NCBI GenBank assembly: GCA_030295235.1
Contig: AP026123.1
Coordinates: forward strand, 1 to 64,000
Direction of reading: 5' to 3'
DNA length: 64,000 nt
Source of the DNA: Fistulifera solaris
Lineage: Eukaryota
Both the position numbers and the translations under genes were made by a program. How positions within the stretch are numbered: the first letter of the stretch is position 1; each line of letters begins with the position of its first letter. Under the pieces are notes generated by a model. The model saw nothing but the letters and a program-made list of their open reading frames with translations, was not told where the DNA came from and made no database searches. Below, one piece after another: positions 1 to 64,000 of the stretch.

Positions 1-59
1 CCTAACCCTAACCCTAACCCTAACCCTAACCCTAACCCTAACCCTAACCCTAACCCTAA
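1..59. repeat. Telomeric repeat (CCCTAA)n / (TTAGGG)n, chromosome left end
   Basis: About 10 perfect CCCTAA units from base 1, ending abruptly at 59. Confidence 0.97.
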
Positions 60-299
60 GGATTTGACTTTTGTATGGGCTAAAGTGTAGATGACCCCTT
101 CTCTGACCCCCTTCTTCACGTTTTTGACCCCCTTCCGTCTTCTCCGACCAAAACAGACGCAGCAACAAAAATTCTGCACTATACAAATTCAAAGTAGTGA
201 CCCCCTAAGACTTCCACTCAACAACAGTCTAGTCGCTATAACCGGGATAATATTAACCGGGATGGTCGGTATTACCGGGATGAATTCGAGGCGAGCACT

Positions 300-341
300 T
301 ATTAATCATTCCTGTAGCAGCGGCTACAGGAATGATTAATA
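300..341. repeat. Perfect 19-bp inverted repeat (hairpin) with 4-nt loop
   Basis: TATTAATCATTCCTGTAGC (300-318) - AGCG - GCTACAGGAATGATTAATA (323-341). Confidence 0.95.
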
Positions 342-342
342 G

Positions 343-359
343 CTAACCCTAACCCTAAC
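343..359 (+). repeat. Interstitial telomeric tract CTAACCCTAACCCTAAC
   Basis: 17 nt of telomere repeat in the same orientation as the terminal tract, immediately after the hairpin. Confidence 0.9.
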
Positions 360-1364
360 TCCATGCAAGGGCATAACGCGTAAGGCCGCTAGTTACTACA
401 ACATCAAGAATGCCGATTAATTAAATCATCTTTCTAACTGTAATGGTTGAAAGAAAGCTTCACCCAAGACGCAGGGACTTGAAAATGTTTCACTAGATAG
501 TATTGACCCAAAAGTCTCATGTCACACATCACTGACAGTCGACGAAGAGCTACAAATGTACCTCCACGACTTTCAATTACTCCTTGTTTCCCTCGGCAGT
601 CGAAGATTCTTTATTGCGGGCTTCCCAGTCCTTCTTTAGTGACTCAGCATACGATTCTTGTGCTGCTTCTTTGTCAACTTTTTGTGGCGACATCTGTTGT
701 TGGTATCGCTGTGAATGCTCTCTGTTCATGACATCGCGCACCAACAAGCCAGTTTTGGGGTCACTTATCCATTTATCGGAGTCACGGCTATCAATCATGA
801 CATGGGAAGCAACATCTGGGGCCTGTACGCCATCTTGCTTCGGTCGGTACGAAGTCGATCCTGATTTCCACCAATCGGGTATTTAGGAGTAGGTCGTCTC
901 GCTTGCGTCGACTCTTTCGGCTTGGAAGAACGCATACTAGCTTCTCTATCGCGATCAGCAGAGAGCTTATCTACCCATTGAGGGCTTCCCATAACCTCTG
1001 CTTGTAACGATGGATCGTTCGCAGCAACAGAGAGAAAAGTCGACGACGCTACTTTCCCGGAGGAAACCTTTGAACGACAAAAGCAGCCTGCGCTGCCACT
1101 GCCAAGATGACAATGTAAAGCAGAAATTTTACCATCGTTACTGTCGCTCTGATCGCTTTTTTGCTTATTGACTTTGTCTAATACAAAACAAACAAAGGAA
1201 CGTTGTGTGTCGAGCAAATACCTGGTATCGCTTCGCTTGTTTATCGCCAGATGTCACGGTCGTTTTAGTGGAGCGCGCGAGAAATCAAGAACACGTTGTG
1301 AAGCTGGCGGCCTTTTGTGCGTACGTCACTGTTTTTTAGTTTTGGCGATGCGTTTCGCGGAACA

Positions 1365-1834
1365 CATAGGAGTAAGTAGAAACCCTGGGATGGAGATATG
1401 TCTGTTCTCGACCGTTTTTTACGCGATACTCCGTCTTGTGAGCTTATCTGTCATTGTACACAGTGCGACATCGGTCGAAAATGGGTCGAATATCGAAGTT
1501 GAGCATGCCGCACCGTGTAATCATCACGGCAAAATGATCGATCTTTGCATGTCAATAACGTATCAAAGTATGGTCCGACTTTTGGCCGTCATTGCAAATC
1601 TTTTCTTTCTTAATATTTCAAAACAATTTAGTATCACGGCCAAGGGTCGGACCATACTTTCGTATTAAGGTAGGCTCATCTAAGGTCAGCTCTTTGTCGT
1701 GCTGTTACGCGGCGAAAATTTCGCAGCAGCAGCGCAAAAGGGTCTGACGACGGACAAACGTTGGTTTAGGGGTGAAACTATCAACGGTTGAAAACAGACA
1801 TATCTCCATCCCAGGGTTTCTACTTACTCCTATG
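1365..1834. mobile_element. Non-autonomous DNA transposon (MITE), 470 bp, 52-bp TIRs
   Basis: TIR 1365-1416 (CATAGGAGTAAGTAGAAACCCTGGGATGGAGATATGTCTGTT...) is the reverse complement of 1783-1834 with 2 mismatches. Direct repeat CGGAACA at 1358-1364 and 1835-1841 (9-bp GCGGAACAC if the ends move in by one base). No transposase. Confidence 0.9.
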
Positions 1835-2505
1835 CGGAACACAAGAACTCAAAGAACAATTTTGCGGACGGAGACAGACTGTTATCATCTTGCCGGCGGC
1901 CGGCTACCAGGCGGTATACAAAGTACGACGAGTGCTCATCGCTCATCGCTCATCGCGTTCAGATTGAGATGCATTATTTAGCCATCAACGTCAAACGTGA
2001 AATGAATCAAAAACGCTTTACATAACGTCACTGCTAGTCCCAGTGATGTGATCGATAGGTTTTGCATCTGTCTCACGTCGGTTACCGGTTGACGCTAACG
2101 CAAACAACGCTTGACTAATCGAACCAATTCCAAGAACGACTGATCACTATCTGCTGATGAAGGCATACGATGAAGTCGAAATCCTGCGTAAACGATCAGC
2201 GATGACTATTGAGCATCAAGATGATTTGAAGGTTCGCAGTACGAATGGAATTTTATCAATAGTTTTCGTTTCTTCCTATGAACAAGATGGAAATAACAAA
2301 GTGAAGGAATTCATCATCAATACTGTTGTAATATAAGCCGTTATTCTAGACGTCTATTTCTAGAGTACAGCGAATAATTGCTAAAGATTTAATGTATCTC
2401 TGGTTTGTTTCTGTCGAACGAAGAATGCTATCAAAAGCTCCACCAACGTCCGTAAACGAAAAAAAAGGCATCAACACAACCGTACAATCCTTGATCTGGT
2501 TTTCC

Positions 2506-3198
2506 TTACAAGTAGCAAACTTGATACAAAATCCGAATCGGTGTGACGTGAATCCTTTCCTGTTGAAACACATCAATGATTTCAGCCGCTCGCTCGTCGA
2601 TTTCGTCGGCGGCGTGCTCAAGTCTCCAACACAAATCCAGAGCAACTTGTCCCTGCAACGCTGCTTCTTGTGGGTTGTCTTTTGTGTCCAAACAGATTAC
2701 ATGAATAGGTTTGAAGTCTTCCGTCGGTTCCCGTATTTGTAAGTCCTCGATGACAGCATCATAAATGCGCTCTTCAAACGCAATAACAACAGCGTGTGAC
2801 TGAATAACATCCGTGGGAGTATCCTGCCATCGATTAGGTGCTCGCTTAACGGCAGCTCCTCGGCGGCAAAGCTGAAGAACTCCGTTTCTCGAAAAGTATT
2901 CAGCGTCGTCTAACGCCAAATTATGAAACATGTGCTCATACGGCGTGCCAAATTTGAAAATTTTCGGCTCCATTGCTGTTTTCCCTGGAAGTCGAACCTG
3001 CGTTCCAGAGCCATACGATTCGACGCGCAAACCTGCGTTGCCAAGTACTAAATGTGCTTCCATCGAACGATTGATATTTGACGAGCAAACGACACCAAAT
3101 GATATTTTTGACTTTGGTAGATGATTTTCCAAAGGGGCAATACCCGGTGGAGTCACGGGACGAGGTAGAGATGGGCCTCCAAAAGAGCGGTTGGACAT
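2506..3198 (-). CDS. SSU72: RNA polymerase II CTD phosphatase Ssu72
   Basis: Catalytic VCSSNINRSMEAH, plus SYGSGTQVRLPG, FGTPY, FEERIYDAV and DTKDNPQEA motifs. First ATG at 3198 (MSNRS). Intact ORF. Confidence 0.95.
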   Translation of the reverse strand: MSNRSFGGPSLPRPVTPPGIAPLENHLPKSKISFGVVCSSNINRSMEAHLVLGNAGLRVESYGSGTQVRLPGKTAMEPKIFKFGTPYEHMFHNLALDDAEYFSRNGVLQLCRRGAAVKRAPNRWQDTPTDVIQSHAVVIAFEERIYDAVIEDLQIREPTEDFKPIHVICLDTKDNPQEAALQGQVALDLCWRLEHAADEIDERAAEIIDVFQQERIHVTPIRILYQVCYL

Positions 3199-5219
3199 GA
3201 TAAAGAGCGAAGGGACGACCGAGAAGAGAAAATCGAACTTTGAAAGGGCGAAATGTTTGATAGCAAGAAGCACGAAAGCAAGAAGTCTCGTTCTTGTTAT
3301 GTACTCTAGAAAGCTTTTTGGTGGAAATCTAGCGAATAAACTGAAATAGAAACTTGGTTTCTGTCGACAAAAACAATTTCAACTGTTTGTTTACCTTCAT
3401 CAATGGGCGGCAAAAATAAGTAAGGAAGCGGACACGTTCGCCTCGATTACTTGTACAGTACTTGTACTGCTTTGTCGTCCTCCGGTCCGGTACCTGGTAC
3501 AGTACTGGTACCAGGTACTGCATGCTCGGGACTCACGCTGGACTTCCAAACTTCCGGGACTGAAAAGGTTTCAGTCGAAAAGACGACAATGTTTATAACC
3601 TAGCAATCGACGCGGTCCATTCTTGTCATGGTAGCTATTTGTATATCGACTTGAAAATAATTGATTACTTCGTAATGTCTCATCCATTTTTCGGAGCCTA
3701 GTTTCCACCGTGACAGCAAAAGTGCTTTTTTCAATGCTATAACGTCGGAAACCGTGAAGCCCTGTTAGTCTCTTCATGTACATGTACCAGGTCATCAAAG
3801 CAACTCATTTAGGCGTGACAATCAAATCCTTCATCGATTTTGTTGATCATTATATTATGTTCTAAATGAAGCTCGTGAACCCTTTCCAATGAGATTACCG
3901 CACACTCATCAAGTAAGTTTAGAATATTTGCGACCAATGGATGTGCGTAACTCTCTTCAGCAGTGGTTGAGTCTCTCCGTGTTATTCTTCAAATTGTTGA
4001 GTGAATGAACCGCGTCAATTTTTTTTACCTGAATGTATTCGCTTTTTGCCATCACTTTTTACAGCGAGGGTAATCGGAATCCCGAGCTGTAAATTCGTAC
4101 TTGTAATACATCATGTACAATCCGTAACAGATTGAACATCAGACGTTCCGGCTCTTGTCTTTTGTTGCTAGACGCTGGATTCACGTTTCCACGATCAAAA
4201 TGGGGAACGGGAGCTAAGAGCAAAAAATAAAGACAATCCACTGGGAACAAACAAATTTACGACAAGAACACGACAAAAGACAACTAACTAAAGTCCGCTC
4301 GAGATGCACGAGACACAAGACACCGACTAGAAAGAACGGCGTGGGCTGGGCGTGGGGAGAAAGAATTATTGGGAGCAGGGAAAAAGGAGAGGCGAGAGGC
4401 TTGTCGCTTGTCCATTTGAGTCATTCGTCCTCGACCGTGAACCCTGACACTTAACTTCAACTTACAACAACAGCTTTGGGACTTTGGGCTTCGGGGTTCG
4501 GGGCGAAAAACGCGGACGTGGAACGTGGGAAGGTGGAAGTGAACATGGGCGGCTTCGGGCGGCGTGAGGTGCGAGGTGTAAAGTGTGAAGGTGTGAGGCC
4601 ATTCACCATTCGCCATTCAAACTCGAACTTCGCATTTAGAATTTGAAGTAAGTTCTTAGAATTTATAGAAGAGGGGTAATAGCAACTCTAAACTCTAAAC
4701 TGCTCTTGGAGAAAAAGGGGATGTAAATGTAGGCTAAATCTTAGATTTTACCCGGAGTAGATTTTAGCATTAATTCTTTAGTCCGGCCGAAGTTTTCGTT
4801 GGGACTATGGGAGTTGTAAAATAATAATTATCGGACAAATGGACATTTTCGTGACTATCGCAATTCGCTATCGCCCTACCCTACATTTGAGTCGATACTA
4901 GTTGACACGTAATTGCAAGTGAATGTAAAATGTAAATCCTCCGAATAAGCGAATGAGTACTGTAGGGAAGTCTAAAAAATCATAAGCGGCGACACAAATA
5001 AGAACGCGGACAAAGGGGAAAGGCAACAACCCAACTACTTGTAAAGTTCGTTAAGATAGGCTTCCCGCCCCACGACCAAATAATGAAAATAGACATGTTG
5101 TCTGATTTTTGAACGACGCACCAAAGAGTTTCGCTCCATAAAATTTTAATCTTCCTCATTCATCCCGCAAACTCGCACCAGCATACCCAAACCGCATTCC
5201 AAAAATTACAGCACCGAAC

Positions 5220-6346
5220 ATGAGCTCATCCGCTGTACTTCCGACAGAGGCACAGTTATCTCAGTCTCCTGTTAAGCAGCTTCGAAAAACGCGGAAATCG
5301 ATTCAAAAATACTTCCAGCTTGGAAAGGTTATGTCCATTGGTCAAGACAACCCCTTCACTATTCATGCAGTCGACGAAGAAATGTTTCGGTGCTTCTGGT
5401 CGTTGTTCGCGGAGACCATGGTTGTGGATGGGGCTTTGAAGCGACCTACTAAAGAGAAGATATCCGTCCTTGTGAGCAAGAAGAACGATTGCCAAGTTTG
5501 TCTCATCGCGCACCACATGCTCAAGCAAATTTCTGATAAGGTCAGTGTCGATGAAGCCGACCCTTATTTAGAAGATGCGCTTGTGTTCGCCGAGGAAGTG
5601 CTCATGGCATCGCACAGCGGCCGTGAAATCAAAATTCCAGCTGACACCACGCTAAGCACGGAGGCCCAAGCCGAAGTCGCGTTGATCGTATTGGTCAAAA
5701 CACACATGAATCGCACTACTAGTGCCTTAGTCGGTGAGCAGTTGTCCACGGCCGCTTTTGGGGTCCCCCGCGTGGTAGCGAAGCGTATGGAAAGCAAGGG
5801 CGCTGTGAATGTCTTCAGTAAACTTCTTGCTCCCTTTTTGGCTCGCGGTATCAAGGCAAAGTACGAGCCAGGTATCACCCGAAACCTCTTCAAACACGTC
5901 GTAGATGACCATTTGACGTTGCCCTCGCATCTTAAAGGTGCAACGCTCGCCGGAGCTGAACGTGGTATCGCCTTGGCGCGAATGCACGCAGCTATGGACA
6001 CCATTTATGAAACTCGTTTAGAAGACAACATTCTTCCACGAGCTGTTGTTCACTTTGTGGACGACGCAATACCTCCTGCAGGTACGAGCCCGGGGCAAAT
6101 GTCGAGTTGGATTTTAGTCCACATGAGAAAGTCGATAGCGGCAGCGCTGCCTGATGAAAACCATCAATCCCTTGCAGCGCTTTTTATTGTTCGTCGCGTA
6201 CTCCCCCAAAAAGCATACAACGCTTGACACAGTGGGAGCAGACAGTGAAACGCTTGGGCCTCAAGAACGCTAAACTGTTGGTCTTGTGGTTCTCGATGCG
6301 ATTCACCCTTTTAAATGCAGCTGGTCTTGAGCAGGCACAGCCATAA
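5220..6346 (+). CDS. AhpD / carboxymuconolactone decarboxylase-like protein (frameshift near 3' end)
   Basis: AhpD core KEKISVLVSKKNDCQVCLIAH (E..VS..N.CxxC..H). The ORF stops at 6227, but an alternative frame continues QWEQTVKRLGLKNAKLLVLWFSMRF to TAA at 6344-6346. Confidence 0.7.
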
Positions 6347-6406
6347 CTCATTTCGACAATTAGCCAATCTTCAAACTCTATTCCATTCGTAGCACGCATT
6401 GTACAT

Positions 6407-9016
6407 TCAGTCCTCTACGGCGTGAAAGTCACAGTTCCATGTGTCATGTTGCTTCGTATCGATACTTATCTTCAATACTCCGGCGCGTCCATGGCTTTGC
6501 ACTTGCATCGAAAAAGAGTCGCGTGACTCCTCTTCTTCGTCGGAATCCACCGAACGTAGCGATATGGCGTCGTCCATATCTCCATCTATTCCAGTCTGAC
6601 AATTCTTAGAGACCAGTTCATTAGCATGGTATTGAACTCGAGAAATGTGTGAGTTCGGACTCAATCCAGAAAGCAGTAGCGTCCGCCCACGCGCCAAACG
6701 TTTGACGACTGTTAACGGTAGACCCCGAGGGTCACCATTCACGAAAGCCAACAATGGATGCTTCGACAAGCGACATTGTTCCGCTTGCTCTCGAATCCAT
6801 TTTATTTGCTCGCTCGATTCGTCAAAATTTTGGGCTGCTTGCAACACCAAACACTGTACGCCCAACCGCCAAGCTTGAACAAAGGTGGATTGTTTATCGT
6901 GGACGACTATTGAATGGACTCGCTGATTTTGGCCAACAACTTGCGTGCTTTTTTTGGTCAAGGGTGACGCCGAAGTCACCACAACCATATGTGGACGCGA
7001 CTTGTTGATAAAAGCAATTGCCAGCTTCAATAGTTTGGCGTGGCGTTTCAGAGTACATTCATCTTCTGTATCAAAATCATTGGATACAAACCATGGATGG
7101 ATCAACTGGTACACAACAATCTGGGGCAAACTCACTGCTAAGGTCCCGTACGGATCATGAAGGGTCGCTTTGGGCGCTTTGCCCTGGTCGTCGTTCATCT
7201 GAGTTAATCCAACTACGTCGTGCGTGTCTAAACGAATTTTGTTCAGTCGAGCTTCGATAGGATCCGCGAAAAATCGAGCGTAAACACGCGGCTCTCGCAA
7301 CCATTGACACCGATCTAAAACGTGCATTACGGCGCGGCGATCTTCGTTGGGGAGTTTTAAACAATCGTAGCGGGGCGATCCATCACCAGGGGGATGCTCA
7401 TCGAGGAGAGCCACATATCTCCAAGCGTCTTGATGAATGGCTTGGGCCAAAGGTCGAATACACAGATCTCGCAAAGAGGGAAGTACAGTTCCCGTCATGC
7501 CACTCGAAGTAGCTTGACTTTCAGTTAGCTTGGCGAAATAAGGATGCTTCCGAATGATATTGTACGCCCGCCCATCACCTTCGGTCACATCGTGTTCTAC
7601 AACCTTCCCATGGGGAGTGCTTGCAGACGGATAGACAAAACCGGATGCACCAATTCTTTGAGTTGGATCGTGTCGCATCAATTGTTGAATCAAATCCCAT
7701 GCCTCGTCTTCGACAATTCCGACTGGTCGCCGCAAGCAACCTTCTCGCTTAATTTTCAGAAAAGCTAAATATGGCGAAGGACAATTAAAGGGGGTCAAAC
7801 CGGTCTGCATGATATAAAACATACAACCGAGGGCCCATAGATCTGCCGCATGATTTGCACCCCATGCACCTTGAGCTTCAGCCCTTTCAGCTTCTTCCAT
7901 TCCCGATGTCCCGTTGACAGCCTCTGGGCTCATAAAATCCGGCGTTCCGACAAACTCTGGTCCGTTCAAATCGCGTTTCAGACAATCCTTTGCGGTCCCG
8001 AAGTCAATAATGACAACGTGTCGTTTTGCATTGAGCAGCACATTTTCAGTCTTAAGGTCGCGGTGCACAATGCCGTGGCGATGCATATGCTCTAAAGCAT
8101 CAATCATTTGAAACATCCATTGACGGCAACACGAAAACTTGTGACAACCAACCATGCATTTGTTTTGGTTTTCGTCGTGCTTCCATTGACATTGATTCCA
8201 CAAATCGTAAGGGTACAACTCCATCAAATAGTAAATAGTATTGTAGTCTTGAAAGGCGTGGTACATTTGTACAATGTACGGATGAGGCGGAAGTCGCTCT
8301 AGAAGAACACGTCGTTCCATTTGAATTTCATTGTAAACATTTGGATGCTGTCGCTTGGCTAGATCGGCAGCTTGTTTCTTTTCAATGCGTTTGAGCGCGA
8401 ATGTTTCCTGCGTCACTTTGTGTTGCACTACTACGATCTCGCTGAAATTACCGTGTCCCAACGTATCATTAATGAATTTGAATTCCTTGATACTAATCGG
8501 ACGCGAAACTGTTTTGATGGATGTTTCTGGCGCAGTCTGTTCCGTTTGTTGTTGTCGCTGTTGCAACTGGCTTTGCAACTCCTTCCATGCTTTTTCTTGC
8601 TCGAGTTCGATTGCGGTTGTAGCTGATAATATTGCTTGTATAATATCCGAGGCTTGGGACCATTTTTGCAAAGCAATGAGTGTTTTCGTCAATCGATATT
8701 TGGCTTTCTTGATGAGAGCCGTATCCGAAAGATTACTAGACGAAGAAGAGGTAGTCGACAAGTCGACAGCAGTCTGTGCATCTTCTTGCGATCGCTCATA
8801 TTCTTCTTGCTGAAAATACACAGCCGATCGATTGCATAGCAACAAGATTCGTAGCTTGCAATCAGTTTCATCTGTCGATAAAGCATTCAAACCAGCTGTA
8901 TACAAACTCAACGCCGCATCGTAGTTGCCTTGTTTGAATTCGTGATTTCCTCGCAACCGCAGATCGTCGGCTTCAGCTTTTGCAGAGGAGTAGTCGCTTG
9001 TTTCTTCGATTGTCAT
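6407..9016 (-). CDS. TPR + AGC/PDK1-like Ser/Thr kinase + degenerate calcineurin-like phosphoesterase domain
   Basis: TPRs (LRLRGNHEFKQGNYDAALSLY, LLCNRSAVY). Kinase motifs GHGNFSEI, ALK, HRDLKTEN, DFG, FVGTPDFMSPE, DLWALGC. The C-terminus resembles a CPPED1-type fold. Confidence 0.85.
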   Translation of the reverse strand: MTIEETSDYSSAKAEADDLRLRGNHEFKQGNYDAALSLYTAGLNALSTDETDCKLRILLLCNRSAVYFQQEEYERSQEDAQTAVDLSTTSSSSSNLSDTALIKKAKYRLTKTLIALQKWSQASDIIQAILSATTAIELEQEKAWKELQSQLQQRQQQTEQTAPETSIKTVSRPISIKEFKFINDTLGHGNFSEIVVVQHKVTQETFALKRIEKKQAADLAKRQHPNVYNEIQMERRVLLERLPPHPYIVQMYHAFQDYNTIYYLMELYPYDLWNQCQWKHDENQNKCMVGCHKFSCCRQWMFQMIDALEHMHRHGIVHRDLKTENVLLNAKRHVVIIDFGTAKDCLKRDLNGPEFVGTPDFMSPEAVNGTSGMEEAERAEAQGAWGANHAADLWALGCMFYIMQTGLTPFNCPSPYLAFLKIKREGCLRRPVGIVEDEAWDLIQQLMRHDPTQRIGASGFVYPSASTPHGKVVEHDVTEGDGRAYNIIRKHPYFAKLTESQATSSGMTGTVLPSLRDLCIRPLAQAIHQDAWRYVALLDEHPPGDGSPRYDCLKLPNEDRRAVMHVLDRCQWLREPRVYARFFADPIEARLNKIRLDTHDVVGLTQMNDDQGKAPKATLHDPYGTLAVSLPQIVVYQLIHPWFVSNDFDTEDECTLKRHAKLLKLAIAFINKSRPHMVVVTSASPLTKKSTQVVGQNQRVHSIVVHDKQSTFVQAWRLGVQCLVLQAAQNFDESSEQIKWIREQAEQCRLSKHPLLAFVNGDPRGLPLTVVKRLARGRTLLLSGLSPNSHISRVQYHANELVSKNCQTGIDGDMDDAISLRSVDSDEEEESRDSFSMQVQSHGRAGVLKISIDTKQHDTWNCDFHAVED

Positions 9017-9288
9017 GATTAGCTAACGTCAAGGGAAGATCAACAAGAGCATTTATTATGAACTCAGTAGTTTTGCTTTTTGTATGTGGCGAGTTTGCGT
9101 TATTGCGTTGCAAGACCCCTCCACGTGGAATGACGGTAGAGAGCGATAGAGCGAAAGTCAGTACGCCGTACGTAAAAGATTTCAATCAGGAGCTACGCGA
9201 GTCATGAGTTTCATGGAAAACGGCGGCCGCGCTATACATCATCGATGCGTTAAAATAAAATTTCATCGTCTTCGCAAAAGCTTTGACC

Positions 9289-12038
9289 ATGTCATCGTCT
9301 TGTAATTGCTCGAGTTGCAATCGCAAAGCCTGCGGTTACTGCTATTCATGCCGTCAAGATAGTAACGACGCATGTGTATTTCGTCATTGTCGAAGCGTGG
9401 CTTATTCTTACGATTCGCAAGTAAAACGGCAACAAGAAGCGCATCGTCTCGCGAAGGAGTATCCTTTATTAGAATCTCTGTATCAAGAAGTTTACCTTAC
9501 AGATTGTGACCCGCCTACACATGCCGTGATTGCTCTAAATAGCGTGAAGAACGAAGACGATCGCCTGGTCTTTTGCAAAATGACAGAAAGCGATGCGACC
9601 GATTCGTCGTTCGTAGGTGCCCCTTATGTAGATGAAAAACATCACCAATCCAAGCTATCTCCCTTCAAATGCTACAGTTGTTCCTCTTGTCACCGAGGAG
9701 TCTGCAGCATTTGTATTTATTGCGAGAAACGAGATAATTCAAATAGAAGGACAAACCGATGCCCTTTTCTCATTTGTGAAAACGCATCTTACTCTATCAG
9801 TTCTATCAAGAATTACAAGAGAATGGCGCTACGAGCTGTAAAGGCAAACCCAGACAGATTGAGCGACTTGTATGAGAAATTATATAGTGATACCGGTTTT
9901 ATGACAAAACAACAAACAAAACGCGAAAAGGAGAGACAGTCTTTTCTGGTAAAAATGTGTAGACAAGATGACTTTACGTCTACCGGGCAACGCACAATTA
10001 TGCTCCGCTCGAAGTTTGAAACCAAGCCGAGCTCGGTCGCTATCAAAGAAGAAGATGGTAATCCTTTTTCAAGTACAAAATGGTCCCTATTCGTTCAGTA
10101 CGGAAGCGCAAATTTTTCGAAATTGATCAGCCGCAAGATTCCATTTTGGCCGACCCTCGCGCAACCAACCAGGCTCGCCATGATCTTTGTAGGGAATGCG
10201 AGGGCTGTACAAGAAAGCCTTGCGGTCTTTGCCTTAGATGCACGTCGTCGCGCAGCTGCGTGTTCTGGATATGCCACAATTACGCCTACACTCCAGTTTA
10301 CAAAAAAAGATTGACGGGGCGCATCATGTCTTCATTAAAGCACACCGCCAATGAATATGGGGAGAGCCCACTTCAGATGTCAGCTGATGCTGTGATGGCG
10401 GGTCCGCTGGCCCCTCATCTAGTCCGCAAAGGTTGCCACGAACCTTCTGTACTTAAGTGCGAGACCGCTACTCACACGAAACCAACGGGACGATCCCAAC
10501 CCTGTGGTAATTGCGATGGATGCAGGACCGCAGACTGTGGGCTGTGTGTCCATTGCCAAGGTATGGGTTATGGTGGCAGATACAAATGTATATTCCGAAT
10601 GTGTCGAAATTGTGACTACGCCCCTCGTACTTTAATGAATATGGCAGGTTACGTGCTAAAATCGCTGGATCTTACCCGAGAACAAGACGGCACTAGCCCT
10701 TTGGATTGCTTAACCAAGACAATTATGGATGGTCCTCTTGCTTCCGTTGCGGAAAAAATCTTTGAGGGAATAGCGAGCAAGAAGGCATTTTTCTTAAAAA
10801 GTGAAGCAGCAACGACAAAGCGAATCAGTGCTTGTGGTAAATGTAGAGGGTGTTCAACTAAAGATTGCGGGCTTTGTATTCATTGCAAAGGAATGAGTCG
10901 ACACGGGCGGCGAAAATGTGTATTCCGAGTATGCCACAATATCGAATATGCAAATACATCCATGAGTAGAATGATTGGCTACATCGAACAATCTCTCCCC
11001 CCTCACACACAGAAACGATGGTCCTAGCCCATTGGACAACTTAGCCAAAGCTGTTATGGAAGGGCCTTTTGCTTCGCATCCGCGCAAAATTACTGTCGAG
11101 AACTGCGAAATAAAGGACTCCGACAAAGAAACGAATAGGAGCGGTGTCTCATCCCGCTTAAGACGGAGTGACTTGGAGAATTTTAGTACTTCCACGCGTC
11201 CGTGTGGATTGTGTGCAGGCTGTATGTTAACGGACTGTGGGATGTGTATACACTGCAAAGGCATGGGTCACGATGGCCGATGTAGGTGTGTATTCCGAAT
11301 ATGTCAGAAACGCGACTATGCGCCATCGACCATGATCAGTCAACGATGTTACATACGAAAATCTCTTGCTCTTACCCGTCGAAGGGATGGTTCAAGCCCT
11401 TTGGATAGTATTGCCAAAGCAGTAATGGAAGGTCTTCTGGTTTTACGCCCGCGAAAATATATTGATTTGGTTGACGATGAGGACATTTCGGCATCAGCGG
11501 AAAGTAAAGGGAGCTGTTCATCTAAGAATTCTAACATAGTTCTTATAAAAGAAAACGAGACCGATGGAAGTCCGTGCCATTGGTATCAAAGTTTCTTCGG
11601 GCTACCTTCCCAGGATCTCTGCGTATAAAAGGACTTGGCTGGAATGATGATATGTCTGGGTGGAAAGAATTTATTCTTAGTCTGAAGGCACTCTCCGATT
11701 CCGAGCGAGTATCGGCCATCTACTTTAACTATCAGCAAGCCATCGAGCTGTCCGATGCAGTGCAGCGAAATCACACGGAAATGCAAAAACTTGAACGTGC
11801 ATTGATTGCATCTATATTTCTACTTGTCGGCTTGCCGAGTTCACCCGAAAAGGTTTTGCTCGACAAGGCCCGCCATTCTGTCCTGCTGTATTCGTTGCAT
11901 TTCGAAGACGATCGGCGGTTGATGACATTCTTAACGAGCAACTTGAACTACCAGGAAGACCTTCAACGCCTTTTGAAAAACTCTAAGTTGCAGGAGCTAG
12001 AACCAAGAGATTTCGCTAGAAAGATCCGTGATCTGTAA
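9289..12038 (+). CDS. Protein with six CXXC-type zinc fingers (stitched across about 3 frameshifts)
   Basis: Six CxxCxxCx4CGxCxxCx5-12CxFxxC units across overlapping ORFs 9283-10314, 10080-11027 and 10975-11628, then a helical tail 11574-12038. Confidence 0.75.
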
Positions 12039-12089
12039 ACAGCTTATAACTTTTAAACTGTTCTATAAAAGCCTTAAGGTATTACTTAA

Positions 12090-13817
12090 TTACTGGCGCT
12101 TGCTGACCGTAATGCGATCATCAATTCGTAGAATTGTAATGGCAGCCTCTGTGGCAAAGCGCAATGACTTGATCTTGAAATGGCCGGTTCTACCACGCCT
12201 GCGGCGAGGTTGTCACGAAGTGTACCTTCGAACAAATCCAACCCCATATGATATTTGCCTTGAGCATGGTGACTACGCAATTGTGCGACGAGATCAGAGC
12301 TATCCAAACCCGCATTGATCGCGAGCTGCTTAGGAATCACCAAGACCGCATCTGCGAATTCCAAAAAGGCGACTTGCTCACGTGAATTCATGGTACAAGC
12401 GTGTTCTTGCAAAAAGACACTCAATGCGGCTTCTACAGCTCCACCGCCCGGTACCAGGCTATTAGATTCCAATAAACGTTTGACGACACATGCTGCATCG
12501 TGCAATGCGCGATCAATTTCGTCCAACATGTATTCATTAGCACCACGCAAAAGAACTGTACTGGCACCAGCACCTTTGCATTCATGAAACTGCAAGACTT
12601 CAGTATCGCCAACTTTGACTTCTTGTACAAATTGACATTCGCCTAGGTTCGCTGGATCGACCGATTCGTTTCCTTCCATATCAGCGAACGTCGTCATGAT
12701 GGAGGCCCCTGTTGCCTTGGCAAGACGTTGCAATTCCACCAGAGGTACGCGACGCGCGCAAAGAGCCCCGGCCTCCACAAAATACTTCATAGCAATATCG
12801 TCGATACCTTTCGTGGTCAAATGACCTTGGCTCCCGCTTCCAATATCATTTGAATTTTCTGCTTGACCAAGTCCATCTCGTGCTGCTTGATACGTTCGAC
12901 TTCCTTAGGATCAGTCACCTGCATTTGAACTCCCATTCCCATACGATGACGTTGCAGATTCATATCCAAAAGCGCGATTTTTACACCGTCTTCCAAGTAA
13001 GTGGGCATACCCTGCGCCGCTCGACTGGTGTGAATGCAAAAGCCACGTGGCAACAATTGACTATCTAACGAGCTTTTCCCGTGAACTTTGACGATGTGCA
13101 ATGCTCCCAGAGGATACTTGGTGACTCCATTCTTCTCAGTAGCGAGTGCTTGAACAGCTTGCACAGCCATTCGTGCAAAAAATCCGTCTTCTCCGCCGAT
13201 TAATTTACTGGAGAGACTGGTTCGTGCAGCTTGCATTAGATGTTCATCCGACAAAGACGACGTTTGAACGAGCAAATCGGACTTTTTTAGGTAACCAATA
13301 GCGGCTTTGAGCGCTTGACGATATCCCGTAATGACGGCAGTGGGATGCAGGGAGTTTTTGCTAATCAAATCCTGAGCTCGTCGCAATAACTCGGCAGCCA
13401 ACAACACGACAGACGTCGTTCCGTCTCCCACTTCCTTGTCTTGCAAAGTCGCCAGATCGACCAAAAGACGTGCGGCAGGATGATCGATCGACAGCTGCGA
13501 CAAAATAGTGGCTCCGTCGTTGGTAATCGTCACATCACCGATGTCATCAACTAGCATTTTATCAAGACCAGTAGGACCGAGACTACTTTTGACAATGTTG
13601 GCGACCGCAATTGCGGCTGTGACATTTGATTGACGCACTTCCATGCCTTGTTCACGAGAACCTCCGAGAAACTAAACAAATGAAGGAAAGAACGAAAGAA
13701 AGAAGGTAAGATAATCAACTAAGATTGATGTGCATCCATTGGTCAAACATTTACATTTATTCATAGACTTACCAAGCCTGTTCCCGACGCCGTAGCACCG
13801 CCATAATTACCTGACAT
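12090..13817 (-). CDS. TCP1: T-complex protein 1 subunit alpha (CCT1); intron 13672-13772; two frameshifts
   Basis: [33 protein letters not shown] and VPGGGAVE motifs. GTAAGT...TTTAG intron after [16 protein letters not shown]-terminus [17 protein letters not shown] in a shifted frame, stop at 12090-12092. Confidence 0.96.
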
Positions 13818-14286
13818 GATAATTAATCGCTTGAATAGTAAAATAAAGTGTTTTAAACGAAGGTAATTGAATAAAAAGTAATATAAAAGACGCAATGCTC
13901 ATTATTATTATTTTTGTTACGGAGTATACTGCGGTATTGTTTTGGGCGTTCGTCCGCGAGCCGCGAGTGAGTTTTTTATTGTTGGTGAAAGTAGGCGGAC
14001 GTCGTACAGACCAGGTTTACTCGACGGGCGACTGCAAGCCGCCATTTAGATTCATGCAAGCCGAACCGGGACACAATAAAGTGAAATGTAATCCAGTGCG
14101 TAATTAGTAATTAGTGAATACTTTAGAACAGCAGGCTTCAATAATCTAGCTCTACTCGAGGCTCAGAAGGATATTGATTGATTCATGACTGAAATGCAGT
14201 CGCGGAACATGTCGCGTACACAAAGCTTCTATAGTACTGACAGAAAACAATGGCATGCAAGTACTCCGTAATCTATTTATAATTTA

Positions 14287-14464
14287 TCTATTTATAATAG
14301 CGCGCTGTGTCCGTGTGTGTGTGTGTGTGTCACGTAACGTAACGCGCTCCCGGGTGTCTGAATCACGGGTTTGACGCTATCCCTGGGGATCGAGCCCCCC
14401 GCTTGCGGGAAGGGCGAGAACGAAAAAAGCTTCCCCGTAGGGGCTAGACGCCGAAGGCGGCTAG
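14287..14464 (+). mobile_element. Non-autonomous mini-Helitron, copy 1
   Basis: Starts A|TC(TATTTATAATAG) and ends CTAG|T. GC hairpins CCCC-GTA-GGGG and CGCC-GAA-GGCG near the 3' end, internal (GT)n, no TSD. A near-identical inverted copy lies at 39466-39664. Confidence 0.8.
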
Positions 14465-14683
14465 TAACAATAACATCAATTGAATAATTTTCCACCACCC
14501 TTACTAAGTCGAATGATTTCTTAATGTTGTTGATGTGGCGGACAACTTATACAACGACGGTAGCTAGACAGTAGCCCTTGATTAAGCCTAGAGCTAGAGG
14601 GACTGAGTTCGTAAGGGTCCGCGTTTCACCATTATCAACTCTTTCAGAAAGTCTGACATAAACTAAATAATACAACTAACATA

Positions 14684-16154
14684 TTACTTGAATATAAACG
14701 TAGAATTCGACTTCACTTTGCCTTTCCTGTTTACCCCCCCAGCCTGCTTCAATTGTTGCTTAAAGTTTTGCACTGCCGGAATCTGGTTGGCTACCGGTAC
14801 GCGGACAAAATCGCTGTAATGGGCCTGCCAGTTTTGGTTTTTTCTTGAGCTGATCGGCCTTCTTGGGACGTCCGTAATCATCATTCTCCACCACGCGAGC
14901 ATGTTGGGCTTTCACAAAGTGATCGAAATAGTGTTTGTACGACGCTTCATCGTGGTTCACTCCCAACAAGTTGTCTAACGTCGTCTTTGTGAAAGGAACG
15001 CTTTCGTCCATTGCATCCAGGTCTTCGGGACTCGACGCCGCAACAAGGGGAGCAAATTAAATAGAAACCTTTGGTAAAGGGCAATGCCAGTCCCTGATCG
15101 CGTAAGACTTCCGCAGCTTCGTCCGCAAAGTCGTCGCACTCTGAGCAATAAGGTGCTATTTCCTCGACTTCTTTCATCCATTCGACTTCAGCATCGGTAT
15201 CAGAGCAAGAGAGAAAAGTCATTGGATTCTGTGCCGGATTCTGCCGATTGATTAAAAGCTTAGTAATCCCTTCCTTGGCGAGAAGACCCCCATTGGGCGT
15301 ACCGTCGCAAAAGAGATAGCGCGCGATACTTCGATTTGCCCCCATTGCAAAAGACTCTTGCAATTTTTCAAACACCGGTGTACCTCCCATGGGCCCTCTT
15401 TGGAAGCAGGCATTGATTTGACGATACGCGTCAGCCAGAAACGACTTTGGATCCCGACCTTGTCTCTTCAACAAGACGCGATCTGGGCGATTGAGAAAGC
15501 AAACTTGAATTTCCTGAAACGGAACGTATGCTAAGATTTCCAGCATCTCGTTCAACCGAGCATGTGCTTCTTGCCAGCGTGTTTGCGTCTGTTTCGTGGC
15601 GGTCAGTGTATCCGATAAAAGCGTCATCGAGCCGCTATCATCAATAATGAATTCCAACACCTCAAACTCACTCAACATCATGAGTTTGTTCATCAGTCCC
15701 ATCGGAACTTCGTATTTATTCAAAACACTCCCAAGTTCATCAACCATAGTATCCGGTTGCATTCCAGCTTCCATAGAAATTTCCGGTTCTTGCATCATTT
15801 CAATTGTAGCGTTCGTGCTTTCACTTAGAGCGAATTTTTTTCCCCCGGATGCTACACTTGCCTCATTGAGAGCTTCATGATCTTCCATATTTGTAACAAC
15901 AGGCAACGCAACATTAGCGTTCGCTACCGTCGTCGCCGGCTTTCCTTCTGTTGCTTCTTTCCATTTCTTAAATTCCGGATTCAACTTCATCACACCATCA
16001 ATACGAACATATTTCTTCGGCGGTGTAGAAGATGCACTCCCTGTAAAGATGCGGTTGCTGCTGTCGTCGACACAGCTGGGTTGTAAGGTGGGGGATTGCT
16101 TGATGCCGGAGGAGGAGGATTATTTAGGGCTTGCGAAAACGGATTGTAAACCAT
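14684..16154 (-). CDS. VWA-domain protein with Pro-rich N-terminus (about 3 frameshifts)
   Basis: MIDAS-like FIIDDSGSM, TRWQE, GGTP and YLFCDGTPN. Start MVYNPFSQ at 16154, then KYVRIDGVMKLNPEF. The C-terminus continues in ORFs 14760-15011 and 14684-14902. Confidence 0.75.
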
Positions 16155-16886
16155 TTTTGCTGTTGAATTGCTAGCGGAGTATCAAGGTCCCGAAAAGGCA
16201 GATTCTACTTGTAAATAATGAAGTAATCTGAACTAGGCGACTTGTTTTTATTTTGTAACGAAAGTGTCGAAGTCGAAGATCGAGGAAACGAGAGTTCGCA
16301 TAAACTCGTCTCTCTCGCTCTCTTCGCAACTCGCAACATCTTGCGCAACGCAACAACACTCGGATTGCACTCGGAAGCTCGCGGTCAAGAACGCAAGCCC
16401 AAGACTCAAAAGGCCAAACACGACTAACTCAGCCTACGTTCAACCGTCGACCGTCTCATGAGGTCATGCAGTCGTGACTTTAGTGCGTGCTCTCTTACCT
16501 TACACTCCACGCTACAGATAAAAAGGCGATGAGCAGTAAACAGTGCCACGTAGGCTAAAAAAGTCATTCGTTCTACTATGCAACTTTATACTCCGATTTC
16601 AAAAAAAAATGCTTTTTCTCGTCATCCTCGCAGCCTCGCAACTCTTTTTTCTCCTTTCGTCGTCGCAACAAAGACAACCTCTCCCTCTTTCAACCATCAA
16701 AGCATCACGCGAATCATTTGACATCCATCATCATCACCCTTATTCTTTGAACACTTCAAACGGCTGAAACTTCAAGCAAGCAATCCTATCAATCTACCAT
16801 TTACTACCTTCTTAACAGCGCTGCCTACGAAGTACTCATTGTCTCTCCACGTTTGCTTCCTTTTCATACCTCTTGTAACACACGCT

Positions 16887-18442
16887 ATGCTCTGCATAAG
16901 GCGCGTATTCCTCTTCGGGGTTGCCTTATCAATCTTCCTTGCAACAGGCGATCTTGCTTCTTCTAGCGTGGAAACGGAGTCGCCTTACTGGATTGTAATT
17001 GATGGCGGTTCGACAGGAAGTCGATTGCATATTTTCGAGTTTACGGATAATCGTGTCGAGCGTCGAGGATCTTCACGAGCGAATTTCCCATTGAGCGCAT
17101 TCGGTCGTACCGGAGAGGATCTGTTAAAGCCTTTGAATGCAACAAAAGTAGCAGAGCATTTGTTGCCGACATTTGTGTTTGCTGCTGAAAAATTCCCCAA
17201 CAATATCATGCGTCGACGCCAGTTTATTACCAAGCTACGGCAGGAATGCGTCTTTTAGACGAAACTGAACAAGAGGCCGTGTACAATGCCTTATATCAAG
17301 GACTCATGGAATCGCCCGATTTCGTCTTTTCGAATCTACAACGCGAAAACATTGCTACTTTGTCCGGCGAAGCGGAGGGATTTTATGGAGCTGTCGCAGC
17401 GAATTATCTACAAGGAACAATTGATGTTGATTTGAATTTTATTGCAATAGATGCTGCCCCTGTAGGGGCCTTGGATATGGGAGGGTCGTCGACGCAGATT
17501 GTTTTTCTACCTTCACTTTCGCCGGCGTCATCAACCCCCGACAATTATTGGAGATCTTGTGTCAGTGATGACCTCATGACGCATGAACCGATTCTGATTG
17601 AAGCTGCTTTGCAGGACTGTCACAAGGCACAGTCGAATGAGCTGCCTTCTCGTCTGAATGGACCCGACTTTTTGCTACGTCGTACTTATCCTATGGCGTA
17701 GATCAATTCAGGGAAAGATTATATACTCTCTGGGTCAACGAGCATATGGAAAACATAAAATCGAATGAATGCGGCTCAGGAGTTGTCGAAAATCCGTGCT
17801 CGTTTCCGGGCTATTCTATCGAATGGATGGGGCACACCTTAAAAGGAACTGGAGATGCTGGCAAATGTATCGAGCAAGTCAAACGACTGATACCACATCC
17901 ACATCAGCCCGATCACGATCACAAACTTGGAACGCACGTTGGAGGCGTGGAACATCCGCAAGTGCAAGGAAAGTTCCTTGCCATGTCGCTCTACTTTTTT
18001 TACATTGGATAGTTTGCGAGTCCTTAGCGGGCATGAAGCGTTGGAGTTGTCTTGGCCCTCACCTAGTATCGCTGAACTTTATGACGCTTTGCCGGGACTT
18101 TGTAGTCGCGAATGGCATACTGATTTGTCAATTAATGGCAAGCATGAGTTCACGTCTAACGAAGTATTACCGCACAGATGTTTGGAAAGCGTGTATTTGG
18201 TGACTCTTCTGCGTGATGGCTTTGGCTTTTCGATGGACTCACGGGACATTACCTTCACCTTCCTTGTCGATGGAAACGAAGTCGAATGGGGCTTGGGCAT
18301 GGTACTAAGTCTGCATGCTGCACAGCACGCCCGTCATGAGATGGAGCAAGAAGATGATAGTAATTCGACACATCGTCGGGTTACCATCCCGAAAGTAGGA
18401 CAATATCTTTGGGAATTTCTGACAGAAAACTTTCTCTCGTGA
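16887..18442 (+). CDS. GDA1/CD39 family nucleoside diphosphatase (apyrase), several frameshifts
   Basis: Apyrase conserved regions IVIDGGSTGSR, ATAGMRLL, LSGEAEGFYG, GALDMGGSSTQI and VEWGLG. N-terminal hydrophobic anchor. Confidence 0.9.
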
Positions 18443-19125
18443 GAATTGTCGCGAGTCTTTGAACTGTATAGGTCGGAGTAGAACAGCAGACTGCAAGTTG
18501 TTTTATATTGCGTTACTACAACCACGCAAACAATCTGAGCTCCTAATAACGATGAGTGGCCGATGACGTTTCGGCACTGTTTGCTTCTCTCGTGCACATT
18601 TTGGTCGGGCAAATGTTTGATTAGCAAGCATTCATCCGCGATGCATAATGTTCGAATCAATGAAATTATACTTAGGTCTTTTGTTTATCCGTATACTTCT
18701 CAGATTACCACACGATGATCCAGGTTGGTACCATAGTTAGTCCTTGTTGTAGCCTTTGCCGTCTGTCTGTACCTGGTAACCTTAGTTTGGCAGCCGCATA
18801 GGCCGCAAACTTGATGGTCTGTCCTCATCCCGTCCTCTCCCGAAAGTTGTCGGACACGTGGCACTTCCGGATCGTTTATAAGATACAGCTGCGTACATTC
18901 AGTATAGTACTACAAGTCGTGCGTCTTGGGTCATTTCACGCCAGCCGCTCTTCATCGCCGGATAGGAAGTGACTGTCCGCTCTGATGTAGTCTCGCCTCC
19001 AGCGAACCTCACCGAAAAAGATCGCAAACGCGAAACAATCGATCAGCTGCTGCTGCAGACGAGCATTATTATTGTTGTGCCTCCTTTCATTCAACAATAT
19101 CATTCATTCTAACTCTATTTTTACA

Positions 19126-19779
19126 ATGAAGTGGACTATTGCTACATTCCTCGGCGCTGCTGCTGTTGCTCAAGCCATCGAGCTCACTCCGGAGAACTTT
19201 GACGCCGAGACAGCCGGGAAGACTGTGTTTATCAAATACTTCGCTCCTTGGTGCGGTCATTGCAAGAAATTAAAGCCCGATTGGGACAAGTTGATGGAAG
19301 AATTCAACAGTAATCCCACTCAGCTTATCGCTGATGTTGACTGTACTGCTGAAGGAAAGCCTTTGTGTGATGCTGTCGGCGTCCGAGGTTACCCGACTCT
19401 CAAATGGGGAGATCCGTCGGCCTTGGAGGACTACCAAGGTGGACGTGATTACGAGACTTTGAAGGCCTTTGCCGAGAAGAACTTGAAGCCTGTATGCAGC
19501 CCTGCTAACATTGACTTGTGCGACGCTGACAAGAAGGCTCAAATCGAGAAGCTCTTGGCTATGCCCGATGCTGAGTTGGAGAAGTCCATTCAAGAGAATG
19601 TTGACGCCATGAAGAAGATTGAAGATGAGTTCAACGAGTTTGTTCAAGGTCTACAAAAGCAATACCAAGACGCCACCACGAAGAAAGAGGCCGACTTGGC
19701 TGCCATCAAGGACTCTGGTTTCGGCTTGATGAAGGCGGTCAAGGCGCACAAAGCCAAGGGTGCCAAGGATGAATTGTAA
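19126..19779 (+). CDS. ER-lumenal single-domain protein disulfide isomerase-like protein
   Basis: Signal peptide MKWTIATFLGAAAVAQA, active site FAPWCGHCK, VRGYPTL, helical tail and C-terminal KDEL. Confidence 0.95.
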   Translation: MKWTIATFLGAAAVAQAIELTPENFDAETAGKTVFIKYFAPWCGHCKKLKPDWDKLMEEFNSNPTQLIADVDCTAEGKPLCDAVGVRGYPTLKWGDPSALEDYQGGRDYETLKAFAEKNLKPVCSPANIDLCDADKKAQIEKLLAMPDAELEKSIQENVDAMKKIEDEFNEFVQGLQKQYQDATTKKEADLAAIKDSGFGLMKAVKAHKAKGAKDEL

Positions 19780-21180
19780 GATTGCATTGAAATAGTCTAA
19801 ACAGATAGTCAAAGAATCAAAATAAAAACTTGGGGTCATGACATGTTTGCTAAACGATTCCTGCGCGTGTTCGCTACGCTGTTGTGATCGTAGCTGAACG
19901 TTAGAATCGAAGAGAGAAATATGCGACCTAATATCATTTAAAATGCTAGCCTAGATCCATGGTGCGGATATTGATAGTCGACTGCAGTTGGAGTAAGCGG
20001 GTCGTTGAATTAGTTAATCATGATGGAGATCTGATGTTATTCTTCCGATCAAAGATAGTCCATCAGAAGAAATTAGGCTGTAATCGAAGGACCACCAGTC
20101 GCAGCTCTATTCTCTATGAAGACTCACGACCATCGACTACTAAACAAGACCCTGGTTAAATGTAGAACCCGGGAAACATTTTAGCAATGTTTCTTTGCGT
20201 TGCTGTGGCCATTGCGCGTATCGGCCTGATCAAGTTGTGACGCGGTAGCATTGTCGTTACATCATTGATGCGTATCCAGCTGGAAGCACTTAAGACACTG
20301 CTCTCCTCATTCTAAGGGTAGTCAACTCTACTATATTGCTTACTCCGTGACGTGAACTGCCGACGAGAAATCCGAGCGAGGAATGGAAAGCTTGATAGCC
20401 TTACATCATTTTTTTGGCGTCTTGACGAAACTTTCGTCATTGCCTTTCAAGCATAAATTTTCCCAAGAAACAGATAGTCGTCAAGTCGAATCCCTACTTT
20501 CTCGTAGCGCTCTCGAACCTCAACAATACCACGATAAATTCTCCACAGCACGATGCACATCGTTGTTGTGTGAAAGCTCTGCTAATCGTCATGCTGATGT
20601 TGTCACTTGATTTATTGTCGACAAAGGTAACTTCATATCGACTTCTGGTTTATTATTGGTTTGTTCAAATGACTTCGCATCAGACTCAGACACTGTCTCA
20701 TGTTTATTGCATTCATAATTGTGGTCATCTGTCTCTGCGACCTCACTGCTTGTTGCCGAACAGGGAATGTTCTCCCCTCATGGTCGGGTCGCCTTCGCCT
20801 TTCTTGCCGTTCGTAACCACCTCTTTTGGGAACAAAATCACCGTGTATATTGCAAGCAAAGATTCGACTGCTGTTGATAATAATTGACTCCGTATTGCTC
20901 ATATTTTTCGTCAAAAAAATAATGAAAACCCGTCAGTCCCGACAATGAGTCCCGTACTCGGTGCAATCAATGATGCTAAATACATTTTGAAAGGTAACAT
21001 GCATGGCGAAAATATCCCGCAACAGACAACGCTAAAAGAACACCATAGCACACGTCTTATCTTTGGTGCAAAAGCCACTGGCGGCAATCTTTCTTGGGTT
21101 TGACAGAAAGTATCCGAAACATGTCTCAGCATCTTCATCAAGGTTGACCACGTGACAAGAAAATCGCCAAAGGACCGGAT

Positions 21181-21225
21181 CTCACAGTTGATTGCTACGT
21201 CGATACGGATCACGCTGGGCTGTAC
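21181..21225 (+). pseudogene. Possible degenerate Copia RNase H remnant
   Basis: Reads LTVDCYVDTDHAGLY, resembling the Copia RNase H start (L.VDCYVDADFAGL). Flanking frames are full of stops. Confidence 0.35.
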
Positions 21226-21979
21226 GACGCCGCTTTGCAAAGTTGTTCCGTCGATGCGAGACCACCTCATCGAATCGAGACAAGGAACGGCAATTGTTGC
21301 GTCATCAAGCGACGACCCGGTAGCACCATGAAAGACCACATGCTCATAGAAAGCACCGAGCGCAGCAAACCTTGAATAAAACTCTCTTAAAAACGAGCGC
21401 GACCGAAGGCCCTCCCATAGTCGAACACTACCCATATCGAGTTTGCGCCATAAAGCAAATTTTCGGCGACTTTTCTCAGAAGTCTTCATCAGAATTAATG
21501 AGCGCGAGATAAGACTAGGCTGCTGTACAGTTATCATGACAGATCAGCCTTCAGTCGACACATTTACCGATATTATGACAATAGTCCATCTCGGTACATC
21601 CAAGCGATTCATTCGACAAGCTCGCCTGCGACGAGAACCTTGTGAAAATTTCTCAACACAGATGGCATTCGGAAAGTCTCGCGAGTCGACAGCTTATACT
21701 TTGGATCACAAACTCTGCTTCGGGCGTATAGCAAACACGAGCAAGATTACATCAAAATCGAGGCTTGCAAGTGACAATAAGCGGTATTACAAGTATTATT
21801 GCGTCGAGCACCAACAACTGGGCGACGGGCGTTGAACAGTTTTTTGTCGACATCTAGAAACGAACAGGAGACTGTTCAATTGAATAATTTATAAGGAAAA
21901 GAAATTGACGAAATAATGAAATGAAATGAAACGAATCGAATTGAATGCCACATAATGAAAAATAATGAAAGCGCGAGAT

Positions 21980-22347
21980 TGTTGAATAACCAGTCACGCA
22001 CGTGTCTACAATAAACGGAAAGACATGTGCACTACATATTACATGATACTGAAAACGAGAAGCGAACAGCAATCTACCAAATCCCGAATCCTCGTTATTC
22101 AAAGAACTAACAGCTGCCGAAGGAACCTAAACTATTACTGACAAAGAACAATGCCAGCAGCTTCTGCATATTCTACATGAATCAAATGAGAACAATGAAG
22201 AGACAAACAAGAATTCAAATCAATAGGATAATTTCATTTACTAGCTCATAATTTTAACAAGCAATCCGTTTGCAGCAATCCGTTTGCACCAAGTTAATTT
22301 TGTCAAGCCCAATCCATAGACGGCTCCGGCACCTGTGGATTTCAAGA
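21980..22347 (+). repeat. 5' LTR
   Basis: TGTTGAAT...ATTTCAAGA, identical by eye to 27802-28169. Contains a tandem 14-bp duplication AGCAATCCGTTTGC. Confidence 0.95.
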
Positions 22348-22363
22348 CGCTTCCTCTGCGCCA
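22348..22363 (+). promoter_or_regulatory. Putative primer-binding site complementary to the D-arm of initiator tRNA-Met
   Basis: CGCTTCCTCTGCGCCA; its reverse complement TGGCGCAGAGGAAGCG matches the conserved eukaryotic tRNAi-Met segment TGGCGCAGNGGAAGCG. Confidence 0.75.
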
Positions 22364-22412
22364 AGTGACCATAAAGCTCCGCACTTTATAACAACTACTT
22401 CGTTCCGACGAA

Positions 22413-23663
22413 ATGGCTGACGCTAACGCCGAACAACGCCAACCAAAACCTCGCTGCTCCCGTAGCAGTAGCCTTTGCTCTAAGCCCCGGCTTGAGCACC
22501 CACCATGTCATCGACTTCTCTACTCGCGAAGGATCTCGCCTCTACGAAATGGTGACCAAGCAGATTGGAGATGAACGATTCGACTGCGATCCCGGTCGCA
22601 TGCGCTCTCCTTCATCGAAGGACTTAGCATCCGTGCTAGCAACTTTGGTTGGGGGCCGATCTTCAACATCCCCCGACGATATCGAAGCCATCGAGCCTGT
22701 CCAGAACACCACCAACCTCCTCTCCAACTACGGAGACATTACTTTGGAGCACATTCAAGCTCACGCGCTACATACATCAGTACCCAGTCCCGTGCAGCTT
22801 AAGACTCCTACATGGCAGCCAACTGCCTCATTTCCTCTCTAAGCCCAGCCGCCATCGATCGCATCACGATCTGGCGGGACCAGTACACCTTTGATGGTAT
22901 CCCCAGCGGGCCTTGCCTGTTCAAAGTCATCATCCGTGAGACTTACATTGACACAAATGCAACGGTCACGCACATTCGCACGCAGCTCTCCAGTTTGGAC
23001 CAGTACTTACCTAAGATTCAGCACAACATCACCAAGATGAACCAGCAAGTTAAACAGCTATTGGAAGGCTTGGCAGCGCGAGGAGAAACCACAAACAATC
23101 TTCTTGCGAATCTCTTTAAGGGTTACAAGGCAGCCTCCGATCGCACCTTTGTCAACTACATCCTGAAGAAAGAAGAAGATTACCACGAAGGTCTTCCCGA
23201 TGACACCGGATCACCTCATGAACCTAGCAGATAACAAGTACAAGACCTTGGTACAACTTTCTCTATGGAACACGGCCGGAAGAAGAAAAGATTCTCGCAT
23301 TGGAGGCAAAACTCCAAAAGTTGGAAAGCAAAAAGAAGACCGAAAACAAGCCAAAGCATCAAGCCAAAAGCAAACCCCAGCGCAACAGAAACACTCCCAA
23401 GCCAGACTGGATGTCGGTGCCTCCAAAGGACGACGAACCCAAGCAGAAAACAGTTGAGGGAAGCGAGTACTTCTGGTGCGAAAAGCATAGCTCATGGGGC
23501 AAACACAAGACGGTTGATTGTCGCCAAGCCAACATCCGCAGACCGGGAGTCTCCAAACCCGAAGGCGAAGAAAGAGCTATTCGTCAAAGCGCTAGCTGCA
23601 CTCCTCAATGACAGCGACAGCGATGAGGACGACAACGAAGATGAGTATTCGGACGCGAAGTGA
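22413..23663 (+). pseudogene. gag: Gag (frameshifted)
   Basis: FALSPG..VIDFSTREG, PSGPCLFKVII, LLANLFKGY and a C-H-H-C knuckle FWCEKHSSWGKHKTVDC; acidic tail. Confidence 0.8.
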
Positions 23664-24059
23664 CAACGAAGCAAGCGACAGTGAATGACTTACCAAGTCT
23701 ATCTGGCGGTACCTCAGCTTCAGCTGGGACTGGCTTCTTGCCTGCACCGCAACCCTGATCTACTGCTTGTTCTTTGACCACGTTAATGACATTGCGACCG
23801 CTACATTCCTAAACGACTTCGAAAGGAAACCATTAGCAAGCGATTGAAAACACTTGGTCAACGGGTCTGCAGTCCAATTCAGACTTACCTGGTCCGCATT
23901 CACACAGTATGGATACGAAATTCCACGACCCGAACGGTCCTTCACAAGAGGCGAAAAGCAGCAAGGCAGGCACTCTACTTTTCTCATACACCACTCATTC
24001 GATTCCGCAATCCAATAGCCAGATGGTGGAGACAATGGAAACTGGGCGTCAAAGGAGAT

Positions 24060-27000
24060 ATGTGTTAATGATGACAGCGATGTGTTACAGTGCAAACGCG
24101 GTCCCACAAGTACTTACCAAGACTTTTGATACCGATTCAGTTCCAGTTGGTGTCGACAATAGATGCTCAGCGTGCATCTCCCATGTCGCGAACGGACTTT
24201 ATTGGAAAACTACAGGAGACCAACTTGATTATCAAAGGCTTTGGCGGTAACCGCACCAGCAATGTGATGAAAGGCACTCTGAAATGGTCATGGGAAAATG
24301 ATGAGGGCAAGATGACATCATTCACGATTCCAAACTCATACTACGTACCAGACGGCAAAGTTCGACTTCTATCACCGCAACATTGGGCAAAATACACCGG
24401 AAACAAACTCTCTGGATGTGATACCACGAGCAAACATGCGATTCTGTATTGGGGCAGCAACAAGAAAACAATTCCGATTGATCCACGCTCAAACGCGTTG
24501 CAACGTTTACTCCGCCCCTGGCTTCCGCGAATTTCAAACCTTCTGCGCTTCAAGCATCGATTCCTGACGATGAAGACGACAATCCGCTTTGTTTCGATGC
24601 AAACACAGTCGACACAACACCTTCAGAGGGAGCGAGCGCAGATTCAGAGGGAGCTGAACCATTTCGCAGCCGCACAGTTGACTTCGAGTTCGAGGGCAAT
24701 CAACAACAACACAAACCGGTCATACAGGAAAGTGACACAACATCAAGTCAAACAGTTCCAGCAGCCAAATTGCTCACTTACCATCGTCTTTATGGTCATG
24801 CGCCAATGGAGAAGCTTCAGGAATTGGCGAAGCAAGGAGTTATTCCATACCGACTTGCAACGTGTCCGACACCGGTGTGCACCGCCCTGTTTTTACGGAA
24901 AAGCAACAAAGCGTCAGTGGCGAACGAAACCAGCTAAACAAAGCAAAACCCTTCACAAGCCTACTCACCCCGGCGAAGTTGTTGCTGTGGATCAAATGGT
25001 ATCACCCACGCCCTGGCCTCATTGCGCAGCTCACAGGAATCTTGACGACAAAACGCTATTTGTACGCCACCGTCTTCGCCGACCTTTATTCCAGCTTGAG
25101 TTATGTTCACCTGCAAAAGACACAAAGTGCGAGTGAGACCTTGGAAGCAAAACACGCTTTTGAACAATACGCTCGAAATTGTGGAGTCGAAAAGATCAAA
25201 CACTATCATGCCGACAATGGAATTTTCAATTCGAACACTTGGGTCAACGATTGCGTAACAAACGGTCAGGGACTTTCCTTTGCAGGAGTTGGAGCACATC
25301 ATCAAAATGGCAAAGCTGAACGCCGCATAGGACAATTGCAAGAACTCACTCGAGCGATGCTGATCGATGCACAACACAAGTGGCCGCAAGCCATCACAAC
25401 TCACCTGTGGCCTTATGCTTTGCGCATGGCAAACGATTCCATCAACCACATGCCAAACATGAAGCACCCTGAGCTCGTACTCCTTATCAACTCTTCAGCC
25501 TACACGGATATTCATTCGAATCCAATTCATTGGAAACCATTCGGTTGCCCAGTATTTGTTCTTGACGCCAGCTTCAAAGAGGAAAAAGTCGGATATTTCA
25601 CAAATGGCGTCTGCGCTCAGCACATCTCGGAATTTATTTGGGACGTTCTCCAGTACACAGCCGTTCTGTCGCCCTGGTACTGAACCCAGACACAAGACTC
25701 GTCAGTCCCCAGTTTCACGTCAAATTTGATTCGAAATTCCAAACTGTTCCGGACCTTGCGAAAACATGTTTGTGGCAACTCAAAGCCGGTTTTATTGCCG
25801 CTCCAAGCGCAAATCCTCAGCAATCCACGCCTACATTGTCGGATACACCTACTGCTCCACCCGCCGACCTCTCTCTGTTACCGATGCCGCTGCCGACCGC
25901 GCACCACCTGATGACAATGTTCCGTCCACCGATCGTCAACCTGAACCACTTTCCTCTCCATCGCCACCACAATCTCAGAGGGAGAGACGCAGCACTCGCC
26001 AACGACGTCCCGTTACTCGATTAATAGAGATCATGATCGCGAATGTTCGCTAGTGAAGTCAGTCAATCATCGGCCGACATCAAAGGGGAACTTTTTGCTT
26101 ACGAATCTCTTCAAACCGCCTCAGCAAAACTCAATCCACCGGATCCATTCTATGTTTTCAAAACGAGCGCCGACCCCGATTCAATGTATTTGCATCAAGC
26201 TCGCAAACAACCCGATTGGCCGGAGTTTTCCAAAGGCATGGACGCCCGAAATCGAGGATCAAATGGCAAATGGAAATTTCTCATTGTTTCCAAGGAGTCA
26301 AGTTCCAGAGGGAGCAACGATTCTACCAACAGTATGGCAACTTCGTCGCAAACGAGACACTATGACACGCGAAGTCAAGAAGTGGAAAGCGCGACTGACT
26401 ATTGATGGGTCACGGATGAAATATGGTCGCGACTATGAATTGACCTACTCTCCGGTTGCTAATTGGACTTCAATCCGCTTGTTACTAGCAATGGTGATCA
26501 TACATGGTTGGCATACTGAAGCAACTCGATTATGTTCAGGCATTTCCTCAGAGCCAGCGACAAAGAAATTTATCTGTCCATTCCGAAAGGATATACAATA
26601 CACGGAGCATCCCCCGGACGATTATGTTCTGAAAGTCCACAAGAATGTTTATGGAGCAAAGGATGCAAGTCGAACATGGTTCCTTTATTTGCGAAAGAAA
26701 CTATTTGAGATCGGTTTCAAGCAATCGGAATACGACGAATGTGTGTTTTACTACAAGAGCACGATGTATGTTCTACATACCGGCGACAGTATTCTTGGAG
26801 GTCCTAATGAAAAGGAAATTGAGGAAATTATTGAAAAGATGAAACAGATCAAACTAGACATTACAGTTGAGGGAGATTTATCGGATTTTCTGGGAGTTAA
26901 TATCAACAGGATCGATGAATCAACAATTGAATTGAAACAGCCACATCTCATCGACCGATAATCAAAGACATGAAATTCGACCAGAAGGAAGTTAAAACAA

Positions 27001-27781
27001 AGGATATTCCAATGGCATCATCGAAGCTACTTTTGCAGCATCCCAAATCGCCGCCATTTGACAAAAGTTTTCATTACACTTCAGTCATCGGAAAAATGAA
27101 CTACCTGACGCGAGGATCCAGGCCAGACATCGCCTATGCGGTACATCAATGCGCGCTTTGCATCAAACCCAAGGAAAGAACATGGAGATGCAATGAGATG
27201 GCTTACAAAGTATCTGATAGGGACAAGGGACAAAGGAATGATTCTGCACCCAGACGTCTCTAGAAGCTTGGAAGTTCATGTCGACGCCCGATTTCGCAGG
27301 CAATTGGGATCCAGAGATCGCTTTTGAGGACCTAAACACAGCTCGCTCCAGACACGGATTTTTCATCACCTATGCCGGAGTATTGTTGCATCACAAGAGT
27401 CAACTTCAGACAGAGATTGCATTGAGTTCCATCGAGAGCGAATTCACCGGATTGAGCTACGCACTCAGAGATGCAATTCCTATCATGAACACTTTGAAGG
27501 AGATGCAATCACTCGGATTTGATGTGAAAGAGTGGAGGCCAAAAGTCCATTGCAAAGTATTTGAGGACAACTCGGGAGCTCTGGAAATCGCAAAAGTTCC
27601 GAAGGCTCGACCAAGGACGAAGCATTTGAATGTCAAACTGCACCATTTTCGGTCATACGTTGACAGCGGAGATATAACAATCCACAAAATCGATACTCTT
27701 GAACAAGTTGCGGATATTCTAACGAAACCACTCACATTTGATCTCTTTGCCAAACATCGGAAGGCAATTCTCGGATGGTGA
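24060..27781 (+). pseudogene. pol: Pol polyprotein PR-IN-RT-RNaseH (many frameshifts)
   Basis: PR FDTDSVPVGVDNRCS. IN VAVDQMVSP, HYHADNGIF, GAHHQNGKAER. RT KWKARL..DG, KNVYG.K, LHTGDSIL. RH VHVDADFAG, VFEDNSGA, RTKHL, QVADILTKPL, ending GW-stop. Start is approximate. Confidence 0.9.
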
Positions 27782-27792
27782 GATCGCAGTTC

Positions 27793-27801
27793 GAGAGGGA
27801 G
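27793..27801 (+). promoter_or_regulatory. Polypurine tract
   Basis: GAGAGGGAG directly before the 3' LTR TG. Confidence 0.85.
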
Positions 27802-28169
27802 TGTTGAATAACCAGTCACGCACGTGTCTACAATAAACGGAAAGACATGTGCACTACATATTACATGATACTGAAAACGAGAAGCGAACAGCAATCTACC
27901 AAATCCCGAATCCTCGTTATTCAAAGAACTAACAGCTGCCGAAGGAACCTAAACTATTACTGACAAAGAACAATGCCAGCAGCTTCTGCATATTCTACAT
28001 GAATCAAATGAGAACAATGAAGAGACAAACAAGAATTCAAATCAATAGGATAATTTCATTTACTAGCTCATAATTTTAACAAGCAATCCGTTTGCAGCAA
28101 TCCGTTTGCACCAAGTTAATTTTGTCAAGCCCAATCCATAGACGGCTCCGGCACCTGTGGATTTCAAGA
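27802..28169 (+). repeat. 3' LTR
   Basis: 368 bp, identical by eye to the 5' LTR. Confidence 0.95.
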
Positions 28170-28626
28170 CGAGATGCGTAATTACTTGTACTTGTACAGT
28201 ATAGGCTCGATATCTCGAAGAATCAATCTCGATGCTCGATCATTTCATTCATGACTCAAATGCAGTCGTGGTTAAAGCCGGAAAACACTGTGGCCTGTAG
28301 ACTAGTGAAAAATAAATGAATTTTCCAATCAATTAATTTGCACAATAAAAAAAAATTCGTGCCAATATTAACAACGCAAAAAACATTATATTCGAGCACA
28401 TGGTGGCATAACTATTTTCATAGCATGATGATAGCCATTGGTGATCATTGGCACAAGAGAGCTTTCTCAGCACAGTTTGCCCTATGACTGGATTTCAATC
28501 ATGAGTGCCTCCTTTTTTGCAGTTTTTGCAGCAGCGCTTTTGTTTTTACTCCGTATACCAGGTATTATCTACTGTGCTGTTGATGGTCATCATTCATCAT
28601 ATTCATAGCCTCTCGCACAGCGCACA

Positions 28627-29478
28627 ATGAAGCCTTCTTCATCATTAACACGTATTTTACTGCTTCTTCTGTTGAATGTAGAGAAATCGGCCGGCAATTC
28701 ACTTTTCATGGGATTAGTTGGGCGTGATTTCGTTCTTCTCGCTGCTGATACATTTGTCACTCAATCCTGGCAAATTCAAACAGTACAAGATCCCATTCGT
28801 GTGCATCGTAACATGGCTTTTGTCAGCTCGAGTCAGCGCTTATTGAATATTGTTGAAACGCATGCGATCGCAGAGGAATACAATCAACTGGACTCGGTCG
28901 GATCCGATGTAACAATTGTGGAGGCGACGACCGGTCTCATTCAGCAACAAAGGCCTCCTTCCTTGCAAGTTGAAGGAATGGCGCAGTTTCTTCGACAGTG
29001 TTTGATGCGACAAGATATTGAAACAGGTTGTTTAGTCGCAGGAATGACGGAACGCAATCAACACGACGAAAGCACAAACGATGACGATTCCTTCTCGTGT
29101 CACGTTGTACAATCGCAACTGTCACAAGTGTTGACGACAGCGGATCGTCTACTTCCTCCGTTGCTAGATGCATCTCTCGCTACTAGTAACCAACCTGTCG
29201 CTGTAGACAACACGAACGAACCTCTCTACCAGCCATGTTTGTACTGGCTGGATGCGCACGGTTCTCTGTTGAATGTTCGTTACGCAGCAATAGGATACGC
29301 GAGTTCCTGGATGTGGGCTTGGATCGATCAGAAATACCGTCCAGATATGACGTTGACTGAAGCAATCTCGCTTCTTACTGAAGGTTGGAGAACGTTACAA
29401 GCGTCACGATCTTTTTTGCAATCGAAACTATGTTTGAAATACATGGACGCAGAGGGGGGAATGGCATGTCGTCGATGA
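28627..29478 (+). CDS. Divergent 20S proteasome beta type-2 (beta4)-like subunit with signal-peptide-like leader
   Basis: GLVGRDFVLLAAD, LYWLDAHGSL, YAAIGYAS and DQKYRPDMTLTEA motifs. Leader MKPSSSLTRILLLLLLNVEKSAG. Confidence 0.8.
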   Translation: MKPSSSLTRILLLLLLNVEKSAGNSLFMGLVGRDFVLLAADTFVTQSWQIQTVQDPIRVHRNMAFVSSSQRLLNIVETHAIAEEYNQLDSVGSDVTIVEATTGLIQQQRPPSLQVEGMAQFLRQCLMRQDIETGCLVAGMTERNQHDESTNDDDSFSCHVVQSQLSQVLTTADRLLPPLLDASLATSNQPVAVDNTNEPLYQPCLYWLDAHGSLLNVRYAAIGYASSWMWAWIDQKYRPDMTLTEAISLLTEGWRTLQASRSFLQSKLCLKYMDAEGGMACRR

Positions 29479-30238
29479 GAAGAGCGTCGAGGGCACGTTT
29501 ACTACTCAGTAGCGACTGGGTTATGGAATGTTAAGATGTGCATTACAAACGAAACCGCGTCAGCGGTTATGCGAGAAAGAACTGCGCGCGCTTTCTTGTT
29601 TGATTTGTGATCTCGAATTTACGAAGAGTTGAGATTTGTAATCAAAGGACGGCAAAGGCATTAATCAAGCGGTGTCAAGTCGGAAAAGTGTGTTCGTAGA
29701 CTTTGGAACGAACTGGTGTTGATGCACTTACAAACGAAGGACATAGTCAGTTACCCCTTTAATTTCAATTTCGTCATATATGTCGACTGAAAGGTGTTTC
29801 AAGTAGACGAGAAAGTTTCGACTGCTCAAATTCGGCGGTGCATTGATATCGCAGCTCGGACAAAAAAAACAGCAATGTAATGGGGTGTTAAATCATAAAT
29901 ATCTTCGTGAGCTTCCATCTCGCGAGGTTTTGTTGATCATCAGTCATTGACACAATTTTCCGTGACAGCTATCTTGGTTCTCTTCTTTTGGATCAAAAGG
30001 GGCGCAACGGATCTTAGCAACCTTGGTTTTTCGCAGGAACTAAAGAAAGCCACTCAACAGCTTCAGGTAGACTACGGAATATTGAGCGACATGACATTTG
30101 GCACTCGGAATTGATCTAGAATCGTAGACCTAGCGCCTGCGGTAGCTCTAGACATTAGACTCTAGAGAGACGAGATTATGGTCTAGATGATCATAGCATC
30201 ATAGACTAGATTACAAAAGTGATAAAACGGAAAAGCGG

Positions 30239-30840
30239 TTCCAGACGTTTAGGAATTGTTGGTTTGGTTCTACGAGAGTCTATGGTCCTTCCAGAAATTC
30301 TGGAATAGAAGCTTTTGGTCAATCAGAAATTCTGTGGAGTTTCCAGGAATTCAGGAATAGGTGTTTTGGGTCAAACAGAGATTCTGTAGTAGTACAAGAA
30401 ATTCTGGAATCGCTGATTTGGTCAAACAAAGAATCTTTCTAGAAAATCTGGAATTCGTGTTTGGGTCAAACATAGTTTCTTTGGTCGTTCCAGAGACTCT
30501 GGAAAGTGTGTTTTGTATGAAACAGAGATTCTGTGGTCGTTCCAGAAATTCTGGAAACGGTGATGCGGGGCAAACAGAGATTCTGTGTAGCTTTCTGAAA
30601 TTCAGGAAGCATCGGTGATTTGTGATTTGTGATTTGGGTCAAACAAAATTTCTTTGGTCGTTCGAGATTCTGGAAACTGTGTTTTGTACGAAACAGAGAT
30701 TCTGTAGTTGTTCCAGAATTTCTGGAATGTTAAGACTATACTTCAGATCAAACAGAGATTCGGTGGTCGTTCCAGAAATTCTGGAATCGAAGCTTTGGGT
30801 CAAACAACGCGATGTTCTGTCGTCGTTTCAGAAAACGACG
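30239..30840. repeat. Degenerate minisatellite, about 11-12 units of ~52 bp with palindromic cores
   Basis: Recurring TTCCAGAAATTCTGGAA ... GGTCAAACAGAGATTCTGTGGTCG, with cores at about 30289, 30341, 30393, 30437, 30488, 30540, 30592, 30661, 30711 and 30770. Confidence 0.9.
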
Positions 30841-31294
30841 AAATGCAAGATTTTCGTTGACTCGATCCTCCCAGTGAGAAAGTAAGTGAAGCAAGATGAC
30901 TTACGGGGGCGAGCGGCGAGCCAAACAGAGCCAAACGAGCATGATTATGGGATAGACGTGAAGGCGCGCTTTATCGTGCACTTTTTCGCAATATGGGCTG
31001 ACGATACAGTAGCACGCAACAAAGTAAGACCATGACCCCGTAATGACGGTTGGATTTTCGTATTGTAGTAGTTGCGAGTCCATATCTACAACTGTGCGAA
31101 AACTTTTGATACGTAAAATGAGTTACATTGCGAGCTTCTGTCGTGCCTCTTATCTTCTGCTAGGAAACATGACTTTATAAGAAAGTTTTTACTAATTGAT
31201 GTGTTACGGAGTTTGATTGACTATCAGGTATACATGAAATTTCAGTTTATAAGATCTCGAGTTTCTCTTCTTCACAGCGTCTCCTTTTCGGTTG

Positions 31295-32793
31295 TTAAGC
31301 AAAATCATCTCCGTCCGTCTCGGCTAACTGACCTAACTGAACAAGTCCACATAATGTGTCAAGGTGATTTGACAGCAGCAGTGCGGAGCGCTGAAAGTCC
31401 TTTAATGCTTGTTCCACCAAAGCTGTTAATACGAGCCGCTTGCGCTCTGGCTCCGAGAGAGGCGCCACCACAAGATCCGTCGAGCCCCTGTAGAACTTGT
31501 TGAGTGAATAGAGGGCGTCGACAAGCAAGCCATCTGAAAAACGAGTCCCGCGGAAATCAGTCACCTCAATGTTTCTATGATGCGATAGAAATTCAACCAG
31601 ATCGGAAAATCCAGAACCGAAAGCTTCATTGTTCTTCACATTTAGTCTGAGGCACCGAAGACCCTGGTGGTGTTTGAAGCCGTTGAAGAGGGTCTTCAAG
31701 TAATCCTCACAATGATTATAGTCACCAGACAAATCAAGAACTTTTAGGTTTTTGTTCGCAAGTGCTGCACGAATCATTTCGTGTATGACACATAATGGTA
31801 AGCAAACGTTGGATTGAAAGTCAAACCCCAACTCCACAAAATGACCCAAGGATGCTATTCGTTGCCAAAACAAAATGAGAGCTTCACTTGGATCGGACCG
31901 GTCAAAAAACACTGTTAGAGAGAGCTTCGTCGCCGTAATACGTACAGATTCCCAATCATGTCTTGACATTTGTCCCGACTGATTGATAAAAAGTACGTAG
32001 GAAAGGGAATCCGCGTTCGCCGAAAAAGGAAGCAACACGAGCTCATTGTCAGGTAATAATGGTAATCCCAAATGCTGTATGGTTTCGACTTGTAATAGGA
32101 GTCGCAGATTGTCATTATTCAACGGTAGATTGTCGCTATCCAGACGCTCCAATGTGAGCGAGCCAAATGGCGATTTGCGGTTCTGAAGCACATTGAAGAA
32201 TTCCGTTCCTCCATCTGCTAAAATGCTGTCATTGAGCTTGATCGTTACGGGATGGATGCGGTATCGTTGCTAGAACAATAGACTGCACAGCACTCAGAGA
32301 GATGTACTGAAACTCCAAATGCAATGACGGGATTTCCCGGAAAATGTCCAGGAAACATTGCGATTGAGCGGCACTCAAGTCAATCGCGGAAAAATCTGTA
32401 TCGTTCGCGATCAAAAGACAAGAAAAGTTGGATGTTGCTCGCACCAGACTCAAAAAGAATGCAGCCGTTTGCGCCATGGCGTCGTGGGTACTCCCAACAA
32501 TGCACAAATGAACATCGTCTTTGCCGAATCCACAATGCAAATAATTATGAGCATCCCCCGGTCCGTCGTCAAAACCCCAGCTGACATACGTCAGCGTTTG
32601 ATTCTCCCGCCAGATAGCCGCTCTTTGTCCGAGTTTGCGAACGTCCTCCAAAATCGCTGGGATCGCGCAATAACTTATACGTTTTCGTCGCGCCTTCGTA
32701 GCAGCGCCAAAGAGCGATTTGCTCCGGCAAGCAACGGGACTTTGAAATCTTCTCAAACACGGATTTATCGAAAGATTGGTTGTTGTTTGACAT
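31295..32793 (-). CDS. Lineage-expanded RNI/LRR-like hypothetical protein (2 or more frameshifts)
   Basis: Overlapping ORFs 32569-32847, 32229-32855 and 31295-32191. LRR-like ALANKNLKVLDLS and HQGLRCLRL; tail FQRSALLLSNHLDTLC. Resembles a family I recall as expanded in Fistulifera. Start MSNNNQ at 32793. Confidence 0.65.
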
Positions 32794-33728
32794 GGCAATA
32801 AGTTCAAGTGAATCGATAGAAAGTTTTGTTGTTGCAGCTTGCAGCACATTATCATTCGCTCTTTTTGTACTTGTGTCTTGCGTTAATACCGCGAGGCATT
32901 ATTTTTCGTCGTAGCGTTTCAGAACCTACGAATTGTGTCTCCTATGGAGGACCTCTCCGACATCGAAATCATTGCAGGTGGAAGTCGCAAACCTATACAG
33001 TACCAGGGAGACACGGGAACGCACCTCTGCTTGGTACATTTTTCTACGGGGAGCCTACGTGAGTGTACACTTTTTCCCGAACCTTCCAGTAAAACGATTC
33101 TCCCAGAAAAAAATACGGCTACGCCCGGTCAAGAGTCAAGAGGCAAGGGGAAAAACTTTTTTTTTTCCTCCTTGTCAAGAGGTCGTCCTCGCAATCCTCA
33201 ATCCTCAATCGTTCCATACAAAAACCTTACCCCGCACGTAGTATCGTAATCACGACTACCAGTCGTGAATGGTTAGCTAAAAATGTACATCTACTTTGAC
33301 AGTGACATTATCGCGCGTTCGGATTCCGGCCTGAAAGTGAGTGGTTAGTTCGGCCGTTACACACTTAGTACAATCCAGAACAGCTGCGAAACGAACCCTG
33401 TCAGAAACTGGCACTTTCCTACATCTGCTTCTTTAGTAAACAAGGGGCTATTCTTTGTCTGATAGAAAACAGTAGTCTTCGGCGGTCCATGGTTCGTTGT
33501 CTTCTTACACTTTTCGTAAGAGTAAAACGCCGCCGCCGAATGCGGGTTCTCTCTTTCGCTCTTGCGTCGCAAATCTCCCTGCAGCGAGGAAAAACGGCCG
33601 CAAAACTCTTTCACGCCCAAAAAAACGGGTCTCGGTGGCGAGCGCGCAGTCTTTTCAATCGCAAGATTGCACAAAAATACTTTCATTTTCTTATTTCATT
33701 TAACACTTGAATCATCTAAGCAACAGCC

Positions 33729-34376
33729 ATGACAATCAAGGTAGAACAACCTTTTCTGCAATTGCTAGTGGATCGTTCACCGCAACACTCGCCGCTGCAA
33801 GACTCGTGTTGCTACAAGTACAACGAAAGCGATGATTTTTCCGTGTCAACTTCGTCGACTTTTCCTTTTTCGGATACCTCCATCTCCGACGATGATGTTG
33901 TACGCAGAGTATCCTTTGCAGATGAGCTTGTTTCGGAGGTTGTAACACGGCCGCGTACACCCGTTCAAGACATTTCGCAGCTGTATTATTCGACGGAGGA
34001 TATTGCTTCGTAAGTCGCAGTACTGCTTCTACGTGATTCGAATTTTTCTTATTCTGGACATTTTGTTCTGACGTTTCTCTTTTTTTGTGTTGTTCTTTCA
34101 TTCCAGATTTCGTCAAGACTATCGACTTGAACGAAAGCTTCTGTCTGAATTGTCGTTAGACTATTCGACAGCAGATGAAGAGCAATTGGAACGCCTGACT
34201 GCAGGCTCGTCTCTTTCTTCGAAACACTTTATTCATCGCGTCGTTGTGGTTTCTCACAATGGCGTTGAAACTTTTTCACAAAGCCTTCTCAACAAGCCCC
34301 TGCTTCTTGCCAAGCTGATGATCAAGCCTTCTTCGATAACGATTCGTTTTGGAGTGGGTCTATCACTTGGTATTAG
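33729..34376 (+). CDS. Small conserved hypothetical protein; intron 34010-34106; one frameshift
   Basis: RRVSFAD and LYYSTEDIA|SFRQDYR across a GTAAGT..CCAG intron. Ends FDNDSFWSGSITWY-TAG. Confidence 0.7.
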
Positions 34377-34954
34377 TTCGCTCGAACCAACCCTTTATCC
34401 TGCATACGCATACATACACTGTACATGCTTTATACGTTTGCACATTCTTGGGGTTGGTTACATCTGGGTGGCAGGGGCTTGAGAGACAAAAGGTTATAAC
34501 TATTTTTGAAAAGACATAAATTCATACACACGAGGCTATGATTGTTTGATCTCCATGCTCTTTAATACATGGATGTTTCCCGCGCTGGGAAGGTGTAAAT
34601 CTTCTGTACTTGTATTATTTAATGAACAATTAAATTTATATTATTTGAATTCGATTAGATCTTTGTCAAGTTAGAGAGGTGGAAGCAAGGAATAAGACGG
34701 TAGCTTTCGTTTTTCGTTTCACGAACTGAGACACGTAAGCATCAAATAAGCGTACGCTGACAGACCTTCGCGCGCTCGGGGCGCAGAAAATTCTGTGCAT
34801 CCGGGTTCCGGGGTTCCAGATAGCGAATTGCGATGCGAGGCCACGACAAAAAAAAGAGAAAGATTGTTGCATTTATCATTGATGAAATGATAGTAGCATT
34901 GCATTAATATCTTCTTTGTTTTTGTTTAAACCCAACGATTCAGCTCTTTGAACT

Positions 34955-36099
34955 ATGAGTAGCAACGATCTTCTTCTAAGTGCTGCGCAAAAGAATCAAC
35001 CCGATCGAATTCGCCAATTAGTTGAGCAACAAGGCGTCCCGGTAAATCATTCGAACGCTGTTGGGCAATCTGCGCTACACATTGCTTGTTTGTGGGGACA
35101 TGGTACGTACGAATGACTCTCCTATGTATCCATTGATTTATTCGTACATGTATCTACTGTCGAGAAGCTAAATGTCGTGCATTATCTCACTTGTTATCCT
35201 CTCTACTCTGACTACGTTGCGACGATTCTATAGTCGAAGCTGTAACAGCACTTCTGGAGCTAGGAGCACCGGTAAATGCGCAAAATCGGCTGGGAAATTC
35301 GACACCGATGCATATGGCGGTCGCCGGAAGAAATCCCGAGACCATTGGGCCGGTTCTCGACTTGCTTTTGCAATACGGGGCCGATGTGAACATTACAGAT
35401 GTACAAGGACAGTTGCCCTTTGAATTGTGTCCTCCGCATGCCGAGTGGAGAGATAAAGTAGCACCTGCACCGCCGTTATGGTACAGCGCCCTTCAGAGAG
35501 TCGACTTGGAGGCTTTTCGTTCATCGTGTAAGGATGATGCGGATCAGCTCGGTGCACCAGAGAAATGGCAATTCCGAGGACATTCGGTAGCGGATTGCAT
35601 GTTTCAAGTCTTTGTTGAAAATGAATTTGATGAGTCGTCTGTTGTTTTTCCCTTTGTAGCATTTTGGTTCAATCAACAATACACGCATAACATTTCAAAC
35701 GACGAAGAGTCGTTCTTTTCACAATATATTCAGCAGCGACGCCCACGTCATCCAGAATTGGTGAAATTATTGCAACCGCATTTTCCTTCTGATTTGTGGC
35801 AGTGGCTGCATCGCAGTGCGCGCAAAAACGATTTGGCGACAGTTCAGTACTGCATTGATGTCTTACACGTCGACCCGAACTTACAGGGACGACAAGGCAT
35901 GACAGCCCTACAATTTGCGGCGAGATCGGGACAAATGCAAGTATTGCATTATTTGCTCAATCTTCCCAACATTGACGTCAACATTACCGATGATCGAGGC
36001 CAGACTCCGCTGGACGCGGCACGTAGTAATCATCGTCAAGAAGCGGTGGCTGCTATCGAGCATAAGCTAGGCCTTGCATCTAGTATCGACGAGCAATAG
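34955..36099 (+). CDS. Ankyrin repeat protein; intron 35103-35233
   Basis: GQSALHIACLWGH|VEAV joins in frame across GTACGT..TAG. Further repeats TPMHMA, GMTALQFAARSG and GQTPLDAA. Confidence 0.9.
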
Positions 36100-36819
36100 A
36101 AAGGGGATAGATCACTGGGACTTCGATTGTGGCTCAAAGCCAACGTGGGATGACAATCTACAATTGCGCGAGTATTTGTAGACCTTCAGGGAGTATTCAA
36201 GATGTAGATCATCCGTAGTCTAGACCATGTGTTATCTGTCTCGATCTCCTCACTCGATCAGTCCTTTTGTGTACTTTACCCTATGGTGATAGCTAGCTGA
36301 GGTGTAACACGACATTCTTGTATCGCTGGCTAAGATGACCTTTTGTCTAGTTTGTTTTCGTCGCATAAGAAAACGTCAATACATGCTGACTATCGTACGG
36401 AGTATGAACGTAGCACCACAAAGTAGTTTGTGAGCAGATACTTTTCTTTGCTTGGCTCCTGTCAGTGCAATTCTCTCGTTCCTTAGGTCTACTTGCACCC
36501 AGGAACTGGATCGCCTTAGCTCGTTTAGTTTCTATTTGATGAGTCGCCTCACCAAAGTCTTTTGTGTCTCGTCGTCATAAGACTGAGAGCCAAGACTGGG
36601 AGCCAAGACTGAGATCTTGCGTAGTATCTTTTACAATAGCTGAATTAGTACCGAATCAGTCGTTTGGAATGACCGTAAGTTGAAAAAATAATGACCCTGC
36701 CGATCCGAGAAATAAAACAAAAAGCGAGAGGCTAAAATCTTTCTTTCATTCTATTCTTTCAGTCGTCTCTTGACTTGTATCGTCACAAACACGACAACAG
36801 CAAACAAAACGCACTCAAA

Positions 36820-37623
36820 ATGGCCACTACAGCAGAAGACGAAGAAGCAAAACGCCTAATGGGTGAATGGGGTCTCGACAAAGAGGACGTTCAAGTCGAC
36901 GATGTCCCCGACGAAGATGATGACATTCACAATTTTGACGATTATATGGAGCAGTACCGCCGAGAAGACTGTGTTCCTCATGATGACGAGCTTGATCACA
37001 TTATTCTAGGCACTAACAATTTGGAAGAAGCTCTGAAGCAGTTCTACGAAATGACTGATCTCAAACCGATCATGGTCGTTTCGCTAAAAGGCGTAGGCAC
37101 AAAGAGTGCTCGCCTTGCATTCGAGTCTTGTCAGTTCTTGGAGATTATGGGCCCGGATCCGGCGCACATGGGAATGCCTCTAGCCAAGAAACTTGCGGCT
37201 CTTCCCGACGGAGAACTGGTGCCCTTTCATTACGCCATTCGCTCGAAAGACAAGATGAAGGCCGAAATCTGGAAGGAATGTGACTTGACGTGCGACAAAG
37301 TCACAATGGTCTCTCAAGATCGAGGATCGGCATGGACGTGGACCATGGCTATCCTAGAAGGACATGATCAAGGTGGTCTTGTTCCCTACTTGGTTGACTG
37401 GGGTGAGTCGAAACATGCGGCAGCTCGATTGCCGGTCATCGGTTCGTTAGACTCTCTCAAGGTCACAAGTGGCTCCGATAGTCCTGTTCACACACTCTTG
37501 GACGGTATCGGACGTGTGACGGTAGCTACAGGTGAATCTTCCTTGGAAGTCACTTTCACCAGTGCCAAAGGAAAGCATACCTTCAAAACACTTGTTCCGG
37601 GAGGAATTGAATTTCCCAAGTAA
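36820..37623 (+). CDS. Glyoxalase-like (VOC, Glyoxalase_3-type) domain protein with acidic N-terminus
   Basis: LDHIILGTNNLEEA, GVGTKSARL, FLEIMGPDP and LVPYLVDWG motifs. Confidence 0.8.
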   Translation: MATTAEDEEAKRLMGEWGLDKEDVQVDDVPDEDDDIHNFDDYMEQYRREDCVPHDDELDHIILGTNNLEEALKQFYEMTDLKPIMVVSLKGVGTKSARLAFESCQFLEIMGPDPAHMGMPLAKKLAALPDGELVPFHYAIRSKDKMKAEIWKECDLTCDKVTMVSQDRGSAWTWTMAILEGHDQGGLVPYLVDWGESKHAAARLPVIGSLDSLKVTSGSDSPVHTLLDGIGRVTVATGESSLEVTFTSAKGKHTFKTLVPGGIEFPK

Positions 37624-38026
37624 GTCAGGCAAGAAGACAGCGTAAGAACATTAAAATAGGTATATTTGTATTGTGAAAGTAAACGAAACGTCATTACACG
37701 TATAAAGATTTCCTATTGAATGTTTTGTGCGTTATGTTACAACGACTATTAGAATTTTCCTGTCTTTGGACTGGACAAAGAGGAGGATATCCACGAACCA
37801 TCGAGTTTGTGACGGTTGTTGCATGCAAACCATCATAGTATTCACGTTTCGACTCCCCATCTACAACTTACAGATTACTTAGACTTAGGATTACGCGAAA
37901 CCAGAAGTTCAAGCCATGGTACAAGCGCAACAATCTATCTATCAAGTTTTAAATCACAACATTCACTGGCGAGTCACGTTGCTGCTCATCCGATTCTTTT
38001 GCTTGAATCGTTGACAAGATTCTCTT

Positions 38027-38963
38027 TTAAAAGTTTGACACAGAGTCACGGCCCACTGGGATTTGTATGAGTGGACTTAGCATGACAGAGCTCACATCGG
38101 TCGTGGAGCAATTCTCCAAACGTGTCATAGCGAATGGCTTATTTTGAACTTTCGAGGGAGATGGAGTGCCAGTGCTAGTGCTAGTCGATTTTCTTCGATC
38201 CTGTCCATTTGTTGCGTGATGGTGGTAATTGGGTGCATATTGTGCATTTAGAATAGACCGCTCTTCGTCGTCATCTTCCTCATTGTTTTGGTTTTCACCG
38301 GTCGATCGTTTCGTGTTTTTCGGATTACATAACAGATCGATAACTAATGGGTGCTCTCCAAGCTTCTTTGCTACCATCCAGTGTTCCAGCGCTTCCGTCG
38401 TCTCCGTCATGATTGTCATCGAATCGAATACTTGATCAACGATTTTGTATAGTTGTCGGACGGTGAATGTCTCGTCTCCGAAATAGGCCGCGGTCGCGCA
38501 AATACCTGAAGTGAAGAAAACAAATGAGCGATCGAATGAGTATACTCTCAGCACCTTAAAGCTTTCTGCGGATATGGAACGTACTTCTGAGGATTAGAAC
38601 TGTTTCCTGAGATGTGACGGCATCATTCGTATCGATGATTGCGAAGCAAAACTGTAACACTTGTTCCATTGATTCACCGGGGCAGCACAAGGGCGCCAAT
38701 GATAGACTGTAATCCAAGCAAGGTACTTTCCCATCTCCTTTGAGATCCCACATGGTACAAAGCAGTGTCAGAATGTCTCTGTCTGTGACGGAAGTGATCT
38801 TCGCATGCTGTAAGGCAGCATGAAAGTGATTTCGTGAAAAGCATCGCGTCCCACGCGCCAACTGTTTACAAGCTATGTGTAAATCCATGACTTGTCGCTT
38901 GGTGAGTCGCATGTATTTGGCGACATGCGGCGTTGCCAATTGACTGGAATGGTTGTTTCCCAT
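38027..38963 (-). CDS. EF-hand (calcineurin B/NCS-like) protein, possibly N-myristoylated; intron 38506-38584
   Basis: MGNNHS start, WDLKGDGKVP loop and CFAIIDTN. A GTACGT..TTCAG intron joins ILRS|ICATAAYFGD in frame. Confidence 0.75.
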
Positions 38964-39465
38964 TATGATAATGTTTTATACAATGGTGATATAAAGCTGC
39001 CGTGTGCTCGTTCACTGTTTACGATCTCTTACAAAACGAACTTTAATGATGTTTGCTGTTTGTTGACTATCGTGTTTTGGTTCGCGATGCTGTTCAACTA
39101 CGGAGAATACATTTCTTTCGAACGATTATGATGGAATGTAAAGAACGTGAAAAAGTGTGCGTTTGCAGCTCAACGGCTTGCAACAAAAATGTTCGAAGAA
39201 ACTGTGTCGAAGGCGTCATGATCCGGTACTCATCCTTATAGAGAGGTGTACTGTCGAGCTACCAGGTATCGTTGGGCGTGTCTTCAACGTATGTCGTCTA
39301 CATGAAAACCTATAGTGAAGCGGAGTGTAAAGGGCCCAGTGCATACGACACAGCACACGACTAACTAACGGCAACGACTCGTGACTAGTGATCGGAAAGA
39401 ATGAGCCTGTCGTCTGTCCGTGGTCCACACTCAATCAAATCTACTCGCCGTATCATTATTTATCA

Positions 39466-39664
39466 CTAGCCGCCTTCGGCGTCTAGCCCCTGCAGGGCTT
39501 TTTTCGTTCTCGCCCTTCCCGCAAGCGGGGGGCTCGATCCCCGGGGATAGCGTCAAACCCGTGATTCAGACACCCGGGACCAGCGTTACGTTACGTTACG
39601 TGACACACACACACACACACACACGGACACAGCGCGCTATTATAAATAGACTATTATAAATAGA
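39466..39664 (-). mobile_element. Non-autonomous mini-Helitron, copy 2
   Basis: Reverse complement of 14287-14464 with a few differences. The 5' TCTATTTATAATAG is tandemly duplicated; inserted at an A|T site within ATTTATC repeats. Confidence 0.8.
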
Positions 39665-39753
39665 TTTATCATTTATCATCTATCATCTCTTATTTGCAAA
39701 GCAGCCTTCATTCCTTTTATTCTCTTTTGTTGTTATATTCGTCAGCTGTAAAA

Positions 39754-40152
39754 ATGCTCACTTCTCTAGCCTTAGCGTGCAAAACCGTGCAACGAAATGC
39801 GCTAAATAGATCACAACAGCCACAACAACTCCTACAACAGCAACAAGTTCGATTCATGGCAACCAAGAAAGCCGGAGGTTCGACAAACAACGGCCGCGAT
39901 TCAGCTGGTCGACGTCTTGGTATTAAAGTCTGGCCCAATACGTCGTGTCAAGCAGGAGCCATTCTTGTACGACAACGCGGACAAACCTTTCGAGCGGGCG
40001 ACAATGTAGGAATGGGGCGCGATCACACGCTCTTCGCAAAAGTAGCCGGACGGGTTCATATGACAAAAATGATTAGTAATCGCAACGAAAAGCGTAATGT
40101 GGTGCATATTATTCCAGCGGAAACGTTGGGAACAGCGAACGCTGTTGTGTAA
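39754..40152 (+). CDS. MRPL27: Mitochondrial ribosomal protein bL27m
   Basis: [32 protein letters not shown] and [10 protein letters not shown], after a presequence-like N-terminus. Confidence 0.93.
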
Positions 40153-40335
40153 GAAGAGAAGACTACAAGATTATAAATCTCATTTTTTTATCGTTATCAA
40201 CAAAATATGAATATCTACTGATTCTCAATTACAAACTAGCTTTCAAAGTTACGAAGGAAGTACGCGTCCATCGCCTTTGTTCGCGGGCGGGAGCGGCTGA
40301 AACGTACTGCTTGTAATAAAGTTGCGAAGTCCTCA

Positions 40336-41810
40336 TTACATGAACATGTTCGAGTTAAAAGAATTCGGGGGTTCCAAGTGATCTGGATTGGGTTCGCCCG
40401 GAAACTGTTTGCGATTACTTCCACGTCCTCGAGGATCCCCTTCTGGGGGTCGTTGTCGTCGAGGGTCGCCCACTACAGGCCCGAATGGGTCAAAGCGGGG
40501 TTGCATCGACATGGCACCGTGGCCGCCATTCTCTTGAAACATTGGATGATCAGGGCCCATGAGATTGCCAGGGTAAATATTCCGCATCGGAAATTGTGGA
40601 CTGGGGTACAGATCACCAGCAAAATCACCAGGATGATGAGGCACTGGCGGACTGAGATGAAACGTCGGACGTCCGTCCGGACCTATCGTTTCGAAGCTGG
40701 TCGCGTCTCCGGCAGTGGCGCCGTGTGTGTAGGAAGAGGCAGCGGCACGGACTGCCGAGTGGGTAAAAAAGCGACCGTACTATCAACGTAAGGCTCCTTC
40801 TCTATGTTCTCCGTCTTGTACTGTCCCAAATCAAAAACGCTCCCAAACTGCGACAACAAATCAGCTACTTGCTTGTAATGCAAGATAGGTTCACTCGGTT
40901 TCGTAGCCCTGGCAAATGAATCTAGATTGAAATGTTGGGACAGCGGAAAGGATAAGGTGGGTGCGTCTTGCGTAGCACTATCATTTTGCTGTTGGGCTCT
41001 TGCGACAATATAACATGCAACGTGGGCTCCTGACTTGATTCGGTGGGCTGATTCTCTTGTCGTACCGTCAAAAAGAAAAACTCGATCGTTTCGATAACGC
41101 AATGTAATTTGATCTTTGTTGGGGACCCAAGGCTGCGGAAGAAACGTCGTTAAAGGGCGTACCGGAGCCGCAAATCCAGTCGTAGGCGCGGTCTCTGGGA
41201 TCCCGGTGCAAACAAAGCCATGTTGCAACAGCACGGCATGCAACAAAAGCGTCATAGCTTCCAGTGGCTCTGTAACACGAACACGTTGCTCCGCAAGAGT
41301 AGCAAACGAAGCCTGTGTCATTTCTTTCCCCCAAGCCGTTGTTGTCATTCCGCGTGCACTACCAATATCATTACCCGTCTCATTCTCATTTGAATCTGCA
41401 ATTACGTCTTCCCAGTCGTCCATGTTTTCGTCGTCGTTCGTGTAATCTGCGGAACGCATAAAAGAAGAATCTTTGTTTAAATCAGATAACAAAGGAACGC
41501 GTTTCTCTTGTTCGTTGATATCGATGCTGTCGCCGTTTAAATGATTGAATTCGTCCGTCAAGGCAGTTGTTGACGCAATCGCCGATGTCTTCGCGTCCTG
41601 TTGCTGAAATTTCTGCTGTAACACACGATCTCTAGCACGCTGACGCAATTCACGATCGATTCCTTGCAAAGCCGCAGCAATCGCCGGGTTCTCTTCGTTC
41701 TTGTTGCTTTGATTGCTGAACAAAGGGCACTTTAAAATGTAATCTCTGAGCAAATAGAAGTCCCTGTCTTCTTCATTCGTGCTATCGCTGTTGTTAAAGT
41801 TGTTTGTCAT
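40336..41810 (-). CDS. PSMF1: Proteasome inhibitor PI31-like protein (frameshifted)
   Basis: FP-domain-like LLLHAVLLQHGFVCTG. Pro-rich tail GNLMGPDHP, RFDPFGP and GEPNPDHLEPP, ending NMFM. Confidence 0.85.
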
Positions 41811-42630
41811 GTTGTTCTCTTTAATTAAAGGAATCCTTTTCAAGAAGAACGAGATGAATGAATGCATGAGAAAATTTGCGAATGTGCCTGTACCATCAGT
41901 ACTGGAGTCTACGTAAAAGGCGGTTTTATAAAAAATGTTGATGAGAACTGTCATGAACAAGATCTCTCGTAGGGGTCGGGGTATTCTAAATAGGTCCAGG
42001 GGAATCAAACAAGTACCTTGTACGAGCCCATGCCTGCACGAAATGATCTTATAATCTCGATGAATGCTTCTTCAATTGAATTTCAGACCAATTTCCAGGC
42101 AGTCTCGCTCGCCCGTTATTAGTACAGCTCCAACTGTAGACTGTAGGTCTAGCGTTACCACGACTGCTTTTAGTCATGAGTCAGTCAACAACGTTTCGGA
42201 AGTCGGAAATACGATGAATTCAGCCTCACTGTAAGTCCCATCTAATTCCTTACATTGCTTACTTCCGATGAGCACAATCATTATTGTTCTTTTACAATAA
42301 ATTCGTAGAGGGTGATGGCGAGAATTGGTGCCAACCAGACTGTTCTAACGATCACTATAGCGCCAAGTTAAGCTCAACTTTAACAAGACTGCAGTTCAGT
42401 CATGAGTCATGTTAATTACACACCGAGCAAAATAAAAACTGCGATAGCTACGTGTCGTCCTTGATCGCTTTAGCTTGTATCGCATTTTCCTCTTGCACTG
42501 CCAAGTACAACTGCAAAATAGAAAATGCCAACAAAATCTTTCTTTCGTTGCGCCAGTAATGGTTCGGAATACAGAAACTTACAACATTATTATTATTTGG
42601 GCTCCGTCACGTAAACTCGAAATGAAGTTT

Positions 42631-44130
42631 TCAGAGATGCAGCAACTCCGTTAACTGGTTTTGAATCCATTTCAGGATCGCTGCTGATGTCATTTGACCT
42701 GTATACAAGACCGGTCTTCGTTCTTTTGACAACACCAGATACAACGTCGGTGTTACTTCTACTTCAAAGCCGGCCTCTTCCATGGCAGGAGTAGGCTGAT
42801 CCACTGTAATGTCATACCGTGCTACCTGTATATTGTGATTTAGACCCCAGTCTTCACCGTGCTTCGCACCACTAACAACTTGTTCCATTGTTGGCGCAAA
42901 GTCTTGACATGCACCACACAACGGTGAATAAAATTCCAACAACAGCACGTTTGAAAGGGCCTCTATAACATCGAAAAATGTATCTGCCGTCAATTCGTAA
43001 TCGCATTCCAAACAGTCAATCGTCGGCAATTCGAACGCCACATTCTGGTGAACGGCTTCTTGTCTCATTGTTTCCAGTTTTTCCAGATGATGATGCATCC
43101 CACATTCTGTTTGATTTAAACCCACAAAACGTCCACTCCGTTCAGCCGCTGTACTCGCAACCGCTCGTGTCGTCATTGTATCCCCAATGCTTTTGTATCC
43201 CCGATCATGTAGTGGATTGTACGGGACATCGTGTTCGTGCAAATAGCTCCAGACTTGTTCGTAGGTCCAATCGGCCATCAAGTTTATTTTTAGTCGCTTG
43301 GGTCTGTCGGAAGCATCTTCTTGATCGAATTTCTCCCATTCTACAAATTGTAGTTGACTCCGTTCATCTCCTTGGTCACGACGTCGTCCCGTGAACCAAA
43401 CATGTGCCTGTAATTCGTCCAAAGCTCGTTGCAAGGGCTCCACTTTTGAATGAAAAGCGTATTTTTCAGGGTCGGTGCGATACAAATCATTACCGCCGTA
43501 GTATGCATCGAAAGCTTGTCGTGTGGGAGTTGCACTGCCCGGCACCTTGGGCGTAAAAACACGCAAATCCAGTTCTGGATAATGCTCTTGTACGGTATCG
43601 TAGAACTGATAAGTTTCCGGGAAAAGATGCAAGGTATCAATCGTTACAACGGTGATCAGCGATAACACATTCATTTGCGCCATGACATCAAGTAAGACCA
43701 TTCCGGTAGACCCAAGACTAGTGACTGAGATTACTTTGTGCTGTGGTTGTTGCTCGTAAACCCAGTAACTCAGTCGCTCTTGTAAGGAAAGAGGCGATAG
43801 ATAGTCATTGAGTTGTTGCAGCGTTTCAGAAGAAGGCGGAAAGGGAATTAGCAGAGGAGCTTTTCGTTGAGAAATCCTTGAAAAAGGTGTAGGAATTTGT
43901 ATCAGTCGAGCGGCGAGAAAAGGTAAGAAAAAGAAAGCAAACAAAATCCCTCTCGTCAATCGTCGCCGGCGTTGATAAAATATGCACAATCGCTGATAGA
44001 AAATGATTACGACCGAAAGTCGTTGAGATGCGTGGTGAATGCTTTGAATGTGATGATGATGCTGTTGTTGATTGTAATTATTCATTCTTGTGGTTTGCGA
44101 ATATTGATAGTGCTGTCTCGGATGCTTCAT
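42631..44130 (-). CDS. Membrane-anchored PAPS reductase (MET16/CysH type) fused to a C-terminal thioredoxin domain
   Basis: IDTLHLFPETY, KVEPL, TGRRRDQG, VPYNPLHDRGYKSIGD, ERSGR and catalytic ECGMH. Trx motif EFYSPLCGAC. Hydrophobic helix at about aa 61-78. Confidence 0.88.
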   Translation of the reverse strand: MKHPRQHYQYSQTTRMNNYNQQQHHHHIQSIHHASQRLSVVIIFYQRLCIFYQRRRRLTRGILFAFFFLPFLAARLIQIPTPFSRISQRKAPLLIPFPPSSETLQQLNDYLSPLSLQERLSYWVYEQQPQHKVISVTSLGSTGMVLLDVMAQMNVLSLITVVTIDTLHLFPETYQFYDTVQEHYPELDLRVFTPKVPGSATPTRQAFDAYYGGNDLYRTDPEKYAFHSKVEPLQRALDELQAHVWFTGRRRDQGDERSQLQFVEWEKFDQEDASDRPKRLKINLMADWTYEQVWSYLHEHDVPYNPLHDRGYKSIGDTMTTRAVASTAAERSGRFVGLNQTECGMHHHLEKLETMRQEAVHQNVAFELPTIDCLECDYELTADTFFDVIEALSNVLLLEFYSPLCGACQDFAPTMEQVVSGAKHGEDWGLNHNIQVARYDITVDQPTPAMEEAGFEVEVTPTLYLVLSKERRPVLYTGQMTSAAILKWIQNQLTELLHL

Positions 44131-44696
44131 TGCATTTACTCCGTTACATGAGAAAAAATCGACGACAGTTTATAACAAGAAGACAGGCAATTCTGAGCTT
44201 CTAACGCTTGAATTCAAATCTGAGTTCCTCCGTAGTCTAAATTTGCAAGCGAAAAAGGTACTACACAGGAGGAAGATAGAATAGAATGGGGAAAGGTGCA
44301 ATAAACCAATGCAATAGGAATGCGATTCTTGAATGAAAAGGGCGTCTCGCGTGCGACGATGTCGCCGAGGGCCGAGGGAAATAACTTACCGGTGTAGGGA
44401 AGACCCGGATGTTTTCAATCCCTATCCGCACGACCTAGTCTAGCTATACCAAGCGACTAAGCCTACCAAGCAGCTAACATCGACATAAACAGAAGCCCAA
44501 CGCAACTTCCACGTAGTCTCTGTAGGCACTTTGTTGGTCTGAGTGTTACTTATATCTTATAAAGCCAGCATTTTTTGGAATTCAACCTATCGTCCATCAT
44601 CAGTTGGTGCTAGTTACTGGCTACTAGCATCTTTATTCATGCTATAATTTCGTGAATGTATGATTCTACTATGATTTGGTTAGGGTGTCGATTAGC

Positions 44697-45806
44697 TTAC
44701 ACTCGCTGCTTCGACTTGAATGTTAACATTTCATCGCCAATTTCAGAATAGCCGTGGTCGTACAAGGGATTGTAAGGAATACGGTTGGTTCTCACATAGT
44801 TCCATATCTGCGCATTCGTCCAGTGTGCCAACGGATTGATCTTCAGTCGACCCGCATTGTCTAGTTCGAAACAACGCAATTCTCCATTTCGTGTGGTTTC
44901 ACGTGTGTCAGCCGTCAGATACACTGGCACATTCTCCAATGCCCGTTCCAGCGGTTCTGTAATAGTCAAATAGTCATATTGCGGTCGATCTTTTCTCCAA
45001 ATATTTCCAAAGTGTCTATCGAAAGCTTGTTTTTCGGTGAATCCAGCCGGTTGGTAGAACTGATAGCTCACATCTTTGTAATAATTTTGAATTCGTTGAA
45101 TCAAGTGGTAGGTTTCAGCGAATTGGTGCAAAGAGTCCATGGAAACGATGGGAAGGAGCAACTCGTGCTGGTGTGTTTCTGCCAGCAGAACCATACCGTG
45201 CACGGTGAATTGATTCCACTGAACAACATTGTACGTCTGCTGTCTTAGCCACTCGAGGATACTAGCTGTCGCACTATTCATTGCGGCATCTTCATTCGTA
45301 TTACCGGGACACAATTGCTCATTTAGCATATCTAAATCTTGTATCGTGGGTGGCATATTGTGAAGGGGTTTGTAGCGTCTCAAGTTCGAAGAAGAGGGGG
45401 CCGTTAGGGAAGTCTTGAACTTGGCCTGCGTAGAATTACTGTTCAATAACATGACCTTCCGATCCCAACGTAGGAATAAGACAGTCGGGACGATCAAACA
45501 TACCATCAAGAACAGTCCACGAGTGAGACAAGAGGGCAGAAGAGGTTGAGACTCGCAGGGGTAGCGAATTGGTTTGCGAGGGCGAGTACCCCGACGTAAG
45601 GTAGTTGTCACCAAACCATCCGTAGATGTCGTGCGAACAACACTACTACGGTTACAAGTACCGTTGATATTGTTACCGATGATGCTATTGTGACTACTGC
45701 TTTTTGGGCTGGGATGAGGACTTTGATGCAAGGGTAACAAAGCCGGTTCTCTGCGAGAATTCGGTCCCCAAGAGACATTTCGCTTCACGGGGCTTGTCAC
45801 TTGCAT
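44697..45806 (-). CDS. Membrane-anchored, degenerate PAPS-reductase-like protein lacking ECG
   Basis: MDSLHQFAETY, YDYLTITEPLERAL, LKINPLAHWT and IPYNPLYDHGYSEIGD. Stops before ERxGR/ECG. TM LFLMVCLIVPTVLFL. Confidence 0.8.
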   Translation of the reverse strand: MQVTSPVKRNVSWGPNSRREPALLPLHQSPHPSPKSSSHNSIIGNNINGTCNRSSVVRTTSTDGLVTTTLRRGTRPRKPIRYPCESQPLLPSCLTRGLFLMVCLIVPTVLFLRWDRKVMLLNSNSTQAKFKTSLTAPSSSNLRRYKPLHNMPPTIQDLDMLNEQLCPGNTNEDAAMNSATASILEWLRQQTYNVVQWNQFTVHGMVLLAETHQHELLLPIVSMDSLHQFAETYHLIQRIQNYYKDVSYQFYQPAGFTEKQAFDRHFGNIWRKDRPQYDYLTITEPLERALENVPVYLTADTRETTRNGELRCFELDNAGRLKINPLAHWTNAQIWNYVRTNRIPYNPLYDHGYSEIGDEMLTFKSKQRV

Positions 45807-46879
45807 GGTGATGAAAAAGAATAGGACACTTCGATGTCTTTGTGCACGGCGATTCTTTCCCTCGACTTTATTTGTTGTAGAGAAAGAGAGACAGTGCTCT
45901 CGCTCCTAGCTATCACGAGCAACGGTTACTTTGCTATTCTCAGAAATTCTTTGCTAGCTTCAATGACCTTGTTGTTGCGCGCTCGTATGGCTTATTCGCT
46001 CTCTTTGCGCTTGCTTTCAACTGTAAAAGATACAAGAATGGATTGCAAAGCAATTTGGATAGTATAGCTTGTCTTCCCTTGATTCATCGGCGAAAGTGCG
46101 ATGGTGTTTTTGCAACGAGGTGCACTTTGTGGCATCCAAGACTTCGATGCTTCGATGGCATCTCATGGGCATCTTATCGATGACTTTTTGAACTATCAGC
46201 TGTCTGGTGTCTTTTCGCAGCCGCTACGACACGTAAAGATACAATATTATGTATTCATCGTTTGTAGTATAGCAGTTACGTAGTATGTGAAGAATTGTCA
46301 GATCCGTTCCTACACTAAAGCTTGTAATAAAGTGGGAATGAGAAAAAGAGAAAGAAGAGGGTTCCGCATTTCAGGAAAATTAGGAATAAATATTTAACAA
46401 TAAAGAAAGAAGAGGGCAATTGTGACTTACTACAATGACTGCTAAGGTTAATGACAACACCTCGTGACTCGTGACTCGCAACTCGCAACCCGAAGGGCTC
46501 GACAAATAAAAAATTTGGTGCGGTCTTCACAAATTGCGGATCTCGTCCGTTCCGCTGCTTTGCTAAAAAATAATAAAGATGAACTGGTAAAGAAGAACAT
46601 TTGCATACTTTGTAATCATTCATGTCCCTGGACGCATCATAAAAAGTGTAGAGAGAGCTTCCGCAAACCTAAGTCTTCATTGTTTTCAACATCAAAGGCA
46701 TCATTTTCAATTCGTGATGTCGAGAAAATGCAGGCCTTGAAAAATTGTAAGCTCGTTGTGTAACAAAAGGCGAAAAGATCTGGTTACATAGAGTTAAATT
46801 TGTAAAAGAATAGTCGACGTCATGGGCGCTCAGTCCAATTGCGTTGAGAACGGGTCCACTAACAGCCTTGTATTTCTTT

Positions 46880-49874
46880 CTACGCATCCATCAACTCGGG
46901 AAATGCTCCTTTCAGTCGAGCAATATCATTTTCATGCGCCAGTAATTCATTTGGAAGTTCGGCATGGATCGTCGAAGCAAGCAACATAGAACTTTTCTCA
47001 ACCTTCAAGATCGGGTTAACATTATCTTGTACGACCGTTCCCCTTTAAAGTAAAACAGAATGCGTTGGTGTGAGTGAAAGCACCGAGAAATAACGCATTA
47101 GAGAATAAAAAGTTTGGACTTACATGACAGTGTTTTCAAAGCAGTGAGAAACTGCAATCACAACGTGCAGCTCCGAACAATCGATCGGAAGAGTACCACT
47201 TCGACTAATGGCGTCCAACAAATCAAATGCTTTCGTTTTCTCGGAGTCAAGATCACTAGACGTCAAAGTATACGTCTCGGGCGATACTAGTAAGTTTTGC
47301 TGCCGCTTCCTGGTCCACAATTCACTTGCTTTGATAACTGTAGAATGAAGTGCGTTGTCTTTATCGAGCACTTCTAGTTTTTGATCGAGTATTCTTGGAA
47401 TCGATGTAAAGTCATTTGTCACATCAGCTTCACCCTGAAAAGGATTTGTCAAATTAGTACTTGGAGTCTTTTGCTCTGCATCTGCTCCAACTTGAACATC
47501 CATCGAGTCGTAGGCGGTTGCACTTTCTCCTGGAACGGATTGTGGCGGTGGTGCGATGCAAGACATGGCCATCTGCGGGGCAAAATCTGGTTGCATCATC
47601 ATTGGAGCAGCCATGAGTTTTCTCACCCGACGAACCTTTTACCGTCGGAACGAATATACATTTCGCCCTGTCCTACGGAATCAGCATGTCCTCCCGTTTG
47701 TTTGTGCATCATCTCTGTCCTCATATCAGCTTTCAGTGTTTCCTCGTCTAGTTGCTTTTTCTTTTCCGCCGCAATAACGTCTGTTACTGCCTTTACATAT
47801 TCCTTCACCAAAGCAACCTTTTCAGCATCAGTAGATGGTGTAGTACTAGCATGCTGCAACGAGAGCAGATCACTGGGTATCTGATAATCAATGAAGAGCG
47901 ACATGAGATCTTGAGTCAACTGTATTTCTTTAGTAAGAGCATCGTCCGGCAAACCCAGCAACCGCTCCAACTGCGGCTTCAATTGAATGACACATACTCC
48001 AAAGACAGATGATTCTAATTGCATCGAGCGAAAGGACTTGGCAAAGTCTTGTTGCTCGGGAGACAATGAAGCAATGGCATCCTTAAAGTCCTTGGCGGAA
48101 GGTAATACGTTCGTGATCAAAGGAATAAGCAATTCATCTTTGTTTTGGAGAATTATTGCGTTCTTGGGGTTCAGCTGATTCGGCCCCATCATGTTGCCAA
48201 TGATCAGCAAGAAACTCGAGAATTGACGAGCCCGTGCCGCAAGTTGAAACGACGGTTCCACCGGAGATGACTCGAATCGATGCTGGAGCCAGCCGTGCAA
48301 GAAACATCCACCGCGTAGTTCTACGGACGTTGCTGCATTGATTGGTACAAACATCGACGGTCGACCAGTATCAGGCATTTTTCGGACCCAAGTGTAGACC
48401 GGATCGATCTGACTATCAATGTTTTCAATGCTAAGCATACCATCAGGGTAATGATCAGGTCGACGAATTGCATAAGTGAAGGGAATAGGTGCATAATTGT
48501 CACCAAAGAGCTTCTTGTGGTGGTACCTGATGTACTCTTCGAACTCTTTCTCGTTCACCTCCTTTCCTATTGCTTGAACGAGTTGTTTCTTTAGCATATT
48601 TTCGACATAATCCAGTCCTTCAACTGTTTGCTTTACTATAGTGGAAAGGTGCTTGCACAACAAATACGTTGTCGCCTCGAGATTGGAAACCAGTCGCATG
48701 AGCTGGGAAGGAGGAAATGATTTCGACGTATCTGCAATGGAGGCTTGAAGCGAGCGATTCTGCTCTTCAAGAAATGCTGCCAAATCTCCCAGCGAAAGAA
48801 CTAATCCTTTTCCAACAACGGTATAACCGGGGCAAAAATAGTCTCATCCGTAATGCTTCCCAAGTCCGGTCCTTTGTTGCCTGTCCCATCCTCGGTCGGC
48901 GATGCGGGCCTGTGTCGATTTTGTATGCCGTTTTGTACTCGAGTCAAGTAGAAGGTTGAAACTCGCTGAGCCCACAGTTGCAACTCGTGTTCAAACTGTA
49001 CCGCTTCGTCTACATTCTCATTACGACGAGGTGTCTTGCACGAAGGCTTCGTTCGATCGATGTAAAACTGACACTGCTGTTCTTTCGGAGAAATCCGCTG
49101 CAACATCCACGTCAAGTTCATTTCAATCGGACGATGCGAGGTTCTTTCCGCTAAAGGACTTATCAATTTCTGACTTGGACTAGCACCTGTCGCTTGCCCT
49201 GCGGCGATAATGATTACTGTCGAGACGTTGCGTGATTGCAGTTCAATACAATTCTCTGGATTGCTTCCCTTGTAAATGAGCAAACGATGCTGCACCCCGA
49301 CTTTCCAGTGATGCTCTTTGATTTTCGTAATGACCTTTGTGCTTATAGTATCCGTTCTTTCCCCTCCGAGTCCCAAAAGGAGGTGCGCTGCACGGTAGTC
49401 TCGACTTCATGCTCAATGTTGCTTCGGACGGAAACAATATTCTCTTTCAAAAAGAACAGGTATCTTCTGCCTCCAAACGAAGCGTAACAGACTGCTTTTC
49501 GTCGTATACCCACGATAGAACCCGCTGAAGCTTCTCTCCGTCTAATCCTAAACGTTCTAAGGCGTTTAATTTCGCGGCGATGGAAGTGTTGACAAGAAAC
49601 TCGGAGAGCGCGTACTTGTCATCGTACTTGTGATCCTCGTCTTCGTGAGCTAGCTGAGGATGACGAGTCGTATCTAAGATAGTCTTCACTCTCGCAAGCG
49701 CCTTGTCAACTGATGGAGAAAGCAATAATGTAAGAATAAGAAGGATTTCAATCGTATCTTGCATTCTCGTCGCAGAGACGCTTCCCTTTGCTGCTCATGC
49801 TGCGGTTACTGCGCTCTATTTGACGTACCTGAAGTCAGAAATTGTGTTTCGATGAATGTATTGGTGTATCTCAT
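46880..49874 (-). CDS. Large conserved hypothetical protein (~900 aa); introns 49710-49828 and 47043-47123; several frameshifts
   Basis: Chain of minus-strand ORFs. Both GT-AG introns join in frame. Blocks FQLAARARQFSSF, IQLKPQLERLL, YQIPSDLL, AFDLLDAISRSG and VQDNVNPI. Confidence 0.7.
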
Positions 49875-50144
49875 AATTCCTTGTTAAGATAAGCGAATAA
49901 AAGAAGTTAAAATCTTTTGTTAATGAATAATTGTGGCTTTTGTTTGTCGACACTCGGAAGCATTAAACATCGTCGCGAAAAATAAGGGAGGAGAACAAGA
50001 AAAGATCCAGTCGTACATCTTGCCTCTAAGTACGTTTCCAGTTTGAAACGCAGCGTGACAAAAAGCATAAGTAAAGAGCGAGTTCCTGTACCGGTTACTA
50101 TAAATAAAAGGCTGATCGGTTACTGTTCGTGTTCGTAATAATTA

Positions 50145-53100
50145 TCATAGACATAGCCCTAGACTACTAAATTCATTCCTTTTGCTTGGATTCAACTTTC
50201 TTTTCGTCGCACCACTCTTTTGTTTACCTCTACCACCGCTGCTGCCGTTGAGATCCAGATTCCATTTACCATCCTGTTTGCGATTGGTTTCAATAGACCG
50301 CGCTGCTCCGTACGTATCTTCCCCACCCGAATGTTGGGGATTCTTACAGTCACCATTCGCATCCACTAGCTTACCCCAGCGGTTCCTTTTTGTGTCTTTC
50401 ACTCTTAGTTCAACCGGACCATGAGCGAAAACGCACTTGTTCTTTTGCGCATAGGGCAGCTCGTTCCGTAGCTTACATCCCAGTGGTTGCACAATCGTGT
50501 CCGAAATTTGGGGTCTTCGGCGCATCGCTCCAAATTCGTGTCGCGCTTTCGTAAGCTTGCGTCTACCCGTCGTATCCATTCTTCGTCGGAACGACTCCAG
50601 CCACGGCAATGCAGTGATCGTGCAGCTGTACTTCCGTGCCAAATGATTACATCGCCAACCGTATTTACATCCAACGGCAAAGAACTGACGTCTTCAGAAT
50701 TACTGGCGCTGCGTAATATCGTTCCGGCTGCATCAGCAAATCTTTGTGGATCGGATTCTAGAGGAGATTCTGGGATCATTTCCGGTACATTTTGCCGAGA
50801 AAATACCGTGGCATGACGGTCTTTTGTAGGCGTCCCTTCTCCTCGTTCGTCTACTTCGACTACTTCTGCAAGAGCTTTGTCACCAAATCTCTTCTTTTGT
50901 CCGTAGTGAGCTATGTTATATTTCACAGAGAGAGGATCGTCGACAGACAGGTATTCACGACAAAAATTGTAGCAGTGGATCAACAGCCGGGGAAAACGCT
51001 GTTCAAAGTACTCCAACAATCCATCTGTTTTCGACTTGAGGGTGATCTTCAAATTGTCGGACATTTCGTCAAAGTGATGATGTTTGTTCCGCATAAGCCG
51101 GAGTAGATCACGCACCGAAGATGGGTCATACGTACGAAAGCGCTGAACATTACTAAGAAGCTCGGGCTCCAGTCCGTTATCCCAAGAAGTTCCAACTACC
51201 TGAGCAGCTCCTTGTTCTACAGCAAGGAGACGTGTCATGGTCTGAGAAGTAACATCGTAGTCCATTTCTAGGCGATCCGAGAATTCACACAAGAATGCAA
51301 GGCGACGTTCGGCAGACCAGAAGAAAGGATGCTCACATACTTGAGAAGCTGTTGGGCGAAGTAAAGGATTACGCTGAAGCATGGAAGCCACCAAATCATA
51401 AGCATCCAGCGATATGTTTTTGAGGGCGTCAAGTTGAGGCCGATTGTGCATAATGTTTGCTTCCCTTTCGTACCATTCTCCAAATGGGTGCGAGCCTGGT
51501 TTCAAAGTTGAGTAGAAAATACAGCCCAGCGAGAAAATGTCTACCGATCGACTAGTTCGACCGCTTAGACAGTTGTCAGCAGGAGATGAGCCAGAAGCAG
51601 ATTCTGGATTCATGCTGCCTTCCGAACGGACGCTTCCGTCCGACGGTATCCGCCTTGCCATTACCTCAGGTGCCTGCCAACCAACACTTCCTGGACCCGC
51701 TTCAGCGAAAGACGCCTTCTCCCCGTTCGATACGCCTCTTAACGACGACTCATTCAGTAAACTAGCTCCGTAGCTACTTTGGCCAACCAGCTGCTTTCCT
51801 AGTCCCATATCCGAGATCTTCGCTACATAAAGCCCGCGCTCGAACAGTCTGATAGGGCTTTCATCATCTTTTTGACGTCCTTCCTCTTCGACTTTTGATT
51901 CCGCATATCGGCGAGCAGAATATTCGCTGGTTTCAAATCGCGATGCACGATTCGTAACCGATGCAGATGTCGCACACCATTAGCAATTTGCACGAGCAAT
52001 GATCGCGCTGCTGCCAGAGATCTAACTTGTGGTTCGCTGCAGAGTGCACCAATGAGATCGTGCAGCGATAAATCGCACAATTCCAGGGCTAAGTAAACAA
52101 AATCACCACGTGTTTCTTTCAAAAAGTATCGCACAACATTGGCGTGTCCGTCACTTTCAATCAGCAATGAAATTTCTCTATCCGCGCTGGCATGGTAAGC
52201 TTTAAGCATTCGCTTGACTGCTACTTGTCGACCGTCCAGCAGGCCTTTGAACACCACTGTTCCGTGTCCGCCATAGCCGAGAATAACATCGTCGTATACT
52301 TGGATCACCCCACCTTCTTCGGTAGGCAACGTAGATGATGACACGTCCCCACTTTCCGCCAAATCTTTCAGCCGCTTCCGTCGTCCCATTTCAAATGATA
52401 CAACAAAAATCAGCGCTACCGTTGGTGGCAGCCATGAACCCAATATTCTCAGAATCTTGTGCTGTTTTCTCTTTTCAGTTACAGGTATGTGATAATAAGA
52501 TGGTATGTATCCATAATCAGGATGAAACAATGGGACAATCGCAGTATCCTCTGTGTATTCTCCCACTAACATTGGAGCAAACGGATTCTGTCCCGCATCG
52601 AAAAGACAAGCCGGAAACTTGGCATTGCCCGGATGACAACTACGGACTTCGTCTACGTGCACTTCGCCATTACTGGTTATTTCCGGTCGATCGGGGCCGT
52701 CAATGATATTCTCTTTTGACTCGTCGTGCATCGGCGAATGATACTTGAGAGGCATTGCGTACAGTTGTCCTGACGGAAGTGCCGCAATAATTGTTTGTTC
52801 GTCAACTGTTGAAGAGGCCTGGAGCTGTCGCTGAATCTCTCTAAGTAGATACTCCGGTGAGTTGTTTGGTATGGCAGGATCCGGAATGATCGTCACGGGC
52901 AAACTAGAGCCTGACGCCACATCTACGGCAAATGCAACCGGCGACTCAAAAAAGTCATCTGCCATCCAAAGAATATTACTTTCCTGTCGAAACGCCAATA
53001 CTCCACTTGGAGTTGCAAATAGGGAACCTTTGTTTCCATCTCTCGCAAGTGGCAATCTCGAATCCGAGTACGCACCTGGTTCGGGCGGTTCCCACGGTTG

Positions 53101-54060
53101 TCCACTTCCCAACACCATGTCATTTATCGATAAGATACTTCCTTGCGTAAATTGGACATCCATAATACCCCGTCTTGGTTCTTGAATGGATATGGTTTGA
53201 TCCACACGTCCCAACCACACAACATACGTTTCGTCATGAGACGGATTGCTGCACGTCTCACCCGAAATGTGCTGCAGAATTTTCCCAGTGCGACTATCGA
53301 TGGAAACCGCCATGCTGTGTCGACTTCCGGTATAAATACGGCCCCGATTATCAACAAACGGCACCCGTGATACAAGCTCACTCATGGTAGTCGTGACAGT
53401 AACCTCATCTGTGGCTTGTCGATCAAGCATGCCATCGCGGAGAGGAGCTGTCAAATGTACTTTTCCATCAATGGAGGGAACCGCGGACGTTTTCCAAACA
53501 AACTCCTCCTCTTTTGCTGTTGATTTGGTCGTTGTAGAAATAAGGGGCGCCAATAAGGAAGCCTCTGCTGCCGCTGTTTGTCGATCCTGAAATTCGTGGA
53601 CATTCTCTTGCGAAGATGTCCGCCAAACTGTTTTTCCTGTCGATCGTGAAATACCTGCCATCGTGCCATCCACCGCCACCACGACTAGTATGTCACTGTA
53701 GTCCGCAGTATCGTTATTTTCTTCCTCATCCTCGGTTCCATCTGTGGTTGAGTAGCGCGAAAAGTCATCGTAGTACTGTTGCAATGATGTATCTTTTTCG
53801 TTTGTTTCAAGGACTTTGGTCGATTGCCGCATCGGTTTATCATTTAAGTGTAAAGTGGTTAAATCCGCACCTACTTTCCGTTTGGTGTGAGCAGTCTCTG
53901 ACGAAGAAGGATGCAAAGACGTAGCCGCCGCAGTTTTTGCCGAGGCTAACGTTGTGTGCTGCCAAAGAGCCGCATTCAGAAACAATAATGCTTGCACGAG
54001 AACAAACTTGTTTCTGTGTTGCTTTATAGAAAAAGCGCACTTGTCTCTATTCGCCATCAT
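50145..54060 (-). CDS. IRE1: IRE1 ER-stress kinase/endoribonuclease with C-terminal CCCH zinc finger (2 frameshifts)
   Basis: Signal-like segment; lumenal domain (VVVAVDGTM, VPSIDG, IYTGSR); TM. Kinase LGYGGHGTVVFKG, VAVKRM, ESDGHANVVRY, HRDLKPAN, ISDMGL, GWQAPE. KEN domain RDLLRLMRNKHHH. Confidence 0.93.
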
Positions 54061-54373
54061 CTCGTTAGACTTTGATGTAAGTAAGTATTTCCGATTAATG
54101 TTCAGAAAGCGAAAAGCGGTAGAGGAGGGTTCTCCGAGCTTCCTAGTGTCATCAAATTGTCCTTGAAGACTTCGTAGCAAATAAATGAGGCGTTCCGCTG
54201 TCTCGTGCCCAAGACTCCTAATTTGCAAGCTGTCTCCTGGTTAATTGTATAAAAGGATCGATTAGCAACTAAAAATGAACCAAGCGAGGAGCGAAGTGAA
54301 ATATTATCATCATCGATGACGGCAAGCATTAAACGGAAATACTGGTAAGAGCCGCAGCCAATCAAAACTGTTC

Positions 54374-56853
54374 AATATCCGGGTTTCCCCTCAGTCGATA
54401 AATTTCCTTACGGAGGTCTACGTGGTTTCTACGCGTGAAATCTACAAGCAATGCGTTCATGATTTCTTCGGTCGCTTTGCATGAAAATAGCGCTAATTTG
54501 TTATTCGATATTGCTCAATGACATTGTTGGAGAGGTCAAACATGATGCAGCTGCGAAAGGGACCCGAAAATGGATGCATTCCAAACTTTTCGATTTCCGG
54601 GTTCCCCCTCAGTCGATAAATTTCCTTACGGAGGTCTACGTGGTTTCTACGCGTGAAATCTACAAGCGTTGCATTCATGACTTCTTCGGTCGCTTTGCAT
54701 GAAAATAGCGCTAATTTGTTATTCGATATTGCTCAATGACATTGTGGGAGCGGCCGAGAATCGTGCAGCTGCGAAAGGGACCCGAAAATGGATGCATTCC
54801 AAACTTTTCGATTTCCGGGTTCCCCCTCAGTCGATAAATTTCCTTACGGAGGTCTACGTGGTTTCTACGCGTGAAATCTACAAGCGTTGCATTCATGATT
54901 TCTTCGGTCGCTTTGTATGAAAATAGCGCTAATTTGTTATTCGATATTGCTCAATGACATTGTTGGAGCGGCAGAAAATCGTGCAGCTGCGAAAGGGACC
55001 CGAAAATGGATGCATTCCAAACTTTTCGATTTCCGGGTTCCCCCCTCAGTCGATAAATTTCCTTACGGAGGTCTACGTGGTTTCTACGCGTGAAATCTAC
55101 AAGCGTTGCATTCATGACTTCTTCGGTCGCTTTGCATGAAAATAGCGCTAATTTGTTATTCGATATTGCTCAATGACATTGTTGGAGAGGTCAAACATGA
55201 TGCATTGTGGGAGCGGCCGAGAATCGTGCAGCTGCGAAAGGGACCCGAAAATGGATACATTCCAAACTTTTCGATTTCCGGGTTCCCCCTCAGTCGATAA
55301 ATTTCCTTACGGAGGTCTACGTGGTTTCTACGCGTGAAATCTACAAGCAATGCGTTCATGATTTCTTCGGTCGCTTTGCATGAAAATAGCGCTAATTTGT
55401 TATTCGATATTGCTCAATGACATTGTTGGAGAGGTCAAACATGATGCATTGTGGGAGCGGCCGAGAATCGTGCAGCTGCGAAAGGGACCCGAAAATGGAT
55501 GCATTCCAAACTTTTCGATTTCCGGGTTCCCCCTCAGTCGATAAATTTCCTTACGGAGGTCTACGTGGTTTCTACGCGTGAAATCTACAAGCAATGCGTT
55601 CATGATTTCTTCGGTCGCTTTGCATGAAAATAGCGCTAATTTGTTATTCGATATTGCTCAATGACATTGTTGGAGAGGTCAAACATGATGCATTGTGGGA
55701 GCGGCCGAGAATCGTGCAGCTGCGAAAGGGACCCGAAAATGGATGCATTCCAAACTTTTCGATTTCCGGGTTCCCCCTCAGTCGATAAATTTCCTTACGG
55801 AGGTCTACGTGGTTTCTACGCGTGAAATCTACAAGCAATGCGTTCATGATTTCTTCGGTCGCTTTGCATGAAAATAGCGCTAATTTGTTATTCGATATTG
55901 CTCAATGACATTGTTGGAGAGGTCAAACATGATGCATTGTGGGAGCGGCCGAGAATCGTGCAGCTGCGAAAGGGACCCGAAAATGGATGCCTTCCAAACT
56001 TTTCGATTTCCGGGTTCCCCCTCAGTCGATAAATTTCCTTACGGAGGTCTACGTGGTTTCTACGCGTGAAATCTACAAGCAATGCGTTCATGATTTCTTC
56101 GGTCGCTTTGCATGAAAATAGCGCTAATTTGTTATTCGATATTGCTCAATGACATTGTTGGAGAGGTCAAACATGATGCAGCTGCGAAAGGGACCCGAAA
56201 ATGGATGCATTCCAAACTTTTCGATTTCCGGGTTCCCCCTCAGTCGATAAATTTCCTTACGGAGGTCTACGTGGTTTCTACGCGTGAAATCTACAAGCGT
56301 TGCATTCATGACTTCTTCGGTTGCTTTGCACGAAAATAGCGCTAATTTGTTATTCGATATTGCTCAATGACATTGTTGGAGAGGTCAAACATGATGCAGC
56401 TGCGAAAGGGACCCGAAAATGGATGCATTCCAAACTTTTCGATTTCCGGGTTCCCCCTCAGTCGATAAATTTCCTTACGGAGGTCTACGTGGTTTCTACG
56501 CGTGAAATCTACAAGCAATGCGTTCATGATTTCTTCGGTCGCTTTGCATGAAAATAGCGCTAATTTGTTATTCGATATTGCTCAATGACATTGTTGGAGA
56601 GGTCAAACATGATGCAGCTGCGAAAGGGACCCGAAAATGGATGCCTTCCAAACTTTTCGATTTCCGGGTTCCCCCTCAGTCGATAAATTTCCTTACGGAG
56701 GTCTACGTGGTTTCTACGCCTGGACATTACAAGGAATGCATTTCATGCTCTTTTCGACCGTTTTGCACAAGAACAGCGCTCATTTGTTATTCGTTGCTGT
56801 GCAATAACATTTCGTTGTTTTGCAATAAAGCTATTTGAGAGGTCAAACATGAC
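54374..56853. repeat. Tandem satellite array, about 11 units of 218 or 244 bp, with a degenerate right end
   Basis: The anchor A(T/C)GAAAATAG recurs at 54481, 54699, 54917, 55136, 55380, 55624, 55868, 56112, 56330 and 56548. A diverged partial unit spans 56720-56853. Confidence 0.97.
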
Positions 56854-57677
56854 GTCGGAATCGATAGAAGCCTTATGCTGCAGCCCCGCCTTACGCATGG
56901 TCTTTCCTGTGGCTACGACATTGCCCAAAGGACGAGATGTCAATGTCGTGGCGGAAGAAGTTTTGAACAAACGGAAAGTTGCTTCGTTTTGAACGAAATG
57001 TCGTGGCAGGAGAAGAATTTTATATGAATTGCTGTCCGCATTAAGGTCGATCGGCGTATTGATAACAATCGGTCGTTCAGCAATTAGGACTTATACAATT
57101 CATCCGAGTCGTCAAAGGCCATCAATAATGTTCTGTAGGATCTAGGATCAGATATAGGACGCAGTAGACGGCTGCTTTCGGGTGTTTAATTGTAGAAAGA
57201 GCGAAATGGCCTTATTCTCGACGAACCTTGATACTTCAAGCTTGACATGAAAGCAACGCGTGATGAGATTGTAGGAAAAACTTCAATTCAGAGGAGGAAA
57301 ATCTGGACGAGTGGCGATTTAGAAAATGTGGGGGTGCGGTGTGTTCACATGCCAAAAAAATCCAGCAGTCGGTGTTTTTGGTGCACAGAAAATTGCCGCG
57401 CCTGCAATTTGTCGCGAATACAAGATTTATGAATTATGGAGAATAAGGTACCATGAACTAATTTGAATAATCTGCGGTGATATTCCTATCAGACCCCGTA
57501 TAATCGATTTACGGTTGAATTGAAAAGTCAGAAGTCAGAACTAGACTACGCAGTTTCCTTGCATTTATTCATGCTCTCTCTAATATTGATTATCTTTGTA
57601 TCAGCCTTGTTTCGTTCCTCCTTTGTTCTTACCACTTTGATTGTGTGCTGTGCAATGGTGTTCATTGTCTTGTTACA

Positions 57678-58691
57678 TCAGTTTTCGTGATGAATCAACT
57701 GATACAATCGTCGACGCGCTTCCTCAACATCCGCCGGCTCATTTGGACGAAACACCCCGGCGGATCGTTCACTGTCGTTGCTCATTTGACTGCATCCTGA
57801 GCGTTGTCGATTCACCAGAGCTCGGGTGTAATCCGAGCGCCGCATCGACTGCCCCAATCTCTTCAATGTGCGCTGATACTGCACCTGCAGCTCAAAAGCG
57901 TCCGGTAAACTAATCGAAGAGTTACTCGCTTCCGGCGTAACACGAAAAGCCGGCGCACTGCGCGTGTTACTGCTCTGGACGGTGTGGCTGTTGTGACGAG
58001 ACAGTTTGGTTTTCTCGAACAAATTGATCTCGTTGGGAACGGGAGATCGACAGGGATCTTCCGATGGTTCGTGCAAGTGCTCTTGCACCATGAAACTGCG
58101 ATGCTGCGTCATGGGATGTTCGCTGTAGAATGAGGGCGCATTCTCCAAGATTCGATCGGGGATGCGTTCCGCAAAATGAGTCGGTGCATACGTAGCCGAT
58201 TGCGAATGCGACAAACGCCCCCGTCTTGAATTTGCTCTCTGAGGAGGATGAAATTGTTGACGCGGAAATTCCTGATGCGTGAAGGAATGCTGTCGCGCGG
58301 GAAGGTGCGATCCTCGAACGGGCTGCAGCGAATGATAACGCTGCGGCTGTTGTCTTTGAAAGTGGGGATCATGTTGCGCATACACACTTGAAGAATAGTC
58401 TTCAGATACTTTGTGCTGCTGATTATTTGTGTGGAAGTGATGCTCATCATCGAGAGGATCTCGATTGAGCTCATCATCGTTCAGAAAATCATCATCCGCA
58501 ACAATCTGATCGACATCATCTTGCATGATAATTCCCGCTAGAGACTCATTATCGTCAAGACTCATCAAAAAATCATCATCGACGACTCCATCTATCACGG
58601 AGTTGTCATCCTCGACCATTTCAGCGTCAAAATCGACCTCGCTGCTATCCCACGGTGTCTCCGTGATTCCGAATGAATCATCGTCTGCCAT
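57678..58691 (-). CDS. Hypothetical protein with acidic N-terminus and C-terminal helical motif
   Basis: Intact 337-aa ORF from ATG, D/E-rich start and YQRTLKRLGQSMRRSDYTR motif. Confidence 0.7.
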   Translation of the reverse strand: MADDDSFGITETPWDSSEVDFDAEMVEDDNSVIDGVVDDDFLMSLDDNESLAGIIMQDDVDQIVADDDFLNDDELNRDPLDDEHHFHTNNQQHKVSEDYSSSVYAQHDPHFQRQQPQRYHSLQPVRGSHLPARQHSFTHQEFPRQQFHPPQRANSRRGRLSHSQSATYAPTHFAERIPDRILENAPSFYSEHPMTQHRSFMVQEHLHEPSEDPCRSPVPNEINLFEKTKLSRHNSHTVQSSNTRSAPAFRVTPEASNSSISLPDAFELQVQYQRTLKRLGQSMRRSDYTRALVNRQRSGCSQMSNDSERSAGVFRPNEPADVEEARRRLYQLIHHEN

Positions 58692-59344
58692 GCTTAGTTC
58701 GTGTTTTCGAAGGTTTTACAACAAGAATAAAGAAAGATGTTTCTAGTGGTAATTGTTGCGTTTCAGTCTTTCGCAAATGCCGACTGCACCTCTGAAATAT
58801 CTTTTGAATGGCTTGCTGTTGTGCGTTGCTGTTGCTGTTTGTTATTATAACACCCACTAAAAAATACTCCGGAGTAATGATGAAGAAAATTTTGGCTGGA
58901 TCCTACGAAATCGCCGTAAAAAAGAACGTGGGGACTTGGTCAACGGCGACAAAAAACGAAAAACGAAGCACGCCCACCCAATTTTTTTTTGCAAAGAGAT
59001 GCCGTCTTTTGGTGCAAATGACGACGAACGACGAGCAAGGAAGTCTGACAAAACTAGTGCAACGTACCTACATCTTAGGTATATAGAAAAGATTTTTAGT
59101 ACACAAAAACAAGCGCGAAAAAGAAAAAAGTATAAAAGACCTTTTAATTATCGAGTACCGAACTCTTATCGTCAATCACGAAGAACCAAAGAAGAAGTAC
59201 AAATGGAAATGTACACTATCATGAAGAGTAGATTGAAACCTTATGGCAAATGTTACTGTACTGAAACTGAAACACGATCGGACGACGGACGGGGCAAGAA
59301 GCAAGAAAGGTGAAAGGTGCAAGGAACATCTTTCCTTGCAAGAA

Positions 59345-59375
59345 GCATGACGCATGACGCATGACGCATGACGCA
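59345..59375. repeat. (GCATGAC)x4 microsatellite
   Basis: Four perfect 7-mers plus GCA. Confidence 0.9.
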
Positions 59376-59976
59376 CTCCGGATTTCTTCTCGCCAAATTT
59401 CAAAGCTGACGCATGATTGGACTGAACTACTACTTGTACTAGAGAGTCTAAGAGTAAGAGAGAACGAATGAAACTAACATTAACCTTAAGGTCGGAATGT
59501 TGACTCGAATGAATTTCAGTTTTCAAACTGTCTCTTGTGTCTTGTGTCTTGTCCACTCGCAAAGGGGCCTCTCTAAAGTTTTGACTTGTTGTTAATTTTG
59601 ACAATGTTGTGGGGAGGGAAATGTGTCGACGAGCGACTTGGCGACTTCCGAAATAACAGGTGAGAGTATCTGCCGATACTCCGTACCCTACACTAAAGCT
59701 ACTACTATGATGCTAATTGTAGATTACTTTTTCTACGACTAAAAATGGATCAGTCCCGTTCAGGGTAAAGGATACGGAGTACGGAGTAAAACTGTCAATT
59801 CTAGCTCTACATCTATCTAAGGGGTCGGTAATATTGATCTTGACTAATTCGCAAGAGGGAACTGCATCGAAGTTTTCAAAAGCAATGAACATTTTTACGG
59901 ATTCATTCGTCCGCTGTCTCTTTAGTAGTCCCTATTTTTTACTCCGTATTTTATGTGCTCTCTAGTACTTTCATTT

Positions 59977-60753
59977 CTACGATTCCTTGGGTGCCAGTGG
60001 CATGATCGTAAAGCGCACTTCATTGGGATCGCGTGCCATGAATTTTTGCACCAAAGCACACGCGTCAACTAACAAGTTCTGACAAGGACCATGACACACG
60101 GGGCCCTCTTTTCGCCCATCCAGTTCGTACAAGTTCCCATTGACAGCTATCAAGGCCACAAAATGCGTGATAATATCATCATCAAGAGATCCACGTGTTG
60201 TTGCGTTCTGCTCACTGCTTGCGGCTTGATCGTGATGTTGAGCGATCTGCTGATCTTGTTCAAGTTGCTGAGCGCGTTCGATCGGTGACATCGTCTGTGT
60301 CACTTGAGCGAATTGCGCCAGCCACGAATTAGGGACGAATAGCTCCGCGGGGCCGTTAAGTAGAGCATGTAAAAGCGCAATAGTCCCACAAGCGTTGCCG
60401 ATGCGTTGTCTAATGAACCAAATGTCGGTCGATTCTTTCACAATACTTTCGGGAGGATCTTGATGAGCATTTTGGACGTCCGTTAACGGATACAACAACA
60501 GAACGGCTTGTACGGGTTGCGCAATCATTTCCAATGCCCATTCTTCAGTACTAAAGACATCGACGAATTCATACACTTGCGAATACCCAAGTTTGCGAAC
60601 GTAATCATTGACAAGATCTGGGTTAGACTCCAATGGAAACCATTTGTGCTTTTCTTCTGTGCTGCTGCTGTTCTTTTCCTGCGACATTATACTCGTAGAA
60701 AGAATTGCAGATAGTGGCACGAATAGAGAAGGCAAGAACGACAATTTACGCAT
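59977..60753 (-). CDS. UCHL3: Ubiquitin C-terminal hydrolase (peptidase C12, UCH-L3-like)
   Basis: WFPLESNP, QRIGNACGTIALLH, HFVAL and YELDGRK (Cys-His-Asp triad). Start at 60753 or 60687. Confidence 0.93.
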   Translation of the reverse strand: MRKLSFLPSLFVPLSAILSTSIMSQEKNSSSTEEKHKWFPLESNPDLVNDYVRKLGYSQVYEFVDVFSTEEWALEMIAQPVQAVLLLYPLTDVQNAHQDPPESIVKESTDIWFIRQRIGNACGTIALLHALLNGPAELFVPNSWLAQFAQVTQTMSPIERAQQLEQDQQIAQHHDQAASSEQNATTRGSLDDDIITHFVALIAVNGNLYELDGRKEGPVCHGPCQNLLVDACALVQKFMARDPNEVRFTIMPLAPKES

Positions 60754-60816
60754 AAACGAATGTTATTTTGCAAAGATGTCAAAAGCAAACAAAATTTTGC
60801 GGGTCAAGGGCTGATT

Positions 60817-60866
60817 AATATCCGGGTGCCCCTTTGTCGATAATTTTCCCTACGGGGCTCTACGTG
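60817..60866 (+). repeat. Solitary diverged copy of the left end of the 54.4-kb satellite
   Basis: 43 of 51 aligned positions identical to 54374-54424. Confidence 0.8.
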
Positions 60867-61012
60867 AAACGCACGTAGACATTCGCAACTTTGCTGTGTT
60901 TCGCCATTATTTCTTGAGCACGACGAGAGGGTTATATTATTTTATTGCGCTGCAAAAAAGTCTGGGGACAACGAATGTTTATCGATAAGGAATAAAAAGC
61001 GACTGAACAAGA

Positions 61013-62166
61013 ATGAAACGTTACAGAGACTCGATCTTTTCGTCAGTATTTGTGCTGTGTTGCGTAGTGGAAAGGGGCAAGGCGGTCAAGTCATTTCTGT
61101 CAGTCGATGAAACGCAACTATTATTTCCTCTCGTAGACACGAACCTTTCTCCATACTATCGAGAAATTCAATGCCCCGGTTCATTTCTTGCCAAAGATTC
61201 GCTCGATCTAACAACACATGACAACACCGATTACTATAACGACGAGTACCTGTCACTCGAGCGCTTCCTGGCTTCATCAAATGCGCTTGCAACGAAGTAT
61301 CCTCCACAATCGCAAGGACTAGCGAAAGATAACAAAAATTCAAATCTTAAGTTTACAAAAACGGGCACCACCATTGTCGGAGTCGCGATAGATGGCGTCT
61401 GCGTCCTGGCAGCCGATACACGTGCGACCGCGGGAAGTCTCGTAGCCGACAACCGCGCCGAAAAATTGCATCTCTTGAATGCACGAACGGTGGCGGCCGG
61501 AGCCGGGACGTCAGCGGATTTGCAACACATTACTCGAGAATGTGCTGCCGTAGCGGCCTTACAGGCGCGATGGAATCAAGTAGGGAATGATGTCGATAGT
61601 GAACGGGAGGATACTGCTTCGGTCCTTGAATTAGTCTACTGGTTACGAAAGCGCTTGTACGAACGCAACGGAGCATGTCAAGCCAACTTGATAGTAGGAG
61701 GCATTCATCACAATGGAAAGGCACAGTTAAGGGCTATTCATCCGCACGGGAGTGTCGATGTTGTACCTTTACTGCATTAGGATCAGGAGGTATGGCAGCC
61801 ATGAGTGTCTTGGAGCAAGGATATCCTGCGCTAGCTACCGCAAAAGATCCTCGACAAGCTGCCCAAGAGTTGTGCATTCAAGCCATTCGTGCCGGCATTG
61901 AAAATGATCTAGGAAGTGGATCGCAGGTTGATATCTGTGTTGTCGACGCGAAATCGGGTTGTGTCATGACACGGGGAGTTTATCCGGAAGAGCGCTTGCC
62001 TACTATAGACGAACGAGTGGACGATATTGGGGACACAGGAGGTGTCAATGGTTTTGGAAAAGTTCCTTTTGTGTTGCAATCTCCGCGTGTTGTTCGACCC
62101 AGCGATATGGAACTGCGAAAGAGAGAACGAGAGCTATGGAGTTCGCTCATCAACGATGCTGCGTGA
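61013..62166 (+). CDS. 20S proteasome beta type-7 (beta2)-like subunit with signal-peptide-like leader (1 frameshift)
   Basis: KTG|TTIVGV catalytic Thr, LAADTRAT, AGAGTSAD, IHPHGS, ALGSG and GIENDLGSGSQVD. Long N-terminal extension with hydrophobic IFSSVFVLCCVV. Confidence 0.88.
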
Positions 62167-62477
62167 TGACGAGTTCCTTGTATTGTGCGAACATCGTCTT
62201 ACGAATACGTTGAGCTTCTCAACCTTGCACTTTTACTTACATGTTCGGCATCTGTGGAATATCTTTTCGGACTGGGGAGGATTCATCGATAGCCGTCTTT
62301 CGCTTTTTGAACTGGTTGGACGTTAGTGGGGCAAACGTTTTCCATAGTGCTGGCAATGGCACATGGATCTTGTCATCTACTCTTGTTCACTGTTCTACGG
62401 TTACTTTGTAATCAGTGGACTATAAAGTTTTTATTTTATTGCCTGATATGACGGATTCGGCTTAAGCTTACTTCCTC

Positions 62478-64000
62478 TCAGATTAAAAAGGTCCTTTCGG
62501 TCATCGACTCTAGCAAGAGCATACGAGTGCCTTCGAACATGATACTACGGACGGAACAATTCCATCCAACCCGATCATCGATTCTAGACTTTAAATTCGC
62601 CAACGCCTGAGCAGATCTTTGTTTAGCGCTTTGCGCATTCATGGCAACTAAAATTTCAGCGGCAGGTTCCAGAACAATTACATCTGCTGCGTCGCCATTT
62701 TCAGATTCGATGCGTAGACCAAGGCGATAGTAGTAGCTGTCATCGTCGGCCTTTGTAAGAATTTTGTCTATCGACGAAATGCTTGGCAACGACGGAATAA
62801 GATTTTTGAGAAACACTCGGCCTGTAAAAATTCCATCGTCGTACGATGTAAGCAACTCTTGAAGCGACTTGCTTTGAAAAAGAGACACGGGAACGGGAAT
62901 CGGCACATCGCCGTTTTCATTTTCAATCTCCTCATAGGGAAGGATCCCGCTGTCAGAGTTTCGTTCTTCACCACGGCGTGCATCATGTTTCCTCAATAGA
63001 TCAGTTACCTCGTAGCAATCGTCAGGTATCGGCGTCACGTGCGTCACACCTCTACTGTAGGCAACCGTCAAGCAGGTCAACTTATTATATTGTATACTGT
63101 CATCCCAGGCGTTCCGCAAGCGAAGAAAAGTACCGGGTTGCAAGTCTTTAATTTGTTCCCAATGAGGATCTTCCCAAACAACAACATTCACCACTCTACC
63201 CGTTACTTGAGTTGGGGGATCAAGACCCAATTTGCGACAAGCAGCTGCAAGTCGAGTTAAGACTTCAGGTGGGGGTCGCCATCCTCGTTCTGTTCACCAA
63301 TTGGGTTAGGATCCGAAACAGGAATTCCGGTTCCGTCCCAAACACGCAAAAATCCCCTAGGAACATTGCCAATCAAGTCTCCGGGTGGCATTGAGTAAAC
63401 CCCAGTAATCATAACAGAAAAGTCGCCCTTAAATCCAGATGAGAGTGTCGAAGACGCTTGTGGGACATGCAGATTCGATAATGTACACTGGTATTGGCTT
63501 CGCAAGGACGGGAAGTTACGCTACCATGTTCAAACGCGATATGTGAGACGATAACATGATCACGAATACCAATAGACTCATCGTTCAACAAATTGATCCC
63601 ACGAACCTGTCGTTCTTGTCCCCAAAGCCAGAGTCGTTCCATTTCCTTCTTTTCACTTTCAGTCGTCTCTGTATTTTGACTGGCGACATAGGTCCATTCC
63701 CACACACCTTCGCTTTGTTCTTCTTTCCGACAAACAACAAAAGAGCTTTGCTTCAGTCCAGTCAGCTGTACACTGCCTCTATGTTTCTTCACTTCGAGTC
63801 GATGCATCCGAATCACGTCACCGGCGAGCCGAACGTGTGGAAAGTGATGCTTGCCAACACCAAAAATATTTATTGTCACGGGCTGCGGTTCATCTTCCAC
63901 ATTGCTTGGTGCAATGCTCTCATCTACTAAACTAACCGTCATCATCCAGTCTGATTCTTTGAGCTGTCGCGCGGGCGTAAAGGAAAGAACTACCGCCATC
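62478..64000 (-). CDS. POT1: POT1-like telomere ssDNA-binding protein (5' end beyond window); intron 63521-63606; one frameshift
   Basis: OB1 motifs DWMMTVSLVDES, INIF, AGDVIRMHRL and SSFVV. OB2 motifs LRVWDGTG and QPGTFLRLRN. The intron joins in phase 0. Confidence 0.8.

Follow-up and report, generated by a model that had tools for sequence, protein, structure and literature searches.

Immediately downstream of the 5′ LTR of a Ty1/copia retrotransposon from a diatom lies a short sequence that probably serves as a minus-strand primer-binding site, pairing with the 5′ portion of the cytoplasmic initiator tRNA-Met and primed by a 3′-truncated form of that tRNA. The element is located in the 64-kb stretch of DNA analysed here (the window), and the reading is inferred from the sequences of few lineages. 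These comprise the element itself, contigs assembled from short-read runs, and one more distant element, L131, recovered from a prokaryote genome contig. Contigs from four runs were compared over 21950–22950 at 80% likeness. X1 is the likely source run, X2 is a wetland metagenome and X9 is a differently coded organism; the fourth, X7, gave coverage outside the site.

One LTR pair is present in the window, with the Copia element between its two copies, and the features of the element are as follows.

21975–21979, no strand: 5′ target-site duplication GAGAT, read directly and repeated after the 3′ LTR
21980–22348, + strand: 5′ LTR of 369 bp, beginning TGTTGAAT and ending ATTTCAAGAC, 100% identical to the 3′ LTR, its end set by the duplication
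22349–22370, + strand: proposed primer-binding site, of which 22349–22363 complements nt 8–23 of an initiator-type tRNA-Met
22347–22364, + strand: core of the complementarity kept in diverged copies (tRNA nt 7–25), found in one X2 contig and as the L131 block ACGCTTCCTCTGCGC (22347–22361)
22413–23663, + strand: gag region, split over several frames in the window copy, from reading frames
24075–25683, + strand: protease and integrase region in overlapping frames, from reading frames; integrase core weakly detected
25945–26961, + strand: copia-type reverse transcriptase (Pfam RVT_2, E = 1.1e-22, 81.3 bits against a cut-off of 31.6)
27242–27781, + strand: RNase H region and end of pol, with the stop codon at 27779–27781; aligns with the C-terminal part of homologues
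27793–27801, + strand: polypurine tract GAGAGGGAG, directly 5′ of the 3′ LTR and just past the pol stop
27802–28170, + strand: 3′ LTR, identical to the 5′ LTR
28171–28175, no strand: 3′ target-site duplication GAGAT, matching the 5′ copy

The direct LTRs, the 5-bp duplication and the polypurine tract before the 3′ LTR are those of an LTR retrotransposon, and the RVT_2-type reverse transcriptase (RT), which scores above its Pfam cut-off, is that of the Ty1/copia superfamily, for which a 5-bp duplication is described as usual. Identity between the LTR copies is unbroken over 21980–22349 versus 27802–28171, and the end of the LTR is placed at 22348 because the GAGAT duplication of 5 bp delimits it; the termini consist of a TG start and an end in AC rather than CA. 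The open reading frame at 24736–25683 matches the Pfam integrase core (rve) only at E = 0.18, under the cut-off. A total of 192 polyproteins are homologous to the RT of the element, the best being 59% identical and one being named from Fistulifera solaris, and the homologous polyproteins carry PF13976 together with PF07727. A flanking gene at 6407–9013 on the − strand encodes a product 99% identical to a Fistulifera solaris protein, which identifies the host as this diatom or one very closely related to it. The element is a young, recently inserted Ty1/copia retrotransposon in a diatom.

The window copy is frameshifted, with its coding region distributed over several frames. Only after one base at 22429 is removed does the ATG at 22413 come into frame with the long gag reading frame, and this base is absent from all X1, X2 and X7 contigs aligned there. 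Indels of 1–2 nt at 22429, 22605 and 22768 distinguish the window from all X1 and X2 contigs, and an indel at 22670 distinguishes it from all X2 contigs, suggesting that the frame breaks are either private mutations of this copy or assembly errors. Given these indel differences together with the identical LTRs, the frame breaks are suspect. The family to which the element belongs is present in high copy number in the short-read contigs. Over 22324–22391, in X1 and X2 alike, the summed contig depth is about 3-fold lower in the internal region than at the LTR end, which is consistent with a family that has many solo LTRs or 3′ LTR junctions, contig depth being a rough guide. Elsewhere in the window, a tandem array at 54362–56728 holds about 10 copies of a 218–244-nt unit that are 67–98% identical to the reference copy, and a short array at 30279–30638 has a period of about 52 nt, with 5 registered copies at 61–75% identity.

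The proposed site is contained in the 23-mer CGCTTCCTCTGCGCCAAGTGACC at 22348–22370 on the + strand, which occurs nowhere else in the window even when 3 mismatches are allowed (0.00 expected from 100 shuffles). The first base past the LTR opens the sequence GCTTCCTCTGCGCCAAGTGACC. An initial annotation of this DNA, made from its letters, had remarked that no TGG follows the 5′ LTR, and indeed the triplet that marks a canonical site for the 3′ end of a tRNA is absent from the first 20 nt after 22348, the only TGGT further on being about 200 nt inside gag. What is found in its place is the complement of the tRNA motif TGGCGCAGNGGAAGCG, which has a single match in the 64-kb window, with 0 mismatches, at 22348–22363 on the − strand; when up to 2 mismatches are allowed, 0.14 matches are expected window-wide and no second near-match was found. 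Pairing starts one base earlier, with A22347 opposite U25 of some tRNA-Met genes, and the last two bases of the LTR, AC, still complement tRNA nt 24–25. The site is not palindromic, and ARAGORN and Rfam detected no tRNA within the window. The position and strand that had been given for the site thus hold, as it adjoins the 5′ LTR and is the complement of the D-arm of a tRNA, not of its 3′ end.

A scan of IMG/VR with the 16-mer returned at least 132 exact matches in at least 118 stretches. Among the 132 matches listed, 106 fall inside tRNA-Met(CAT) genes called by ARAGORN, where they occupy nt 8–24, and this, together with the exactness of the 16-mer match, upholds the D-arm complementarity to initiator tRNA-Met that had been proposed. 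A further 4 of the 132 listed are in calls labelled tRNA-Ile, and 22 are outside any call, some of the latter being tRNA-Met genes interrupted by an intron. Among the matches listed, the called 5′ end of the tRNA lies 7 or 8 nt before the start of the motif, and in 86 of the 132 listed a CATAA anticodon loop is accompanied by a GATCGAAAC-type T-loop, as judged by the author's own pattern. A T-loop of this type and an A at position 1 are marks of eukaryotic initiator tRNAs. When the reverse complement of the window sequence is aligned with four initiator-type genes, it matches nt 8–25 and diverges where the anticodon stem begins, and the bases upstream of 22347 have no match to the anticodon stem of any aligned initiator tRNA. 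The complementarity is limited to nt 7–25, which is not the half-tRNA site of the hemivirus type. All four aligned genes start with A, and the window copy would put G opposite tRNA position 1.

The same motif is present in other tRNA genes of the databases searched. In the metagenome contig L121, a tRNA-Val(GAC) gene at 2000–2074, one of eight tRNA genes grouped in a phage-like cluster, agrees with the complement of the site at 22 of 23 bases, so initiator tRNA is not the only carrier of the D-arm motif. L044, a giant-virus-like IMG/VR contig with a tRNA cluster, encodes at 716–841 an initiator-type tRNA-Met with an intron of about 53 nt after about nt 30, which is a non-canonical intron position. 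Six other giant-virus-like contigs with tRNA clusters (L059, L066, L071, L101, L105 and L118) have the same conserved sequence as L044 past nt 26–30. All seven were considered as instances of an LTR end followed by the site and were rejected, L044 being an intron-bearing tRNA-Met gene. No RT relative was found in the three records of this group that were searched, a set to which L044 and L118 do not belong, and RVT_2 is absent from L003, L084, L096, L037 and L050.

Relatives of the element were sought in IMG/VR with the RT protein and with a 27-sequence alignment, and none was found there by either query. A pattern that joins the LTR end to the site matched 7 loci in IMG/VR, none with a tRNA gene. 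A scan of prokaryote genome contigs yielded 4 contaminant loci, and L131 is the only one of them to include an element's 5′ end. A comparison with 401 genomes of the same phylum gave a match solely in the genome of L131 itself, where the 14-mer is found only at the L131 site. L131 (6418 bp) comes from a cyanobacterial MAG, where it is contamination; it is an intact eukaryotic Copia element, circularly permuted and with a single LTR, arranged as follows.

1720–3150 of L131: gag
3163–6417 of L131: pol
To 1166 of L131: end of the RT/RNase H region, followed by the polypurine tract GAGTGAGAGGGAG and then by an LTR starting TGTGATG

The gag_pre-integrs and SH3_retrovirus domains are encoded upstream of RVT_2 in one open reading frame of L131, and its RT is 39–40% identical to that of the window element. 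At the LTR/leader junction of L131, the sequence ACGCTTCCTCTGCGC forms a 15-nt perfect block between flanks that can hardly be aligned. This block corresponds to tRNA nt 10–25, and the C that precedes it extends the pairing to nt 26. The complementarity runs 3 nt into the LTR, of which L131 has a single copy, so its end is not delimited. As L131 is unpaired at nt 1–9, the feature that the two elements have in common is the D-arm itself.

Closer copies were seen in the short-read contigs, where no variant reaches a share of 5% within 22348–22369 in X1, X2 or X9. One X9 contig spans the LTR, the site and the leader, and its sole difference from the window in 22333–22429 is a C>T change at 22370, whereas the 152 nt that follow contain 10 differences. 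In one X2 contig, the LTR end is retained along with the site as far as 22364, after which the sequence is unlike that of the window, as in a diverged subfamily. The initial annotation had linked its proposal to conservation of the site across copies, and such conservation is seen, both for the core in L131 and at 22348–22369 in the three runs, over three or four lineages.

That annotation had also suggested that the extra 7 nt could pair with the host acceptor strand, and here it went too far. The bases at 22364–22370 are possibly complementary to acceptor-strand nt 1–7, and this extension is not a conserved feature. L131 has no pairing to nt 1–9 or to any acceptor strand, and the diverged X2 contig, which leaves the window sequence after 22364, keeps the complement of nt 7–25 and not that of nt 1–6. 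The putative acceptor match is specific to the subfamily of the window element, and in the X9 copy the T at 22370 would give A at tRNA position 1. The 21-mer GTCACTTGGCGCAGNGGAAGC was found at 10 loci in JGI metagenomes, 9 of them non-tRNA and 1 a phage-like tRNA-Val(GAC); none of the 10 is a eukaryotic initiator tRNA with a GTCACT acceptor strand, and no copy of the element was found there. In IMG/VR, the same 21-mer has 1 locus, inside a coding region and not in an initiator tRNA gene. These negative results on the acceptor strand have little power because the element itself is also absent from the JGI metagenomes and IMG/VR. Overall, the earlier interpretation is partly supported, appearing right in kind and over-extended on acceptor pairing.

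In the proposed mechanism, the initiator tRNA would anneal to the site through a core of nt 10–25, with nt 7–9 also paired in the window family and nt 1–6 possibly so. A 3′-OH would be supplied at about nt 23–25, in the 3′ strand of the D-stem, and it would be needed near there because the site must abut U5 and the pairing ends at nt 25–26. Since the pairing stops before the anticodon stem, the primer would be a 3′-truncated initiator tRNA of about 22–24 nt, or roughly a quarter of the tRNA. The truncation could take place beforehand, yielding a 5′ tRNA fragment, or could be made by an agent that cuts the tRNA after annealing, at the border of the duplex; 5′ tRNA fragments of about 22 nt are described in other systems. 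This would be the half-tRNA principle of copia and Ty5, with the cut shifted from the anticodon stem-loop to the D-arm. A third mode of priming by a fragment ending at the base of the D-stem had been put forward in the initial annotation; the register it implied, which differs from nt 39/40, stands, and the free 23–25-nt fragment that it favoured is one of two conceivable routes, cleavage of the annealed tRNA being the other.

The 3′ end of the primer can be placed only to within about 2 nt, since the tRNA is also complementary to the final two bases of the LTR (3 in L131). Complementarity that runs into the LTR is unusual, and one possible reason for the overlap would be that the minus strand retains a few ribonucleotides of the primer, which are then copied into the LTR end. 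Plus-strand strong-stop synthesis would recopy the site from the primer in each cycle, which would explain the identical 14–15-nt core despite an RT identity of about 40%. Recopying could stop at a modified G9, presumably present on this initiator tRNA, and would then produce exactly the 10–24 core. The modification m1G9 is described in a review as frequent in eukaryotic tRNAs.

A bolder form of this reading, which has slightly less than an even chance of being right, is that a lineage of diatom Copia elements employs a minus-strand primer of a fourth kind, a “quarter-tRNA” consisting of about nt 1–24 of initiator tRNA-Met. The strong-stop copy would then end either at the modified G9, giving the invariant 14–15-nt core seen in L131, or at the 5′ end of the tRNA, giving the 22–23-nt match seen in the window, and the A at tRNA position 1 that corresponds to the X9 copy fits copying to the tRNA 5′ end. 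If this were true, host output of 22–25-nt 5′ initiator-tRNA fragments would gate retrotransposition, and tRNA-fragment biology would be tied to transposon activity in diatoms.

Other explanations for the site must be weighed against priming by a truncated initiator tRNA. The primer could be another host RNA with the same D-arm, such as an elongator tRNA beginning GGUCACU, a tRNA-like transcript or a tRNA-derived repeat. The G that the window has opposite position 1, where the four aligned initiator-type genes begin with A, is in keeping with such an RNA, as are the phage tRNA-Val(GAC) of L121 and the 4 calls of tRNA-Ile among the 132 matches listed, but 106 of the same 132 are tRNA-Met(CAT), most with the initiator-type T-loop, the T at 22370 in X9 restores A at position 1, and L131, without nt 1–9 pairing, has the D-arm alone in common with the window element, all of which makes a different RNA unlikely. 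Somewhat less probable again is that the D-arm complement only recruits or packages the whole initiator tRNA, with initiation from a different 3′-OH elsewhere. There is a precedent in the accessory boxes of yeast Ty1 RNA, which pair with the D and T arms of the initiator tRNA. Against this reading, a site of the TGG type is missing at the LTR border and the only further TGGT is the one within gag; moreover, generation of the LTR requires a primer site directly next to U5, which is where the block lies both here and in L131.

The two remaining explanations are very improbable. Self-priming as in Tf1, in which the 5′ end of the transcript folds back on the site and is cut, is predicted in published work for some plant Copia and Gypsy lineages, and the initial annotation had named it as an outcome that would overturn its proposal. 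Priming of the Tf1 type involves about 11 nt of the transcript 5′ end complementary to the primer site, whereas the longest complement of 22345–22380 in the whole LTR is 6 nt, and at up to 2 mismatches the window contains no other near-match to the 16-mer. With an LTR that holds no complement to the site, self-priming has next to nothing to recommend it and was rejected. Chance resemblance without function would be equally surprising; it has nothing in its favour beyond the small size of the site, and it would have to account for an exact 16-mer match at the single position and strand where function requires it and for the same block at the same junction in an element with only about 40% RT identity.

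A primer site that pairs with the D-arm would imply a different cut and a much shorter primer, and would widen the known use of tRNAs by retroelements. The new part would be the location of the cut in the D-arm, as the priming of Copia elements by truncated tRNAs is already known. There is also a consequence for annotation, since tools that seek complements of tRNA 3′ ends or of anticodon halves would report “no PBS” in diatom elements of this kind. The prediction that follows is a 22–25-nt 5′ fragment of initiator tRNA joined to strong-stop cDNA, and through such a primer the tRNA fragments induced by stress could be connected with those diatom Copia elements that stress activates.

Searches of the open literature returned no paper on a primer site in the D-arm or D-stem or on a site complementary to a tRNA 5′ end. 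The main text of Maumus et al. (2009), which deals with the CoDi elements, makes no mention of “tRNA” or “primer binding”, and the D-arm motif is absent from one supplementary file of a small-RNA paper on P. tricornutum. The window element resembles the CoDi elements in being a Copia element in a diatom, with its closest named homologue from Fistulifera solaris, a likeness that does not imply placement in a CoDi clade. In the plant survey by Neumann et al. (2019), as in textbook accounts, three primer types only are recognized: a tRNA may serve whole or as a half produced by a cut in the anticodon stem, or the element may supply a self-primer.

Elements with standard 3′-end priming, described for Ty1, Tnt1, most plant Copia elements and metazoan GalEa, share with the window element the same tRNA, the same architecture and the 5-bp duplication; the window element differs from them in having no TGGTA-type site and in relying on the other end of the tRNA. 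At this position of the element, non-canonical solutions are also reported for Tf1, which is self-primed, and for fungal GalEa elements, which have a conserved hairpin in place of the primer site. Unlike these, the window site is not palindromic, and the 5′ end of the element offers no complement to it. Internal regions of tRNAs are known as primers from several lineages: the accounts consulted describe internal regions of tRNA-Arg and initiator tRNA for Candida elements, anticodon-loop sites of several tRNAs for fungal Copia and Helenus elements, and half-tRNA priming in plants for Osser, Bryco and some Gymco-II lineages, Osser being an element of Volvox.

The closest parallel is with the hemiviruses (Ty5 of yeast, Osser, and 1731 and copia of Drosophila), which are described as starting from about nt 39/40, in the anticodon stem-loop, and among which copia is primed by the 5′ half of the initiator tRNA. 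The window element belongs to the same Ty1/copia superfamily and apparently uses the same tRNA, the initiator Met. In both, as far as published descriptions of the hemiviruses go, an internal part of the tRNA is complemented, so that a 3′-truncated tRNA must provide the 3′-OH. The hemivirus site is reported to pair with the anticodon stem-loop, with its start at about nt 39/40, whereas the pairing here covers only nt 7/10–25, and a primer ending near nt 24 would thus place the diatom element in a register different from that of the known half-tRNA elements.

What the first reader, a model, noticed from the sequence alone, without database searches (positions are those of the whole stretch)
42631..44130. 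PAPS reductase with type II membrane anchor and fused thioredoxin
Seen: a basic RRRR then a hydrophobic helix ~60 aa from the start with no nearby Met, a complete MET16/CysH-type domain without the Fe-S CC pair, the ECG motif, then a CGAC thioredoxin. Known: PAPS/APS reductases are soluble cytosolic or plastid enzymes; tail-TM-stem-catalytic layouts typify Golgi enzymes; PAPS is consumed in the Golgi for polysaccharide sulfation. Inference: a self-sufficient secretory-pathway sulfonucleotide reductase that could tune PAPS or supply sulfite.
Basis: partly seen in the sequence, partly recalled or inferred. Interest (0 to 1): 0.72.

Follow-up and report, generated by a model that had tools for sequence, protein, structure and literature searches.

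The report
Membrane-anchored algal PAPS reductase-thioredoxin
This diatom gene makes a sulfate-reducing enzyme that carries its own thioredoxin and a membrane anchor conserved across many marine algae, and the enzyme that makes its likely substrate is anchored too, which suggests that these algae activate and reduce sulfate at or inside their secretory membranes as well as in the plastid.

Summary
Confirmed. The 499-aa single frame has a basic tail, one hydrophobic helix (61-77), an Fe-S-free reductase domain with ECG, a linker CxxC and a CGAC thioredoxin. The anchor is a family trait: 96 of 110 clade members with a long N-terminus have it, against 2 of 18 outside. In 62 of 72 internal anchors the charge favours tail-in-cytosol (type II). 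Named members come from diatoms, dinoflagellates, Pyramimonas and Paulinella. The clade groups with fungal PAPS reductases, not with the plastid APR-B that this genome also has. It is very probably the known second diatom 'APR', called plastidic or cytosolic; the public models I saw lack the anchor. New here: the genome's only APS kinase, a kinase-sulfurylase-pyrophosphatase fusion, also has a tail, helix and Cys-rich stem, kept in 31 of 37 relatives. An upstream paralogue keeps the anchor, lacks the catalytic Cys and is under purifying selection. Best reading (0.5): a lumen-facing secretory-pathway PAPS reductase making sulfite outside the plastid. Location, substrate and fate of the sulfite are inferred, not shown.

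The parts
42631..44130 (-). Whole gene, one frame, 499 aa (P0001): tail, anchor, stem, PAPS reductase, linker CxxC, thioredoxin
43954..44130 (-). N-terminal tail (residues 1-59), predicted cytosolic; Gln/His-rich start, then a helix that runs into the anchor
   Evidence: (helix 40-76)
43960..43971 (-). RRRR basic cluster before the anchor (residues 54-57)
   Evidence: a basic pair within 10 residues of the helix in 34 of 45 representatives
43900..43950 (-). Hydrophobic signal-anchor helix (residues 61-77)
43831..43896 (-). Short stem (residues 79-100), low confidence in the model
43081..43830 (-). Sulfonucleotide reductase domain without Fe-S cysteines; closest solved structure is yeast PAPS reductase 2oq2
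43702..43722 (-). P-loop without an acidic residue (fungal PAPR-like; APR-B rows have Asp)
43093..43116 (-). Catalytic ECG motif (Cys343), preceded by the protein's only N-x-T sequon (Asn339)
43003..43014 (-). Linker Cys pair (373/376); a Cys pair is present in the linker of 92 of 112 thioredoxin-bearing members
42661..42996 (-). Thioredoxin/PDI-like domain, CGAC at 42907-42918, both Cys invariant in 83 aligned members
44697..45806 (-). Tandem paralogue (P0002, 369 aa): tail, anchor at 45471-45518, reductase fold with altered P-loop and Arg-loop, ending before ECG; no thioredoxin; probable pseudoenzyme

Best explanation
A type II membrane PAPS reductase of the secretory pathway (Golgi or ER), tail in the cytosol, catalytic and thioredoxin domains in the lumen. 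Steps: (1) PAPS binds the P-loop and Arg-loop [residues shown; substrate inferred]. (2) Cys343 attacks the sulfur, releasing PAP and leaving enzyme-S-SO3 [established family mechanism, PMC1175818]. (3) The fused CGAC domain releases sulfite and is oxidised [established for free thioredoxin; inferred in cis]. (4) Lumenal thiols re-reduce it, perhaps through the linker CxxC [guess]. PAPS comes from the likewise anchored kinase-sulfurylase-pyrophosphatase fusion [anchor shown; shared compartment inferred]. Both enzymes carry fused helpers that a compartment without free pyrophosphatase or thioredoxin would need [inference]. The one sulfite reductase found has a plastid leader, so this sulfite most likely does not feed cysteine synthesis directly; I commit to it serving sulfonate (cysteate/DHPS-type) or S-sulfo product formation outside the plastid, and secondarily draining excess PAPS [inferred].
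For: Anchor in 96 of 110 clade members with 40 or more residues before the domain, against 2 of 18 outside; 72 start at residue 25 or later; charge more positive before the helix in 62 of 72 and in 36 of 45 after thinning to under 70% identity. Clade of 30 sampled rows monophyletic at 97/89, inside a group with fungal PAPRs at 96/84, apart from APR-B at 100/99. No acidic P-loop residue in 96 of 96 anchored members, against 6 of 6 APR-B rows with one. A separate plastid route exists: ATP sulfurylase, APR-B and the enzyme read as sulfite reductase all have signal peptide plus AF-type leaders. The only APS kinase found (2 homoeologous copies) is the triple fusion with tail, helix and stem; 31 of 37 distinct relatives with a long N-terminus keep a helix, their stems hold 2-6 Cys in 54 of 54 scored, and 29 of 58 show a Tyr-x-x-hydrophobic motif near the start in the same frame. 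Sulfotransferases of this genome show the same tail-helix-stem layout (5 of 7 loci printed, by eye).
Against: No localisation datum exists. Apart from Asn339, sequons are not enriched over reversed-motif controls (64 against 70 in 56 representatives). A glycan at Asn339 (sequon kept in 35 of 56, against 5 of 94 outside) would lie beside the catalytic Cys and could hinder it. PDI-likeness does not discriminate, since the plastid APR-B thioredoxin is PDI-like too. The PAPS synthase anchor has the opposite charge bias: more positive after the helix in 23 of 31; one of the six patterns of that scan lay on the anchor, which biases the count. The genome has 40 matches to the UAA transporter family, not classified here, so cytosolic PAPS could be imported in the usual way. 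Short members without anchor or thioredoxin nest in the clade. Absence of Fe-S does not fix the substrate (PMC2275785). No ComA match and no sulfite-consuming partner identified. A lumen is oxidising, and no reductant is identified.
Confidence: 0.5

Rival explanations
1. Anchored to ER or Golgi but with the catalytic domains in the cytosol. With a cytosol-facing PAPS synthase it forms a surface module beside PAPS transporters and makes cytosolic sulfite, using the reducing cytosol. This fits the literature's 'cytosolic' isoform, with an anchor added.
For: Reductant and ATP supply are simple in the cytosol (knowledge). No sequon enrichment. PAPS synthase charge bias fits tail-out in 23 of 31. 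Anchor-less members nest in the clade. UAA-family transporters are present.
Against: Reductase charge bias is strongly tail-in (62 of 72) and the median anchor starts at residue 50. Cys-rich, Ser/Thr/Pro-rich synthase stems resemble lumenal stems (recalled).
Confidence: 0.2
2. Type II protein of the chloroplast ER membrane or periplastid space. It reduces PAPS at the plastid boundary and the sulfite enters the stroma for sulfite reductase, so it is a second assimilatory entry.
For: The only sulfite reductase found is plastid-directed. PMC9546453 argues that PAPS reaches the diatom plastid across the cERM (passage). PMC2275785 counts two plastid APRs in T. pseudonana. The chloroplast ER is topologically ER, so the anchor data fit equally.
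Against: A complete stromal route already exists. The family also occurs in Pyramimonas and Paulinella, which have no chloroplast ER (recalled).
Confidence: 0.13
3. Same anchor, but the enzyme is APS-specific or dual like moss APR-B, so it competes with APS kinase rather than following it.
For: PMC2275785 and PMC3901274 treat both diatom isoforms as APR-B-type; diatom extracts have high APS activity; 4bwv (APR-B) is the third hit by sequence.
Against: Tree position with fungal PAPRs; P-loop type; yeast PAPR ranks first by sequence and by fold; extract activity is explained by the plastid isoform. The P-loop rule is recalled and was not found in searches.
Confidence: 0.12
4. Mitochondrial membrane protein: the Arg/Ser-rich tail is a presequence and the helix a stop-transfer signal.
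For: Tails are 12% Arg and 14% Ser. Euglena reduces sulfate in mitochondria (PMC2275785). One anchor-less member, P0158, has a presequence-like start (by eye).
Against: 40 of 45 tails have an acidic residue in the first 30 and lengths vary widely; the query's tail is Gln/His/Tyr-rich.
Confidence: 0.05

Closest known systems
Second T. pseudonana APR isoform / 'additional stramenopile isoform' (PMC2275785; PMC3901274; APR2 in PMC3986220)
   Same: Fe-S-free reductase fused to a C-terminal CxxC thioredoxin. T. pseudonana XP_002295733.1 lies in the 90% cluster of anchored member P0064, so this is very probably the same orthologous group; the match to gene ID 24887 was not shown.
   Different: Described as plastidic (Patron table) or probably cytosolic (PMC3901274) and as APS-reducing. 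That public model is 277 aa, without tail, anchor or thioredoxin; the full frame is 560 aa with an anchor.
Fungal PAPS reductase Met16 (PDB 2oq2, 7rge; TIGR02057)
   Same: Best hit by sequence and fold; same P-loop type, Arg-loop, GDxxxT and ECG; same tree neighbourhood.
   Different: Soluble, about 250-270 aa, uses free thioredoxin; no anchor or fused domain. The query scores 196.5 against the 254.2 cut-off of TIGR02057.
APR-B (Physcomitrium, PDB 4bwv) and the plastid APR-B-thioredoxin of this genome (L003/L004)
   Same: No Fe-S cysteines; the diatom form has a fused thioredoxin domain.
   Different: Separate clade (100/99), Asp in the P-loop, bipartite plastid leader, CQFS in place of CxxC, no linker Cys pair.
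Plant APR (TIGR00424)
   Same: Reductase plus C-terminal thioredoxin-like domain in one chain.
   Different: Needs the Fe-S motif, plastid-located; query 83 bits against cut-off 553.
Golgi type II enzymes (sulfotransferases); QSOX as a mechanistic analogue (recalled)
   Same: Tail-helix-stem-catalytic layout, as in this genome's PF03567 proteins; QSOX couples a PDI-like domain to a terminal electron acceptor.
   Different: No sequence relation. None is known to me to reduce a sulfonucleotide.

Membership tests
Sulfonucleotide reductases (CysH/Met16 family) | PF01507 domain and cysH models above cut-off | tested here: met
   PF01507 144 bits against 22.5; TIGR00434 200 against 165; NF002537 210 against 154
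Sulfonucleotide reductases (CysH/Met16 family) | Catalytic C-terminal ECG cysteine | tested here: met
   Cys343; E, C, G invariant in 83 of 83 aligned
Fungal-type PAPS reductase (TIGR02057) | No CC / CxxC Fe-S motif | tested here: met
   0 of 156 clade rows carry either motif
Fungal-type PAPS reductase (TIGR02057) | Score above the equivalog cut-off | tested here: not met
   196.5 against 254.2; four other members 168-240
Fungal-type PAPS reductase (TIGR02057) | Soluble single domain using free thioredoxin | tested here: not met
   anchor and fused thioredoxin
Fungal-type PAPS reductase (TIGR02057) | PAPS as substrate | not testable with these tools
   tree and P-loop favour it; needs an assay
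APR-B | Groups with moss/plastid APR-B sequences | tested here: not met
   separate supported clades; the APR-B group was defined around L004, since the moss sequence itself was not available for the tree
APR-B | Plastid targeting sequence | tested here: not met
   no N-terminal signal peptide; ASAFAP-like pattern after the helix in 3 of 45
Fe-S APS reductases (plant, bacterial) | CC-x80-CxxC motif | tested here: not met
Type II secretory-pathway membrane enzymes | Single internal helix with basic residues on the N-terminal side | tested here: met
   no C-terminal helix in 112 of 112
Type II secretory-pathway membrane enzymes | Lumenal marks (glycosylation, disulfides) | tested here: inconclusive
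   one conserved sequon and a linker Cys pair, no general enrichment
Type II secretory-pathway membrane enzymes | Residence in Golgi or ER with lumenal catalytic domain | not testable with these tools
   needs GFP, fractionation, protease protection

The most novel reading that the evidence does not exclude
Diatoms and other marine algae run a self-contained sulfate activation and reduction module inside the secretory lumen. An anchored kinase-sulfurylase-pyrophosphatase makes PAPS there, instead of importing it, and this anchored reductase-thioredoxin turns part of it into sulfite. The reductase would be the missing half of the presumed PAPS-to-cysteate step behind DHPS and other marine sulfonates, or, read from the thiol side, an oxygen-independent disulfide-forming enzyme with PAPS as terminal acceptor.
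Probability: 0.22. Interest if true: 0.9.

Novelty: new variant of a known kind. Interest (0 to 1): 0.72.

Why it matters
In the papers read, eukaryotes reduce sulfate in plastid, cytosol or mitochondrion (PMC2275785). A conserved anchored reductase would add the endomembrane system as a fourth site. It would also correct the reading of two diatom enzymes: the second 'APR', whose public models are cut short, and the triple-fusion PAPS synthase, called plastidic in PMC2275785 and PMC3901274 and flagged as a puzzle in PMC3734648 because algae were thought not to need its kinase for reduction. It names a testable gene for the sulfite that sulfonate synthesis needs; a T. pseudonana model invokes an NADPH-consuming PAPS-to-cysteate step for DHPS (10.1101/2020.10.26.355578). 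Model diatoms can be tagged and knocked out, so the test is direct.

Tried and rejected
RNA support for the 5' end: no RNA holder listed. Run X1 covers genes and spacers alike and behaves as DNA; X2-X4 (guessed RNA, one study) cover only patches of this gene and not its 5' end, which is no evidence either way. Sequon enrichment as a lumen test: 168 against 158 expected; with reversed-motif controls the excess is only the site before ECG. PDI-likeness as a lumen test failed its control. ESM Atlas on residues 1-110 gave no usable hit; on the PAPS synthase it gave only APS kinase clusters. A single-sequence fold of the synthase N-terminus was poor (pLDDT 44.5). ComA: 0 matches. Among 14 inositol-phosphatase-family matches I printed N-termini for 7 loci and could not name a Golgi PAP phosphatase. 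Sulfate transporters (21 matches) and UAA transporters (40 matches) were not classified. The window's other genes show no sulfur cluster (28 of 43 long frames scanned). Searches found no paper on P-loop determinants, so that rule is recalled. PMC6699852 was not held. The one-base shift in the C4 copy was considered as pseudogenisation and judged a probable assembly slip, not shown: it lies in a T run, both sides stay conserved, and single-base shifts also break C29 FAD synthase and both PAPS synthase copies. No complex prediction was run, since binding is not claimed.

Full report
Observation. Window 44130->42631 is one frame of 499 aa. It has RRRR at 54-57, a hydrophobic helix at 61-77, no Met between 16 and 144, PF01507, ECG (Cys343), a linker Cys pair (373/376) and a CGAC thioredoxin. 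The helix exceeds 1976 of 2000 shuffles. An AlphaFold model on 83 sequences (pLDDT 86.8) shows one helix at 40-76, a low-confidence stem and two folded domains. Yeast PAPS reductase 2oq2 is the best match by sequence and by fold.

Organism and gene model. The genome has paired contigs, and cluster mates of this protein and its neighbour are named Fistulifera solaris, so this is a pennate diatom of that kind (inference). The public models of both homoeologues begin at Met144 (352 and 356 aa), which cuts off the P-loop, so they are too short. Two relatives from other assemblies begin at the same MKHPRQ and keep the helix (P0130, P0131), as do transcript-derived members marked complete (P0020, P0023, P0045). 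The C4 copy has one extra T in a T run within the helix codons; I take this for an assembly slip but did not show it. RNA did not settle the 5' end.

The family. Of 382 rows held (381 proteins and the L004 frame), 342 covered the catalytic domain and 334 were distinct. A FastTree clade of 156 (support 0.94) holds the query. After dropping 9 truncated-paralogue rows and 4 shortened duplicates, 143 remain: 110 have 40 or more residues before the domain, 96 of these a helix, 72 of these starting at residue 25 or later; 112 have the thioredoxin. Outside the clade 2 of 18 long N-termini have a helix and 0 of 178 a thioredoxin CxxC. Several of the 14 exceptions score just under the threshold or start with a cut-off hydrophobic stretch; some are truly anchor-less, and a group of roughly 250-aa members without anchor or thioredoxin nests inside. 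Charge is more positive before the helix in 62 of 72, and in 36 of 45 after thinning. Named members come from centric and pennate diatoms, Symbiodiniaceae, Pyramimonas and Paulinella. On 64 rows chosen by hand, IQ-TREE gives the 30 clade rows 97/89, places them with fungal PAPRs at 96/84 and keeps APR-B apart at 100/99 (5 of the 7 'fungal' rows are named, the root is not fixed). The P-loop has no acid in 96 of 96 anchored members, as in 6 of 6 named fungi, while 6 of 6 APR-B rows and 56 of 87 Fe-S rows have one. That acids there select APS is recalled, not read.

Context in the genome. A full plastid route exists: ATP sulfurylase L104, APR-B L003 and L100 (read as sulfite reductase by eye) have bipartite leaders. 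The one APS kinase found is the kinase-sulfurylase-pyrophosphatase fusion. It has a short first exon, then a tail, a 17-residue helix and a Cys-bearing stem, with no Phe-type plastid motif. In 80 metagenome loci, 78 had a readable P-loop, 41 were distinct, 37 had 90 or more residues before it and 31 had a helix; the other six looked 5'-cut or unrelated. One scan pattern lay on the anchor, but four distant loci (L089, L090, L092, L093) have a different helix, a Tyr motif near the start and stems of CPxC repeats. Against a lumenal reading, charge is more positive after this helix in 23 of 31. Sulfotransferases with the same layout are present.

The neighbour. P0002 (45806->44697) has tail, helix and reductase fold, but an altered P-loop and Arg-loop, and stops before ECG. 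Its end is kept in 4 relatives at 65-94% identity. Contigs of three runs guessed to be RNA cover it without a joint, one with a poly-T loose end at 44648 (one study). dN/dS between the homoeologues is 0.086 over 369 codons, against 0.146 for the main part of the query. It is a maintained, anchored pseudoenzyme, perhaps a regulatory or dimer partner (guess).

How it works. The chemistry is the family's two-step one: enzyme-thiosulfonate, then thioredoxin-dependent release of sulfite (PMC1175818, abstract and introduction). All residues for it are in one chain. Orientation by charge puts both domains in a lumen. There the fused thioredoxin, like the synthase's fused pyrophosphatase, replaces a helper the compartment would lack (inference). 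With sulfite reductase in the plastid, I read the product as sulfite for sulfonate or S-sulfo compounds (0.5 overall). Rivals: cytosol-facing (0.2), chloroplast ER feeding the plastid (0.13), APS-specific (0.12), mitochondrial (0.05). Two lumen tests were uninformative, and the conserved sequon beside the catalytic Cys cuts both ways.

What is known. PMC2275785 (passages and section 9) lists two plastid Fe-S-free APRs and a plastid triple fusion for T. pseudonana. PMC3901274 (section 7) calls one reductase probably cytosolic, both with thioredoxin. PMC3986220 (passages) finds APR2 induced by salinity only. PMC11350084 (passages) says algae use APS only. PMC9546453 (passages) says no plastid APS kinase is known. 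PMC3734648 (passages) notes the triple fusion as a puzzle. 10.1101/2020.10.26.355578 (passages) models a PAPS-to-cysteate step. T. pseudonana XP_002295733.1 is a 277-aa piece of a 560-aa anchored member. Searches turned up no description of an anchor on either enzyme; papers not named here were seen as listings only, the library lacks most subscription journals, and no supplements were opened. No note matched the synthase.

Verdict. A real and conserved feature: a known enzyme class with an unreported membrane anchor, and an anchored upstream enzyme beside it in the pathway. New variant of a known kind; interest 0.72; location and function await experiment.

Noticed in passing
L016:926-1145 and L017 (G000:C4 and C3, outside the window); relatives L018-L095: The APS kinase-ATP sulfurylase-pyrophosphatase fusion has a conserved Tyr-motif tail, an unusually conserved membrane helix and a Cys-rich stem; the literature reads it as plastid-targeted.
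   Followed up: partly
window 44697-45806 (-): Anchored paralogue without catalytic Cys, P-loop or Arg-loop consensus; purifying selection (dN/dS 0.086); found only in close relatives.
   Followed up: yes
P0157, P0264-P0268, P0090, P0094, P0097: Anchor-less members nested in the clade, some also without thioredoxin; several end in ECGC rather than ECGxH. Source organisms unnamed.
   Followed up: no
P0158, P0093, P0098, P0101: Thioredoxin-less members with a basic C-terminal tail; P0158 starts like a mitochondrial presequence, P0093 like a signal peptide.
   Followed up: no
window 43114-43116 (Asn339): The protein's only sequon sits four residues before the catalytic Cys and is kept in 35 of 56 representatives against 5 of 94 outside.
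   Followed up: partly
L001, L008/L009, L016/L017: Single-base frameshifts in short runs in several housekeeping genes; this assembly looks indel-prone, which may explain truncated public models.
   Followed up: partly
L007 (G000:C27): FAD synthase-like PF01507 protein with a signal peptide plus AF-type leader, so probably plastid-directed.
   Followed up: no
window 50408-54240 (-); 17189-18439 (+); 25945-26958 (+); 40686-41813 (-): Kinase plus RNase 2-5A domains (IRE1-like), GDA1/CD39 nucleoside phosphatase, RVT_2 retroelement frame, PI31 proteasome regulator; ordinary neighbours.
   Followed up: no
L115/L116 (G000:C11, C12): Inositol-monophosphatase-family protein with a long acidic, Pro-rich N-terminus, in tandem with a second copy that has a short hydrophobic start.
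   Followed up: no
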